A program made the position numbers and the translations under genes. The notes below the pieces were generated by a model. That model made no database searches and was not told where the DNA came from. It worked only from the letters and a program-made list of their open reading frames with translations. This document shows positions 1 to 64,000 of a stretch of DNA of 64,000 nt, one piece after another. How positions within the stretch are numbered: position 1 is the first letter of the stretch; each line of letters begins with the position of its first letter. This DNA comes from Podarcis melisellensis (taxonomy: Eukaryota). The DNA lies in the NCBI GenBank assembly GCA_964234715.1, contig OZ174279.1; one strand, written 5' to 3'.

Positions 1-210
1 AAACAAAAAAATTCCTTCCAGTAGCACCTTAAAGACCAACTAAGTTAGTTCTTGGTATGAGCTTTCGTGTGCATGCACACTTCTTCAGATACCTGAAGAA
101 GTGTGCATGCACTCAGATATCTGAAGAAGTGTGCATGCACACGAAAGCTCATACCAAGAACTAACTTAGTTGGTCTTTAAGGTGCTACTGGAAGGAATTT
201 TTTTTTGTTT
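1..210. mobile_element. Fold-back (inverted) terminal-repeat fragment of a Penelope-like retroelement (Neptune-like, tentative); may extend past the window edge
   Basis: Positions ~1-90 are the reverse complement of ~118-210. The same sequence recurs at 1631-2675 and 22323-22524 and carries the CTGAAGA...GAAAGCTC hammerhead core typical of PLE terminal repeats. Confidence 0.8.
116..155 (+). ncRNA. Minimal type I hammerhead ribozyme motif (PLE-associated), sense to DOCK1
   Basis: tat-CTGAAGA(121-127)-A-GTGTG/CATG/CACAC stem II-GAAA(143-146)-GC-TC^ata. Palindromic AGCT minimal stem III; predicted cut after C150. A mirror copy lies on the - strand at ~56-92. Confidence 0.7.
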
Positions 211-1376
211 TATCTGGATTAAGTTTGAGTTTATTCACCTACTTCAGTTCATCATGATCCTAGACATCTATTTAGAACCTTAAACACCACAGCTGAACCA
301 GATGAAAATGAGCAACAGAGCTAGGTATCATTAATGTACAAACAGCACTCCAACCATATCTTTCAATGACCTTACCCAGTGGTTTCATATACCGTAGATA
401 GCATGGGAGATCAAGGAACCTTGCAGTATTGCATAAGCCAAAAACTGCAGGCTGGAGCAGAATCTTCCCATCACCATCTTTTGAGATTGTTCTTATAGCT
501 TTAAGAATTCAAGGAGAAACAAATAGGGTCACACTTTTTGCTTTTTCTACCTCATAGGAATTATTTTGTTACCAAGTCAGGCAATTGTTCCATCTATCTT
601 AGTATTGTGGACATTGGCTGGCAGCAGCTCTGAAGGATTTCAGGAACAAGTTTTCCCCCAGCACTGCCTGGATACATCAGGAACTGAACCTGGGACCTTT
701 TGTGTGAAAACTATATGTTCTATCGCTGAGCTACAGCTCCTATCCCCAGCTAAGCATTAAGTTACTGACCAAAGTGTCCAAAGCAGCATCAGTTCTAGAA
801 CTTTGTCAAAATCTAGGCTGGCATGGATCTAAATAACCCATGTCAACTGGGAATGTTTGACTCTCAAGCAGCATCACACAGATTTGGGCACTGCTCTTGT
901 CAGAATAATATTTATCTGTCATGAAAAATTACTTCTGAAACAGCAGCTGATTGGATATGTGAGGAAGCTCATTGTGGAGGAATACCAAGCACTGGGAAGG
1001 GAAAGGGGGAGAGCACGCTCCTCCTCTTCTTATATCTCCAACCTCCCATCACTGAAAAGGGAGGAACTTCTTGCAGGTAAAAAAAAAAACCATTAACCAT
1101 GTTTCCCCATCTACATCATTTTGTCTCAACCCTATACTATTCACAAGCTAATGGGCAAGCTATTGACAAGTTTTTTGTTATTAACATGCATGACTGTGGG
1201 TTGCAATTAAAACGTTTTCCATAACACTGAGAATTGAGTTCACCAGATGGTATTCTGCATAGTGATGTGAATGCCAATCAGACTTTTTCTTTGAATTAAA
1301 TGTGGATGACATAAAAATGATGTGGGTAAGATGGAATGTGCAAAGTTAGAGAAGTCCATCTCTACTTTTTATGCCT

Positions 1377-1497
1377 TGTTGTTGTTGTTGTTGTTGTTTA
1401 GTCATGTAGTCGTGTCCGACTCTTTGTGACCCCATGGACCAGAGCACGCCAGGCTCTCCTGTCTTCCACTGCCTCCCGCAGTTTGGTCAAACTCATA
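1377..1497 (-). mobile_element. BovB/RTE LINE 3' end fragment with (CAA)n tail
   Basis: (TTG)n followed by tagtcgtgtccgactctttgtgaccccatggacc; similar to 47193-47417, which encodes the BovB C-terminal peptide. Confidence 0.75.
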
Positions 1498-1674
1498 CTT
1501 CTTATGCCTACCACCTCTCAAACACATTTTTGTAGAACATACAGTCAGCCCACGGTATTCCACTCTGTCCTCTGGGGTTGTTGCTGTTTCCAGGTCTCAG
1601 GTGTTTCCATCTTATGCGACTGTTATCTTCAAAACAAAAAAAATTCCTTCCAGTAGCACCTTAAAGACCAACTA

Positions 1675-2590
1675 CCGTATTTTTCGCTCTATAACACGCA
1701 CCTGACCATAACACGCACGTAGTTTTTAGAGGAGGAAAACAAGAAAAAAAATATTCTGAATCAAATGTCCAACTGTGGCCACTTTGTAACATGTCCACGA
1801 AAAGTGTGCTTATTTTTATCTGCTTTTTTAAGTTGGAAGAGGAAGGGAGGGAGGGAAGGAAGAGAGAGGGGGAACTCACATTTGTGCAGCTGCCTTGCCT
1901 CGAACGGGAGCAAAAAGAGGAGGAGACACAGGGACACGAGCCTTGTAAGCTGCTTTGTTTGAATTTACCGGTGAGGTGCTGGGGGATGGACAGAAAGGGA
2001 TGCCCTCTTTGTCCCTCCTTCCGGTTCATTGTAAAGAAAGCAGAGCCGCTTACATGTGTGTAAGGGAGAGCCATAGAGCAGGCAGACACTGAGAATCTGA
2101 ATGCGCTCAGCTGTTGCCGGCTTCCCTCCCAGCGACGGAGCAAGAGAGGAGAGGCTGCCGAAAAGGCAGCAAGCAGGCAGACACGCTGCACTCAGCTGTG
2201 CCGGCTTCCCTCCCAGCGACGGAGGAGGAGAGGAGAGGGAAGAGAGGAGAGGCTGCCGAAAAGGCAGCAAGCAGGCAGACACGCTGCACTCAGACGGAGG
2301 AGGAGAGGAGAGGCTGCCGAAAAGGCAGCAAGCAGGCAGACACGCTGCACTCAGCTGTGCCGGCTTCCCTCCCAGCGACGGAGGAGGAGAGGAGAGGGAA
2401 GAGAGGAGAGGCTGCCGAAAAGGCAGCAAGCAGGCAGACACGCTGCACTCAGACGGAGGAGGAGAGGAGAGGCTGCCGAAAAGGCAGCAAGAGCGGCTCC
2501 TCCCACCTGCATTCGCTCCATAACACGCACACACATTTCCCTTTATCTTTTAGGGAGGGAAAACTGCGTGTTATGGTCCGAAAAGTACGG
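1675..2590. mobile_element. Non-autonomous Tc1/mariner-superfamily (pogo/Tc2-like, CCGTA-TIR) element with internal tandem repeats
   Basis: TA TSD; ends CCGTATTTTTCG...CGAAAAGTACGG; subterminal repeated TAACACGCAC; same family as 25010-25833, 51522-51780 and 62153-62411. Confidence 0.85.
2149..2490. repeat. 159-bp tandem duplication built from five copies of the GCTGCC-GAAAA-GGCAGC hairpin module
   Basis: 2149-2307 is repeated at 2308-2466, followed by a partial copy; explains the repetitive ORFs at 1965-2593. Confidence 0.9.
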
Positions 2591-5016
2591 TAAGTTAGTT
2601 CTTGGTATGAGCTTTCGTGTGCATGCACACTTCTTCAGATACACTGAAACCAACACGGCTACCTATCTGTAACTGTTATCTTCAAGGCATTACAAGGTGT
2701 GCGTTTGAACCCACATCAAAGTGTACGCCAAAGAACCTGTATCTGATGCCACACAACACTATAATACAACGGTGATAGTTCTTGTCACAGTGCTGGAAAG
2801 AAGTATGTTAATTACATGCATTATGCAACGCTTAATGAAATGATCACCATACATTGGGATTATATGTGCCATAGACTGACACATCCTGGCATAGTCCTCC
2901 TGTTTTCTGCTTCACTCCCATGTCATTCTTTTTTCTATCACTTGAGACTTTTGCCTCTTACCACTTCCTCATCAATAGTCCTACACTCTTCCTCTTTTTA
3001 ATTGTGACCTTCAGGGTGCCATCCTATGCCACTTTCCAGAATGAAGTGCCATTGATTTTATTCTGAGTTGACTTGCTTAGGATTGTGCTATGTTTTGAAG
3101 TACTCCATTTTCAAAGCAATTATTACATACTTTTTCTGTGATTACAAATTCATGCAAGGAGGCAAACACAATACAGTTGCTTACCAAAATAGTACTTAAA
3201 GCAGCTATTCAAATGCTCTCACCATCCTCCTTCCAGTTAACACATAATACTATTTTTGATTCTTGTCAAGGCAACTGGTAAACATGAAATGAAGCCTGTG
3301 CTCATCCCTATAAATGTCCATGTGATTCTCTACAATTAGTCCCAAAATGAAATATGAATAAGGTAACATTTGCATTTTTAAGACCAAATGTATTTAGCAG
3401 GAAAAAGCTGAAAGGGTCTGGCTATCAGCACTTAACAGTGACCTGTAAAATGGGCACATGCCAGTAATTAACAAAGGAAGAAATTGTGAAATGGGGTAAC
3501 CAAACCTTAAGTTGCTACCTATGCCTGATGCTGGCTGAACAAAAGAAGTGTGTTGTTTGTCTTGTTTTATCAAAGACTATTAAGTACTGCTTTATATGTC
3601 GGTGAATTATCTTTATCGCAAGGAGGCGAGAGCAATTTATGTGTGTTGAGCAAACAAAGCAGACTTGCAGCTTGTTCACAGCATCTAGTTGACTGATTTG
3701 AAATGAGAGGTGTTAAAGTGCAAGGAAACAGAACATTTATTTAATCAAACTGTTGTTTGTTTTGACCCAAGTGCTGCATTCCAGTGGTGGGTGAGGCAGA
3801 TATGGGTGGGGTAAACCTACCCAAAGACATGTACTTCTGTCTGCCCCCACTGCAGTCACAAATACACTGCTGAAAAGTCCTGCTTCCTCTCTCTACTATT
3901 GTTAAGTCACGGATAAACAAGCCAGAGTCTGGCTTATTGTGACATTATTCCAAACCCATCCTTATAGTTTTTTTCACAAACCATGATGTGTTGTTTTTAA
4001 CTTTGGTTTAATGTGATCTGTGAGCTAGGCCAGTGTGTTAAGAGACTATGTTGTTTATTGTTTCATAGCCTGGGTCTATATTCTGCAAAAAAAGAGAAGT
4101 ATTTTAGCTAAGATTGCAAAAGAAAAAGGGGGGTGTTGTCAATCACTTGGGAGGGAAATGCATGTAGTTGGTGAGTTGTTCCTGAGGAGATCACATGTGG
4201 TGCAGAAACAGAAATATCACTCACATCTAGTTCAAAGGATGCAAGAGAACAAAACTCACTTGAGATGTTACGTTTAAATGGAACAACTTTCTCTGCATTA
4301 TTATGCCTGGTAGCTGTTCCACCCTTGGCCACATACCTTATGAGGCTAAAAGGTTATTTGGTGTGCGCACATTTTGTCTGAAAGGCTGAAAGTAACAACT
4401 ATAATAAAATACATTGTGACAAAACAACAACAACAAAAAGAATTTACGCTGCAGAAGATAAGGCCGAGGGGGAGGCAGGGTTGCTGTCAGGAAGAAGGGG
4501 AAGGCAAGAAGGAGGGTAGTGTGCTCTTGGCTGTTCAGTTTCTTACACCAGCCCTGTAAATACCCAAGACATGGCCTTTCTAAGAGGTTGCCCTCCTTAA
4601 CAAGTGTAACCATGGCTTCTGTAATCTCCTCAGAGATCATAAGTCTAAATCAGATAGTTTTGCCTCATGTTACATTTCAAGGTTAGGTATTTAAACAATT
4701 TTTAAAGTGTTTATAACTCAAAACATAACATAATATAAACTCCTTCTACGTTAAACAATAAGTGGTTTCTTCACTGTCTGAAATATTTTCTATTTATTTA
4801 TTCAGATGTCGCATAAGAATTTGGAGAAAGCAACCTCAGTTATTTTTGGTTTCAAAAATAATGGCTCTCTAATTTAAGGCAGATACAGTCAGGGGGGAAA
4901 CTGGCATATTAAGGGCAGCATCTATCAGTTGGGACTGAATCGTGTGATTTATGGGGTGTTGTCTTCTTTGGTGATTGCTAGTAGCCAAGTTTGTCTTCCA
5001 TTAACATGGTCTTAAC

Positions 5017-5276
5017 CATGGGTAGGCAAACTAACACCCAGGGGCCAGATCTGGCCCAGTCACCTTCTAAATCTGGCCCGCAGACGGTCTGGGAATCAGC
5101 GTGTTTTTACATGAGTAGAATGTGTGCTTTTATTTAAAATGCATCTCTGGTGCATTTTAAATAAATGTAGGGCATAGGAGTTCGTTCATCTCCCCCCCCC
5201 CCAATATAGTCCAGCCCCCCACAAGGCCTGAGGGACAGTGGGCCTGGCCCCTGCTGAAAAAGTTTGCTGACCCTTG
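5017..5276. mobile_element. hAT (Charlie-like) MITE
   Basis: Ends CATGGGTAGGCAAACT...AGTTTGCTGACCCTTG; a homologous copy lies in the opposite orientation at 55262-55510. Confidence 0.75.
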
Positions 5277-5279
5277 GTT

Positions 5280-5720
5280 AAGAGTGAGTCCGTAAATGAC
5301 TGTGGAGGCCAATTCTGGATCCACACATTCTTCTACTGTGGGGACATAGATTTCCGGGTTGGAGTTGATCACACTGAGGGTTTACCAAGTGTGCCTTCCT
5401 CTTAGCGTGTTTCTCCCTTTCATCCTGAGTTCGAGCGTCTTCAAAGCCCATAACACCTTTGGTAAAGGCTGTTCTTCAGTTGGAGCAGTCACAGGTCAGT
5501 GTTTCCCAGTTGTCGGTGTTTATACTACATTTTTAAAGATTTGCCTTGGGAGTCTTTAAACCTCTTCTGTTGACAGCCAGCATTACGCTTTCCATTATTA
5601 AGTTCGGAATATGGTATTTGCTTTGGAAGATGATAATCAGGCATCCGAACAACATGACCAGTCCAACAATTGATGGGTGCATACTGGAATTCACTGGCTT
5701 TTTTACACCCCTCCTTCATT
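5280..5720 (-). mobile_element. Degraded RTE-clade LINE 3' fragment
   Basis: ORF 5525..5719 gives WTGHVVRMPDYHLPKQIPYSELNNGKRNAGCQQKRFKDS, the typical RTE ORF C-terminus. Confidence 0.8.
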
Positions 5721-8700
5721 ATTTGATACCTGGCAAAGCATGATTTTATTCAGTGGCGCAGAACTGGTTGGCAAGGTATAACAATTTCTGCGATCTGGTG
5801 TTTGGAAATTAGGAATAACCAAATGGGAAAACATTAAAAAGTCAGAATGCTCTAAGGCCTTCACTTTGGATTTGTATCTTTAGTACCAAACCCTTGAAGT
5901 TTTATGGTTTTCCTAGAGATGTACAGAAAGCTCCATGTATTCACTCCTCACACTACCATTCACAGACTTCTTGGCAGGAATGTTTCAAGTGGGTAGCTGC
6001 AGAATTAATCTGAGTTGTTTGCACCGAGTAGTAGAGCTGATTGCTTCTATTTTTCAGGAGATTTCAAACAGCTAGTAAATTAAAAACAATTCTAGCTGCA
6101 ATCAAGGTGTCTGTCTCCTGGTGAACTGATTCTTCTACCAGAGAGACAAACAGAAGATCCCTGCTTCCATTTTAGAGCATCTGATGATAGGCATTTCGTG
6201 TTATTTTGAATAAAGGCTGTATGATGTCTGTGTTTAGCTGATCTCTGAACATTTTAAAAAATGAGGCTCACAGAGACCATGCTGTTCTTTAGCTTACAGT
6301 GCTATTATATTTTCTCCAACTTCAGAAGTTACCCACAAAGTGTTCCAGCCATTTGAAAGGTACCCAGTCATTTCCTGAAAATGTGAGAGACAATATACAG
6401 CAAACACAAATTTTATTTATTATGATTTTTATTCCCTTCTTCAGCCCAATAGCTCCAAGACACAACACAAGAAGAAAAAGGGATTGGAAGATAAGGGAAG
6501 GGAAGTGAGGGAAACAAACTCAAATACCAATCCTCAATTAAATAGCAGTTCTTAGAACGATCAACTGTAATGGAAACAGTTCAGAAAGGGAAGGAACCAG
6601 ATGTAGCTGAGCTGATGAAATGGTTGTGCTTTCAATTCTTTACTTAACCTGTAGATTTCTGGTCGGAGATTATAATAAAAAAGTTACTTGACATTATGAT
6701 ACAGTGCTTTCAATTATTTTGTTCTCACAATTATAAAAGCCATTTTAACTTATTTAAAATGCGGCATGACAGGCTTGCATAAATCACACTAGATAAATGG
6801 CTTCTGCCTGGAGGAATGCATCTATGAAGTACCTGTGATGATTCTTTTTAAAGAAAGAATCTCATTGCCACTGACTGCAAGCTGTTACAGAAGTACTTGC
6901 ACTCTCAAGAAATGGGTATTAGACTATTCCATAGTGGATAAAATTATTTCTGTCAAAGAAGGCAAGGCACTTCTGATGGTCAGTGGCACTTCAGTGGGTT
7001 CAGTTGTGATGCCGGGACTAAGAGAGGAAAGGTTCACAAAAAAATGGAGCAATCCTTCCATAAACAGAGTTCCTGTTCTCATCCCCCACCCCCCGGTAAA
7101 GTTATTTCTTCCATCTTCCTACCCTTATAAAATAGGCAACATGTTTTACATTAGTAAATTATGCTAGAAGATTTGAGCGACTTGCATTTAAAGCTTGAGC
7201 TGTAATAACTTTGTGCCAGATTAGCAGGAATGCAGCGATGCTGGGTAAATAATCCTGTTTTGTACTAGTTTATAATGGATTTGTTGATGGGAAACTACTT
7301 TTCTATCTGTTTACATCATGGTAATTTGATAACCCATTTGTATTACTTAAACTGCATATTTTGTAAATGTTGTCACTGCAAAGCAATTTGTTACAAGTAC
7401 TATGTAGAAACTGCTCCCATAAAAGTGTTTTCTAAATTGCTTTGCTTGCAGCTACAGAAGTTACCATAGAGAATGATTCCTCATATTGGATTTTCAAAGC
7501 CACAGGAGTGGCCACAGAGCAGAAAGAGAGACAACTTTATGATTTAAGACTCTGTAATGCCCCACTTGTGAAACAAAATGATATAAGCTTCAACAGGCAT
7601 GCAGAACATAACACTACAGTCTCCTAATGCCCCAAACAAGGTGGGTGATTTATCACCTGTTAGGCTTTATTTCAAAGGGGAAAATGCTGTAAGAGATAGA
7701 AAATGAAAGGAAATTAAAATATAGATTATACAGTCATTTTTTCACAATTTTTATCCAATTCCAATCTTCATGGCTATATAAGCGGCTTCTTTTTTGTACT
7801 TATGATTAGATTTATTGCCGATAGATATACTATACCATTTGACAGATATACATAGATGATATAAAATTATCTGTTCCAGGCAGATGGAATTCTGTGATGT
7901 GATTGCTGTAAGCATTTAGGATCTCCAGCACATGAAAACATCATTCATTTTGTCACAATAAATGTCAGTCTGCATCCATTTCTTTGCCTGATAAGAATAT
8001 TGTAATACAAAGGGGGCTAGTTATTAATGCAAAAGGACAGTTCACAAGTTATTGTGCTCTTTTAAGCATAAGCATATAGATTTTTCATTCAAGAATTCAT
8101 TTTTGTGCTTTTAGAATAAAAATGTAGAAAGAACAAAAGCACTGAATGCCGTAATTTGCTTTAACACTGCTTCTACAACTCACTGAGAGACAGTTATGGG
8201 AAGACTGGGCCATGGAAAAGGTAGGGGAAGCCCTAAATCAGGAGAATAATATCTACTTCCTAAACTCCAAAAAAAGACTGCCACATCTCAAAAAGAACCT
8301 GATCTGAGTAAACCCCCAGTCAAGTTAAGGACATTGGGGGGAAAAGCTAGTGAATGCAGTGTCTATGGTTCATGTTCACTTATTCTTTACCTTGCAAGCA
8401 GAAGTTGTATGACTTCAATGCCACCTTAAAAGTCAATGACCTGGAAAGCTGAGTAAAGTGTAAAATATATATAGATGCTTTTACATGCTCTGGGGACATG
8501 AGGTCATGAACCCTTGCTCTTCCATGGCAAATTGGCTCCCGCAATGGTTAGATGCTGGACATGGGGTAGGGCTCCCGATCATGTGATCAAAGATTCTAAC
8601 CCCTGAATAAAGTTCCTACGCTGCTGTGACAAAAAATAGGATCTAGAAAGAAGGTATATCAAGAGGAATCCTCCTGGACTCCTAAGTACAGTTCTTTCAG

Positions 8701-9344
8701 TACATAACACTGGGCATGTTCTAGCAGCACTAGAGCATTAGATAATAAGTTTTATTTATATCCCGCCCTCCCCAGCCGAAGCCGGGCTCAGGGCGGCTCA
8801 GAGGCCCTGATAGTAGCCAGCGTAAGGTACTAGTGGGGGTTCCCTTCATCTCATGATGTTGTGTGAAGGTGCTATTCTGGTCGCTCAAAATGTCCTGCTT
8901 GTTGCTCTCAATTCTAAGAGTCCAAAACACATTGACTCTGGTGCAGATCAGCAAAGAGGTTCTTAATGGCTCACAAATCTGGGACTTTGAGCAGGCAATG
9001 ACCATTTTAGGCTCATCCAAATGATGCACAATCGCGCACGCATGCCCAGTCCTGAACCTGAAAGTGGCCCCAAAACATAAAGATGTCACAAAAAGGAGGA
9101 AGAGGTCTGCTCATGCTCTGGTGATGCACATGGGAGTCTGGAACTTAACCCTCGTGCAAAATGAGTATTGCCTGTAATAGAAGCTGTTACTTTCCTTATT
9201 CCAGTACCATGACACCTTTGTCAGACTACTGACGTGATTGGCTCTAGTGCCAGTAGATAGTATGTACCCTCTTTTTTTATTTGCCATATACCTGTTTTAA
9301 ATATCATCCCAAACTTAATCAACAGATTCTCTGTTTATGAAATA

Positions 9345-9584
9345 CAGTCATACCTCAGGTTGAATACGCTTCAGGTTGAGCACTTTCAGGTTGCGCTCTG
9401 CGGTGACCCGGAAATGACGGCACGCGTTACTTCTGGATTTCACCGCTCGTGCATGTGCAGACGGTCAAAATAACGCCATGCACAGAAGCGGGGAATCGCG
9501 GCACACGCAGAAGCGGGTTGCGTTCGCTTCAGGATGTGAACAGGACTCCGGAACGGATCCCGTTCGCATCCTGAGGTACCACTG
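9345..9584. mobile_element. Tigger-type MITE
   Basis: TA|CAGTCATACCTCAGG...CCTGAGGTACCACTG|TA. Confidence 0.8.
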
Positions 9585-12500
9585 TATTCCTTTTAAAAAA
9601 TGAAACCCTTTTGATTGGTCAGCATTCAAGGGGAAAGGGATAAACCCAGTGTCCTTTACAATTCTATTGTTTCCTTTTCTTTTTGAAGAAGACAGGCCAT
9701 CAAGGGATTATCTTTCTGGGGAACACTCCCCCTAAAATCGGTGATATGGTCCTGTTCTACCATTCTGATCATTGGTAGTTTCTTTGAGCAGGAGGAAGAG
9801 AGACGTCTTCATTAAGAAGAATACTATCTATCAGGGGTAGATGGATTTGAGGAAACATTTTTTGTCAGCTCAGGTCAAGGTGCAGAAATTATACTCCATG
9901 AATCCTGAAACTCTAATTCAGGTACTATGAAATGACTTTTGTGTTAGACCACTGTGAATAGGGGGTTTAAGTTTATTTTCACAAACTGTTACACCCTGGA
10001 TAATTAAGAAATCTAGAATCACTAAGCCATTACTGCAATAATACATAGATGGAACTATGCTCTAAGAGAGACGCTGGAACAACATCTGCTTTAAATAAGT
10101 ATTAAGTAGTAGATTCTTCCAAAGTGTGTGAAGTGTCAATGCTACTATAAGTTTTCTTTTTACCCCGTCTGATTTTTTGTTTTACCCAAATGATTCCTGT
10201 TTGAGAGAGGCGAGGTGCAAGGTTGTCCATTAACAACACTTCAATCAAACTCCCACTAGTTTCTAGCTGACACTTAAAACTTCCCAAGGAGTCTGGTCAT
10301 GACCAGTGAATAACTGGGGGGCAACCTCAACCTTGTAAACCAAGATGATTAAAGCCACAGGTAGACTTGTTTTTCTTCCGTGTTTCCAGACAATGATTTG
10401 ATTTCAGCAATGCTACCCAAGCCCTGATAGATTCAATAATTGTACCAAGAGTGTGTGGTCCAACATGTCCTTTCCATGAAAATGGGCATGAAAGAGCTTG
10501 ACTAGAAGAAGCTCAATAGTCTATTCTACAAAACAGATTGATTACTGGGGAATTATTGTAAGACATCTCAGCCTATTTTAAAATTAATAGGGTTTGTGAG
10601 ATTCTTTGAAACTCATTTAATGTGGTCCTTCAGGGCAAATGTATAATCCTCACTGATTACTTAAAGAGACATCAGGAGCCCCAAAAGATAAACGTATATC
10701 CTTCTAATTCATTCACTATGCATACCACTCCTTATGAGGTAATAACCTTGATAGTGTAAAAAAACTGTCCCCTAAATAAATTATTTAAACAAATCATGCA
10801 CATTTCATTATATCAATGACACCACTGCAATTTTATGTTATTAGAAGAATGCTGAATTGAAAATCCTAAGGCACATCCTATACTGTACTGTCCTTTCTCA
10901 ATCCTTTGTGTTGTTGCATTGGGCTATCCTTTCCTACAAGAGCTTCTACAATACCTTAACTGGAGGGTCAGACAGTTGCCTTTTATTTTGTAGTGAAAAT
11001 GCAGACGTGTCGCTACAGAGCTTTTCTAAAAATTGCTTTGAACTTGTGTGTTTAAAAACAGTTAAGTTCATTGACATATCCTGAAAAATGGATTATTTTT
11101 GCCCTTTTAGTTCTTAGCCCTTGTCTGGGATATATTTTAAACTGTACCTGTGAATGAACTGGGCCTAATTGTTAATTTGAGAAGCTGTATCTATGTTCTT
11201 GGTTAAAAAGAGTGCTTGTACATACCTAGTATTTTCCATTCTTCATAAGCTGACATGACTGTGTTTAATATAAGAACTCTCAAATGTCTTGAGGTTATCA
11301 TAGCAGCGATTTCTATTTATAGGGTTGCTTTAACATGCGAAGGGAAAATTATGTAAATTATTTGTTCTATGGAAAGTAGATGAGTTAATGTTGGGAAATG
11401 CATGAAGTTACTGCTTTCTTTAGGAGCAAGTACAACAAAAATACAGCTCAGAAATAAGTTTATTAAAAAAACTATATTCTTCTGCGCGCATGACTTGAGC
11501 ACCATATGTTGTAGATACTCTGATCTTGTCTGACATAACCAGCACATAGCTATTGCTAGAAGAAGAAAGGGGCAAGGCAAGGCAAGGTTATTTTACTATA
11601 TACCAAGCTGATGTGCGTACTTCTTGTTAACATCTTGGTTTTCAAATCTTGTCATAGTAAACAAGTTTTCCTGAGGGCTGAATGTAGGTTATGCTTTGCA
11701 GCTAGACAGGTTTCTGCAAGTGATCTTCATGCTTTCCTAGCAGCCAGATCTAGTGACTGTATCTAGAATGTTAGGGTGTGATTTCTGTTTTTAACATATA
11801 CACTCATTCCTTCTACATAGATAGCTAGGGATCTTAGCAGGAAACATCACATAAATTCATGGAAGCTGCAGTGTATTGCTTGGATTTAAGGCAGGGAAGA
11901 GAGAGAGAAAATGACGAAGTAGCAAATTCATTTGCTTTCATGCCTTAAATGAGGGTCCTCCAGGAAAAATGGCAAAAATACAGTGTGGCCATTGCTCCAT
12001 AGCAAAGATGATTGAAACAAATACATATGCCTCCCCATTTACACAAGGGTTCCATTCCAGGGCCCTACACACATACATGGAATCGCGTATAATAGGGAGC
12101 ACCCTGGAGAGTCCTAGTGGCTCCCAAGGAGACCCACCTCAGAGCCTGAAGAGAACTGATTTGGGCTCCAGGGAGGATCTCCTTGCGTGCTTGAAGGACA
12201 GCAGGGTTTTGTGGAGCTACTTAGCCTAGGTTAGCACTGCAGCTGATCTTAGCAGAATGTGTCTTTTCCGCTATCAAATCTTAACGAGCACATCAGGCAA
12301 CTTGTTTGTTGTGAACAAATGGAATAAAATCTGTATTTTATCACAAATGTTTGGTACTTACTGAGAAGAAAGTATCGGCCAATATTTTATAATGAATTAG
12401 GACTTTAGACTGAGTTTTCTTCCTCCCATTTCTTCTGCCGATGCAGTTTGTGTTGTACAGGATCCCTTCAGTGACTCTCTCCTCTCACTCTCTAAAAAGT

Positions 12501-13117
12501 TCTTATATCTCTTTAAAATGTGACAGCTATTGTGTGGCTCAAAAGGAAGATTACCTAAAGCTTCAGTAAAGGTTTTTCTCTTTCCTGGCATTAGCGATCC
12601 ATTTACAGCAATGTCAGCAGCACAAGTACTCTCAGACCAACAAAGCAGAACAGATTCTACAACTGTATTGCTATTTTCTGTTACACCCTTGGAGAAGGAC
12701 AAGAAAACACTGTTTTATACTCCTATCCATTTCTCCATCTGGTTTTTTTAAATATATTATGACAGATTTGCTCCTCTGGGCACTGATAATGGTTTGAATG
12801 TTAGTGCCTAACAAAGAATAACAAATGTAATAGGAACAGAGGATAAAAACTGATATAGAATCACAGAATTGGGAGTGACTCTGAGGGTTATCTAGTTCAA
12901 CACCCTGCAATGCAGGAATCTCTAAAGCATCCATGACAGATGGCCATCCAGCCTCTGCTTTAAAAGCTCTGGTGAAGGAGAAGCCATCGTCTCCCAGGGG
13001 AGTCCATTCCACTGTTGAATAGCACTTACCATCAAAAAGTTATTCCTGATGTTTAGTCATAATCTCCTTTCTTGTAACTTGAATCCTTTCATTCAGGTCC
13101 TAACCTCCAGAGGAGGA

Positions 13118-14650
13118 ATCATAGAATCATAGAGTTGGAAGAGACCACAAGGGCCATTGAGTCCAACCCCCTGCCAAGCAGGAAACACCATCAGAGCACT
13201 CCTGACATATGGTTGTCAAACTCTGCTTAAAGACCTCCAAAGAAGGAGACTCCACCACACTCCTTGGCAGCAAATTCCACCATCGAACAGCTCTTACTGT
13301 CAGGAAGTTCTTCCTAATGTTTAGGTGGAATCTTCTTTCTTGTAGTTTGGATCCATTGCTCTGTGTCCGCTTCTCTGGAGCAGCAGAAAACAACCTTTCT
13401 CCCTCCTCTATGTGACATCCTTTTATATATTTGAACATGGCTATCATATCACCCCTTAACCTCCTCTTCTCCAGGCTAAACATGCCCAGCTCCCTTAGCC
13501 GTTCCTCATAAGGCATCGTTTCCAGGCCTTTGACCATTTTGGTTGCCCTCCTCTGGACACGTTCCAGTTTGTCAGTGTCCTCCTTGAACTGTGGTGCCCA
13601 GAACTGGACACAGTACTCCAGGTGAGGTCTGACCAGAGCAGAATACAGTGGCATTATTACTTCCCTTGATCTAGATGCTATACTCCTATTGATGCAGCCC
13701 AGAATTGCATTGGCTTTTTTAGCTGCTGCGTCACACTGTTGGCTCATGTCAAGTTTGTGGTCAACCAAGACTCCTAGATCCTTTTCACATGTACTGCTCT
13801 CAAGCCAGGTGTCACCCATCTTGTATTTGTGCCTCTCTCTTTTTTTTGCCCAAGTGCAATACTTTACATTTCTCCCTGTTAAAATTCATCTTGCTTGTTT
13901 TGGCCCAGTTCTCTAATCTGTCAAGGTCATTTTGAAGTGTGATCCTGTCCTCTGGGGTGTTAGCCACCCCTCCCAGTTTGGTGTCATCTGCAAATTTGAT
14001 CAGGATGCCCTTGAGTCCATCATCCAAGTTGTTGATAAAGATGTTGAATAAGACTGGGCCCAAGACAGAACCCTGTGGCACCCCACTAGTCACTCTTCTC
14101 CAGGATTAAGAGGAACCATTGGTGAGCACCCTTTGGGTTCGGTCAGTCAGCCAGTTACAAATCCACTGAGTGGTAGCATAGTCAAGACCGCATTTTACCA
14201 GCTTCTTTACATGAATATCATGGGGCACCTTGTCAAATGCCTTGCTGAAATCAAGGTAGGCTACATCCACTGCGTTCCCTTCATCTACCAGGCTTTTAAT
14301 TCTGTCAAAAAACGAGATCAGGTTTGTCTGACATGACTTATTTTTAAGAAATCCATGCTGACTACTGGTGATCACAGCATTCCTTTCTAGGTGCTCACAG
14401 ACTGTTTGCTTAATTATCTGCTCCAGAATCTTCCCTGGTATTGATGTCAGACTGACTGGGCGGTAATTATTTGGGTCCTCTCTTTTCCCCTTTTTGAAAA
14501 TAGGGACAACATTTGCCCTCCTCCAGTCTGCTGGGACTTCGCCTGTTCTCCAGGAATTCTCAAAGATGACTGCCAGTGGTTCTGAGATCACATCTGCCAG
14601 TTCTTTTAATACTCTTGGATGCAGTTCATCTGGCCCTGGAGACTTGAAAT
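13118..14650 (-). pseudogene. Younger 5'-truncated CR1 LINE ORF2 (reverse transcriptase), disabled
   Basis: ORFs 14106..14720, 13812..14093 and 13127..13819 contain [31 protein letters not shown] and LVRPHLEYC. Premature TAA at 14106-14108; frameshift in a homopolymer run near 13840; (ATTCTATG)n-type tail at 13118. Confidence 0.93.
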
Positions 14651-14975
14651 ATTTGAACATGGCCATTATATCTCCTCTCTGTCTCCTCTTTTCCAGGCTA
14701 AACATACCCAACACTCTCAAAATGCTTGGTTTCCAGACCCTTCATCATCCTGATCGCCCTCCTCTGCACACATTCCAGGTTGTCAATATCCTCCTTAAAT
14801 TGTGGCACCCAGAACTGGACACAGTACTCCAAGCATAGTCTGACCAAGTACTATTCCTTCCCTTGATCTGGACATTATACTGTTGATTCAGCCTAGAATA
14901 GCAGTAGGGTTTTTTTTTGCAGCTACGTCACACTGTTGACTCATGTTAAGGTTGTGGTCTGCTAAGGTCCTAGAT

Positions 14976-15199
14976 CAGGGGTTGGCAAACTAAGGCCAGT
15001 GGGCCGGATAAGACCCGAGGGGCTCTTTAATCTGGCCCGAGGATCCTGCTGCCCGCACGGTCAGTCCCCGCACTAAACCAGAGAGAGAAGCCCCCCTCTA
15101 CTGGTGTTTGGTCTGTGTGCGTGGGTGGGTGGTCGAGCCCGCCAGAAGATTTGAGGGACAGTGAGCTGTCCCACTGGTAGAAAAGCTTGCCAACCCCTA
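14976..15199. mobile_element. hAT (Charlie-like) MITE nested in CR1
   Basis: TIRs CAGGGGTTGGCAA/TTGCCAACCCCTA; 8-bp TSD tcctagat/tcctaaat. Confidence 0.85.
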
Positions 15200-15329
15200 T
15201 CCTAAATCCTTTCCACAAGTACTGCTGGGAAGCCAGGTGTCCCCCATCTCATATTTGTGCTGCTGGTTCTTCCTGCCTAAGTGTAGGACCTTATGTTTGA
15301 CTCTACTGAAATCTGTTTGTTAGTTTTGA

Positions 15330-15460
15330 CTCAGTCTCTCAGCCCCACTCACCTCACAGAGTGTTTGTTGTGGGGGAGGAAGGGAAAGGAGAATGTTAGC
15401 CGCCTTGAGACTCCTTCGGATAGTGATAAAGCGGGATATCAAATCCAAACTCTTCTTCAG
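15330..15460 (+). mobile_element. 3' part of a squamate L2-tailed SINE (Squam3-like)
   Basis: ctctcagccccactcacctcacagagtgtttgttgtgggg...gcgggatatcaaatccaaactcttcttc resembles, from memory, the Squam3/L2-type 3' end. Confidence 0.55.
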
Positions 15461-17076
15461 TTCTCCAATCCGTTATGGTAATCTGGAATCCCAACTACTG
15501 CAATGCACGCAGGTGACTTGGAAATAATAAATACTATTATAATTTATTTCATTCCCCTGATCCACCAAGCCTGTCACTGTATCCACCCCAAATGAGATTC
15601 ATCTGGCATGACTTGTTTTTGAGAAACCCATTCTAGATGTTATTAATTGCAGCATCCTTTTCAAAGTGCTCGTAGACCAACTGTGGAATTATCTGTTATT
15701 TGACTTTTCCTGGTATCAATGTCAAACTGATTGGTCGGTACTTAACTGGATCTTCTCTCCCACGCCCCAACACACCTTTTTTTAAAATAAAAGATGTGGA
15801 CCTCACCTGTTCTTCAAGAATTTTGAAAAATTAGAGACAGAGGCTCTGAGATTATATCTGCAAGCTCCTTTAGTACCCTTAAGTGCAACTCATCAGGCTT
15901 TGGAGATTTGAATGTCTTTGAGTAGCTCTTTTCCTCTCTTGGGCTGCAGCTCCCTCATCTGTAAAAGAAAGTCCTATATAGTCCTTCCCACCTAGGAGGG
16001 TGGGTGGAACTAGGTCAGACCTGGAAGTCTCTTTCTGGAGGGACCACAGTTATACTTTTCAGCACATGGGGCTGTGGTCAGCAACTCCTGACAGTATTTT
16101 CTCACTGTACCAGGCTCATCACATTCTTACAAGCCTGTTTTGTTAAGGTAAGAATAATAGAATGTGAATACCTACACTGGAGCATGGACATTTTCTTCAG
16201 GCTCTCCAATGCTGATGGTCACATGAGGATGTGCAGCTGGCCTTGGAGCTTATTGGAGTTGAGACCCCCCCTCCCAAACTTGCATTCAATATTTTCTTCT
16301 AAGCTCCCTGGGGAGCCAATAACAATATAAAGTGATATACAAATATATTAAATAAATTACAGTAGTGCTAGCACCCAATCATGTGCTCTCTGGAAAATAA
16401 CAGAGTGCATATTATGAAGGCGTTTAATGTTCTGATTCTTAGTGTTTTGTATCTAAATAGTGCTGCTGAACAGCGTATTGTTGAGTCACCCAGTTAAGTG
16501 TAATAAATTATAGACTAATGCATCTCCTTCTGTTGCTGTTTTGTCTGCCAGTCAATGCATAAATGTGTCAGTCTTATTTTTAAGCACTAGGATTAAATCA
16601 TGATAAAACTGTAGTTTTAAAGGCAATTCCAAATTGTAAAAAATAAAATAAAAAATTCCAGCATTGTGCAGAATCTCTAGAGCGTCATATAGCAACACTA
16701 TTTTTAGGTATAATCCCACATAACCATGGCTTTAGAAAAAGCTAACCATTGCTTTTTATTTTTTGCATAACAGTAAGACAAACCATAGCTAAGGAAGAGT
16801 ATGTGATCATGTGGGTATTCACTGTAAAAAATATGGCGGCTTCACCTGCTCCCCAGTCTTCTTGTTACTACACTATGGTTTTGCTGTAAACAGACCATGA
16901 GCTGCAACCAAGGTTTGTTCTTGTAGTATTACATAGCGCTATGCCAAACCATGGCCCAATAACCTGGAATGTTCTATGTTAGCTACCACTACTTTACTTC
17001 ATTTAAATATCACCAACCCCGTCTACTTACCACTGTACTCCTCTTTCTTCTTATGCTTTAACTGTTAAGTTTACAT

Positions 17077-17462
17077 AGGTAAAGGTAAAAAGGTAAAGGA
17101 CCCCTGGACACTTAAGTCCAGTCAAAGGTGACTATGAGGTGCAGCGCTCATCTTGCTTTTCAGGCTGAGGGAGATGGCGTTTGTCCACAAACAGCTTTCT
17201 GGGTCATGTGGCCAGCATGACTAAACCGCTACTGGCCCACAGAGGACCATGACAAGTGCCAGAGCACACGGAAACACAGTTTACCTTCCTGCCACAGTGG
17301 TACCTATTTATCTACTTGTACTGGTGTGCTTTCAAACTGCTAGGTTGGCAGGAGCTGGGCCAGAGCAACAGGAGCTCACCCTGTCACGCAGATTCGAACT
17401 GCCAACCTTCTGATCGGCAAGCCCAGCTCAATAGTTTAGATCACAGCGCCACCCGCCTCCCC
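17077..17462 (-). mobile_element. Sauria SINE, full length
   Basis: (ACCTTT)n tail; core gggtcatgtggccagcatgact; 11-bp TSD taagtttacat (17066-17076, 17463-17473). Confidence 0.92.
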
Positions 17463-18480
17463 TAAGTTTACATCGGAGCCTAAGGCGAAGAACATTTTTT
17501 GGGGGAAATTAAGTCCAAGTATTATGTTTTCTGCATCACTCTTATCTGTGTGTTTCTTGAAACACTGCAAGAATACTAAAAAATCAATAAAGGTAATTCA
17601 TGATTTCTTTTTCTTTAAGAATCCATGGTGATTCTTCCTCAGCAATATTTTTACCTTCTATATTAGCCTTCCCTAACTGGTGCCTTTCAGATATTGCTGA
17701 ACTTCAGTTCCAACTGGCGTCGGTTAATAAAACCCATAGAGATGATGGGAGCTGCAGTCTACATCAGCCCCCCACTAGGTTGGGAAGCCTGTTCTATATG
17801 GCTAATAATTAAAATATCAGCACTTTTCAATTTACGTTGGACAGGACAGCTGTTAGGCTAACTTCCCTTTAATTTTCTGTTTATTTCTTACTCCTTTTTC
17901 TAAATTGGCTTCTGGTAAAGAAGCAGATCATAGTGTCAAGTTGTAAATGCTTGTTAAAGTACTAACAATTTCAAATTTGAATACAAATGCTCTGGTGTAT
18001 GCCATCTGGACCCAGTGACTGTTTAATCTGTCAATTAGCCCTAGAGCTTAATATTTTGTCACCTCTGTTCAACTAGTTCTTTAGATGCCTTTCTCCCAAA
18101 AAAGTAGTTAAGTAAAGAGTTATGTCCAACTTTTTTTACAGTAAATTCATAGGTAAATTGCAGCTCCTTGTCAATTTCTCTGTCCACTTGCATGAGTACT
18201 TTTACCCTCTTTTCTCTAATTATCTGAATTCTGTGGTGGGAAACTGAGAGAATCCAGTTGAGGACATATTGTTCCTTTGGGATAATGGTGTAATCTTTTA
18301 ACACTCATAAAGTGGGGATATGGTAGAACTTGTCAACAACACACAAGAAGACCTGTCACTTGCTTAAAAAGCTCTGAGCTGCTCTAGGTTTCTGATAGGT
18401 TCACCACATGTAGGTTGCCTGTCTTCCACCATTTTGGCTCGAGGTTTCTTGCAGTACCATGCTGATTTATCGGTTTAGTC

Positions 18481-18616
18481 CAGGTACCCCCAAACTTGGG
18501 CCTCCAGATGTTTTGGAACTACAACTCCCATCACCCCTAGCTAACAGGACCAGTGGTCAGGGATGATAGGAATTGTAGTCCTAAAACATCTGGAGGACCG
18601 AGTTTGGGGGTGCCTG
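18481..18616. mobile_element. Palindromic hAT-Charlie (URR1-like) MITE
   Basis: Near-palindrome containing actacaactcccatc; perfect 8-bp TSD gtttagtc. Older relatives at ~17665-17790, 54583-54715, 55790-55920 and 58274-58395. Confidence 0.85.
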
Positions 18617-19261
18617 GTTTAGTCAATTCATATCCTGCCCCACATCCATGGACCTCTGGATGGGTGACAGTAAAATTCCCAGAAGACAGAAATAACGATA
18701 CAAGTACAATAGAAACAGTACATACTTGAAACAAATCTCAAATACTGACTCTGCTGTCCAATGGCTTAAGAAAGCAGACAGGTCAAATGAAACCTGGTGT
18801 CTAAACACTGGCTGCCACTGGTTTATTTTAATGGTGTAGGAAGGGGATTTGATATTGTTTCTTTCCTCCCTGACATTGAATTTACACAGGAACTTAACAC
18901 ACCTGCCTCCCTTACCTTTTGAGGGTCTTTCTACTGTTGAAGCTGTCACTCTTCTTGTTGTATCTCTGTACAATTCGCATTGCTGTAGCTTCCTCACAAC
19001 GTTTGCTTTTGCAAAACAGGATTGTTCGTGTGGAATTGTGTGCATTTGAAAAATGAGACTGAGACTTTATTTTAAAATAAACTACATATTTTTGTTATAG
19101 CAGCAATCCATGGGCAATAAATGTGTGCATATATATATATCTACGAAATCTACGAAAGCATATATATATATATATATATATTTGCTTTCGTAGATTTTCA
19201 CGGGTACAGGAATGCAGGTTTTGGTGTCCTCGGGTGTCTTCCCGTGTAAAAGTTGGGGTGT

Positions 19262-19305
19262 CTAGGCGACGTTTCGACGAGGTCTCACTCGTCATCTTCA
19301 GGCTG
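19262..19305 (-). ncRNA. Minimal type I hammerhead ribozyme motif in the Poseidon-type terminal repeat
   Basis: The - strand reads agc-CTGAAGA-T-GACGAG-tgagac-CTCGTC-GAAA-CG-TC^gcc: perfect 6-bp stem II, palindromic ACGT stem III, weak stem I. Confidence 0.72.
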
Positions 19306-20829
19306 GTGCTTTCGGCTTCTTGTTACTGGAACAGAGCAGGATCTCAGTGTTTGAGTTCCTATAAATACTGTTGAGGGGGTGTGGTGTATAGCCTCCAATG
19401 TTCTGGGCAGAGAGGAAGTTCCCAGGCTAGTGTGCCTTTTCTTCTTTTGTTCCTTAATTACTTGAGGGATATCTTGAGTGATTTCTTGAGTGATATCCTG
19501 AGTACCACTTAGGTGGGTCATTAGGTGTGGATTAGTTGCTAAAGTCTTTGTGTCTTGACCTCTTGAACTTTGTGAAGAGTTTTTCTGAGAAGATGGCTGT
19601 ACTGCACTTAGTTGTGCTCTGGCTTGGCTTCGTGTATAGGGGCGAGCTGTGGTTTTGTGGCCTGTGTCAGCCAGATCTGTGTAGGGATTGCAGGGGGGTG
19701 CAGCATCCGGAGGTGCCACCATGGTTTGGCTACTGGATGGTGTCTGTAATTTATCTGTGGAGAGGGTCTGGGTTTGGGTCTGGTGTGGTTGATTGGTGAT
19801 GGCGTTCTGTGTGCCTCTGGATCTGGTGTCAGTTTTTGTGGGGAGGGCTAATTTCCAGATGTCTGGCAAGCGGGATGTGTCGTCACGCTTGTTCATGTTG
19901 TGAGGGTGTTTCTCTATCTCGATGGCTTCCATGATTATTCTCTTGTGGTGATGTTCCATGTTAAAGAGCAATTTGGAATCTGCAAAATTAATTTCGTGTC
20001 CTGTTTCTTTCATGTGTTGGAAAAGAGAGGAAGTTTTTTCTTCTTTTTTGACGGCATTCTTGTGTTCTGCGATACGTGCATTTATTCGTCTGTTTGTTTG
20101 TCCAATGTACGTGGCTGGGCAGACTTTGCAGGGTATTTCATAGACCCCTTGGTTTTCCAACTGGATTTTATCCTTGGGGTTTCTGAGGATATTGGCTATT
20201 TTTTGGTTGGTGCAAAAGGCTGTTTTGATATTGTGTTTATGGAGGATTTTGCTAATTTTATCTGTAGTGCCCTTGATATAAGGAAGGAGGGCCATGCCAT
20301 TGTTTTCTTCTGTGTCTTGGTTTTTGGGGGGTGTTTCTTTTTGGATTAGCTTCGTAACCCTGTTTTGCTGGTATCCATTGGCAATTAACACATTTGAGAG
20401 ATTCTGTAACTCAGTTGTCAAGTGGTCTTTGTCAGCCAGGCGTTTGGTTCTGGAGATGAGAGTCTTGGCTACGGAGTTTATTTGTGCAGGGTGGTGGTGT
20501 GATTGTGCATGTAAGTAGCGGTTGGTGTGTGTTTTTTTCCGGTAGATAGTGTGTCCTAGGGAGCCATCAGGTTTTTTGTAGATTAGGACGTCAAGGAAGG
20601 GAAGTTGGTTGTTGGCTTCTATTTCCATAGTGAATTGTATTTTGGGGTGTAGGCTGTTGAGATGTGTGAGGAAGCTATCCAGTTTTTCCTTCCCGTGTGG
20701 CCAAATTACAAAGGTGTCGTCAACATATCTGAGCCAAAGTTTGGGTTTGTGTTCTGACTTGTCTAAAGCATTGGTTTCAAAGTGTTCCATGTACAGGTTT
20801 GCGATGACCGGTGAGAGGGGTGATCCCAT
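19285..20829 (-). CDS. Penelope-like RT (C-terminal half) plus GIY-YIG endonuclease; partial, N-terminus missing
   Basis: MGSPLSPVIANLYME, WLRYVDDTF, LPFLDV, YRKKTHTNRYL and GVYEIPC..C...YIGQT.R....RIAEH. The first ~23 aa of the listed 537-aa ORF come from the adjacent LTR and (TA) spacer, not from the element. Confidence 0.9.
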   Translation of the reverse strand: MGSPLSPVIANLYMEHFETNALDKSEHKPKLWLRYVDDTFVIWPHGKEKLDSFLTHLNSLHPKIQFTMEIEANNQLPFLDVLIYKKPDGSLGHTIYRKKTHTNRYLHAQSHHHPAQINSVAKTLISRTKRLADKDHLTTELQNLSNVLIANGYQQNRVTKLIQKETPPKNQDTEENNGMALLPYIKGTTDKISKILHKHNIKTAFCTNQKIANILRNPKDKIQLENQGVYEIPCKVCPATYIGQTNRRINARIAEHKNAVKKEEKTSSLFQHMKETGHEINFADSKLLFNMEHHHKRIIMEAIEIEKHPHNMNKRDDTSRLPDIWKLALPTKTDTRSRGTQNAITNQPHQTQTQTLSTDKLQTPSSSQTMVAPPDAAPPCNPYTDLADTGHKTTARPYTRSQARAQLSAVQPSSQKNSSQSSRGQDTKTLATNPHLMTHLSGTQDITQEITQDIPQVIKEQKKKRHTSLGTSSLPRTLEAIHHTPSTVFIGTQTLRSCSVPVTRSRKHQPEDDE

Positions 20830-20835
20830 ATATAT

Positions 20836-21649
20836 TGTCAGAGCTGCCTCTTGGTCCCAGCTCACAGAGGACCAACGCCAGGCTGTGTTTATGTACAAAG
20901 GTCTTTATTGAAGTTCAGTTTCCATTTCAAAGCCGCAGCGCGCAGCTCTACGTCCTAAACCCTAGACCGGCGAAGTCCCGTCTGAGTCTCCTCCCCTCTG
21001 ACACCAGTTTAATATCCTAGCCCTGCTCCACCTTTTCCGCTGCTCTCTCCTTCTCTGGGTCCTTCTGCCCGTTGGTGCATTCCCCTTTCTAGACTCCTCT
21101 GACGCTTAGCTCCTCCCCCTGCCTCCGGTGAGCTTTGGGACCTGGCTCCCAATCCTCATCCTCTGCGGTCCCGCGCTCCTGTACATTTGAACTTGCCTCT
21201 TGCGCCAATCCAGTGACCTTCCTCCTAACCGTTACACTACTCCTGTCACTGCTTCCCTCTTCCGGGATACTGGCCGGATCTGATCTCCCCTCCGTTGTCC
21301 GACTCTCCGATGGAGGCGTGGTCAGCCCTGCCTCGTCTTCTCTCCCTGGTGGGGAATCCACTGGCCCTGATACTTGGGACTTTTCCCCCTCACTATGCTC
21401 TGGTGGGGAAGCTGGTCCTGATTTCCAACTGCTGCTCTGGGAGTCCCTGCTCCCCCCTTGCTCCTGGGGCGTTCCCCTTGGGAACCCTTTACCCCTGGCC
21501 ACTGGCGCCCCCTTCTGCGAATCTTCCGATTCGCTGGAGAGACTCATGGAATCCCTCGGGCCACTGTCATATTCTCCTACGCTCCCCTCGGATTCTTCCC
21601 CTTCGCTCTCCATCTCCTCTCTTCCCTGTGCCTCTCCTCCTGAGCCTCT

Positions 21650-21653
<4 letters not shown>
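20836..21653 (-). mobile_element. Solo LTR (Gypsy-like, tentative)
   Basis: Ends TGTCAGAG...CTCTGACA; 5-bp flanks TATAT/TATAT; AATAAA on the - strand at ~20904-20909; TATA-like TATTAAA at ~21009-21015. Confidence 0.8.
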
Positions 21654-21690
<37 letters not shown>

Positions 21691-21693
<3 letters not shown>

Positions 21694-21788
21694 GGTTTTG
21701 GTGTCCTCGGGTGTCTTCTTTTACACGGGAAGACACCCGAGGACACCAAAACCTGCATTCCTGTACCCGTGAAAATCTACGAAAGCAA
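21691..21788 (+). mobile_element. Inverted, hairpin-forming terminal-repeat fragment of the Poseidon-type element
   Basis: Reverse complement of 19181-19250, preceded by its own fold-back (gcaggttttggtgtcctcgggtgtcttc / gaagacacccgaggacaccaaaacctgc); flanked by (TA)n on both sides. Confidence 0.88.
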
Positions 21789-22322
21789 ATATATATTTAT
21801 ATATATATATATTTATATATATATATATATGAGCAAATGCTGGGTCCTGTCTGTGAAGTGTCTGAGGTAGCAGAGGACAGAGCTAAAAGGAACACAGATG
21901 CAAGTTTATATTGTGCGTTTGTCCTTAACTCACCTAGTGATCCTTGACTTTTTTGTAAAGGACCTGTCAAAATGCCATATGTCCTCAGTTTCCACACTCT
22001 TTTTATTGCAGGATACTGAAATGTATTAGGAGTAATTAAGTTTATTATCTGTGTCCTAATGTGAGTCACTCTTTCTACAGATAACTATTGTGCAAAAAGA
22101 GAGAGGTCGTTTAGAAAGAGTCTGACCTTTATTATTGCCATCCTTTCAGAGATAATGACACAAACCCACAGTGTCTGCAGCCTATTCAAAGGACATGTCA
22201 GTTTACCAAGTCGTTAGTCGACATCCTAATAACACCAATTAAACTATTTGCTGCTGAAACATTTGCCTGGAAAGCAAAGATCTGGGCATTGAAGATTGTT
22301 TTACTCTTTGCAAGAATGTAGA

Positions 22323-22524
22323 TCCAGTTACAGATAGGTAGCCGTGTTGGTCTGCCATAGTCAAAACAAAATAAAAAAAATTCCTTCCAGTAGCACCTTA
22401 AAGACCAACTAAGTTAGTTCTTGGTATGAGCTTCTTGAAGTGTGCATGCACACGAAAGCTCATACCAAGAACTAACTTAGTTGGTCTTTAAGGTGCTGCT
22501 GGAAGGATTTTTTTTATTTTGTTT
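22323..22524. mobile_element. Fold-back Penelope-like terminal-repeat insertion
   Basis: Same family as 1-210; 12-bp TSD caagaatgtaga (22311-22322, 22525-22536). Confidence 0.85.
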
Positions 22525-23039
22525 CAAGAATGTAGAGTTTTGTATATAATACCTGTTAAGGGATGTTTTGTTTGTAGCCAGTGTAAACTATGTTTCTCCT
22601 CTTTTTAATGTGCTAATATATAAGTAGAAGTTCAATCCATTGTTCACCAGCTGTTGATTCTCCTTAAGTAAAGTTTAATTCTAAACCAATAATATTAGTA
22701 CATGTGACTTTGAAAAGCAATTAATTTTTGCTTATCAGTAAATTGAATTGTTAATTATCTTTTTATGATATCATGATATTAAATAGAAGTGAATATTTTT
22801 TCCAAAGGATTGCTTCTATTTCTTTTATTCTACATATGCTAATTTCCTTGATTAATTTTGAGAGCATCTGCATATAATTCTGCATATTTAACAGTGGTAA
22901 GTTTTCACTGCTTTCCTAATAACTGCAGCAAATTCTACTTTCCAGACAGTCTTGGATTTATATCTAATTTGGATGCCAAACTTACAAAGGTGCCAAAGTC
23001 TTAAGTGTGTAATTATGTAATTTTCTCTTGATCTTTCAG

Positions 23040-23118
23040 AGTCTTCCTGCGAGCAATTAATCAGTATGCAGATATGCTAAACAAGAAATTTCTTGATCAA
23101 ACCAACTTTGAGCTGCAG
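23040..23118 (+). CDS. DOCK1: DOCK1 internal exon (79 bp): (K)VFLRAINQYADMLNKKFLDQTNFELQ
   Basis: Polypyrimidine tract and acceptor tttcAG at 23038-23039; donor GTAAGA at 23119. The translation matches the DOCK1 peptide as I recall it (VFLRAINQYADMLNKKFLDQANFELQ). Phase joins the next exon. Confidence 0.96.
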
Positions 23119-23659
23119 GTAAGACATGAATATTGTCTCCATTATTATTTTTTGTATATGTGTGTGCACGCATCCTTTCCACACATTTTGCAGTCATTAA
23201 AAAAGGCATTTGAAGTATCCCTGTGAGTTGCAGCCACACTTCCTCACTCATTGTGTCATCTTGGAGAGCATTTTACTTTATTTTTAAAAATCGTCTACAT
23301 CCTGCATTTGTGCCTCAGAATGAGACACTTGGGGCAGCTCAGTCAAAATCAAAATTCAAAAACAAGTCAAAATTACACACACATACACACAACCACAACC
23401 ACAACCTAGACTGGTAGCTGGTGACAAGCACACAAGCACATCAGCTGTGAGCGAGAAAACTTGGAGGGCTAGAACAATAATTAAAAATCAACTATGCCAA
23501 AGGCTTGCTGGAACTGGAAGATATTCTTCTTGGCAGAAAACACCATCAGGTGGAAAGCCAAATGGATCTCCCAGGGCAGAATGTTCCAAAGTTTGGAAAC
23601 CACTTACTAGTTATTATGATGGGCTGTAGCTGAATCCTGCTAGGACACTAACACTGTGG

Positions 23660-24560
23660 ATAAGTTGTTCCCAGGACTGAGAATTAGGGGATTTGTCTGT
23701 TTGGGGTGGGGGTTGCACTCACACTCAAGGAACCGGTACGCAGCTCTTGCAACCATCTTTGTCCATGGACGCCCAGGAGGCCTCTGTGGCAAAAAGCACT
23801 TGTCACCAGCTTCAGCTGGTATGTCAACTGCTCCCTTTCCTGGGCAGGGATAATTTTGCCAAACCTTATGTTTGGACTATCATAATGCTCTCTATGTGAG
23901 GCTTCCTTCCCTTGTAGCTGGTTGAGAAGCTGCAGTTGGGGCAGAGCACCACAGCCTATTCTGGTGAATGGTGTTCCTTATTGGTCACATAGACTAGCTA
24001 AGGGATCTGCACTGACTGCCTATTAGCCACTGAGACAGTTTTACAGTCCTGCTACTTACATATAAAGCCCTAAATAGTTGGATCTGGCTACCTGGGAAAA
24101 ATAAATACTGCCCTCCATTGCCTATTAAGGGCATAAAGATCAGCAAATGGGAACCGGTTAGTTTTGCTGCAACCTGATTATTGGGTTATTGGTTAGCACG
24201 GTAGTGGGTTTTTCCACTGGTGGCACCAGTGTTGTGGAATGCCTTCCCTGCTGATAGAGGAGAGTCCTCATCTGCACTGGCATTCTGCTGACTCTTGAAG
24301 AGGCACCTGTTCAGGCAACTATTCACCTGAACTTGAATTCTTTTTTTAAAAAATCCAGCTATTTAATTGATTATTTTACCTGTTTAATAGTTCGTGTGTT
24401 TTTTTAGCGGGTTTGTTTTGTTGCACATTTTAAATATGGACATTTTTAACACTTTGATGTGCATTATTGTTATTATATTGATTTTAGACTTGGTTTTATG
24501 CCTGTAAACCACTTCCGAACCATTATGGCATGTAAGCAGTATGTAAAGCAATCTTTGATC
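23660..24560 (+). mobile_element. Highly degraded L2-like LINE 3' region; limits approximate
   Basis: tggcaccagtgttgtggaatgccttccct...cacctgttcaggca and a terminal tgtaaaccacttccgaacc resemble L2 3' ends. Confidence 0.45.
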
Positions 24561-25009
24561 AAGATAAAAATCCATCTAATGCTTTATAACCAAGTAACAT
24601 CCAATTATATATTTTGAAAACAGAATAAACAATGTTATGACCCCCTAACTTAGGACACCCTATCTTAGGAGGCTCACCCATATTGTGAGATTCATAGTAC
24701 ATAGTACACATCTGCTCAGTGGGATGTATTCCTAGGAAATTAGATATAGGAAGGATGGGGAACCTGTGGCCCTGTCTATTGGCTGGGGCTAATATAAGTT
24801 TCAGTACCAAAACATATGGAAGGCCACAGGTTTCGCATCCCTGAGGTATAAGATTGCAACCTCAGAGACTAGCAGTACAAGCAACTGGGTCTCTCCTGAT
24901 GAATTCAAAGATAGCCTCATTGGTAGGAAGCAGTTCCTTAGGTATCCTAGTCTATATGGGTTCTCAAACGATGGTCTGCAGGCTTCATTCAGGTGGCCTG
25001 TGGCATATA

Positions 25010-25833
25010 CCGTATTTTTCACTCTATAGGATGCACTTTTCCCCCTCCAAAAATGAAGGGGGAAAATGTGTGCGACCTATGGAGCGAATGCAGGCTTTCG
25101 CTGAAGCCTGGAGAGCGAGAGGGGTCGGTGCGCACCTACCCCTCTCATGTTCCAGGCTTCAGGAAGCTATCTGCAAGCCTGCGGAGCCCGGCGGGAACTC
25201 CCACCAGGCTCCGCAGGCTGGCAGACAGCTGCCTGCAGCCCGAAGCCCAGGGAGCGTGTCGCTGTGCACCCTGGACTTTGGGCAGCCTTCTGCAAGCCTT
25301 CGGAGCCCGGCGGGAGTTCCCGCCAGGCTCCCAAGGCTTGCGGATAGCAGCCTGCTGCCCCCGAAGCCAAAACAGCGAGACGGGGTGCTGCACAGCCCTC
25401 GGTCTCGCTGTTCCAGCTTCGGGATGGCTGCGCAAAGCCTCCGCAGGGTGATGGGGTGAAGGCACCCCGCCGTCCTGCGGAGGCTTGAAAGGCTGTTCCC
25501 GAAGCCAAAACAGCGAGACGGGGCGCAGCGCAGCCCTCCGTCTCGCTGTTCCAGCTTCGGGATGGCTGTGCAAAGCTGCCGCCCTGCGGAGGCTACAAAC
25601 AATGTCCCCGAAGCCTCAAGCCTTTGGAGTGCAGCTGCGCTCCAAAGGCTTCAGGGATCTTTGAGGCTGGCGGTGGGGGAAAGCAGCGCTTCCCCCCACC
25701 GCCAGCCCCACAAGCTTGGGGGGCAGCGGCAAGGCCTGCTCTTGAACGCACCTTGTTTTTGAGGGGGAGAACAAGAATTCCCCCCCCCCTATTCTCCCCC
25801 TCCTATGGTCCGGTGCGTCCTATAGTCGCACGG
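25010..25833. mobile_element. CCGTA-TIR non-autonomous element with a GC/CpG-rich multi-hairpin interior, nested in an older hAT-like MITE (~24955-25980)
   Basis: TA|CCGTATTTTTCACTCTATAGGATGCAC...GTGCGTCCTATAGTCGCACGG|TA; shares the gcattcgctcca subterminal motif (inverted) with the other copies. Confidence 0.8.
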
Positions 25834-26813
25834 TATTTTACAGTATTTTAAAAATAGAATTAAAAAACATGCAGCATCTAGCACAGTGCATTAGTTGCTA
25901 CAACAGGCAGAAAAATCACTAAGCGATCCACCAAGACCTTCAGCAATTTTCAAGGGGGGAAAAAAAATTGGAAACCACTGTTGTAGTCTGAAGCTGTTTA
26001 CAGCTTTAAGAAACAATCTTGCTTAGAAACAACCCAGAAGCCAGTGAAGATGAAAAGCGGCAACTTTCAGTGGTTTTGCTCAGGCTCCTTCCTACCCGTG
26101 TACATCGTGCTAAACCATTGATTTATCTAATTTATTTGTATAAACTTTTCAAGAAAAAAATATCTCGCCCCATTTTTTTTTTTACAAACCAGATGTGAAA
26201 CAAAAAATGAAATTAAGTTTGACCACATAAAACACCACAAAAAGCTCATAACAATATTTCAAAAGTTCACTAAACCATGGTTTAGGATTGTATACAAATG
26301 TGTTCTGTTGCTCACAATCATACAGAGATACTAAGGGATCTAGTTCATTTTATTATAAATTTATATTTGTTTTAATCAAGCAGGATAATTTATTACTTTG
26401 CTTGACACAGTATGTTTAGAAATCTCACTGCTTTACTTTTCCACGTGTCCTCTGACTCCAGTTCCTTTTCTTTCTTTTTATTTTGCTTGTGCACATTTTT
26501 CATAGTTCAGTTCACATATTTCCATACTTCAGCATCCATTTGAGAAAGTTAGTGATTTTCTTTGACTTTCTGTACAACATAAACACTCATGAATTCGCAT
26601 TCCATTTTGCTTGAATCATCAGAAAGCCTTTGATTTCAATATTTGTGCAGATGGACAAGTTTGTTTAATCAAAACTGTGCAGTGTGGCAAAATGCAAAGT
26701 TTCTGTCAAAAACAAACCAAGCTTGATGTCTTATTACTATTAATAAACTACTGTATGTTAAGATGTTTCAGTCATGTAATACTGATGATTCTTGTAATCT
26801 TTGTGACCTCTAG

Positions 26814-26914
26814 CTTTGGAACAACTATTTCCACCTTGCTGTTGCTTTTCTTACCCAAGAGTCACTACAGCTGGAGAACTTTTCAAGTACTAAAAGATGC
26901 AAAATCCTTAACAA
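26814..26914 (+). CDS. DOCK1: DOCK1 internal exon (101 bp): [33 protein letters not shown](K)
   Basis: ctctAG acceptor at 26812-26813; GTAAGT donor at 26915; DOCK-A family motif [21 protein letters not shown]; phase 0 in, phase 2 out. Confidence 0.97.
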
Positions 26915-29195
26915 GTAAGTTGCATTCCACATATAAAATCATGAGCAGGAGCACGAGGGAATTATTAACATAATGTTGCTTTAACTGCTTAGAAAATTCA
27001 AGATGCATTGAGAAGCAATCATAGTATGATGAAAGGTTAGTCTTGAAACCATGAATCAAGTATTTATCATATTCTTTAGACTCGCGTCAAGATACAAAAT
27101 TACTGGATAAAGCAAATGTTTATCTTGTAGTATATTCATGGAGTCAAGAAATTTAAGAATGAACATATTAGAGAAATCTTTTTTAAAAGCCACTTTAGCT
27201 TTTTGCTTATCCTAATCTCATTTGATGAGAATGCTTTATTCCCTAATTCCTACAGGTCTTGTAGCTAATCTCCATAACTGCTGTGAATTTCAGTGTGATA
27301 TCTCTAAAGAATGTTTTGTTGCCACAGACTTGTACCTTGGTTAAAACGGATTAACTTGCCTACCTTTCAACAGGGAATTTATTCGTTTTATACTATATTT
27401 CATAGCATTTTTTTTTATTAAAAAAAAGAAGCAACATGCTGTGGTATTCGGAAGAATGAAGGTTTGTCCCTTTGTTTTCAATTGCCTTCATTGATTTTAG
27501 CTGTGATGCGAAATCTCCTTAATTTAATTATTTTTAAAGGACTTGTTTTTTTGTGTAAGGCTGAGCCTTAAAAGACATTGGATTGGAGCCAAAGATGCCA
27601 TTCCATCACATACAAAGAGTCCTTCCTTCAAGACTAAGGCCTCTAAGTTAGTGAAAGTTTTCCCTTTATGGAAGGTGGAGAGACAGTTTGTACTTTCTCT
27701 CCCTGCATGCCAGGTTCCATGGCGTTCCACAGTGTTCTCTGTTTTTCTAGAGCAGATTTCCAGAGGCCTGCATGGGGAACGGGGAATCTGCAAAAATCAC
27801 CTCTCTCCTTTCCATTAGTGAACAGCATGAGTGTTCTTTTTGTGAATGGAACCGCACTGCATGAGTTTTGAATTTAACATAGTGTTTCCTTGTGCTGAGA
27901 AAGACAAAACGTTGCATAATTTTAAACAATGTGAAGTTCATTTCAGAGTGGGGGAAAAAGAATCACTCCTACATGGAGTACACAGAAAAAAATATATGAA
28001 ATACTCAGATTGTGATAATGCCAAGGAAATTGTATGCTAGTCCCTGCCTGCCTCAGCCCTACCATTCTGCATAAAAGTTTTATCAGCATGTAATGGTTAA
28101 CTGCAATTTACATCTACACAAACCTAAATTTGGCTCTTGGTTATCCAGAATTTAGGCCACCCTGAATTAGGATTAGATGTAGCAGTGGGCAATAAGGTGA
28201 TGGCAGGCTGTACAAATGTGTTTTAGGGGTTATAGTAAAGGATATATGGAATTAAGAAAAAACACTTTGGTTTTAACATGTTGCATTAAGGGCTTTCCAT
28301 GTTCACTCAAGATAGGAAATTACAGTTGTTAAGGACCACACTCTAAAGAAACATGTTATTTTGGCATTGTTGTATGGTATTTTATCCCATGGTTAGTTCC
28401 GGCTTCACAAACTACCTTGCAACTGGATGACAGTTAATAGTAGAGAGTGGTGGAACTTTGTCCTGGATATTTTTGTTCTCTGGAGTAGACTCATGGAGTC
28501 TTTGCAACAGATGCGATCAAGCAACTGAAGCTTTGTATGGTATGTTAATATGTAAACTCCACAGAAAGTTCTGCAGCTTTTTATTATTCCTGTGCATTAA
28601 AAAGGAAAGCTGTGGATGTAATTCTCATCTGTCCAAAGGACATTGTTCCACATGTCTTGTGGTTCGTTCAAATGCAATTTTGCAAACCAAAGCTGTGCTG
28701 CCATGTTCTTTCTAGAGAGACAAGGCTTTCTCCTGGAAACCCTTCCAAACAAACCATACTCGTTTAGTCTTTTTATAATTGTACTGTCATGAATTTTAAC
28801 ATTTAATATGCTAACGCAGGCCTGTAGAGCCTTAGATGTACTTCTTGGTTGTTGTTTTTTACAATTTCTCTGAGCATTGCACGGTCTGACTTTGGGGTGA
28901 GTTAGCTGGGATATCCCCTCCTGAGAAGATCGGCAACTGTCTTGAAAGTTTTCCACTTTTGAATAATCTTTCTCACTGTAGAATGATAGACTTTATATTG
29001 GTTGGAGATGACCTTAGAACTGTTCCCAGTTTCATGGGCAGGAGCACAAGAGCATTGTGTCATCCTTCCTCCTTGGCATTGTGTTAAAACACACCTGAAT
29101 GCTCCAGACCAGCAAACTCCTAAAATTTCAGCTTTTATAAGGGTGGGCACACTTGCTGATGATCAATTAAGCAAGGGCATTTGATTAGCACCTAC

Positions 29196-29592
29196 CTACC
29201 TAACAGTTCGAAACAGTGGCGTAGCGTGGGGGGTGCAGGGGGGGCCGGCCGCACCGGGCGCAACATCTGGGGGTTAGGGTTAGGGGGCGCAAATCCACGG
29301 GTTAGGGGGCACAAATTACTTGCCTTGCCCCGGGTGTTGACAACCCACGCTACGCCACTGGTTCGAAAGCACGTCAAAGTGCAAGTAGATAAATGAGTAC
29401 TGCTCCCGCAGGAAAGTAAACGGCGTTTCCGTGCACTGCTCTGGCTCGCCAGAAGCAGCTTAGTCATGTTGGCCACATGACCCGGAAGCTGTCTGTGGAC
29501 AAATGCCAGCTCTCTGGGCCTATAGAGCGAGATGAGCACGCAACCCCAGAGTCGCCTATGAGTGGACCTAACGGTCAGGGGTACCTTTACCT
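29196..29592 (+). mobile_element. 5'-truncated Sauria SINE carrying a hAT MITE
   Basis: gttcgaaagcacgtcaaagtgcaagtagataaat...gtcatgttggccacatgacccggaag...tacctttacc. Confidence 0.88.
29214..29360. mobile_element. 147-bp hAT MITE with telomeric-like TTAGGG repeats
   Basis: Perfect 17-bp TIR CAGTGGCGTAGCGTGGG/CCCACGCTACGCCACTG; perfect 8-bp TSD gttcgaaa. Confidence 0.92.
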
Positions 29593-29701
29593 ATGTAAAA
29601 CCACAGAATTCAAAGAAGGTGCACTTCCTTTCCCCCACGACAGTGTGTTTAGTTTGATTCATTCATGTATAGTAACCATTGGCAAAATTTGCATTTACAA
29701 A

Positions 29702-29703
<2 letters not shown>

Positions 29704-29735
<32 letters not shown>
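29704..29735. repeat. (TG)n microsatellite
   Basis: Direct reading. Confidence 0.95.
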
Positions 29736-29739
<4 letters not shown>

Positions 29740-30510
29740 GAGATAAAGAAGTGCATGGACTCATCCACTTTTTATGTATTCATCATTTCCAAATCCAAAA
29801 TAAAGTATCACTTCTGATTTCTGCAGATTTGCTGGGCATTCAGATCCATTGTAGTATCTCAGCAGATGTCATGGTAGTTGTGGGGGAGGGGGCATCCTTT
29901 GGTACTTGCTGAATACAGCTCTTCTTAGTTCATTTTCTAGGGCAGGCAATGTATGCTAAGAATATGCATAAAAGTAAAACATTCTTAAGTCTGTGCAGTG
30001 TGTTTTCTCCAGCTATTAGAGACTGAGAAATGGATAATACTCTCATTAATCTACACAAACACCCCCACGCTCTCAAGGGACAGTTATGTAATATGCCGAT
30101 AAGGCAAACTGAAATTCCCACAGGTGAAACGTTTACAGAAAATGCAGCAAAGACGCTGGAGTAGAGCTTTTTTCTTCCCTCAAGGAAGAATGAGAAATGC
30201 AGATGTTAGACTGGGAGCTACCATGCAAGCTTTTGTGTGTGTGTTTTATCATCTCTATGATTTGAGAATGTAATTTAATTTCTGCAAGCTTTTCCCTACA
30301 CATAACAATGGTTGTATTGCCTAACAAATTCAATAGACCTAAAGATATAAAGTGCATTGGGCTCCTAAATAAGACTCCTAAATAACTAGCAAATCATTTA
30401 TCCTAGGTTGCTTAAAAAACAACAACAACCCAGACATAATTTGATTACAATGCTGAAAGGGTGAAATAATACAAAGAGCATTTTTATCAATAAATTTGCA
30501 TTCTTTCTAG

Positions 30511-30569
30511 GTATGGCGATATGAGAAGACAAATTGGCTTTGAGATCCGTGACATGTGGTATAACCTGG
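30511..30569 (+). CDS. DOCK1: DOCK1 internal exon (59 bp): (K)YGDMRRQIGFEIRDMWYNL(G)
   Basis: ttctttctAG acceptor; GTAAGT donor at 30570; conserved YGDMR..IRDMWYNLG motif; phase 2 in, phase 1 out. Confidence 0.97.
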
Positions 30570-32312
30570 GTAAGTAGGATCCCCACTATCTGATCCTTGA
30601 ATAATCAGCACATCCTGATTAGTTGAATTCACTGCATTTTTGTAGCATTAGCGCTGTGCTTATAAGGTTTGTGCAAAGTTCTGGTTGCACAAATATTTTG
30701 GCAGTATCTAACTTACACATTTAATTAAGTTTATTTATTGCAGCAGCTACTCAGGGCCATTTCTTGCATGGCAGCTGTTATGTTGAAGAAGTGGCTGCCA
30801 CCAGCATGCACAGTTTCCCCCCATGGTTCTTGTTATGACTGATGCACAAAGGCAGTTCCCAGCAGTTTCTCATGTGACAGCCACGGTATAAGGATTGGTC
30901 CTCACTAGTTTGAACTCTTCTTTGAACACATTCTATCCATTTTAAGATCGGTTTTGCTGAAAGAACCCTCTTAATCAGTTCATAGGATGGACAAAGCTTT
31001 GTTAAGCAAGCAAATTTCATAAGTGTTGCATTAAATATCTATCTTAGTTGTTTTGTTGCTGTCATAGCATAAGTGAAATTTTCTCACACAGTCCTTTGAG
31101 ATGTAATGTAGGTAATGATACTCTAATGGTTTTCAATAATCAACAGGCACACAGATTAACACCAAGGTTCTCTGGAAGAAATACTTTTAAAGCCCTCTTC
31201 CCATTGGCATTAGAAATATTGAGTGACCATACCATCCAAAAAAGGAGAGAGTTCTAGATGTATTTTAGAAAGTGCATAGGTAATATGGAGAGGCAGCATT
31301 CTCAATGATTTCACAGATTTTGGCATAAAAGCTCTGTAATTACTAAATTATCTGTAATCACCAATATGAAAAATTCTCCTTATACTAATATTTCCATTGA
31401 TATGGACACTATACCTCTTTTGATGTTTAGCCATGTCTTTGCTCTGCATGAATTATACAGGATTTGCTATAATATAAATTATGACAGCTGAATCACTTAA
31501 GTAGCTGCGAGTTTCTGATATTGTAAAGCTGCCAATATTACTTACTTTTCACCTGAACATTGGCTAACTTACTCTTGCTATATTCTTAAATGACTCTGAT
31601 GCAGAAAAAAAGAAAGAAAACCTTATGTATAATCAGCCAGAATTGTAGAGTGTTTAATACGAAACAATGAAGCAGTCAAACTCTGATATATCTTCTGATT
31701 ATTACATGAGTTTGTGATGAAAGAGAGAATTCACATTCATCTCTCTATGATTTGGAAGTGCACTCTGTTTGAACTATGGCGTTATGTAGGGAAGGAAAAT
31801 AAGACTTTAGTAATGCTTTTGGGGAATAGCTCGGTTCTGTTTTTATTAAGAAAGACTTGAGTGCATTAGTGAGTAGAGACCAGGATAAACTAAATGCATA
31901 ATAATATACAAGTGACAGACATATACCCGGAATGTCTCATTTTAAAAGAGTAAACTAAGCTCAGCTCTTCCAGTCAATTACTACCAAAAATCTTCTTTTG
32001 AGTGTTCCATTGCACACACATCCTGATCCAAGATAGAGTACTTGGACCTAAGTCCTTTTGATATCACATGTGCAGCCATTAAAAGGACTGGCTTCATGTG
32101 AGCAAAGGAAGACATGGAACTCAGGCTGCTGAGTAACTTGTTTCTCCAAGAATGCCTGGTGTATTTCAACTCCATACAATGAACCCACACCTTTCAACTC
32201 CCACCCTCATGTTTTCTTCTACCCAGGCATGGCCAGGCAAAGCCACTGAAAAAGCCAACAGCGTTGGCTTTAGTATACAGATACGGTTTAAATCCTGGTG
32301 TCTTGTCCTTTA

Positions 32313-32526
32313 CAGTGGTAGCTCAGGTTACATATGCTTCAGGTTACAGACTCCACTAACCCAGAAATATTACTTCGGGTTAAGAACTTTGCTTCAGGAT
32401 GAGAACAGAAATCGTGCTCCGGCAGTGTGAGGCCCCATTAGCGAAAGTGGTGCTTCAGGTTAAGAACAGTTTCAGGTTAAGAACAGACCTCTGGAACGAA
32501 TATGTACTTAACCCGAGGTACCACTG
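32313..32526. mobile_element. Tigger-type MITE
   Basis: TA|CAGTGGTAGCTCAGGTTA...TAACCCGAGGTACCACTG|TA; repeated cttcaggttaagaac motif. Confidence 0.85.
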
Positions 32527-34470
32527 TATTCTCAAACTATCTGGTTTTCATTATTCTGATTGCATTTTTTTTAAAAAAAAAATTCAGTGCAGACTGCCAG
32601 AATAATCAAGCTGCTGACTTTAGGAATTTCCCAGTTGCCATCAAACAGTCTCGGAGCAGGTGGGAGGCCCTGCTGACCACGACATATCAAGCAGCAACTG
32701 CAGCAGGGAAGTGACATGCTTGCTACCTTTCACATGCTGAAATATGCTGCTTCTGAAGAGCCCTGAGGGAGTAGGCACAGGCTGATGGCACCATCTCCTC
32801 TTTTTTTATTCTGTAATTTGGGGGTAGGTGGATTTCTTGCCCCCAACCTAAGATGGGACCGTCTCAGCACTAAAATGGCCTTTTTTCTGATAATAAGGGA
32901 AGGATTATAAATTAGAGAGCAAGAAAAGTATTTTTTAAAAAAGTATATCCTTACATACATGGTTTAAAAAATGTCAAAAGTGTATTCCAGGTTGCAGGTT
33001 GGAATTCAAAAGTTGATGGTAGTTGATCCAAATGACCTACATGTTACTGGGAAAGAGTGTTATGGTTAAGATTTATACAAACATTAGTAAACTGTTTGTT
33101 TATCAGAAAACCGAGGAGGAAAATGCAGTTTATAAAAAATTAAAGTTAAAAATGTTACCAACAAAATCTAGGAATTGCCAAGGTTGTTGCTAAAAAGCAA
33201 AACTTTAGGATCAAGTAAAACTATAATTTCTTCAACACAAATCTGCGTAATTGAATCTTCCATACTCTGATAACTGGTATTTTGAAATCCACCTGTCTCT
33301 GTTAAGCAGAGAAAGACCTTCTAAGATCATGGCCAGTCCACAAAAAATGATGCTTCATACTCATAGATTATGCATCCACTTGCTTGCTCAACAGCCTTGC
33401 ACTGAGACGATGCGGTGATAATGCTGAAATAACAGAATGAATTAGTATATGTTTGTTTTACAAATGAATTCCTAATATAATACCAGAGACATTAGGCATG
33501 TGAAATAAATTGTTACCATGGTGATACCTAATTTACAACACATGAATAAATTCATAAAATCATAATAAAATGGCATGTTGACCATTTCAATCAGTTTGTT
33601 GTGGGCAACAATCCATATAGGTTCTTTTTATAAGTACAGTAAGTATATAGATAGTATTAAAGTACTGGAGAAGTTTCCCTGAAAAATCTTTAGGAGTCCT
33701 GGAAGCCACAGAATCTCAGTCTCAGGGAATTATTTTCTTTGTTAATTAATATCTGCACTAATTATCTTGCTACTTCCTCAGATGTGATCAGGAGTTAATA
33801 ACTGTCACTTTGCTTCTTTAGCTCAGTCACCATAATCACCTCACATGCTGATGCCTGTGCTGGGATAGACTCATCTTATGTTGGAGGAAAGACATCTAGC
33901 TACCAACATACTTTAAATATCTGCCAAAAGCACCCCCCAGATAAACAGGTTTCAATTATTTTTTGGTATGGGGCTCCATTCCTTCAAAGTGGTTGAATAG
34001 CTTCACTGAATAGTTTGAACAATAGTACTCTGATTGAGGGACACGGATGGTGCTGTAGTCTAAACCACTGAGCGTCTTGGGCTTCCCGATCAGAAGGTCA
34101 GCGGTTTGAATCCCCATGACGGGTTGAGCTCCCATTGCTCGGTCCCTGCTGCCAACCTAGCAGTTTGAAAATACAGTGGTGCCCCGCAAGACGAAATTAA
34201 TTCGTTCCGCAATTTTTGTCGTCTAGCGAATTTTTCGTCTTGCGAAGCACGAAATCCCATAGGAATGCATTGAAAATCAATTAATGCGTTCCTATGGTCA
34301 AAAAAAGTCCAAACAAAGCCAAATTTGGTACAACAACAGTTTATTAACTGCTCTTTAAAGTCACACATACTGTAAAGAGCAGTTCAAAAATTGAAGGGAA
34401 AATAAATTAACTTTATAAACATGACAGAAAAACATTTAAAAATCAACAAAGTGCACAGTACATACATTTT

Positions 34471-36171
34471 CTAAGACTCTGGGGGACCACTCGAAGAAGG
34501 CTCCTCTTCCACTCTTTGCTTCTTGGTCAAGAACCTGTCCATAGTCTGCTGCTTTATCCGCCTTTTCAGCAGCTCCCTGAAAGACGACATGACCCTCGTA
34601 TCATAAAAGTTCCCAGCGTCATGTGCCACGTGCTTCTCAGGGTGGTGTAGATCTGCAAAAGTCTGCACCTCCTTCCACTTCTGGCAAATGTCCCTCAGCC
34701 TTTCGGAGGACAGCCGTTCCTCAGTTGCTTCCTCCTCTTCCAGTGAGGCCTGCTCCTGCGCAGCCTCTGCCTGCAGTTCGACCAGCTCCACGGTGGTCAG
34801 CTCGTCGTCGTGCCCCTCCACCAGCTCGCAGACGTCCTCCTCCGTGACCTCCAGGCCCATGGTCCTCCCCAAGGCAACAATGTCCTGCACCACTGTTGAC
34901 TCTGGTGCATCAGAGTCACTTGGTGCCACACAGTCCGGCCACAGGCTGCGCCAAGCGCAATTCAAATTTCTCTGGCTGATCCCTTTCCAGGCCGTGTTGA
35001 CCATCTTCAAGCAGGTGACGATGTCGAAGTGGTCCTTCCAGAATTCCCGCAGGGTGATGGTGGTGCAGTCAGTCACCTCGAAGCATCGCCTGAAAAGCTC
35101 CTTGGTGTAGAGTTTTTTGAAATTGGCGATGACCTGCTGATCCATCGGCTGGAGCAGTGGCGTGGTGTTAGGCGGCAGGAACATGATGTTGATGAAGCTG
35201 AACTCCTCCAACAAGTCCACCTCAAGGCCTTTAGGATGGGCAGGAGCATTGTCCATCAGAAGCAAAGCCTTCAGCGGCAGGTCGTTGTCCAGCAGGTACT
35301 GCTTGACAGCAGGGCCAAAAGCAAGATTGACCCAGTCCACAAACAGCACACGTGTGACCCAAGCCTTGCTGTTGGATCGCCACATGACACTCAGCCGCTC
35401 CTTGTCGATCTTGTGTCTCTTGAAGGCCCGTGGGTTCTCCGAGTGGTACACCAGCAGGGGCTTGATCTTCAGGTCGCCGCTTGCGTTGGCACAGAAGAGC
35501 AGGGTCAGGCGGTCCTTCATGGGCTTGTGGCCAGGCAGCCTGGACTCCTCCTTAGTGATGAAAGTCCTTTTGGGCATCCTCTTCCAAAACAGCCCGGTCT
35601 CGTCGCAGTTGAAGACCTGCTGCGGAACGTAGCCCTCCGTCTTCACAAGCTCCAGGAACTCCGCTGCAAAGTCTTCAGCCGCAGGAACATCAGAACTGGC
35701 AGCCTCTCCATGCCTGACCACGCTGTGGATGCCAGATCTTGTCTTGAACCGGTCAAACCAACCTCTGCTAGCCTTGAAGACTTCTGGCTCGCCTGAGGTT
35801 CCTGGCTGTTCCCGGATGAGGTCAGCGTGCAAGGCCTTGGCCTTCTCACAAATGACGGCCTCAGACACTGTGTCCCCTGCACGCTGCTTCTCTTCTATCC
35901 AGATGAGCAGCAACTTCTCGACCTCCTCCAGGACAGCTGGGCGGTTCTTCACGATCCTGGTGACTCCCTTGGCTGCATCAGTCGCCAGGATCTTCTCCCT
36001 CATCTTCAGGATGGTCCCGATGGTCGATGGGTTCCTGCCGTACTCCCTGGCGATGTCCGTCACACGCATTCCGCCGTCGTGCTTCCAGATGATCTCCTTC
36101 TTCATTTCCAGCGTCACCTTCTCCTTCTTCCTCTCGCCGGCCACCGCAGCAGCAGTCTTCTTGGGTCCCAT
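34471..36171 (-). CDS. Tigger/pogo transposase, 566 aa (CENP-B-type HTH domains plus DDD catalytic domain)
   Basis: N-terminal TLEMKKEII...STIGTILK; FKASRGWFDRFKTR; HGEAAS; catalytic NCDETG, LMDNAPAH and QPMDQ, with 36 residues between the second and third Asp. Strong Kozak gctgccATGG; AATAAA on the - strand at 34340-34345. Confidence 0.95.
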   Translation of the reverse strand: MGPKKTAAAVAGERKKEKVTLEMKKEIIWKHDGGMRVTDIAREYGRNPSTIGTILKMREKILATDAAKGVTRIVKNRPAVLEEVEKLLLIWIEEKQRAGDTVSEAVICEKAKALHADLIREQPGTSGEPEVFKASRGWFDRFKTRSGIHSVVRHGEAASSDVPAAEDFAAEFLELVKTEGYVPQQVFNCDETGLFWKRMPKRTFITKEESRLPGHKPMKDRLTLLFCANASGDLKIKPLLVYHSENPRAFKRHKIDKERLSVMWRSNSKAWVTRVLFVDWVNLAFGPAVKQYLLDNDLPLKALLLMDNAPAHPKGLEVDLLEEFSFINIMFLPPNTTPLLQPMDQQVIANFKKLYTKELFRRCFEVTDCTTITLREFWKDHFDIVTCLKMVNTAWKGISQRNLNCAWRSLWPDCVAPSDSDAPESTVVQDIVALGRTMGLEVTEEDVCELVEGHDDELTTVELVELQAEAAQEQASLEEEEATEERLSSERLRDICQKWKEVQTFADLHHPEKHVAHDAGNFYDTRVMSSFRELLKRRIKQQTMDRFLTKKQRVEEEPSSSGPPES

Positions 36172-36651
36172 GGCAGCACAGCTCCTACCTTCGTAAACTC
36201 AGAAACAGAAAAAAAAATCAGTGATGTGCTTCAAACCCAAAAAATACAAAAGCAGCCAGCCACCCACCACACAGAAATTAAAACCCAGAACCAAGGCCTT
36301 GAATCCCAAGCACCCCAACCCCAAATCCAAAATCCAAAAACCCCCAAAAAAGTTTTAAAAGTTTAGCTTACCAAATGGATGAAAGAGAAGTTCTGGAAAA
36401 GCTTCAACAATCAACCACCGAAGTCCTCAGAAACCTCAAATGACTGCAAAATAAGTTTAGGAAAAGCTTCAAAAATCACCAATGTCTTCAAAAACCTCAA
36501 CTGCTCCCACGGACACGCACCAACCCACCCACAACACAGAAATTGCAAACCCCTCCCCAACTGCTCCCCCAGCCCCTCCCCAACTGCTGCAAACCCCTCC
36601 CCAACTGCTTCCCCACCCAGACAAAAAAAATTTCAAAAAATAACAACATGG

Positions 36652-37462
36652 CCAGCACTCAGAAATTCAAACTCAGAAAAATTTTTTTGAAAAAAAACAA
36701 CCTGGCCCAATGGTCACAGAAAATCATAAAAATTCCCAAAAAAACCCCACATGGTCCCAGATTTCTGCAGAAACCTCCCCAACTGTTCCCCCAGCCAGCC
36801 AGCACTCAGAAATTCAAACTCAGAAAAATTTTCAAAAAAAAACAACCTGGCCCAATGGTCACAGAAAATCATAAAAATTCCCCAAAAACTCCACATGGTC
36901 CCAGATTTCTGCAGAAACCTCCCCAACAGTTCCCCCAGCCAGCCAGCACTCAGAAATTCAAACTCAGAAAAATTTTCAAAAAAAAACAACCTGGCCCAAT
37001 GGTCACAGAAAATCATAAAAATTCCCCCAAAACCCCACATGGTCCCAGATTTCTGCAGAAACCTCCCCAACTGTTCCCCTAGCCAGCCAGCACTCAGAAA
37101 TTCAAACTCAGAAAATTTTTTTTGAAAAAAAACAACCATGCCTAGTGGTCACCGAAAATCATAAAAATTCCCCCAAAACCCCCACATGGTCCCAGATTTC
37201 TGCAGAAACCTCCCCAACAGTTCCCCCAGCCAGCCAGCACTCAGAAATTCAAACTCAGAAAAATTTTCAAAAAAAAACAACCTGGCCCAAAGGTCACCGA
37301 AAATCATAAAAATTCCCCAAAAACCCCCACATGGTCCCAGATTTCTGCAGAAACCTCCCCAACAGTTCCCCCAGCCAGCCAGCACTCAGAAATTCAAACT
37401 CAGAAAAATTTTCAAAAAAAAACAACCTGGCCCAATGGTCACAGAAAATCATAAAAATTCCC
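36652..37462. repeat. ~145-bp tandem array (5 full copies plus 1 partial) inside the Tigger leader
   Basis: The unit ccagcactcagaaattcaaactcag... starts at 36652, 36799, 36943, 37087, 37234 and 37379; copies are nearly identical. Confidence 0.95.
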
Positions 37463-40329
37463 AAAAAAGGCCCACAAGCCCCCAGATTATCGCAAACCCC
37501 TTCCCAACACCAAGTCCTTGAATCCCAAACACCCCAACCCAAAATCCAAAACCCCCCAAAAAAGTTTTAAAAGTTTAACTTACCAAATGGATGAAAGAGA
37601 AGTTCTGGAAAAGTTCTGGAAAAGTTTTGGAAAAGCTTCAAAAGTGAGCAAAGTCTGAGAAAAGGCTACCAAACCACGTGCTAACAGTTGCTCCTCGAAG
37701 TCAAGTCGCAACTGCAGCTGCTCAAGCTAAGCACCCTTGGTTTTAACGGTTTTTACACAAAGGAAACAAAGTCGCGAGACGTTTTCGTTTTGCGAAGCAA
37801 GCCCATAGGGGAATTCGTCTTGCGAGGCAAATCGCGGACGAAAAAACCTTTCGTCTAGCGAGTTTTTTGTCTTGCGAGGCATTCGTCTTGCGGGGCACTA
37901 CTGTACGCCAAAAATGTGCAAGTAGATAAATAGGTACCGCTCCTACGGGAAGGTAAACGGTGTTTCTGTGTGCTGCTCTGGTTTTGGTGTTCCATTGCGC
38001 CAGAAGCGGCTTAGTCATGCTGGCCACATCACTCAGAAAAACTGTCTGCGGACAAACGCCAGCTCCCTTGGCCTGTAAAGTGAGATGAGCACGGCAACCC
38101 TAGAGTCGTCTGCGACTGGACTTAACTGTCAGAGGTCCTTTACCTTTACTCTGATTGCCTTGTCCTTCTGCGTTTAGTGACCAGGGTTTAAAGTAGCCCT
38201 GTCACACAGTTCAGTAGGTTTCAGAGGATGAGCCAGTAGGGGTTTTTTGTTTTGTTTTTGAAGCCAGTCTCAAACCGCTGAAAGCGATTGGGTATCCGAG
38301 CAATATGTTGGTCGATGGAACCGCTGGGCTGAGCTTGCTTGCCAATAGGGTATTTCATGTCATTCTCTCTCCCTCTTCCTGCTGACACTGTGCCAGTTGA
38401 TCCTGCAGGTGGGATATGTCAAATCTCAGTTGGCGTCTTTTCTCTCTAATCACTTCATTTTCCTCATTCATGGTAAGAAAAGATTCATTTGCCAGAACAG
38501 CATGTACTCTGTAAATTTCCTTCTACTCCTTCAGCCCGGCATTTTGCTCGCATAATCTCTGTAATTCGCTGTTAATACCATTGCCATCTCTTAAAATGCA
38601 GTTTATTCCCATCATAATTCCCTGGTGAATGACATGCTTGTGTTATTGGCATGCATTGCTGATTTTTATTTTTATTTTTAATATCTAAAACTATTTTTCC
38701 AAGAATGTTTTCTCTGGCTTCCCAACAGCGGCTTCTATAGAAAACCAATAAGATTCTCCTCCCCCCCCTTTTTTTTGCCTTAATAACATCACTCATGGAT
38801 TCTTCATAACCATATTACATCATCGTCTCTATTCCTAATTACACTTCTGGATTCAAGTCACAACTTTCATTTAGCCATCCCCTTCTCCCAAAGCTGTCCG
38901 AGATTCCAGTTAACACACCAGACGAACTGGTCTTTTTATTTTGGGTAACAGCGTTAAGAGGGCTCATCTCCAAGTCATTTCTCTGGCAATGACAGTGTTA
39001 GAGTCTTTAACAAATCCTGGAAAATATGTGCTTCAACCCAAAACATTCAGTAAAAAAATAATAGTATGCCGTGTAGCTAAGTACTGCCATTTTATCTAGG
39101 CCTACTATGCCTGGGTGCTGTTGTACTATTTGTAAATAGTAGGTTAACAGAAGCATGCTGGTGGGGGGGACGCACACATAAAGTTCAGAGCAGCCTATAA
39201 GAAAGTGCATATTAAGGCTGGGCTGCAGGAAAATCTGTTCCCATTTTTGCAGGTGGGTCAGTGGACTGTGAATGTGAGATCAGTTGTTTTATTAGTACCA
39301 AACAGCTGGAAAAGTTGAGCACAGTTGCGCGTTGATTGTATTCGCCCCCGCCCTGGATTTTAGGCCCATTTCATTAAAAGGTGATGCCTACTTACTGTAT
39401 TGTGGCATCATGATATAGATCAAGTGCACATGCTCAAGGTTCTGAAGATCCATCATTTTGAGTTATTGCTAGGGACTGATGACAGTGTAAGGGGGAGTGT
39501 TTTTTTCTGAATAGTGAGAATACTTGACTACTAACATCTGGGGAGGGGGAATTGTGCACCTTAGTGGGCTGTAGGTGTGAAAAATATCAAAGAAAGCAGT
39601 GTTAATCTGTTCAAATTTACTTTATTGCAGTTATATCCCACTTCTTGTCCAATGAGTTCAAGGCAGCATACATTGCGTCTCACACGTTATGTCTAGCTTT
39701 GTAATGATAACCCTATGAAGCAGCTTAGGCTGAGACATAGTGAATAGTCCAAGGTCAGTCTTAGTATAGATTTGAATCTTTATCCCTAGTCCTAGTCCAC
39801 TCTTCTAACTGCTGTACCACACTGTCCCAGAGGCAACAATAACAATAACACTGTACTGGCACTGGGGTTAGAGACACTCAAAATTCACAGGAGCTGGGAA
39901 AATACATCAGTTGTAATAGAAAATGATTTCATTTTAATGTACAAATTAAATCTGGTATCCTGCATGCAGTTAACACACACAAAAGCCCATTGATTTGCAC
40001 AGGTAATTAATTGCAGGATTGCAGTCTGTGAATTTAAATTACCATGCTTTTATTCGCGTAGGGAAGGCGCAGCATACTAATGATAATATGAATTTAAAAG
40101 CATCTGTTTTCCAGCAGAGTAGGAGTAAATTATAAACTGATAAAACCAGGCACCAAGAAAAACACAGCAGATCTTAGTTTATGAGCTCAATCACATTGGC
40201 TTCAGAAATACTCAAGTTACACGCAGTCACGTATGGGCACTTAGTTCCCACTGACAACAAGGGGAATCCAAATTACTCATCTAATTGCAGAATTTAGTTT
40301 GCTGGATAAAAGAGGAAGTGAATTGGGGG

Positions 40330-40555
40330 AAGAGCTAGCAGCTAGCAGCTTAGCTTAGCTGATCACAGCTTCGGGGAGCTCATGAACAGGACTTGTAAAC
40401 AGGGGCGTTTGTGGGAGAGCTTGAGGAGGATGCCCTGAGGAGCATCACACACTCTGCATAGAACCGAGAGACATGGAGGGTGAGGGAGCTGCCGCAGTCA
40501 CCTGCAGCACTTGTGCCATGTTTGTCTTCCAGCCTGAGAATGTGCAAAACTACAT
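40330..40555 (+). mobile_element. Isolated CR1 5'UTR / ORF1 N-terminus fragment
   Basis: ORF 40473 begins MEGEGAAAVTCSTCAMFVFQPENVQNY, resembling the CxxC-containing start of CR1 ORF1; preceded by agctagc repeats. Confidence 0.55.
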
Positions 40556-42837
40556 AGGCATGGGTCTGAGTATGTGCCTAGAAAGCAGGGGTCTGAGCTG
40601 TTTTCTGTTTGCTCAGTCACTTTTCCGGCTCTTTAGCACTAAAATTGACGCAAACGTCAGTCTGCAGAAAACTTGATTGCTCCGATTCAGCATTAAAGAT
40701 AGCGTTTCCCTTGGGGAGAGTGGCAGGGCAGGGCAAGCGGCAATCTGGATGAGCCCTAAGTTCGTTTTCATCGTTTTTTAATTTGTATACCGTCTTTCTA
40801 TCTTACAATACTCAAGGCGGTTTACAAGCTGAAGAAACAAAAAATGTTCATCTTATAACAATCTAATGCAATACAAAAATGTGATAATAAAACATTAAAA
40901 TAGGCAACCTACATCAAAAAGTAACATTCAACAATCATTAGAATAGTATTAAATAATAATAACATATAAAAGTTAAACAGAAATCCACTCAACAGTTACA
41001 ATAAATAATTTCTAAACTATAATCAATGAAACAACGGCAAGCCACAATACATATAATAATACAATACAAATTGAGAAGCAGAGACTAGAGGGTCGGGCAA
41101 GGCAGGTGGAAGGAGGCCTTGCCTGATGAAGTCTCTCCCCTCACAGTTCTTCCTCCAGGACCTGCTCCCTTATGAGAACTCCTAGGGTGGGAGGGTGGGG
41201 CAAGGCTTGGAAGAAAACTTAATTGGCTACCACCCAATGTTCTTATATCCCAGTGCAAGGATTGGTGGCTGCCAGGGTACTACTACCTCTTAAGGAAAGT
41301 TGCAAGGAATTTGAAGAGGCACTACTTCAGCTTGAAACCAAGCTCTTTAGCATCATTGGATGACTTTGGATTGCTTCCTCCGCCTTCTCCAACCAGAACC
41401 CCAAGGGAGGTGACCCTTCACGCCAATCTTGGTTGAGAAAGATTTACGTAGCCTGAAGATAATTGGTTATGGGAAGGGGGATGAAAGGCCCTGAGTTTCC
41501 AGCTGAGCATGATTGAGAATCTGCAGGGTATCTTAGATATCAGATATGCTGCATAGTTGATTTGTGGAACGATATGTTTATCATCCAAAACTGTGAGGCT
41601 GCTGACTCCGCAGTTCTCATAAGCTTTTCTACTTGTTTTTCCTCCAATCCACCACTGCAGAATAAAGTAAATTCTGGGGAAAGCTGCCATCAAACACTGC
41701 AGCTGAACTGATAAGCTAAATGGCCTTCAGGCAGCAGAGGAAGGAAGATTTGCAGTGTGATTATACACATTGTAATATTTTCTAATTGCTTTTTCTTTCT
41801 TTCTTTCTCCACGCGGTACACGTTTTTCTCAAGCATTACTTTCCTAGGGAGCCACCTCCTTCTGCATTGATTTAAGATTTCTGCCAGTTAGACCTACGTG
41901 GAAGGATTTAATAGGAGGCACCGTACAAGTGACAAAAAAGGGGGGATGAAGTGCTTTACAGCTGATTTCCCCTGATTTCTTCTGATGCCCACAAAATTCT
42001 AATTTTGAGATGAATTAGATGTTAGAACGTGTACAAAGAGAACAAGTGAAGGGCTCGTTCACCACCACCCTTTATAAAATGGGGATGTAAAGCTTTCTTT
42101 TATTTTGTGGTGTTCATGATTATTGCCAAGCTCAGATATTCCTTTTCGTTTCCCAATAGAAAGACATTCCCCACTTGCTCCCTGATATGTCAGTTCCTTG
42201 TGATCATGGGAGCTCCATGCATGCTGATCCCTCTCCCATTTGCTTCGATGGATTGGCCAACACTGTGCATGTGGGTTTGTACCTTGGATTGAATTGCATA
42301 GGGAAGACTTGCTAGTGCTGTCACTTTGGACCAAGGGCATTCTCTATATTTAAAAAAAATGGTAATCAAAGGTTTAAAATGCATTGTTAGGGCAATATGC
42401 TTCTTTCATGGATTTACTTTGAAACCAGCCATTTTTCTTTCTGTCTTGAAATTCAATCCCTAAACTTGGAGCCTTGTGACAGAACAGGAACTTCATGGCA
42501 TTGATGGTCTCCCTGACAAATAACATTGTGTCACTATAATTCATTTTCTGATCTATTTGCTCTGACAGTTTTCAGGTATAGTACAAAAGAACTGTCACCT
42601 GGAAGACTGAATGGTAGTAATAATGAAATAGAAATAAATCTTTATACTGTTTTCATGTTTTTAAAAAAGGTTTTCCTGGCTTACCGCTGAATATTCTGCT
42701 TAAGAGTATGCTCAACTATAATAGCACTATTACATATTTTTTTGTAATATGTAGACTTTTATTTCTTTTTGGAGCTGTGTCCTGTTCAAGGGTATCTATG
42801 AACAGCTAATACTGTTGTTATAAGCAAAGTGCACATC

Positions 42838-43435
42838 TGTCATGGACTGGATGGATGCAGAAGAGTGGTGGGAGGCAACAGCCAGGGAACTCCCTAGGGA
42901 ACCCCCAGGCAAAAAAGGCCTTAGAGCCAGCAGTGGTGGTAGGATGACAACAAATGGCCAGAGGGAGAAGACTAAGGGGAAGGTGTCAGAAGCTGGATGG
43001 GCAACAGGGTTTGGTGGGCAGGAAGAGTTTGTGGCAGAGTGTAGTTCAGTCTCTGAGGCTGAAGTAGAGGATGGTCAAGAGGCTGGTGAAGAATTCAGGG
43101 AGTCTCCCCCTCTTGCTGCAACCAGCTCCCCTCCCCCTGCTCTCCAAGAACTCTCACACACACAAATGAAAAGAGCAGAACAGAGTTTAGTTGTGTGCAG
43201 ATGCAGTTTGAAACTGCATGGGGGGGAACCTTGGAGAGAAGGAGCCTTAGAGAGGGGTGGGAAGGTGGGGGCCTTCAGTCCTCACAAGTTTGTAATCGGG
43301 GCAAAACCTACCAGGAACGGTTGCTGAGACCACTAGGCCTGAGCTGTATTTTTGCCCCTTGAATAAAGAGTTAACTTCACGGGCATTGGTTACTTATTAC
43401 TTTAGTGCTGACCAAGCCAGACTCGAGCCCTGAAG
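42838..43435 (+). mobile_element. Solo LTR (Gypsy-like, tentative)
   Basis: Starts TGTCATGG; purine-rich U3-like region; AATAAA at ~43362; degenerate end ccctgaag; candidate 5-bp TSD acatc. Confidence 0.65.
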
Positions 43436-45366
43436 ACATCTCTTGATTCCTTTCGATATAGTTCCCTAGATAAATGAATTAGACAGAGAACCTAATTAAG
43501 CTATGGAATGTTTCGTAGATGTGACAGTTTTCATGGCTCAGAAGATGTGGTGGTGGTCACCAATGTGAATGGCTTTAAGTTCAAGATCGCTATTGCTCAA
43601 GAAATATAAAAATACTAGTGGGGCCTGCAACAAAGCCTTGCTGTGTACAGTGCTCCTGTTCAGTATTCCATTCATCCTAGTTCTTTTACAGAATACTCTT
43701 CAGTTTCCTTCTCCCTCAGTTTTCATTTCCTCCCTTCCCAAGACATTGTAGGGCAACTAAGCATGCTCAGTCCTCATTTAGCTATTGTTGGGGTTCTTGC
43801 CTCACCCTCCTACTTTTTCCCTAAACATTTTTTCTACTTTGGTACACCTTGTGTGCCTAACCAGCTGGTGTTGACTGCTGCTCTTCTGTCTGGTGCCGTG
43901 TTTGCAAAGCTTCAGAGCTTGTCCACTGCTGTGTGGTGCCATAAGGAAACAACTTTGAGGCAGAAGTCCAGATTCCATTCAGCGGAATAACAACTCCCAA
44001 ATGCAGCAGGGTTGGCTTATCTCATTTTGAAGAGTGCATGGCAAATTACATTACCATCAAAAGAGAGCCTTCCCACCTCCACCCAGTCAATAAAACTACT
44101 AAGTTTATAAGCGATGAAGCCAAGTGATTCTTAAGCAGTTCTGAGTTCATTTCAAACTTATTTTCTATGTCCAGAAGTCTACAAGAACATCAGATTTATG
44201 CTATGTGACTAGCCAACCCTATATGCTTCTTCAAAATATATTTGGTAATCATTCCTACATAGATCTCTTTTGAAATTCTTGTTTCTGCTTGGAACTTAAC
44301 TTTGTTTCTACATATGGAGTGTGAGTCAGGATGAAGTAAGTGCTAAACAGGTGTATAATTAAAATTTTTGATAAATCAAATACCTGAAGTGTTACTTACT
44401 GTAGCCCTAGCTTATATTCAGCTTCATATCTTGAGCTGTTCATAGTGATAATGAAATAATAGACTTATGATTAAAAATACAGCAGATAAATGTTTTGAAA
44501 ACACTAGCAATGTTTATCACATCTTTCGTTTTTGTGTAATTTAAATATTGTATGATTCAATGTATGTACCTTTAATCATATATTTACAAAAAATGTTTCA
44601 AATGCTACTTCTGTTGAACAACTATTAATTAATATTTCTAAGAATTCAATTTCTCTCTCCCTCTCTTTCACCACTGGTAACTTAAACTAGCACATCAGCT
44701 TGTATTATCAATCTGTATTGAGAAGAATAAGGGTTGTCTTCCACTTGTTGGAAGTTATTTAAGATTATCCTAAGAGTCTATCTATAAGGAGGCAACTTTG
44801 TAACTGCATCATCAAAATATACTACAGACAAAGAAGGCAAATTACTGTGAAGACTTGCTTAATGTTAATTTAGGAAATTTGAATTAAGTGTTGATACTTA
44901 ATATTTGTTCTAGTTCCAACTAAATTTAGATAAAAAGAATGCTGACTCAGCAGGTGATGAACTTGATGGTGAATAGATTGACAGTAATGAGACAATAATG
45001 AGCTAGGCTGGGGAGGGGGTACCTTTTTTAGTTTAAAGCTATTGGCAGGTATTATCCAGTGTAGTTTAAATATCATTTCTCATTATTTTGATTTTTTTTC
45101 CCTACAAAAAGCACTGTCTAAGAGTCCACCCTAAAGGGCTTAAACTCTGGCTAAGACATCTGATTTTGAGGTTCTGCTTTGTAAAACCTGGATGGTTTGC
45201 AAGTTGTTTTTTGTGCTATGGCAAATGTGCTCTGTATATCTTCAGAATACTATTATTTACTATTGCCTGCCTTTCTTTTTCAAAACAAATTTTGATTCTG
45301 AAAACTGAAGAGCCTTGGCTGTAATTAAGCCCCTTCTTCTAAATTCAGGTGGTTTTCTCTCTGCAG

Positions 45367-45521
45367 GCCAACATAAAATCAAGTTCATTCCTGAGATGGT
45401 GGGGCCTATGTTAGAAATGACACTGATCCCTGAAACTGAACTTAGAAAAGCTACCATCCCAATATTCTTCGATATGATGCAGTGCGAGTTTCATTCTACC
45501 AGTACCAGAGGCTTTCAGATG
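45367..45521 (+). CDS. DOCK1: DOCK1 internal exon (155 bp): (G)[51 protein letters not shown]
   Basis: ctctctgcAG acceptor at 45365-45366; GTAAGT donor at 45522; lies inside ORF 45315..45683; hallmark [14 protein letters not shown]. Confidence 0.97.
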
Positions 45522-46299
45522 GTAAGTACATTTTGTTTACAGAGTACCAAACTATGCTTTTCTTTTGTCCAAGGAAGATTCTCAAAGCAAATTTTATTTC
45601 ATCTGTATGAAGCAGACCGACACAACCCACAACCTGCGACCTACATCTATAGTTTTGCCACCTGCATGCCTATAAGGAACTAATGGAGCCATGAACAGAA
45701 CACATTGCCAAAGAAAGCTTGGTGTTCCCTTCTGTCATTGCTGGGATGTTGTGAGCAGATTCAGTTGTCATCCTGCTCAAAGTGGGCTATACGTCTAGCC
45801 CTGATTTTGCCACCAGAATATTCAGTTCTTTGGCATCCCTTCTCAATTTCTCATTCCTAATAGTGGCGTTGAAAGGCTCCTTATACTGCATCTGATTATT
45901 GGTTGATCTAGCTCAGTAAAGTCTACACTGGCAGTAGCTCCCAAGGGTTTCAGACTGTGATTTTTCCTAGTCTTGCCTGCGTTTTGAACCTAGAACCTTT
46001 TGCATTTAAACTACCACCAAGTTACAGCTGTGCAGCCCTGGAAACAAATGTGGCTAGACTGTCTTCTTTCCATTCAAAAAGGCACTCACACAAGGATTGC
46101 TATCCTGCTGTTTAAATTACCTGCCAGAAAGACAATTATCTAACCTTATTAGTCATATCAACAAAGTTTAAATTAGCTCCCTTTTTATAGCAGACCTACA
46201 ATGTGTGAGGGAGGAATATTTCACAGCACTTTAATTTGAAAACATGAAGTCCTATATCATTCTCAGACAACTGTTACATGAAATATAATCTTATTTCAG

Positions 46300-46301
46300 T
46301 T

Positions 46302-46378
<77 letters not shown>

Positions 46379-46390
46379 TTCCTTTCTTTC
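46300..46390. repeat. (TTTC)n microsatellite
   Basis: Direct reading. Confidence 0.95.
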
Positions 46391-47192
46391 AACTGTGTGT
46401 TGTAAGAATGACATGAGATTAATAATCCTCAGAGCTAAACCTTTTCTGTTGTCACTGAGTTTACATGATCAGTTTTTCTAGGGAAATGTTAATCCAGCAG
46501 GAAATAAAATACATGTTCATGTCATTCTCCCATAGTTTCCTGTGCAAAATGCACCTGATATATGGCAGAACCACATGTAAGGCAATATTACTTTTCAACA
46601 GCTAAATATTACAAGAGTGCATATCAGGTTCACCAAACTGGGGAGAGGGGAGGTGTTTGTGTGAACAAATAACCTTGGAAATCCTATCGGGTAGCAATTC
46701 CTTGGAGAATTGATTACATGAACTCAGTCTTGGCACCAGAGTAGGTAATTACTTTGTAAGTAAAGATTTTCTATGATGGGAGTTGCCTTCGTCTTTACAG
46801 CTTCTCTCCACTTTGTCGTCGGGCAGAATAACAGCCACAAGTAGCAATAACTGATTTAGCAGGTTTGGTCCTGCTCCTGCTAATGTAAGGGAGAGCAGTC
46901 TCATGGTGGAGGGGGGGGGGAGGGACAAGCCTAGTCAGATGAAATCAAGCATCCTTTTATCTTAATCTTTTATTTCTCCTCATCTCCCTTCTTTGCACAT
47001 CCTTTGTGGTTTTAGCATCTGAAAGCAAGCCTGAAAAGTAGTATCCATTTTGGGAGCCATTGTTTTTGTTCTAAATTACCTTTCGTCACTCTTGGTTTGG
47101 CACACCCTGTTCTGTTTCTCCATTTTTATGGAAAGCTCTTTCTCCAAGGAGCTCAGGGTAGCCTACAAGATTGCACACACACAAAAGCAAAC

Positions 47193-47417
47193 GTTGTTGT
47201 TGTTTAGTTGTGTTCGACTCTTCGTGACCCCATGGACCTGAGCATGCGAGGCACTCCTGTCTTCCACTGCCTCTCGCAGTTTGGTCAAACTCATGCTGGT
47301 AGCTTTGAGAACACTATCCAACCATCTCGTCCTCTGTCGTCCCCTTCTCCTTGTGCTCTCAATCTTTCCCAACATCAGGATCTTTCCCAGGGAGTCTTCT
47401 CTTCTCATGAGATGGCC
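47193..47417 (-). mobile_element. BovB LINE 3' fragment
   Basis: ORF 47163..47408 gives MRREDSLGKILMLGKIESTRRRGRQRTRWLDSV...LREAVEDR...VHGVTKSRTQL, the BovB C-terminus; (CAA)n tail. Confidence 0.9.
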
Positions 47418-50400
47418 ATTTCACAACAGACTTTGAGGTAGGTTTGATTGAGAAATCGGCCCAATATCACCCAGCAAGCTATACATAATTGAGTGGAGTT
47501 TTGAACCTCAGTCACACACAGGATAATCACACATTGGGTATACCTGGCTTATCTTCATTGTTCAAATTATTTCTATCATACACATACATTTAAAATCATG
47601 CACATGAGATGATAATATTTCCACCAGTGCTGTATTTTTTTTTGGGGGGGGGGGAGTCAAAATAAGAAGTTTGCTTGAATTGGTGCTGTTATCTGCAAAG
47701 CTGTGCTGTGCAAAAGTTGTACAGTGAAAGTCGTGTCTCTCATGATTAACTGCCTATGTTCTGCACAGAAGCTTTAGGTTTAACTCTGCACACTCACAGT
47801 GTCTGGGAAGGCTAAAAGCTTTGCACATTTGGGATGTTAATGAAAGGTTATGTCTTTCCTACTTTCATGGAGCATTTTGCAAGGCTAGTGCAGCTCCAAT
47901 GCTCTGTACCGTATCCAGGATGCATACCTCAAAGGAGACCAAAGCCTAAGGGCAGAAATAGCTGCAGTACTTTACAGGATCAAGTGCACTGATTTGGTAT
48001 GCCCGGAGGCCACGTAAAGTTTGTCACAATCCCCATGCTGATCATCCAGATGTAGCCTTTAGTCAAGTAGGTATTCCTACTGTTTTTGCATACAAGGATG
48101 TATCCTGCATCCATCTGCCATAGGCAGCTGTCAGAAATTGTGCTGGGAGTCTAGGAGGTCAAAGCAGGAGCCACACCTGTGGAACCAGGTCAGGAGCCAA
48201 TCAGCAAACAAACACAGAAGAACTTGAGCAGGAAGACTCTAATAGGTCTTTCCTATTTCAGAGGACCACTAGCCAACTTGGGTAGACAGGGCCAATACCG
48301 ACCCTGAGAATACTTCCCAGGAAGATGCCCCCAAATGCATTTCTGGGGGGCTGACCACATGGGGAGCCATGTACAGAACCAAGTTCTCCCAGTTTTAATT
48401 CCCATGGCTTTTGACAGGAGACTACATAAGAACAGTCCTGCTGTTTTAGACTATCTCGTCCAGCGTTCTGTTACCCATAATGAGGTACCAGTCAGGTGCT
48501 CCATGGATATTCCTAGGTAAGCCATAATAGACAAGGCCTTCCGTGTTATTCCTTCCCAATATTTAGATCTGAACATGGAATCTCTAGCTACTGTGGCCAA
48601 TATAATGAATTCATCTAATGTGTAAAACACAACAGTTAGTAGCAGTTACCATTTTGTTATAATTTATTCCATAAAATAATCTAATCGTGGTCTCTCTCTC
48701 TGTGTGTGTGTGTGTGTGTTCAAATGTTTTCTTTCTGTCTTAATCTTACTTCCCAGAAGTAGCTAAGAGAAGTATCCTCAAAGAACTTGCAACCAAGTAA
48801 AATTATTGTGCAAATCTATCTTTCAGCAATATGCAACATCCATTTGTATATCCATCTTATGTCATAAAAAGCAAACAGAGCCCTCCACATAAAATATAAA
48901 AGATACACAAGGATATAAAATAAACAAATGGATAATACACATGATTGCTAACACAAAACTACTGATGCAAATAAAGCACCTCTGGCTAGAGTTCTGTTAT
49001 GAAAAACAGGTAATTGGGTTGGGACTGTCAGCAAGAAGAAGCAGAGGATCTTTTTATTCAATTCTAGAAGCTGACAATAAATTGTAATATCAATGAGGCG
49101 GCACTGTCTTATCTAGTTGTCAGTTGATGTTTTAACTTCTATTTCCCCAGGACTTGAAAATTAATAATTGCTGTTTGCAGTACATATCACTGCTCCTGGA
49201 AGCACCATAAAATATTTAGAAACCCTAATGAAGTACTTAACTGTGTAATCTTATACATATCTACTCAGAAGTAAATCCAGTTTAGTTCAGTGGGACTTAC
49301 TCCCTGGTAAGTGTGCATAGGATTGCAACCCAAGTCATGTGGGCAGTATGTAAATAGGTATGCAAAGGGTGGGGGTCATAAAGCAATGATGTTGCAGGTC
49401 TTAAGCGAACTGCAGGACGGGTTAAATAACATGATCATTCAAATCAGTCTTTTTACCATTGTCTGACATCCAGCTATCCTTAATTAAATGCACCACATAA
49501 TTAATGGACTTTGTTGAATCTGATAGACTAAAAAGGATTATAGATGCTAACATTTTACCTCCCTTCCAAGAGGTGTTAACATGAATTTCTAATAAGACTC
49601 AGCTCAGCATAACACTTCCAGCTTTGTTTGTGAAGGATAAGTATACCTCTACTATGCAGACTATGACAAATGCTCCCCTTGGTCATAGCGGTGATTATTG
49701 GCCAATAGACAAACAATAGCATTTGTATCCTTGTGAATAGATTCTGATTGAGTTGTTTTATTTACAAAATAAATTGAAAATCACTAGCAAAGAAAAATTT
49801 CAGCACCACTAGATACACAGCTCTGGGAAAAGCGAGATTTTGATGCATCCTGTTAAATCAAATCATGGAGTATAATGATTTTTGTAAGCTACTCTGCAAT
49901 AATGTCCTAACTATGATGGAGCATGGAAATTATTGACCTGCCACTAGGGTTCAAAGTAGGAAAGGGAAACAAATTGTATGACAATAATCCCATCTCATTT
50001 TATTTTGCCGAAGAATTTCATATGTTTTTGTTGTGTTGTTTTATACATTTAGAGGTAGCTTTTGTGCATTGTATTTTATGCTCTTCTAAACATCTGAAAA
50101 ATGAAGGCTTGAAAACCAAGCAAAAATATCTTAAGGACAATCTTGTTGTGCCATACCAAAGATCTAGCTTGTGTGAAGTTTGATAGATTACATTAATTTA
50201 TTGGTGTGGAGCAAAAAGTTAGTGTATGTGTGTGTTTAAATTCTAAGTTTCCTTCCTTGGCCTCAAACTCTCACAGAAAGCCTAAGCCTCCTGTTACCTC
50301 ATCAGAGGATGGGTGCATTTTCTTCTTGCTTTTTCCTTCATGCTTTCTGGCTGTTATAGAAATAACTAATCAGACACTGCATTTGAAGTTCTCAAGTGCT

Positions 50401-50418
50401 TATGTGCAATTGTGATCT

Positions 50419-50750
50419 TAAAGGTAAAGGGACCCCAGACCATTAGTCCAGTCACGGACGACTCTGGGGTTACAGCATTCATCTCGCTTTATTGGCTGAG
50501 GGAGCCGGTGTATAGCTTCCAGGTCATGTGGCCAGCATGACTAAGCTGCTTCTGGCGAACCAGAGCAGCGCACGGAAATGCCATTTACCTTCCCGCCGGA
50601 GCAGTACTTATTTATCTACTTGCACTTTGACGTGCTTTCGAACTGCTAGGTTGGCAGGAGCAGGGACCGAGAAATGGGAGCTCACCCCGTCACAGGGATT
50701 CGAACAGCCGACCTTCTGATCGGCAAGCCCTAGGCTCTGTGGTTTAACAC
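50419..50750 (-). mobile_element. Sauria SINE
   Basis: aaaggtaaagggacccc...ggtcatgtggccagcatgact...tgctttcgaactgctagg. Confidence 0.9.
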
Positions 50751-51521
50751 CCCAGTCTTTACTTACCCCACCTCAAAACTGCCACCTAAATAATTGCATG
50801 GTAAGCAACATGATGTCACTTTTTTATTCTTCATAGGATATTTAAAAGATGGGGGAAATACATATTTGAGGGAAAGTAGTTTGGGATTGAGCAGTGTAAT
50901 ACTTCACTCCAAGGGTTTTTTCTCTGCAATTATACTGCCAGCTTTGTTCTAATGTGGTGCTACTAATGTGGTTCTGACTGGTTCCACAAGTTTCACAGGA
51001 ATCTACTTGGTCCTTTTTGTGATGTAATTAGCAATGAGTGACACAACTTCCACCTCCAATGGCATGTGTTGTTGTTGTTGTTTGATTGCTTTCATTCTTT
51101 GATGGGTATGTGCTCCCCTACTGTACAAGATCAACATGGGAACATTCATCTGTCTTCTTTTTAAGTGGCAAATGTCAGCACATTTGTCTTAACCACCTCC
51201 ATCAATCATGCCCCATTATTTGGCTGAAGCTTTTATTTAGTTTTAAGTAATTTTCTCTTTCTTTGGGGGCTATTCATTCAGCCTCTTCTGTGACAGACAC
51301 CCATCTTGATGTAAAAAGAAAGGCAACTTTGATAGACTACAGAAGGGGTGTTACATCTCCTACTGCCCTCATGACCTGTGCATTGGGTGCAGTACAGCTG
51401 ACATTTTAAAAAAGTAAAGTCTGATAGGAGTATTGTGCAAATACCAAAATGCAGTTTGGGCACTCTTTATGCATAAAGGTTCAGAGTGCTCATGGATTCA
51501 GACTGTGTTATAATTAATTCA

Positions 51522-51780
51522 CCGTATTTTTCGCTCTTTAAGATGCACCAGACCATAAGACGCAGCTAGTTTTTGGAGGAGGAAAACAAGAAAAAAAATA
51601 TTCTGAATCTCAGAAGCCAGAACAGCAAGAGGGATTGCTGCACAGTGAAAGCAGCAATCCCTCTTGCTGTTCTGGCTTCTGGGATAACTGCACAGCCTGC
51701 ATTCGCTCTATAAGACGCATACACATTTCCCCTTACTTTTTAGGAGGGGAAAAGTGAGTCTTATAGAACAAAAAATACGG
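51522..51780. mobile_element. 259-bp CCGTA-TIR MITE with a central long hairpin
   Basis: CCGTATTTTTCGCTCT...AAAAAATACGG|TA; close relative of 62153-62411. Confidence 0.88.
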
Positions 51781-54700
51781 TATACTATTACAGAACTGAT
51801 GGAGGTTGCCTATGTATATATGTGTGTTTTATTTTAATGTTTGGTGGCTTATACATATCCCAATAAATAAATTCAAATTTATTTCCACCAAATGCGAGAA
51901 GCCAGGGACCAGGAGATAAGTGACTTTTAATAGATGGGAAAGAGCGCAGAGATTGAGGATGGAGAAAATTCCAAGCGTGTGAAAAGGCAAGCAGAAAGGG
52001 ATGACAACAATGAAAAAATAGACACACGGGTCATATTAGGACAAGTCTAACAAGAGAAGGTGCCAAGTGGGGCTGCAAAGTGTAATCATAGCTAAAGGGA
52101 AGGGCAAAACTGTGAGAGAAGAGAAAAGCAACTGGAACGAAGTGAGAAAAATTAGACAGATGAAAGAAAATAGCAAAGGAAAAAACAGGATGCATTTGCC
52201 TCCCTGGAGATTATGTAAATAACTCTCTTTGACTCACACCATCTTTGGAAGCTGGTTCTGATAAGTGCTGTCAAGCCCTGGAAATGTCCATAGCTGATGC
52301 TTTAGAGATAATAATTATATATAATAAACATAGAACTGTGTGTGTATGGAATGAAACAGCTACTTGGCCAACTGAGATATTCAAATAACCCAAGACGTAA
52401 GGAGATGCTGCCTCAGTTTCTGTCCTTCACCAGTGGGATCCCTACCTCATCCATGGTGAGGCAGGTATGATATTTGCCCTTGGGAACAAGCAGATTCCCA
52501 TTTCTTCCTGCTGCTTCAGGAATTAATAAGAACTCTTAATGTCAGGTGAGAGGCATCATTTATGAACACAGTTGCTAGCTGGATATGCAGTCATTAAGCT
52601 GCACATTGATGTGTTGCATAAAGCTTTGCTTGAGACAGTTGCGTAGAAATCGCAAAAACAAAACAAAACCAAAAACCCTTTCTCCATTGTAGAAGTTGGA
52701 TAATAGATGTGATGGGTGAGCTCCTCCAGGCTTGCCTTCTGGCTAACTCAATTTTTCACTGCTTTCTCAAAGAACTGGGAAGAACTCTTGCTGCTGGTTC
52801 CTCCTGCGTACTTTAGGCCTGAGCACACTCAGAACAATCCAGGACCAACTAGGCCTTAACGATAAGGTTTGGTGACACCAATGAATGCTTACATCACAGT
52901 GACCAATTTAGAAGCAGGGCACAAGATGCTCAGGTTCAACTTATAGTTGTTGATTGCTTTCTCAGCTGAGAAAGTTTGCATTTCAAAGCCACCCTCAAAT
53001 TGTGGCACCATCACCAGAAAGCAGAAAAAAACCCTTTCGGAGCACCATCATTTTTGTTTAATTTTAAGCTCACAGCAATCTCTTCCTTTCCATACTGAGC
53101 CCGTAAGTTAACTATGGAGAAGAATGAAGGTCCATAGCTGTAAATGTGGGACTTGCAACCCTAGAGTTGCACTGCACATGCTGCCCTAGGCATGTGGCCC
53201 TAGAACAAATCAGCCCTGTGTGAAAGGTGGGAGCTTCTGTTGTATACCCACATATACCCATCTTTACATCTCAAGAACAGCCAATATGCTGTAAAAACAA
53301 TGTTTACAGTACACCAAGTCTCCCAAATGAAACCAACATGGCTGTAGTTTCCTTAAGTAGAACTTGAAGCAATTTGCATTTAGTTTCCCATGATGGAGTG
53401 GTTTTAGTGTCATCAAAATGTCAGAGTTTTTTTTTATATATAACAAATAATTTTCCTTTCCCCATACCAGCCATCTCATACGAATAGATAATCAGCCAGT
53501 GGATAATTTCTGCAGCAAGTGTCAAAGAAGGCAATTCCATTTTTGTACCCTATTAGAGAATCTGCGAAGATTTGTGACTTCTCTTCTGTGCTATATTGCT
53601 TTAAACTACTACTTGGCATGCTCTTGCACTATAGGGATGCACCTCTGAGCCTGCACTGCAAGGAGTGGATTGGGTTATTCCCCCCCCCCTCTCATTTTAA
53701 TTTCCTTCCTTGAACCAGTACATTTATTACATTAAAGAATTGCATTGCCTTACTGGGGGCACAGAAGGTCAAATAACAATTTATCTTGCAGTTGCATTTT
53801 AATCCTTTTTCACTGAGGTCCCCCCCCCCCACCGGTTTTTTAATATCTTTCCAGCCTTAACTTTCTAAAACAGCAGAAGGATACATATGGAGTGTATAGA
53901 ACTCCATAAACATGGTCATGTGTCCACTGTGCAGTCGTTTGACACCCCGTGACGCCCAGCTTCCTTGTAATGTCACCAGAAGCTGGGATCCCCTGACTTG
54001 AAAAGTCATAAAAGCCAAGGCTACTTGAGACAATGTGTTGGCAAGAGGTGGAACTGCAAGGGTTTGTATTTCTACCTTTGCTTCTCCTTTGGCAACTATT
54101 TCCAAACAAAACCATCTGTGTGGTCATGATAGAAAGAAATCACTCCGAATCATGGCTCTTAAGGTGGGAGCTTATATGGTTTAGATGGGTGCCCTTCTAA
54201 TGCATCATTATCCATTTTCCACAAATTCCTTGGAAGCCCTAGAAACATAACAAAATAGCGCAAAGTAATTTAACTTTATTTATTTATTTACAGTATTTTT
54301 TTATATCCCTTTCAGGCAGATTGCACAAAGCAGCTTATATAAGATGATTACAACAACAAGCATAGATGTATTTATTTTAAAGTTACAATAGAAAGGAAAG
54401 ATGCTGTTGCTGCATCTTTTCTACTCAGGGGAAAATAGTCCATCAGATGACATTGTGGTGATGGTTGCGGGGAAGGAGAAGCCCCTCCACGTGTATTCAA
54501 GCTGCATGTGTCCTAGGTACAAAATTTGGAGGATCCATGGAGAATTTTGAATTCTTTGGGAACCAAAAGCCAATATCCTTTAATTTGCCAAACTTGGGTC
54601 TCCAGCTGTTTTGGGACTACAGCTCCCATTATCCCTAGCTAGCAGGACCCAGTGGTCAGGGATGGTGGGAATTGTAGTCCAAAATCAGCTGGAGACTCAA

Positions 54701-55261
54701 GTTCTGGAAATCCTGCATCAGTCCCTCCAATATGAGACTTGGGTGATCCTGTCCCTATTTTCTTGGGAAGGAAAACACAAAGTGGTCTGATAGAGATGTA
54801 TGCTGAGGAGGCTTCCAAGATTTAGAGAATGGTAAGTAGGTTGGGGGGGGATGAAGTGGGAGCGGAAAGCAAGGCTTGAACGCCTAACAGTTGACAGGAT
54901 TTTGGAGGGGCAGATTAGGTTAGGTGGATGTGGCTCACTTCCTTCCCTACACCATATGGGAAGTTATTAAGCTGTGGGCTGTGGTTGAACTTCAATGGGT
55001 CCATGAACTCGGGTGCAAAAAAGATAAATGAATTCCAATGCAATTCAATAAATTGTATGCAGAACTTGGTTTGTGCATGAAGATTCATAACCTCCATCAG
55101 ATTCTGAAATGGGTCCATGAAAGGTTAAGAACCACTACTATATAGAGAGATTTGACGGGCGGGGGTGTTGCATTTTCCCTTTCTCACTCATTGAACCTTT
55201 CTTCCCCTCACTATACAGAAATATAGTGGCTATATTTTGATCTGGAAGCTTTTAGTTAGTT

Positions 55262-55510
55262 CAAGGGTCAGCAAACTTTTCCAGCAGGAGGCCAGTCCAC
55301 TGTCCCTCAGACCTTGTGGGGGGCCAGACTATATTTTGAAAAGAAGAAGAATGAATTCCTATGCCCCACAAATAACCCAGAGATGCGTTTTAAATAAAAG
55401 CACACATTCTACTTGTGCAAAAACACGCTGATTCCAGGACTGTCCACAGACTGGATTGAGAAGGTGATTGGGCTGGATCCAGCCCCAGGGCCTTAGTTTG
55501 CCTAACCATG
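55262..55510. mobile_element. hAT MITE, inverted homologue of 5017-5276
   Basis: CAAGGGTCAGCAAACT...AGTTTGCCTAACCATG. Confidence 0.78.
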
Positions 55511-56485
55511 AGTTTATAGTGCAGCTGGGCAGGTTTCAGAAGGGAGAGAATTCCACCTTCTGAAATGTCCCCCCAGCCACCCTTGATGTGAACCCACCCT
55601 TACACCAAAAGTGTTATCCAAGCTTCTGTTCCAGTCCTCCTGGAGCCTTGAGGAGGAACATTCTCACACTTCCAACTTCTGTTTCAGGTTTCCACTTATA
55701 TATGTGAAATAGCTAGTTCCAGCATTATGTTTTTGCCCCGTTACAATACAACTAAGAAACAGGAGGTAGGGTGAGATGATTTAGATTGGCGTAGACAATG
55801 TGGTGCCCTCCAGATGTTGTTTTCATCCCAACTCCCATCAGCCCTAGCCAGCATAGCTAACTGAGAGGAATGATGGGAGTTGGAGTCCCACAACATCTGC
55901 AGGGGACCATGTTGCCACCTGGAGTAGATTAAGGACTGGGGCAGTGTGGATGGGAGGTGGCTTGGCTACTGCAAAATTGGCTACACTACCCTCATTGGAG
56001 TGGTGCCCATGTAGTATGAGTATGTCAAGTGCATACCACACAGGTGTTTGTGATCCTCATTGGGTCCTTGCAATATGCATGCACCCTATTTCCCCCCACA
56101 TATCATAGTGACCAGCATCTTGCAGGTATATGACATATAAAGTTCCAAATGGACACTTAACTGCCATTTTGTGGACTTTGGAAGAGTTCATACCAGGTAT
56201 ATCATAGAGACAGTGTAATGACTGAAGAATGAATGTCTCAAATTCCTCTGAAAAATACTCTGCAGCTATGCAGTTGTTCAAAACTGAAATGAGAATAAAT
56301 TCCTCCATCTCAAAGGTCTGGAGAGTCATGAGTTGCTTTGGGCAGGTACATGTTTACTTCATTCGGTTGAGCTAAGTAAGTCAGGTTTTGTAACTGACAT
56401 ATTTTTACTTGTGAGCCGCCCCCTCACTGATTGGGTGGGTTAGTGTTGCTGCACTTCAAATATCTACTTCACATCAAGGAATGTA

Positions 56486-56735
56486 TAGTTGTACCTTGGA
56501 AGTTGAACGCCTTGCAAATCAGACATTTTGGCTCCCAAACACAGCAAACCTGGAAGTGATTGTTCCAGTTTGTGAACGTTCTTTGGAACCCAAACGTCTG
56601 TCACGACTTCTGCGGCTTCCAATTGGCTGCAGGAGCTTCCTGCAGCCAATCAGAAGCCGTGCCTTGGTTCCCTAACATTTAGGAAGTCGAACGGACTTCC
56701 GGAACGGATTCTGTTTGACTTCCAAGGTACGACTG
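56486..56735. mobile_element. Tigger-type MITE
   Basis: TA|TAGTTGTACCTTGGAAGT...ACTTCCAAGGTACGACTG|TA. Confidence 0.8.
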
Positions 56736-57549
56736 TAATTCCATTTTCTTCTCCAAAATGCGGCATCTCAAAAGAACATTCCTCCAAAGTGGATTGACTG
56801 CTCTTTGCAAACAAAATTTAGCTAGAGTTTACAGTGGACTTAAAATCTTTTTGTAAGCGTTCCCTGATATATAGTTGCTCAAATATATGTTTTTTTTATT
56901 ATTGTTGTTGTTGTTGTTGTTGTTATATATAAATATATTGTTCCTCCTAGTTGGAGTGCATATGCTTGCCATGGAAATCAATTGCTTGGACTCCCTGTAC
57001 TATACCATTTTTACATCCTTGATTGTGTTGTCATCCTTTATACCACACCGATGCGGTAAAAGGACTTTTAAAGTCCTTTCAGATTTGGTTGTATGCCCAG
57101 GTAGAGGCCGTTTTCCATTGCCAGACTACTTTTAGGCAACATCAGTTTGAATGATTGATGCCTCTAATGTATATACTATCTTAGTGACAAGTAAGTCTCA
57201 AACCTGTAATCATTTTGAATTATGCACATTATTTGCATAATTTATTATGATATGAACACTTGAGGTTTCATTAGAATTCGAAGGTGGCTTTTTCCTTTTT
57301 AGTTAGGAGAAGTAGTAGAAATAAATGAAAAGTTGGGATAAGCAGCATGGATTTTAGAAGCAATCAGAGGAAACTTGGAAGGCACAAAATGGAATTAGAA
57401 GACATACGGGATAAAAAATAAATTAAAAAAATCACCACCCTAGTTAAAGGAGCATAAACATCAAGATCTCCTGTAGTATCTGGGCCTTGAGTGCATTTAC
57501 CTCACATGTTGACAGATTCTATATAACCATGCCTGCCTTTCTCTCACTC

Positions 57550-58053
57550 TGTCATGGCTGGAGTCAGATACAGGTCAGCACGAAAGACACAGGGCTCAGT
57601 GGAATTAACTCTTTATTCAAGGAAGCGACATACAACTCAGCAACCCTTCCCAGTAGGTCTTGCCTTCCTCTCTTTCTAAGGCTACTCCTCTCTGGGATAT
57701 TTCCCAAGGAATCTTAGACTTCCTTGTCTCTGCGTACCTCTGGCCTCTGTTCTGTTCTCATGTTCCTGTGCATTATTGGAGACCAGGAGGGGAGCTTTCG
57801 CAGCAGAAGGGGTGCGTTCTCTGGATTCTTCAGCAGCCACTTGCCCTCCTTCCTCTATTTAGAGTCTGAACTGCTTTCTGTCACCGGCTCTTCCTGCTCA
57901 CTAAACCCTGTCTCCCCTTCAGCATTCAACCCCTTCTCCCAATCTTCTCCCTCCCACTGCCAATCCCCAGGCTCTGAGCCTTCCTCTGGAGGTTCCCTTG
58001 GGGGTTCCGCAGCTGGTGTGTCCCACCATTCTTTGTCTAGCTAGGCCCTGACA
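57550..58053 (-). mobile_element. Solo LTR (Gypsy-like, tentative)
   Basis: TGTCA...TGACA ends; 5-bp TSD cactc/ccctc; AATAAA on the - strand at ~57612-57617; motifs shared with 42838-43435 (tggtggga..ca.cagc, aataaagagttaa). Confidence 0.75.
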
Positions 58054-58073
58054 CCCTCACTATCATTGCATGT

Positions 58074-58119
58074 CAATATATAGTTTAGTCACTGAACAAT
58101 ATATAGTTTAGTCACTGAA
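58074..58119. repeat. Perfect 23-bp tandem duplication
   Basis: caatatatagtttagtcactgaa repeated twice. Confidence 0.9.
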
Positions 58120-59139
58120 CTATAATGATGCTCCCCAGATGTGTATGATTGCAATCTTTATGCCCTTTATTTTTTATTTTATCTACTAATTAAATTCTTT
58201 TTATCTTTTAATTAAAACATTTCCAACCAGCCCTATATCAATTGATCTTAGGGTGGGGTACACATATAAAATAGGGATAGCCAACACAGTGCCCTCCAGA
58301 TGATGATGGACTCCAAGTCCCATCAGCCCCAACCAGTATCTGTCAAGGAGGATGAGACATCAACAAAATCTGGAGGGCACCATGCTTGCTACCCCAATAT
58401 AAAACAATAATTCTACAAAGAGAACAAAAACATAGCCAGCCAGCAATAGTAGTCAGACACTAGGCAGATTCCAATACTAAACTGCAACCAATAAGATCCA
58501 AGTTATAATGTATTTATTGAGCATTGTGAAATGGGGAGGGAGAACAGAAGGTGGGGGAACTGCAAAATTCAGAGCCCTGCCAGGCACACAGCAGCAAATT
58601 GAAACATGCCCAGCTGCTTTTCATTATGTAACTATCAACATGTGGATAATCTGGGGCTTTTTAAACGGTGCTTCTTTAATCTCATTTCTGTACGAAAGGC
58701 TTGTTCACATACAAACCTATGGCTCAGGCTCACACAGTGCCCCCTCCCTCCATTGGTATACCTGTGCAGCTATTCCCCACCCCACCCCAAATAAGCCTGG
58801 CTTGTTTTTACATACAAACCTGAGTTTCTGTCTTAAAGCAAACACTAGTTTGAAGCTGACTTGTTTGGAAACTGACTAGAGCTTGTTTTAAACCACAATT
58901 CCTGGTTCCTACATAACAACAAGCTAAGATACCTTGAAACTAAAAGTATCACAACATACTTTTAATGACACGTTGGGTAAGGGGAGCACTCAATGCCAAT
59001 GCTTCATGCTGGATCATTCTAGTTCTTGCACAGACTGGTAACCATAGCTTTTTGGAGTGAAAAATGAGGTGCTAGATTTCAGATCTTCATAAAAGTGCCA
59101 TGGTTGTCAGCCCAAAATGACTGCCATGGGCAGAAAGAA

Positions 59140-59195
59140 AGGAAGGAAGGAAGGAAGGAAGGAAGGAAGGAAGGAAGGAAGGAAGGAAGGAAGGA
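59140..59195. repeat. (GGAA)n microsatellite
   Basis: Direct reading. Confidence 0.95.
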
Positions 59196-60506
59196 AAGGT
59201 CACACTACTCCTTGCTGGTGCTAACCGTGGTTTCATGCTACATGTGAACTGGCTAGAATGTGATCAAGACCAGATTATGGGTTTGCACATTTATTTGAAT
59301 GCATATCCAACCATGGCTTTATGATATAGAAAAAGGCCCAGGGAGAACTTTAGTTTAGATGTTACCTCATGAAAGGGGAAGGGGAAGAAACAGAGAGGAA
59401 AACTTGTTCCTAACACCATTGCATTTATATAAAGTTAAAGCAAGAGAAATAAAATTAGAATCGACTCCATATAATAATCACATCTGGCCAATGATGCGCG
59501 CGCACACACATACGCACACACAAATAATTATTAAGTTAAAAGTTTCTAGGAATTATTGAACATTTAAGCCTTCTACTGATATTTAAAAAATTGTGGTCTT
59601 TCTACTCCGAATCTTCAGTGCGGAGCAAGCACTTAACTTCTCAGCATCAACATGGACCTACAACTCAAAAACTCTTCATTTTCCACATTAACAGCCCAGT
59701 TCTCTGTACACTTACTCACTAGTTTATAACTCTTAGAAATGAGGCTGCAGCGTGTCAGATACATTTAATCGTACAACTATTGATTTAATATTATAATAAA
59801 ATAAGTCTATACATGTACGAGAAGAATATATTAATAATAATCTGTTGCTTCAGTTACTTGTCATAATGCCACCATCCAATTTAGAATGCTTCTGCCAGGA
59901 TAAAATTTCCATCCCTATGGTCTTGTTACACCTTCTCTTTAACCTCCTGACTAGCTCTTTTCTGCTTCAGCTTACAAATTCCATCCCCCAATGAAATGTC
60001 TTTGGAGATACCCATTAGATGTGTTCTGAGGTGAGCCAACTTCTCTAGTTCAAATAGATGTTAGGGTGCTCATCCAACTGGATGATGCAATTGGCAGTCC
60101 TGCCTAAGGTGTTATATATCATCAGTAATGATGCTTCAAACTGCTTGCATTTGTTGCTATTATAATTATTGTAAAGGACATTGTGTGCCTGTTCGGCGTG
60201 TTATTCCCCACCCCTTATTCGGCTAATCAGATACCTTATTTAGATTTTCTTAAAGCAATCGTCTAAGCCCCATTTAACAACATGACCAAGTATTTTCTGA
60301 ATTGAAAGATCCTCGTAGGGCAACAGATCATTACACATGGCCTAATATGAGAGATCTCAAACTGTTAAAAGCCAATCAAGCTGAAAAACAGTGGTCGTAT
60401 ATCTTGTTGTGAGCTTTAACAAATCTATGACCCATTGATTTCTACAGTAATAAAATGAAATATTTGCTGTGTGCTGATTATTTACGCTTGTTCTATTTAA
60501 TTGTAG

Positions 60507-60592
60507 TTTGAAAATGAGATCATCACAAAGCTGGATCATGAAGTAGAAGGAGGCAGAGGAGATGAACAGTATAAAGTGTTATTTGACAAAAT
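60507..60592 (+). CDS. DOCK1: DOCK1 internal exon (86 bp): FENEIITKLDHEVEGGRGDEQYKVLFDK(I)
   Basis: ttgtAG acceptor; GTAAGT donor at 60593; conserved KLDHEVEGGRGDEQY. Confidence 0.97.
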
Positions 60593-60781
60593 GTAAGTGT
60601 TGCTTTAGCAGTGCGATTTGTCTTAGAACATAGTCGAGAGAGATACCAATAAGATTATAATGAACTTTGGAGCCTAGGAATAATTAAAATATGTTAATGA
60701 TACAAAATATTTAAAATTACACCTTAGTCAAGTGCCTGCCCCCGAGTGTGATTAACAATGTTTTTGTAATTATATTTTCAG

Positions 60782-60938
60782 TCTCCTGGAACACTGTAGA
60801 AAACATAAGTACCTTGCCAAAAATGGTGAAAATTTTGTTAAACTTGTGGTTCGCTTGATGGAGAGACTTCTGGATTACAGAACCATTATGCATGATGAAA
60901 ACAAGGAAAACCGCATGAGCTGTACTGTCAATGTGCTG
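60782..60938 (+). CDS. DOCK1: DOCK1 internal exon (157 bp): (I)LLEHCRKHKYLAKNGENFVKLVVRLMERLLDYRTIMHDENKENRMSCTVNVL
   Basis: ttttcAG acceptor at 60780-60781; GTGAGT donor at 60939; conserved ERLLDYR..ENRMSCTVNVL; follows a short 189-bp intron. Confidence 0.97.
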
Positions 60939-62152
60939 GTGAGTGAGAAGAAATGAACTGGCTTAATTTAGAGTGGCTGCTGAATTTGTAAATGTAACAG
61001 TGGGGTCTTGCTAGGAAACATACCTTTTATTATTTTAGCAAGTTAAGAACAACAACCACAACCAATTTTAAAGCGAAACGTCATGAAATTAGATGCACAT
61101 AGTCTAATAGGAAAAATAGAACTGTTATGATGTTTGACCAAAGCTATTCATTTAAAAAAAAGAAATCAAATGCAGATTTGCACAATTTTACAGTCAGTGT
61201 GGCCCAAGTGTTCAGAAATTCAGATAAATATGAAAGCTTTTATCTAAGGATGAGGACGCGAGATGAACTTAGGTGTTCAGAAAAGTTTGATAATCAAAGT
61301 TAAGATCATTGGGCTTCCTCACGACATACTTGATGCTTTAATAAGCTTAGGAATACTTGCAGAATATGCAACTTACTGTTTAAAACTATATCTCTGATTG
61401 GTATTTGTACTGCATGAGTGTACTGTTGGTAAACTGAGCTATCGTTTAAGAGGCTATCCACCTAATTATTTAACTTTTGTGTCAGTAGTAGTGCTATTAC
61501 TTAATTTGGGGAGGGGAGAGAGTCCTTGGAAGTAGCTATTGATTATGAGCTGTAGAGTGAAATGTGGATTGCTTTTAGAAGAGACTGCCTGCTTTTCTGA
61601 ATAGAATTAGAGTGACAAGATTCTGCCTGTTGGAAACTTTACAGGATTTTTTTTTTTTTAAAAAGGCACTAGGATTGCTTCCATTGCTTTTTCAAAAGTT
61701 ATAAAGGAAATTAGAGCAATTTATCAAACTGGAAAAGTTTAAGAGGTTTATTTTTCTAGCTCTTCTCTATAACTTGTATTTGTTGCGTTACCTCTATTTT
61801 CAATTCCCCAGATCCTCACTTCTGAAGTGTATTAATTCATTTGCAGCATGGGTTTGCTGTCATAATCCATCTAAGTACACTGCAAATACAAGGAAAAGAA
61901 GATCCGGTGATAAAATCTAACTTCAGTAAAATAGCCTGGTTATTAAAAAATGACAAGAGTCATGTGGCTCCTTTAAAGTGTGTGGGCTTTTTAGAGCTAC
62001 AGGCTACTTTGTTAGATACACGAAGAGGAATCTTCATAGGCTTATGTACAGTACAGAAGAAACATCAGTGCATGCAAAGGATACAGCGAGCAGGTGGACA
62101 TGAGGCTTTACTAAGTTGGTCTGTTAGCAAATTGTGTCTCAAATGAGAGATA

Positions 62153-62411
62153 ACGTATTTTTGGCTCTATAAGACTCACCAGACCACAAGACGCACCTAG
62201 TTTTTGAAGGAGGAAAATGAGAAAAAAATATATTCTGAATTTCAGAAGCCAGAACTGCAAGAGGGATCGCTGTGCAGCGAAAGCAGCGATCCCTCTTGCT
62301 GTTCTGGCTTCTGGGATAGCTGCGCAGCCTGCATTCGCTCCATAAGACGCACACACATTTCCCCTTACTTTTTAGGAGGGAAAAAGTGAGTCTTATAGAG
62401 CAAAAAATGCG
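62153..62411. mobile_element. 259-bp CCGTA-TIR MITE with a central long hairpin
   Basis: TA flanks; colinear with 51522-51780. Confidence 0.88.
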
Positions 62412-63112
62412 TACTTCATAATGACACTATTGGGGGGTTTTCTTCCAAGGCAATTTCCACCTTCAGGATTGTTATTTTCCGTAAGAGTAGCCCATTGTTG
62501 GAGTTACTATAGCATAAAGTATACTTCACTTTCAGATTTCACTCTGAATTCCATCTCAGTCTGTCGAGCTTGAAAACGTTCATCAAGTTCTTGCTATATT
62601 GAAAGTAAGAAGGTGTGACAACAGGAGAAACATGCATTCTTTTTATTAAGTGAATTATTCCTTACCAAATTAAGCATGCAAAGTGCTCTGTTATTTTCTT
62701 TCTCATTAATCCTCACAACAGTCCTGTCAAGTTGTTTTTTTAAAAAAAATCCAGTACTTAAGAAAGTATTAGATTCAAGAATGTATGATTTATTACCAAA
62801 ACTACTTTGAAATTTGAAATTTCATTTTAGCACATTATGTTGTTTTGTACATTAGAAAGCCGAGAAAAGCTAATGGTGTATGACTTGAAAATGCCCTACC
62901 CTGAAAATACTGAATCTCTGCAGTGAAATGTAAAGTACTATTTGCAGATTTCACAGTTATAAGAATGTATGAGCTCCTTTAACCAGGAGCAAGTTTCATG
63001 TCACAGTTTGAGGCTAATGTTACGTGGCTATGAGTTTCTAATGTAATAAATATGCCTAATATATGTATGGCTCACTGACAAATCTCTAATGTCTTTTCTT
63101 TTCTTGTTCCAG

Positions 63113-63153
63113 AATTTCTACAAAGAGATTGAAAGAGAAGAAATGTACATAAG
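63113..63153 (+). CDS. DOCK1: DOCK1 internal exon (41 bp): NFYKEIEREEMYI(R), approximately the start of the DHR-2/DOCKER domain
   Basis: Long polypyrimidine tract and ccAG at 63111-63112; donor GTTTGT at 63154; lies inside ORF 63089..63319. Confidence 0.95.
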
Positions 63154-64000
63154 GTTTGTAAACCTAACTTTATTAGACATTGTGTTTCTTATAAAGCAAG
63201 AGGGCTGTGGGATTGCACTAATAAAAGGAACAGATAATCTGTTCTGCTCACATGAGTCTGTAAGATTAATTAAATGTGTTCTTTCGTTCATATGCCCAAT
63301 ATACAATTTGCATTTCTGACTGTTCCTGCAATCTTCAAAACTGAGTCTGTGTTCTGTTAAGAGAAATGCTAGAAATGTGGTGTGGCTCCTCTTGTTTTTT
63401 TTATAATTAGGTTGATTCTTAAATGTTTAAATATTTAGGATATTGTATATTTTAGGTATATATAGATGTCTAGTCTATTGCTTCCACACCACTTTTCTCC
63501 AGAATGGAATCATTTGTTCGCTTAAGGTTGTATCCCACATGAATCATACTTAGAGTAGACCCATTAAAATTGATGGACATAACTTAGGTCCATTACTTTC
63601 AATAGGTCTGTTATGAATAAAACTTACCTTTTAACAGAGAATCCAAGCATTAGTGATTAGTTGCTTCCCTGTCTTGTATATTTGTCTTCTCATTTTCCCC
63701 GCCCCAACCAGGGTTTTTTTGTAATTAAAACACAGCTGTACTGGATAAAACGTGAATTTACGTTTCTCCCTTCTACCAGCCTTTTAAGTAGCTATTTTTC
63801 CTCTTTCTCCTCTTCTTTCATAGACACTGTTGCTTCTCGCATGCTGGCCCTTTTATTTTATTTTGTGTCCCCCCCCCCCCACTGAAATTGTTTCTGTTCG
63901 TTGCTTAGGGGTGCAGGGGGGTGTTTTAATTACTTGTTTTCTCTTTTCAGCTAGACTGATTGCTCATTAATTTTTATTGTACTTTTTATTGTCCCAACTG

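Follow-up and report, generated by a model that had tools for sequence, protein, structure and literature searches.

The 64,000-nucleotide stretch of Podarcis melisellensis DNA analyzed here (contig OZ174279.1, hereafter the window) carries an intronic insertion of 3,730 bp that raises the question of whether it is a recent, possibly horizontal invader, as a sequence-only reading had proposed, or a member of an older resident family. We are highly confident that it is a full-length autonomous Tigger element (pogo superfamily, DD36D), inserted at a TA in an older Sauria SINE and belonging to a long-resident, multi-copy lacertid family that was recently active in some of these lizards. Our analysis establishes the anatomy of the element, its domain set, fold class and family membership, the multi-copy, non-orthologous distribution of the family and insertion after the SINE. 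Since the family is long resident and has many copies in lacertids, the window copy, though well preserved, is an ordinary element rather than a new invader.

Anatomy of the element and its insertion site

The features of the locus are as follows, with the sense of the element on the minus strand of the window and domains given in amino-acid positions.

34040..34171, plus strand: left segment of the interrupted Sauria SINE, joining the right segment
34172..34173: left TA target-site duplication
34174-37903, minus strand: Tigger element, 3,730 bp
34174..34195, minus strand: 3' terminal inverted repeat (TIR) in element sense, inward CAGTGGTGCCCCGCAAGACGAA; the same TIR ends the related loci L001-L007
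34184..34245: YCGCAAGACGAA, a 12-nt motif present three times at the 3' end, putative transposase-binding sites
34340..34345, minus strand: AATAAA polyadenylation signal, 126 nt past the stop codon
34471..36171, minus strand: transposase coding sequence (CDS), 566 aa, uninterrupted
aa 14-63: CENP-B_N domain (Pfam 3.7e-5, above the gathering score)
aa 82-150: HTH_Tnp_Tc5 domain (Pfam 2.6e-12, above the gathering score)
aa 219-407: DDE_1 domain (Pfam 4e-37, entire profile, 1-177/177)
36172..37881, minus strand: non-coding leader from 5' TIR to ATG, 1.7 kb, with putative motifs resembling splice donors and acceptors
36284..36401: proximal copy of a ~120-bp direct duplication (partner 37503-37613, 88-95% identity)
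36651..37488: minisatellite in the leader, 145-bp unit, 5.8 copies, 93% matches
37503..37613: distal member of the ~120-bp duplication (repeat families D9 and D10)
37784..37893: five copies of YCGCAAGACGAA at the 5' end, putative transposase-binding sites
37882..37903, minus strand: 5' TIR, inward CAGTAGTGCCCCGCAAGACGAA
37904..37905: right TA target-site duplication
37906..38150, plus strand: right segment of the interrupted Sauria SINE, joining the left segment

The two TIRs pair over 22 nt with one mismatch (24 nt at 96% when the TA is counted), with a TA on both sides, and shuffled sequence yielded 0 matches of this type; the near-perfect TIRs and TA duplication reported earlier thus hold. 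In the 5' TIR, the A at position 5 is a private change of the window copy relative to related copies. Eight of the 10 matches to YCGCAAGACGAA in the window fall within the element ends, where a 16-nt tandem was also recorded, and these repeats are likely transposase-binding sites. Joining the two flanks, with a single TA left at the join, restores one continuous Sauria SINE, whose alignment with three other SINE copies of the window runs on over the join. Because the flanks rejoin into one SINE across the junction, the element is the younger of the two, in agreement with the relative age first proposed.

The position of the AATAAA is common to all eight copies compared (the window copy and its seven relatives), and the polyadenylation signal noticed earlier is therefore kept throughout. 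The leader varies in length, measuring 1033 to 2123 nt in those relatives with both ends mapped and holding an array of more than 3.4 kb in L007; in the window copy, the two ~120-bp duplication copies bracket the 145-bp minisatellite. The predicted leader junctions, all on the minus strand, have a donor directly following CCATTTG at about 37590 or 36378 and an acceptor at about 36198. We note for annotation purposes that this intronic insertion brings its own polyadenylation signal and splice-like motifs.

The element had also been put forward as a candidate mobilizer of CAGT-ended MITEs, with the remark that the TIRs of three nearby MITEs are only partly similar. These MITEs (9343-9586, 32313-32526 and 56486-56735) carry the TIRs CAGTCATACCTCAGG, CAGTGGTAGCTCAGG and TAGTTGTACCTTGGAAG, respectively, and the partial similarity is real, in that about the first 7-8 nt are shared with the Tigger TIR. 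Beyond these the TIRs differ, and the MITEs lack the GCAAGACGAA motif, so we rejected them as derivatives of the Tigger element; they belong to other families.

The description of the reading frame stands. No stop codon interrupts the 566 codons, the start codon lies in the Kozak-type context GCC ATG G, and the catalytic triad D190/D307/D344 (codons read at 35602-35604, 35251-35253 and 35140-35142) is present, with 36 residues separating the last two Asp (DD36D) and its columns 89-98% conserved among 108 homologues. The conserved motifs FKASRGWF, NCDETGLF, DNAPAH and QPMDQQV agree with the published Tigger alignment, and the predicted fold resembles the Mos1, SETMAR and Sleeping Beauty transposases together with the CENP-B DNA-binding domain. 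The CDS is, as described before, rich in GC and CpG (GC 0.566 and CpG observed/expected 0.55, against 0.40-0.41 and 0.25-0.35 in the flanks); this richness is common to all copies of the family and is hence a family trait. Together, the sequence features support a full-length autonomous Tigger/pogo DD36D element whose coding capacity is intact.

By homology, the leader would drive a possibly spliced transcript with its end at the conserved AATAAA. The encoded transposase would bind the TIRs and subterminal YCGCAAGACGAA repeats via its two N-terminal helix-turn-helix domains, and its RNase-H-like DDD domain, if catalytically competent, would excise the element and reinsert it at a TA.

The family in lacertids and its descent

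The best protein matches to the window transposase are annotated as "tigger transposable element-derived protein 1-like" (89% in Lacerta agilis, 91-96% in Podarcis spp.); all 120 of the 120 best named matches bear a tigger/TIGD1-like label, and the protein cluster of the family has 45 members. A look-up of the exact window protein in a public protein collection returned no record. We compared seven loci (L001-L007) from three species, L. agilis, P. raffonei and P. lilfordi, in which family copies share their TIRs and TA duplications with the window copy and occupy different, non-orthologous sites; related proteins are also annotated in P. muralis. All seven fetched loci have the 3' TIR and TA, and their flanks are unrelated. 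The 5' TIR could be mapped in six of the seven, in every case flanked by TA, using a search pattern that tolerated up to three differing positions; five of these fit the pattern and L002 differs by one base.

The nearest sampled copies are 3.6-6.3% away from the window copy in DNA, and dS between copies ranges over 0.05-0.12 across the family, with element dS between Lacerta and Podarcis at 0.07-0.12. Pairwise dN/dS of 0.24-0.75 among the copies shows coding constraint along the family. Five L. agilis proteins encoded on different chromosomes are only 1-6 aa apart, and the P. lilfordi copies L001 and L004, likewise on different chromosomes, differ by 0.4%. Judging from these near-identical copies, which are intact in L. 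agilis, the family was recently active in some lacertids, probably at some time in roughly the past few million years. The result of use here concerns the family: many full-length copies are present in lacertid genomes, and the one in the window is a well-preserved example.

The protein tree (a quick IQ-TREE search with SH-aLRT support only, and without references for Passer, pogoR, Lemi, Mover and Fot) places the window transposase inside a Podarcis clade (100% SH-aLRT), with the L. agilis copies as its sister group; Zootoca and then Pogona follow, and the lacertid clade has 99% support. This bears directly on the recent, possibly horizontal invasion suggested by the sequence-only reading. 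The wider Tigger tree is indeed patchy, with a Pelobates toad beside the squamates and with bats, fish and arthropods interleaved; frequent horizontal transfer of Tigger elements has been described (PMC9219625), and the CDS stands out in GC and CpG from the host intron. However, the comparison with other taxa recovers relatives in L. agilis and Podarcis that nest by host genus, and the lacertid part of the tree tracks the host genera with the support given above. Multiple copies of the family occur in each of L. agilis, P. raffonei, P. lilfordi and P. muralis, thus in at least four lacertid species, at the inter-copy dS already noted, and its composition is shared by all copies. Among 1359 matches, no non-lacertid relative exceeded 81% amino-acid identity, the single 81% match coming from the Logan sequencing run SRR4235031, and viral contigs scanned with the single protein and with the alignment gave no relative. 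We consider a recent horizontal arrival in the lizard lineage very improbable.

A domesticated, TIGD-like host gene of transposase origin was the other reading to be weighed, and the intact reading frame and pairwise dN/dS below 1 would fit it. Such a gene might be expected as a single syntenic copy under purifying selection. Instead, the element keeps both TIRs, its TA duplications and its subterminal repeats, sits within a SINE and is represented by copies at unrelated loci in all the species sampled, while private coding constraint does not rise above the family level (branch dN/dS about 0.68). The TIRs and the copies at non-syntenic sites lead us to rule out a domesticated gene of the TIGD/JRK/CENP-B type to near certainty. 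The long-resident transposon family thus remains our preferred reading.

Age, integrity and activity of the window copy

How old the window copy itself is constitutes a separate question, on which the evidence is mixed. Relative to the seven sampled copies, all from other species, its 1998 nt show 31 private substitutions (1.55%) and no private indels, compared with 1-7 indel columns in decayed copies. It retains 172 of 177 residues at columns with 90% or more conservation across 108 diverse homologues, including the three catalytic Asp, as well as 70 of 74 family CpG sites, which is among the best of the eight copies. The window copy is structurally competent, and it may be active.

One explanation is that the copy is an old, immobile fossil of several million years, whose frame was kept by chance and whose private changes are neutral. 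Among the 31 private substitutions, non-synonymous changes number 19 and synonymous ones 8; the resulting branch dN/dS, about 0.68, is indistinguishable from neutral (P=0.24), and the test rejects omega=0.25 (P=0.01); the chance of encountering no stop after 27 random substitutions is 0.34. Terminal branches are also long in other Podarcis copies (0.018-0.054), unlike those in L. agilis (0-0.02, with a maximum of 0.004 in the five near-identical copies), and there are private changes at TIR position 5 and, as I391V, in a 99% conserved column. Against this stand the absence of private indels, a preservation of family CpG sites that L007 and L003 do not show, and the predominantly conservative nature of the private amino-acid changes. 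The private spectrum likewise comprises 14 transitions to 17 transversions (ratio 0.8), unlike in-situ decay, with only 2 CpG decays; it resembles the lineage-level L. agilis spectrum and is unlike the transition- and CpG-rich spectrum of L003 and of the broken L007. We regard the fossil explanation as a serious one, though we lean slightly against it.

That the family is still transposing today, with the window copy as a source element that is young, autonomous and possibly polymorphic, seems unlikely to us. If true, it would provide an amniote Tigger that is active in nature and could serve without alteration as a transposon system for vertebrates, and a source element with an unusually long, apparently spliced leader and a rapidly varying 145-bp minisatellite. 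We note that the L. agilis copies, being nearly identical to one another, are better candidates for current activity than the window copy.

Relation to known transposon systems

The N-terminal DNA-binding domain of the window transposase matches residues 1-129 of CENP-B (solved structure 1HLV) both by sequence (E=1e-10) and by predicted fold, and the predicted folds of the whole protein and of the catalytic domain are like those of Mos1 (3HOS/5HOO), SETMAR and Sleeping Beauty. However, identity to mariner/Tc1 catalytic domains is only 12-14%, the triad is DDD and not DDE, and the window transposase has a long helical C-terminal tail (residues ~427-550) that mariner lacks.

In our literature search for experimentally active pogo-superfamily elements, we found Passer only and no assayed Tigger. 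Passer (PS) comes from fish, and its activity has been demonstrated experimentally (PMC9976928). Like the window element, it is a member of the pogo superfamily, with a cut-and-paste DDD transposase and a TA target. It is nevertheless a separate family, with DD35D and other DNA-binding domains (PMC7386202).

The closest published counterparts are the squamate Tigger1/TIGD1-like elements (PMC9219625), with which the window copy shares the TA duplication and CAGT-starting TIRs; its length, reading frame and TIR size fall within the squamate ranges of 2336-3988 bp, 532-618 aa and 17-26 nt, and the Anolis carolinensis Tigger of Table S1 measures 3708 bp and 569 aa. The CENP-B_N domain and the HTH_Tnp_Tc5 domain are those of the published Tigger family, and the DDD spacing of 36 lies within DD29-36D. 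The same survey found intact Tigger copies in 4/5 squamate, 21/24 turtle and 46/100 eutherian species, so the earlier remark that intact copies are uncommon in amniotes was overstated; naturally intact Tigger elements are candidates for the study of DNA transposon persistence in amniotes. A search of the survey for Podarcis, Lacerta or Zootoca gave 0 matches, and the window copy differs from the tabulated elements in its TIR sequence and minisatellite-bearing leader. Compared with the lacertid TIGD1-like models (the L. agilis XP_033001754 cluster and those of P. raffonei, P. lilfordi and P. muralis), it has 88.5-96% amino-acid identity and the same TIRs, polyadenylation position and leader architecture, with a 566-aa reading frame also in L. 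agilis and some Podarcis, and is set apart by its different insertion site and its private substitutions.

Element architecture and coding capacity

Careful analysis of the element reveals 22-nt TIRs with one mismatch, reading inward CAGTGGTGCCCCGCAAGACGAA and CAGTAGTGCCCCGCAAGACGAA and each adjoined by TA; an inverted-repeat match arose in 0 of 100 shuffles. Joining the flanks with a single TA yields a continuous Sauria SINE, and three further SINE copies of the window can be aligned to it over the junction. Consequently, the element inserted into an already mutated SINE, and is younger than the SINE it splits, as the sequence-only reading had claimed.

Features of the Tigger element and of nearby MITEs
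34174-37903, minus: element, bounded by the TIRs
34184-34245: three further YCGCAAGACGAA copies, 3' region
34340-34345, minus: AATAAA, 126 nt past the stop codon
34471-36171, minus: uninterrupted transposase ORF, 566 aa, with Pfam domains CENP-B_N (residues 14-63), HTH_Tnp_Tc5 (82-150) and complete DDE_1 (219-407; profile 1-177 of 177, E=4e-37)
35140-35142: codon of catalytic D344, motif PMDQ
35251-35253: codon of catalytic D307, motif MDNA
35602-35604: codon of catalytic D190, motif CDET
36198-36225, minus: acceptor-like site
36284-36401 and 37503-37613: ~120-bp direct duplication flanking the minisatellite
36371-36382 and 37583-37594, minus: donor-like motif
36651-37488: 145-bp minisatellite in the leader, 5.8 copies, 93% matches
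37784-37893: cluster of five YCGCAAGACGAA motifs, 5' end
9343-9586, 32313-32526 and 56486-56735: three MITEs, about 215-250 bp, TA-flanked, with CAGT...GTACCT-type TIRs

In the sense direction, the 5' TIR is followed by the five-motif cluster, a 1.7-kb non-coding leader, the CDS and a 297-nt 3' region holding the polyA signal, three YCGCAAGACGAA copies and the 3' TIR. The window has ten YCGCAAGACGAA matches, eight of which fall in the element's two ends, and we infer that these motifs are putative transposase-binding sites. Separately, we note a 15-nt perfect-but-one palindrome, CCATAGGAATGCATT / AATGCGTTCCTATGG, in the 3' subterminal region (34257-34297), and a motif related to it, CCCATAGG, near the 5' end (about 37802).

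The catalytic aspartates are spaced by 116 and 36 residues, and the transposase is therefore DD36D; its start context is GCC ATG G. The CDS has a GC content of 0.566 and a CpG o/e of 0.55; the 10-kb flanks have 0.40-0.41 and 0.25-0.35, respectively. The intact ORF, catalytic triad, Kozak context, polyA signal, TIRs, TA duplications and GC- and CpG-rich CDS of the sequence-only reading were thus every one found; in fact, all of its sequence-level statements hold.

The N-terminus of the transposase matches the CENP-B DNA-binding domain 1HLV in sequence (E=1.2e-10). An AlphaFold2 model, based on an alignment of 50 sequences, reaches a mean pLDDT of 69.8, with the catalytic core mostly at 80-97. 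Foldseek ranks Mos1 mariner transpososomes (E~2e-6) among its best matches, along with CENP-B 1-129, the transposase domain of SETMAR/Metnase and the catalytic domain of Sleeping Beauty. Across 108 diverse homologues, the protein agrees with 172 of the 177 columns conserved at ≥90%, keeping all three aspartates and departing at R58, K314, I372, V391 and I398.

A lacertid family and the question of horizontal invasion

A word-based protein search with the transposase returned 1359 matches, the top one being a Lacerta agilis protein of 566 aa, annotated as "tigger transposable element-derived protein 1-like" (89% identity), that represents a 45-member cluster. Proteins of P. lilfordi, P. raffonei and P. 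muralis are 86-96% identical to the window protein, whose exact sequence was not found in the public collection searched. We compared seven encoding loci (L001-L007), all natural copies, from which the window copy differs by 3.6-6.3% at the DNA level (CDS and 3' end, 1998 nt). All seven share the 3' TIR and TA of the window copy, in unrelated flanks. The 5' TIR was recovered at five by a search pattern allowing up to three differing positions, and at a sixth, the L. agilis copy L002, with one base different. Related elements with both ends mapped measure 3026-4373 bp. In 4/7 the ORF still runs to 563 codons or more (566 or 567 in three), premature stops interrupt the other three, and high GC and CpG are common to all family copies.

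Length variation resides in the leader minisatellite, which differs greatly among copies and is strongly strand-asymmetric, its sense strand being rich in G and T (plus-strand GC skew about -0.5). Leaders of relatives with a mapped 5' end span 1033-2123 nt; L007 has > 3.4 kb of array, beyond which no 5' end was located. The donor-like CCATTTG/GTAAG occurs twice in the leader via the ~120-bp duplication, and, some 25 nt ahead of the ATG, a polypyrimidine tract followed by CTGAG resembles a splice acceptor. These splice-like motifs recur in related Podarcis copies and are partially conserved in the family; L002 carries a G-run in place of the acceptor-like site.

A recent, possibly horizontal invasion had been proposed. 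In a maximum-likelihood protein tree (51 sequences, quick search), however, the window protein and copies from P. raffonei and P. lilfordi form a clade of five (SH-aLRT 100). This lies inside a lacertid clade of 11 members that also takes in the L. agilis copies (SH-aLRT 99); a Zootoca clade and then Pogona lie next outward. Setting aside one very recent pair, pairwise dS among copies is 0.05-0.12; dN/dS ranges from 0.24 to 0.75. Together, clades and divergences are those of a lineage that has lived and evolved within lacertids rather than of a fresh arrival, and a recent horizontal invasion is not supported. Scans of viral contigs yielded no relative. The wider tree is patchy: a toad groups amid squamates, and sequences of bats, fish and arthropods interleave. 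This fits the published frequent horizontal transfer of Tigger (PMC9219625), but at deeper nodes.

We also note a Logan contig (SRR4235031, 1744 bp) encoding a transposase with 81% protein and 87% DNA identity; it joins the Zootoca clade (SH-aLRT 93), the sister of the Podarcis and Lacerta family.

Age and activity of the window copy

Evidence for a young and possibly active window copy is mixed. No private indels (absent from the seven related copies) occur over 1998 nt, whereas other copies have up to 7 indel columns. The window copy keeps 70 of 74 family-shared CpG sites, on a par with the youngest copies of P. lilfordi and more than L003, L005 and L007, and only 2 of its 31 private substitutions are CpG decays. 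These features argue for youth and competence. Against them stand the private substitutions themselves (1.55%, an upper bound on post-insertion divergence, since the sampled copies all come from other genomes), a branch dN/dS of about 0.68 (19 non-synonymous and 8 synonymous CDS changes), and private changes at position 5 of the TIR and at residue 391 (I391V, in a 99% conserved column). This dN/dS differs significantly neither from neutrality (P=0.24) nor from an omega of 0.35-0.45 (P=0.08-0.21). On the side of youth and competence as well, the private spectrum, 14 transitions versus 17 transversions, resembles that of the L. agilis copy, unlike transition-rich L003 and the broken copy L007; the L. 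agilis copy's "private" changes are largely lineage-level, because its sister proteins are only 3-6 aa away (an outlier, P0001, is 28 aa away). Current activity of the window copy is possible, though rather unlikely.

At the family level, five 566-aa L. agilis proteins from different chromosomes (P0121, P0126, P0127, P0130, P0133) are 1-6 residues apart, which indicates a very recent burst. The P. lilfordi copies L001 and L004, also on different chromosomes (OX395134, OX395143), differ by 0.4% across 2 kb; one has a 567-aa ORF, the other stops at codon 459. By these two cases, the family has transposed recently in at least two lacertid lineages. The L. agilis copies are stronger candidates for current activity than the window copy.

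The element had also been put forward as a mobiliser of CAGT-ended MITEs with partly similar TIRs. The three nearby MITEs share only the first 7-8 nt; their TIRs are otherwise those of other Tigger-like families, and YCGCAAGACGAA was not found in them. Mobilisation of these three by the window transposase seems unlikely.

Comparison with known Tigger elements

Tigger is a pogo-superfamily family with DD29-36D spacing and CENP-B_N as well as HTH_Tnp_Tc5 domains (PMC7386202). It has been described in five squamate species, with intact copies in four, as elements of 2336-3988 bp encoding 532-618 aa, with 17-26-nt TIRs and TA duplications, and "seems to be active" in reptiles (PMC9219625). Lacertids are absent from the tables of that study, and our literature searches on lacertid Tigger found no paper. 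The only pogo-superfamily element that we found with experimentally shown activity is Passer, from fish (PMC9976928). In sum, the element is confirmed as a well-preserved, presumably autonomous Tigger copy of a lacertid-resident family, and adds to a group whose related proteins are already public as TIGD1-like gene models.

Follow-up and report, generated by a model that had tools for sequence, protein, structure and literature searches.

The window, a stretch of 64,000 nucleotides from Podarcis melisellensis, carries on its minus strand an intact Tigger DNA transposon in which at least one intron of the transposase leader is likely real. The 3' splice site would be the AG at 36199-8, which sits 27 nt before the transposase ATG, and the 5' splice site would be the TTG/GTAAG of a duplicated module, supplied by donor 2 (36371; intron of 174 nt), by donor 1 (37583; intron of 1386 nt), or by both. 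We give even chances to this explanation taken whole, that is, at least one true spliceosomal intron in the leader of an intact Tigger whose leader has been duplicated. In the RNA sampled, the splice would be a minor or tissue-limited event. Both the use of donor 1 and the placing of the transcription start in the CpG-rich 5' end are inferred. What is firmly established is an intact Tigger of an ordinary kind whose leader is duplicated and bears a minisatellite; a leader of two exons is unproven, and the RNA sampled is mainly of another form.

Results

The transposon and its transposase

The 22-nt inverted ends of the element (34174-34195 and 37882-37903) differ by 1 mismatch and are flanked on each side by a TA duplication, and the end motif is confined to these two places (chance expectation, 0). 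In Pfam, the transposase matched CENP-B_N (E=3.7e-5), HTH_Tnp_Tc5 (E=2.6e-12), and DDE_1 (E=4.1e-37, with the whole profile length covered). Its catalytic residues, placed by motif without structural alignment, are D190, D307, and D344; the 36 residues separating D307 and D344 fit the criterion of PMC9219625, in which the third D follows the second after 29 to 36 residues. The Pfam matches leave the identity of the protein in no doubt, and the element is a Tigger of the pogo superfamily with a DD36D triad. Its length of 3730 bp, its 566-aa product, and its 22-nt ends lie within the ranges given for squamate Tiggers (intact elements of 2336-3988 bp, transposases of 532-618 aa, and ends of 17-26 nt; PMC9219625). 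The TA duplication, ends of ~22 nt, the CENP-B_N/HTH_Tnp_Tc5/DDE_1 domains, and DD36D are common to the element and the Tigger family, including mammalian Tigger1/2. The ATG (36171-36169, minus strand) stands in the context gctgccATGG, and the open reading frame (ORF) is GC-rich (GC3 0.75), with an A content of 24.6% compared with over 33% in Tigger1 (PMC10901741). An exact look-up of the 566-aa transposase in a protein collection returned no entry, and an Rfam search of both strands of 34100-38000 found nothing with an E value of 1 or below; tblastn of the transposase against phage records also gave no match, which has no bearing on the question. The element is intact and young, and apparently still mobile. 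Its features are collected in Table 1.

Table 1. Features of the Tigger element and its leader, in window coordinates
Feature	Position	Strand	Basis or remark
Complete Tigger/pogo DNA transposon, 3730 bp	34174..37903	-	inverted repeat; flanking TA at 34172-3 and 37904-5
5' inverted end and CpG-rich subterminal repeats, candidate promoter region	37701..37903	-	17 CpG, observed/expected 1.41
Unit u1, 3' part of candidate leader exon 1	37584..37665	-	alignment; contains 11-nt x3.3 repeat
Donor 1, TTG/GTAAGT	37578..37586 (GT 37583-37582)	-	use not directly seen; possible donor of X5 joint
G/T-rich block A1, duplicate of the start of candidate intron 2	37503..37583	-	repeat match, alignment
145-bp tandem array, 5.8 copies, 93% matches	36651..37488	-	tandem-repeat analysis
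G-rich 21-nt repeats, about 3 copies	36544..36618	-	tandem-repeat analysis
Unit u2, degenerate unit copy; mutated end makes acceptor 1	36437..36505	-	alignment
Candidate exon 2, 72 nt (u3 preceded by the final 7 nt of u2)	36372..36443	-	non-coding: without ATG, in-frame TGA
Candidate intron 2, GT..AG, 174 nt	36198..36371	-	joint 36197/36372 in one X5 contig (X5 RNA status guessed)
Branch-like CTGAT (36221-36217; A 36218, 20 nt before AG) and polypyrimidine tract	36200..36221	-	would serve acceptor 36199-8
Final 26 nt of leader, including candidate AGs 36190-89 and 36186-5	36172..36197	-	sequence
Transposase ORF, 566 aa	34471..36171	-	CENP-B_N, HTH_Tnp_Tc5, DDE_1
AATAAA poly(A) signal	34340..34345	-	126 nt past stop codon, within element

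Structure of the leader

The leader ahead of the transposase ATG is 1.73 kb long and is built of repeats: a ~65-nt unit present three times, a block of unit, GTAAG donor, and G/T-rich sequence present twice, and the 145-bp array. The initial annotation had proposed that two introns of this leader were generated by duplication, that both donors lie in a duplicated block of ~120 bp, and that the tandem array falls wholly inside the first intron. The duplication is borne out by module alignments and by repeat matches of 95% (36320-36401 with 37532-37613) and 88% (36284-36335 with 37503-37554), the block bearing both donors is real, and the array sits entirely between donor 1 and acceptor 1. Within the block, 36367-36401 and 37579-37613 are identical over 35 nt. 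The leader grew by repeated duplication of a module composed of the ~65-nt unit, the GTAAG donor, and the G/T-rich sequence, with one part expanding into the 145-bp array. It contains 15 sense-strand ATGs, 12 of them within the array. Every ATG between 37805 and the start codon falls in 37452-36649, and a splice from donor 1 would therefore remove all of these, the 12 upstream ATGs being lost together with the array that holds them.

Splice signals

A direct reading of the sequence located all of the splice-like motifs of the initial annotation at their minus-strand coordinates: donor 1; acceptor 1, cttattttgcAG, with its AG at 36445-36444; donor 2, TTG/GTAAGC, with its GT at 36371-36370; the CTGAT at 36221-36217, followed by a T-rich tract of 17 nt; and three candidate AGs before the ATG (36199-8, 36190-89, and 36186-5). 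Among 135 GT sites, the two donors occupied the first and third ranks by a rough donor matrix. The AG at 36199 is the sole leader AG behind at least 14 pyrimidines in 16 positions, but its -3 position is occupied by G, a disfavoured base. The leader holds two GTAAGY motifs, where dinucleotide-shuffled sequence gives 0.15 (P about 0.01). These two represent one duplicated event, and the density across the window (0.36 per kb per strand) leads to an expectation of about 0.6 per leader, so a single donor is not beyond chance. Function is not established by motif counts alone.

Reads over the leader

The reads of four public runs were placed on the element. X21 is stranded raw RNA and X1 is RNA, both from the same species; X15 is a DNA-like run; and X5 comes from a sister species, its status as RNA being a guess and a DNA control for that species being absent. 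X5 is probably RNA: its contigs total only 76 Mb (1.36 Gb for X15), and the flanking high-copy repeat reaches just 24x the ORF depth (about 2000x in X15). A single X5 contig, with a depth of 161 versus about 1500 in the adjacent sequence, carries the joint 36197/36372. Its ends are CT..AC on the plus strand, equivalent to GT..AG on the minus strand, with 1 nt of shared sequence. Since the 30 letters preceding donor 1 are the same as the 30 letters preceding donor 2, the joint may have used either donor. The DNA-like run X15 does not contain the joint, and it is not listed in the same-species RNA runs X1 and X21 despite ample ORF depth. Joints were listed only from three reads up, and at that limit X21 had no joint to the leader exons, though about 44 of its reads reach 36166. 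Of the splice pairs that the initial annotation predicted from sequence alone, TTG/GTAAG to AG 36199 was found in one X5 contig, whereas the joint 37584/36443 was found in none of the four runs.

Two further sets of junctions were rejected as splicing. The joint 36500/37660, represented by 276 X21 reads, has CT..AG ends, occurs on both strands, and is also present in the DNA run X15; at its loose ends the element's 3' subterminal motif adjoins 36453. This joint is that of an internally deleted, high-copy DNA derivative (a MITE), which shares 37660-37714 and 36453-36500 with the element. The derivative is non-coding, whereas the copy at 34174-37903 is autonomous and has the array in its transposase leader. 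Reads of the high-copy derivative swamp 37625-37903 and would mask a transcription start upstream of donor 1. Contigs starting exactly at 36372 (X1) and at 37584 (X5) were also set aside, as the 35-nt identity described above forces an assembly graph of k=31 to branch there without splicing.

The depth of reads changed sharply at the start of the coding region. In X21, sense depth was 8-50 over the ORF, 1-2 over candidate exon 2, under 1 over 37584-37624 (the 3'-terminal 41 nt of exon 1), 0.4-0.5 over 36238-36383, and 0.00 over nine array bins, such that the leader exons had about a tenth of the ORF depth or less. The X1 depths were 449 for the ORF, 18.7 for exon 2, 55.7 for exon 1, and 24 and 6 for the intron 2 bins; the X15 DNA depth was flat over the bins in which the X1 depth falls. 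In neither RNA run was exon 2 covered more deeply than the flanking "introns", and the leader exons lacked the same-strand depth of the coding exon. Sense reads over the ORF stop at about 36185-36198 in both X21 and X1, and one X1 contig, with a depth of 435, extends no farther than 36184. We conclude that most of the sampled ORF RNA starts, or is joined elsewhere, just downstream of 36198. For the initial annotation, the reads gave a mixed outcome: one GT..AG joint in X5 agrees with it, and the stop of ORF RNA at ~36185-36198 comes close to the pattern, transcripts starting downstream of 36371, that it had named as refuting its model.

In a rival reading, the leader is normally not spliced at all. 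A promoter at ~36200-36650, downstream of the array, would then give a short unspliced leader, the motifs would be by-products of the duplicated T/G-rich sequence, and the X5 joint would reflect either something rare or a variant of the DNA. The place where sense depth begins is consistent with such a promoter, as is the divergent pattern of X21: opposite-strand reads have a depth of 3-6 over 36165-37624 versus 0-0.4 over the ORF, and near 36200 the sense reads begin and the opposite-strand reads end, as a promoter would give. X1 contigs run unspliced through the acceptor cluster before the ATG, one GTAAGY per leader is near the chance level, and another joint found in X5, 35821/35991, is a deletion with non-canonical ends. 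Candidate intron 2 falls, moreover, within 477 nt free of ATGs just upstream of the start codon (5.1 expected, P about 0.001), which is what would be expected if the whole stretch were often scanned unspliced and which counts against splicing. However, a random deletion would rarely fall precisely on a GT and an AG that had each been predicted independently, with 1 nt shared; 36198-36371 is devoid of CpG and of anything resembling a promoter; and the sense depth ends abruptly, with no gradual 5' fall-off (an area estimate, and weak). We regard this reading as unlikely.

Most of the ORF RNA could instead be host-transposon chimeras from a few copies rather than transcripts from the element's own promoter, if sense-intronic copies act as gene traps in which the acceptor cluster and the element's poly(A) signal capture host exons. 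The expressed ORF variants are copy-specific: 36166 T>C is found in 42 of 44 X21 reads versus 2% of the X15 DNA depth, and the ORF contig of X1 shows 14 differences in 294 letters, most of these variants being absent from the X15 contigs. The RNA of the ORF ends where the acceptor cluster lies, with no listed joint to the element's own leader, and human Tigger and L1 copies act as traps upon removal of the SAFB proteins (PMC10901741). The loose ends at 36184-36197, where host exons would show, fall outside the entries listed, and nothing direct speaks for this reading. Trapping as the main source of the RNA is improbable in our judgment, and it could coexist with a leader intron.

The full model of the initial annotation, with exons from the start to 37584 and from 36443 to 36372 and introns at 37583-36444 (containing the array) and 36371-36198, has in its favor that every signal is in place, that acceptor 36445 ranks second of 123 AGs by a crude pyrimidine score, that the intron 2 junction was observed once, and that the spliced leader would lack ATGs, but it is very doubtful: the intron 1 joint is missing from all four runs and use of acceptor 1 was unseen, X1 contigs 36372-36651 and 37564-37715 cross acceptor 1 and donor 1 unspliced, acceptor 1 is the mutated end of a unit with no branch motif within usable distance, and the first base of exon 2, 36443, differs in all other copies seen.

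Discussion

Spliced transposase mRNAs are known from other DNA transposons, such as Drosophila pogo and plant Ac and En/Spm, the latter two having long leaders. The introns of pogo, Ac, and En/Spm break up the coding sequence, whereas the ORF of the present element is uninterrupted and its candidate intron or introns belong purely to the 5' untranslated leader. Tigger and L1 have been treated as intronless, single-exon genes (PMC10901741), from which this element differs in its repeat-built leader and in at least one likely intron. Our literature search found no report of a leader intron in a Tigger.

A leader intron may benefit expression of the transposase. HUSH, which singles out mobile DNA for silencing by its lack of introns, represses long intronless transcription units; an intron in a reporter counteracts that repression, and in human cells Tigger transcripts are bound by periphilin (PMC8770142). 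By analogy, escape from HUSH through an intron may offer a concrete candidate mechanism for the evasion of silencing suggested in the initial annotation; that work concerned human cells, reporters, and L1.

On present evidence, the leader-intron Tigger is a lead only. The furthest-reaching interpretation, which we consider improbable as it stands, is that an active vertebrate Tigger family gained a genuine spliceosomal intron in the 5' leader and later duplicated it, making it an intron-bearing gene unlike the intronless units that HUSH-type surveillance recognises, and that, by means of the strong 3' splice site 27 nt before its ATG and its own poly(A) signal, it could also be expressed from host promoters as a natural gene trap. 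If the leader intron works, the element would show a leader intron arising and multiplying by simple tandem duplication. It would also allow one to ask, in a natural setting, whether DNA transposons can escape HUSH by looking like a host gene.

Anatomy of the element and its leader

The Tigger transposon is complete and is bounded by inverted 22-nt ends with TA beside each; these ends gave only two matches in the window, where the chance expectation was 0. The catalytic aspartates of the transposase (D190, D307, and D344) give a DD36D spacing that fits the family range of DD29-36D (PMC9219625), and the element size, transposase length, and end length are all within the range of the intact squamate Tiggers tabulated in that paper. 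The element is a Tigger by each feature tested, and the departure is its leader, the 1.73-kb stretch 5' of the transposase ATG. The ORF itself is GC-rich (56.6% GC, GC3 0.75, and 24.6% A, in a window of ~41% GC), and in this it is the opposite of Tigger1 and L1, whose A-rich coding sequences are reported to attract SAFB (PMC10901741); it may have arrived recently from elsewhere or may relate differently to the RNA-binding proteins of the host. At 1.6 kb from the transposon, a small element (32311-32538, ~220 bp) with Tigger-like inverted ends of the TACAGTGGTA..CTCGG type belongs to a different MITE family.

Features of the Tigger element and its leader (window coordinates)
Feature	Position	Strand	Basis or remark
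Complete DNA transposon, 3730 bp	34174-37903	-	inverted ends + TA flanks
Transposase ORF, sole long ORF, 566 aa	36171-34471	-	CENP-B_N, HTH_Tnp_Tc5, full-length DDE_1
Transposase ATG	36171	-	sequence
AATAAA	126 nt 3' of stop codon, within element	-	sequence
Donor 1	GT at 37583	-	sequence
Acceptor 1	AG at 36445-4	-	sequence
Proposed exon 2, 72 nt	36443-36372	-	sequence
Donor 2	GT at 36371	-	sequence
CTGAT, then T-rich tract	36221-17	-	sequence
Candidate AGs	36199, 36190, 36186	-	sequence
Unit u1	37665-37584	-	alignment of ~65-nt unit copies
Unit u2	36505-36437	-	alignment of ~65-nt unit copies
Unit u3	36436-36372	-	alignment of ~65-nt unit copies
145-bp tandem array, x5.8	36651-37488	-	between the two donor blocks
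21-nt G-rich repeats	between the two donor blocks	-	repeat search
MITE derivative parts	36453-36500, 37660-37714, ends 37771-37903		37660 joined to 36500

Each splice-like motif named in the initial annotation was found at its coordinate when the - strand was read. The duplicated block was borne out as well, and the duplication proved more extensive: a ~65-nt unit is present in three copies, and u1 and u3 are each followed directly by a GTAAG donor and ~85 nt of G/T-rich sequence (blocks A1 and A2), the copies being 88-95% alike. The array unit resembles, in parts, the sequence following A2, and acceptor 1 is no more than the end of u2 in mutated form. The proposed leader exons lack an ATG, contain an in-frame stop, and are non-coding. 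The CpG observed/expected ratio was 1.41 in the 5'-most 200 nt, the remaining leader being CpG-poor; this would fit a terminal promoter, short of proof.

GTAAGY occurred twice in the leader versus 0.15 expected from shuffles (P about 0.01), the two sites being one duplicated event, and the density in the window itself gives ~0.6 expected per leader. The only long pyrimidine tract of the leader precedes AG 36199, which has a G at -3. Taken by themselves, such motifs prove nothing.

Transcript evidence on a possible leader intron

Four public runs were aligned to the element: X1 (same species, a small contig set guessed to be RNA), X5 (sister species, likewise guessed to be RNA), X15 (evidently DNA, as its 1.36 Gb of contigs show a flat profile), and X21 (raw stranded RNA reads, same species, ~12% of the run used). 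After normalization to X15, the ORF in X1 was 10-100x richer than the leader, and X1 is therefore RNA. Depth in X5 was flat over ORF and leader; the flanking high-copy repeat exceeded the ORF only ~24x there versus ~2000x in X15, a low ratio that favors RNA over low-coverage DNA. This repeat (37917-37960 and 34100-34171), inside which the transposon lies, reached a depth of ~3 million in X15 compared with ~1500 for the ORF, and because its loose ends also match the opposite flank it is probably a SINE. Two sequence variants were noted: the 11-nt repeat of u1 (37600-37635) lacks one unit in ~43% of X5 depth, and at base 36443, where proposed exon 2 begins, every other copy seen in three runs has a letter unlike that of the window.

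One X5 contig (depth 161 versus ~1500 alongside) joined 36197 to 36372, with CT..AC ends on the + strand, equivalent to GT..AG on the - strand; this form was absent from the DNA-like X15. The two joined sites are precisely the donor motif and the first candidate AG of the initial annotation; the identity of the donor is ambiguous. The shorter side of the contig comprises 29+1 letters, and the 30 letters preceding donors 1 and 2 are identical, so the joint could originate from donor 2 (a 174-nt intron) or donor 1 (a 1386-nt intron removing the whole array). Base-exact joining of two independently predicted sites by random deletion is very unlikely. We give roughly even odds, for and against, to the leader having one or more true introns with AG 36199 as the 3' end, spliced at low level or only in particular tissues or species.

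Two other apparent boundaries were rejected. Contigs that begin at precisely 36372 or 37584 reflect a 35-nt identical run common to both blocks, which forces a k=31 graph to branch. The joint between 36500 and 37660, which is very abundant, ends in CT..AG, is found on either strand, and turns up in DNA as well; it is part of a high-copy, internally deleted MITE derivative in which the 3' subterminal motif of the element comes next left of 36453. DNA contig depth of the derivative was ~100-900x that of the ORF, and it was transcribed on both strands in X21. Its structure hints that an ancestral leader may have run from 37660 directly into 36500, the 1159 nt between them (A1 and the array) being a later duplication-expansion.

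Unspliced transcripts and upstream ATGs

Transposase mRNA might instead start close to the ORF and carry a short leader that is not spliced. X1 contigs were unspliced across donor 1 (37564-37715), acceptor 1 (36372-36651), and the acceptor cluster (36161-36319), at depths of 19-56 versus 435-449 for the ORF. In X21, nearly all ORF reads had the first mate on the + strand, which in the usual dUTP library denotes - strand RNA and hence transposase sense. Sense depth was 8-18 over the ORF and 44-51 at 36143-36166, versus 0.4-0.5 at 36238-36383, 1-2 on exon 2, 0.37 in the bin containing the final 41 nt of exon 1, and 0.00 in nine array bins; no joints to leader exons were found at the threshold of at least 3 reads. 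The variant 36166 T>C was carried by 42 of 44 X21 reads versus only 2% of X15 depth, and the X1 contig was ~5% divergent from the window. The RNA therefore derives from a small number of specific copies, whose leader need not be this one.

The ATG distribution cuts both ways. The leader has 15 sense ATGs: 12 lie in the array and one more just 3' of it at 36649 (13 of 15 within 37452-36649), and none lies between 37805 and 37453, such that splicing from donor 1 would eliminate all upstream ATGs. The 477 nt preceding the start codon contain none versus 5.1 expected (P about 0.001), a shortage not found on the antisense strand of the same 477 nt. Proposed intron 2 and the final part of proposed intron 1 fall inside this ATG-free zone, as though the whole stretch were commonly scanned without splicing, e.g. 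in transcripts that start downstream of the array. With the X5 joint set beside these data, we regard the unspliced short leader as possible but unlikely.

Host transcripts could also use the acceptor cluster as a gene trap, a role reported for Tigger and L1 elements in humans upon SAFB loss (PMC10901741); this explanation, compatible with a leader intron ending at AG 36199, we judge improbable. A pile of X21 reads at 36110-36195 (depth 44-51 versus 6-9 just downstream), carrying the DNA-rare 36166 T>C, looks like an ~80-nt exon of a single specific copy. Because AG/GT pairs border it on either strand, the strand to be assigned depends on the library type. Opposite-strand X21 reads (depth 3-6 over the leader, 36165-37624, and 0-0.4 over the ORF) could stem from derivative copies consisting of the leader only, or from transcription that is antisense or runs divergently from ~36200. 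The originally proposed form, with two leader exons and two introns, is the most doubtful, as its intron 1 joint between 36443 and 37584 was found in none of X1, X5, X15, or X21 and X1 contigs ran unspliced through donor 1 and acceptor 1.

Implications for silencing

Tigger elements have been described as intronless single-exon genes (PMC10901741), from which this element differs in its leader. HUSH silences long intronless units and binds Tigger RNA, and an inserted intron counteracts it (PMC8770142). That work gives the suggestion that a leader intron may aid evasion of silencing a concrete, testable form.
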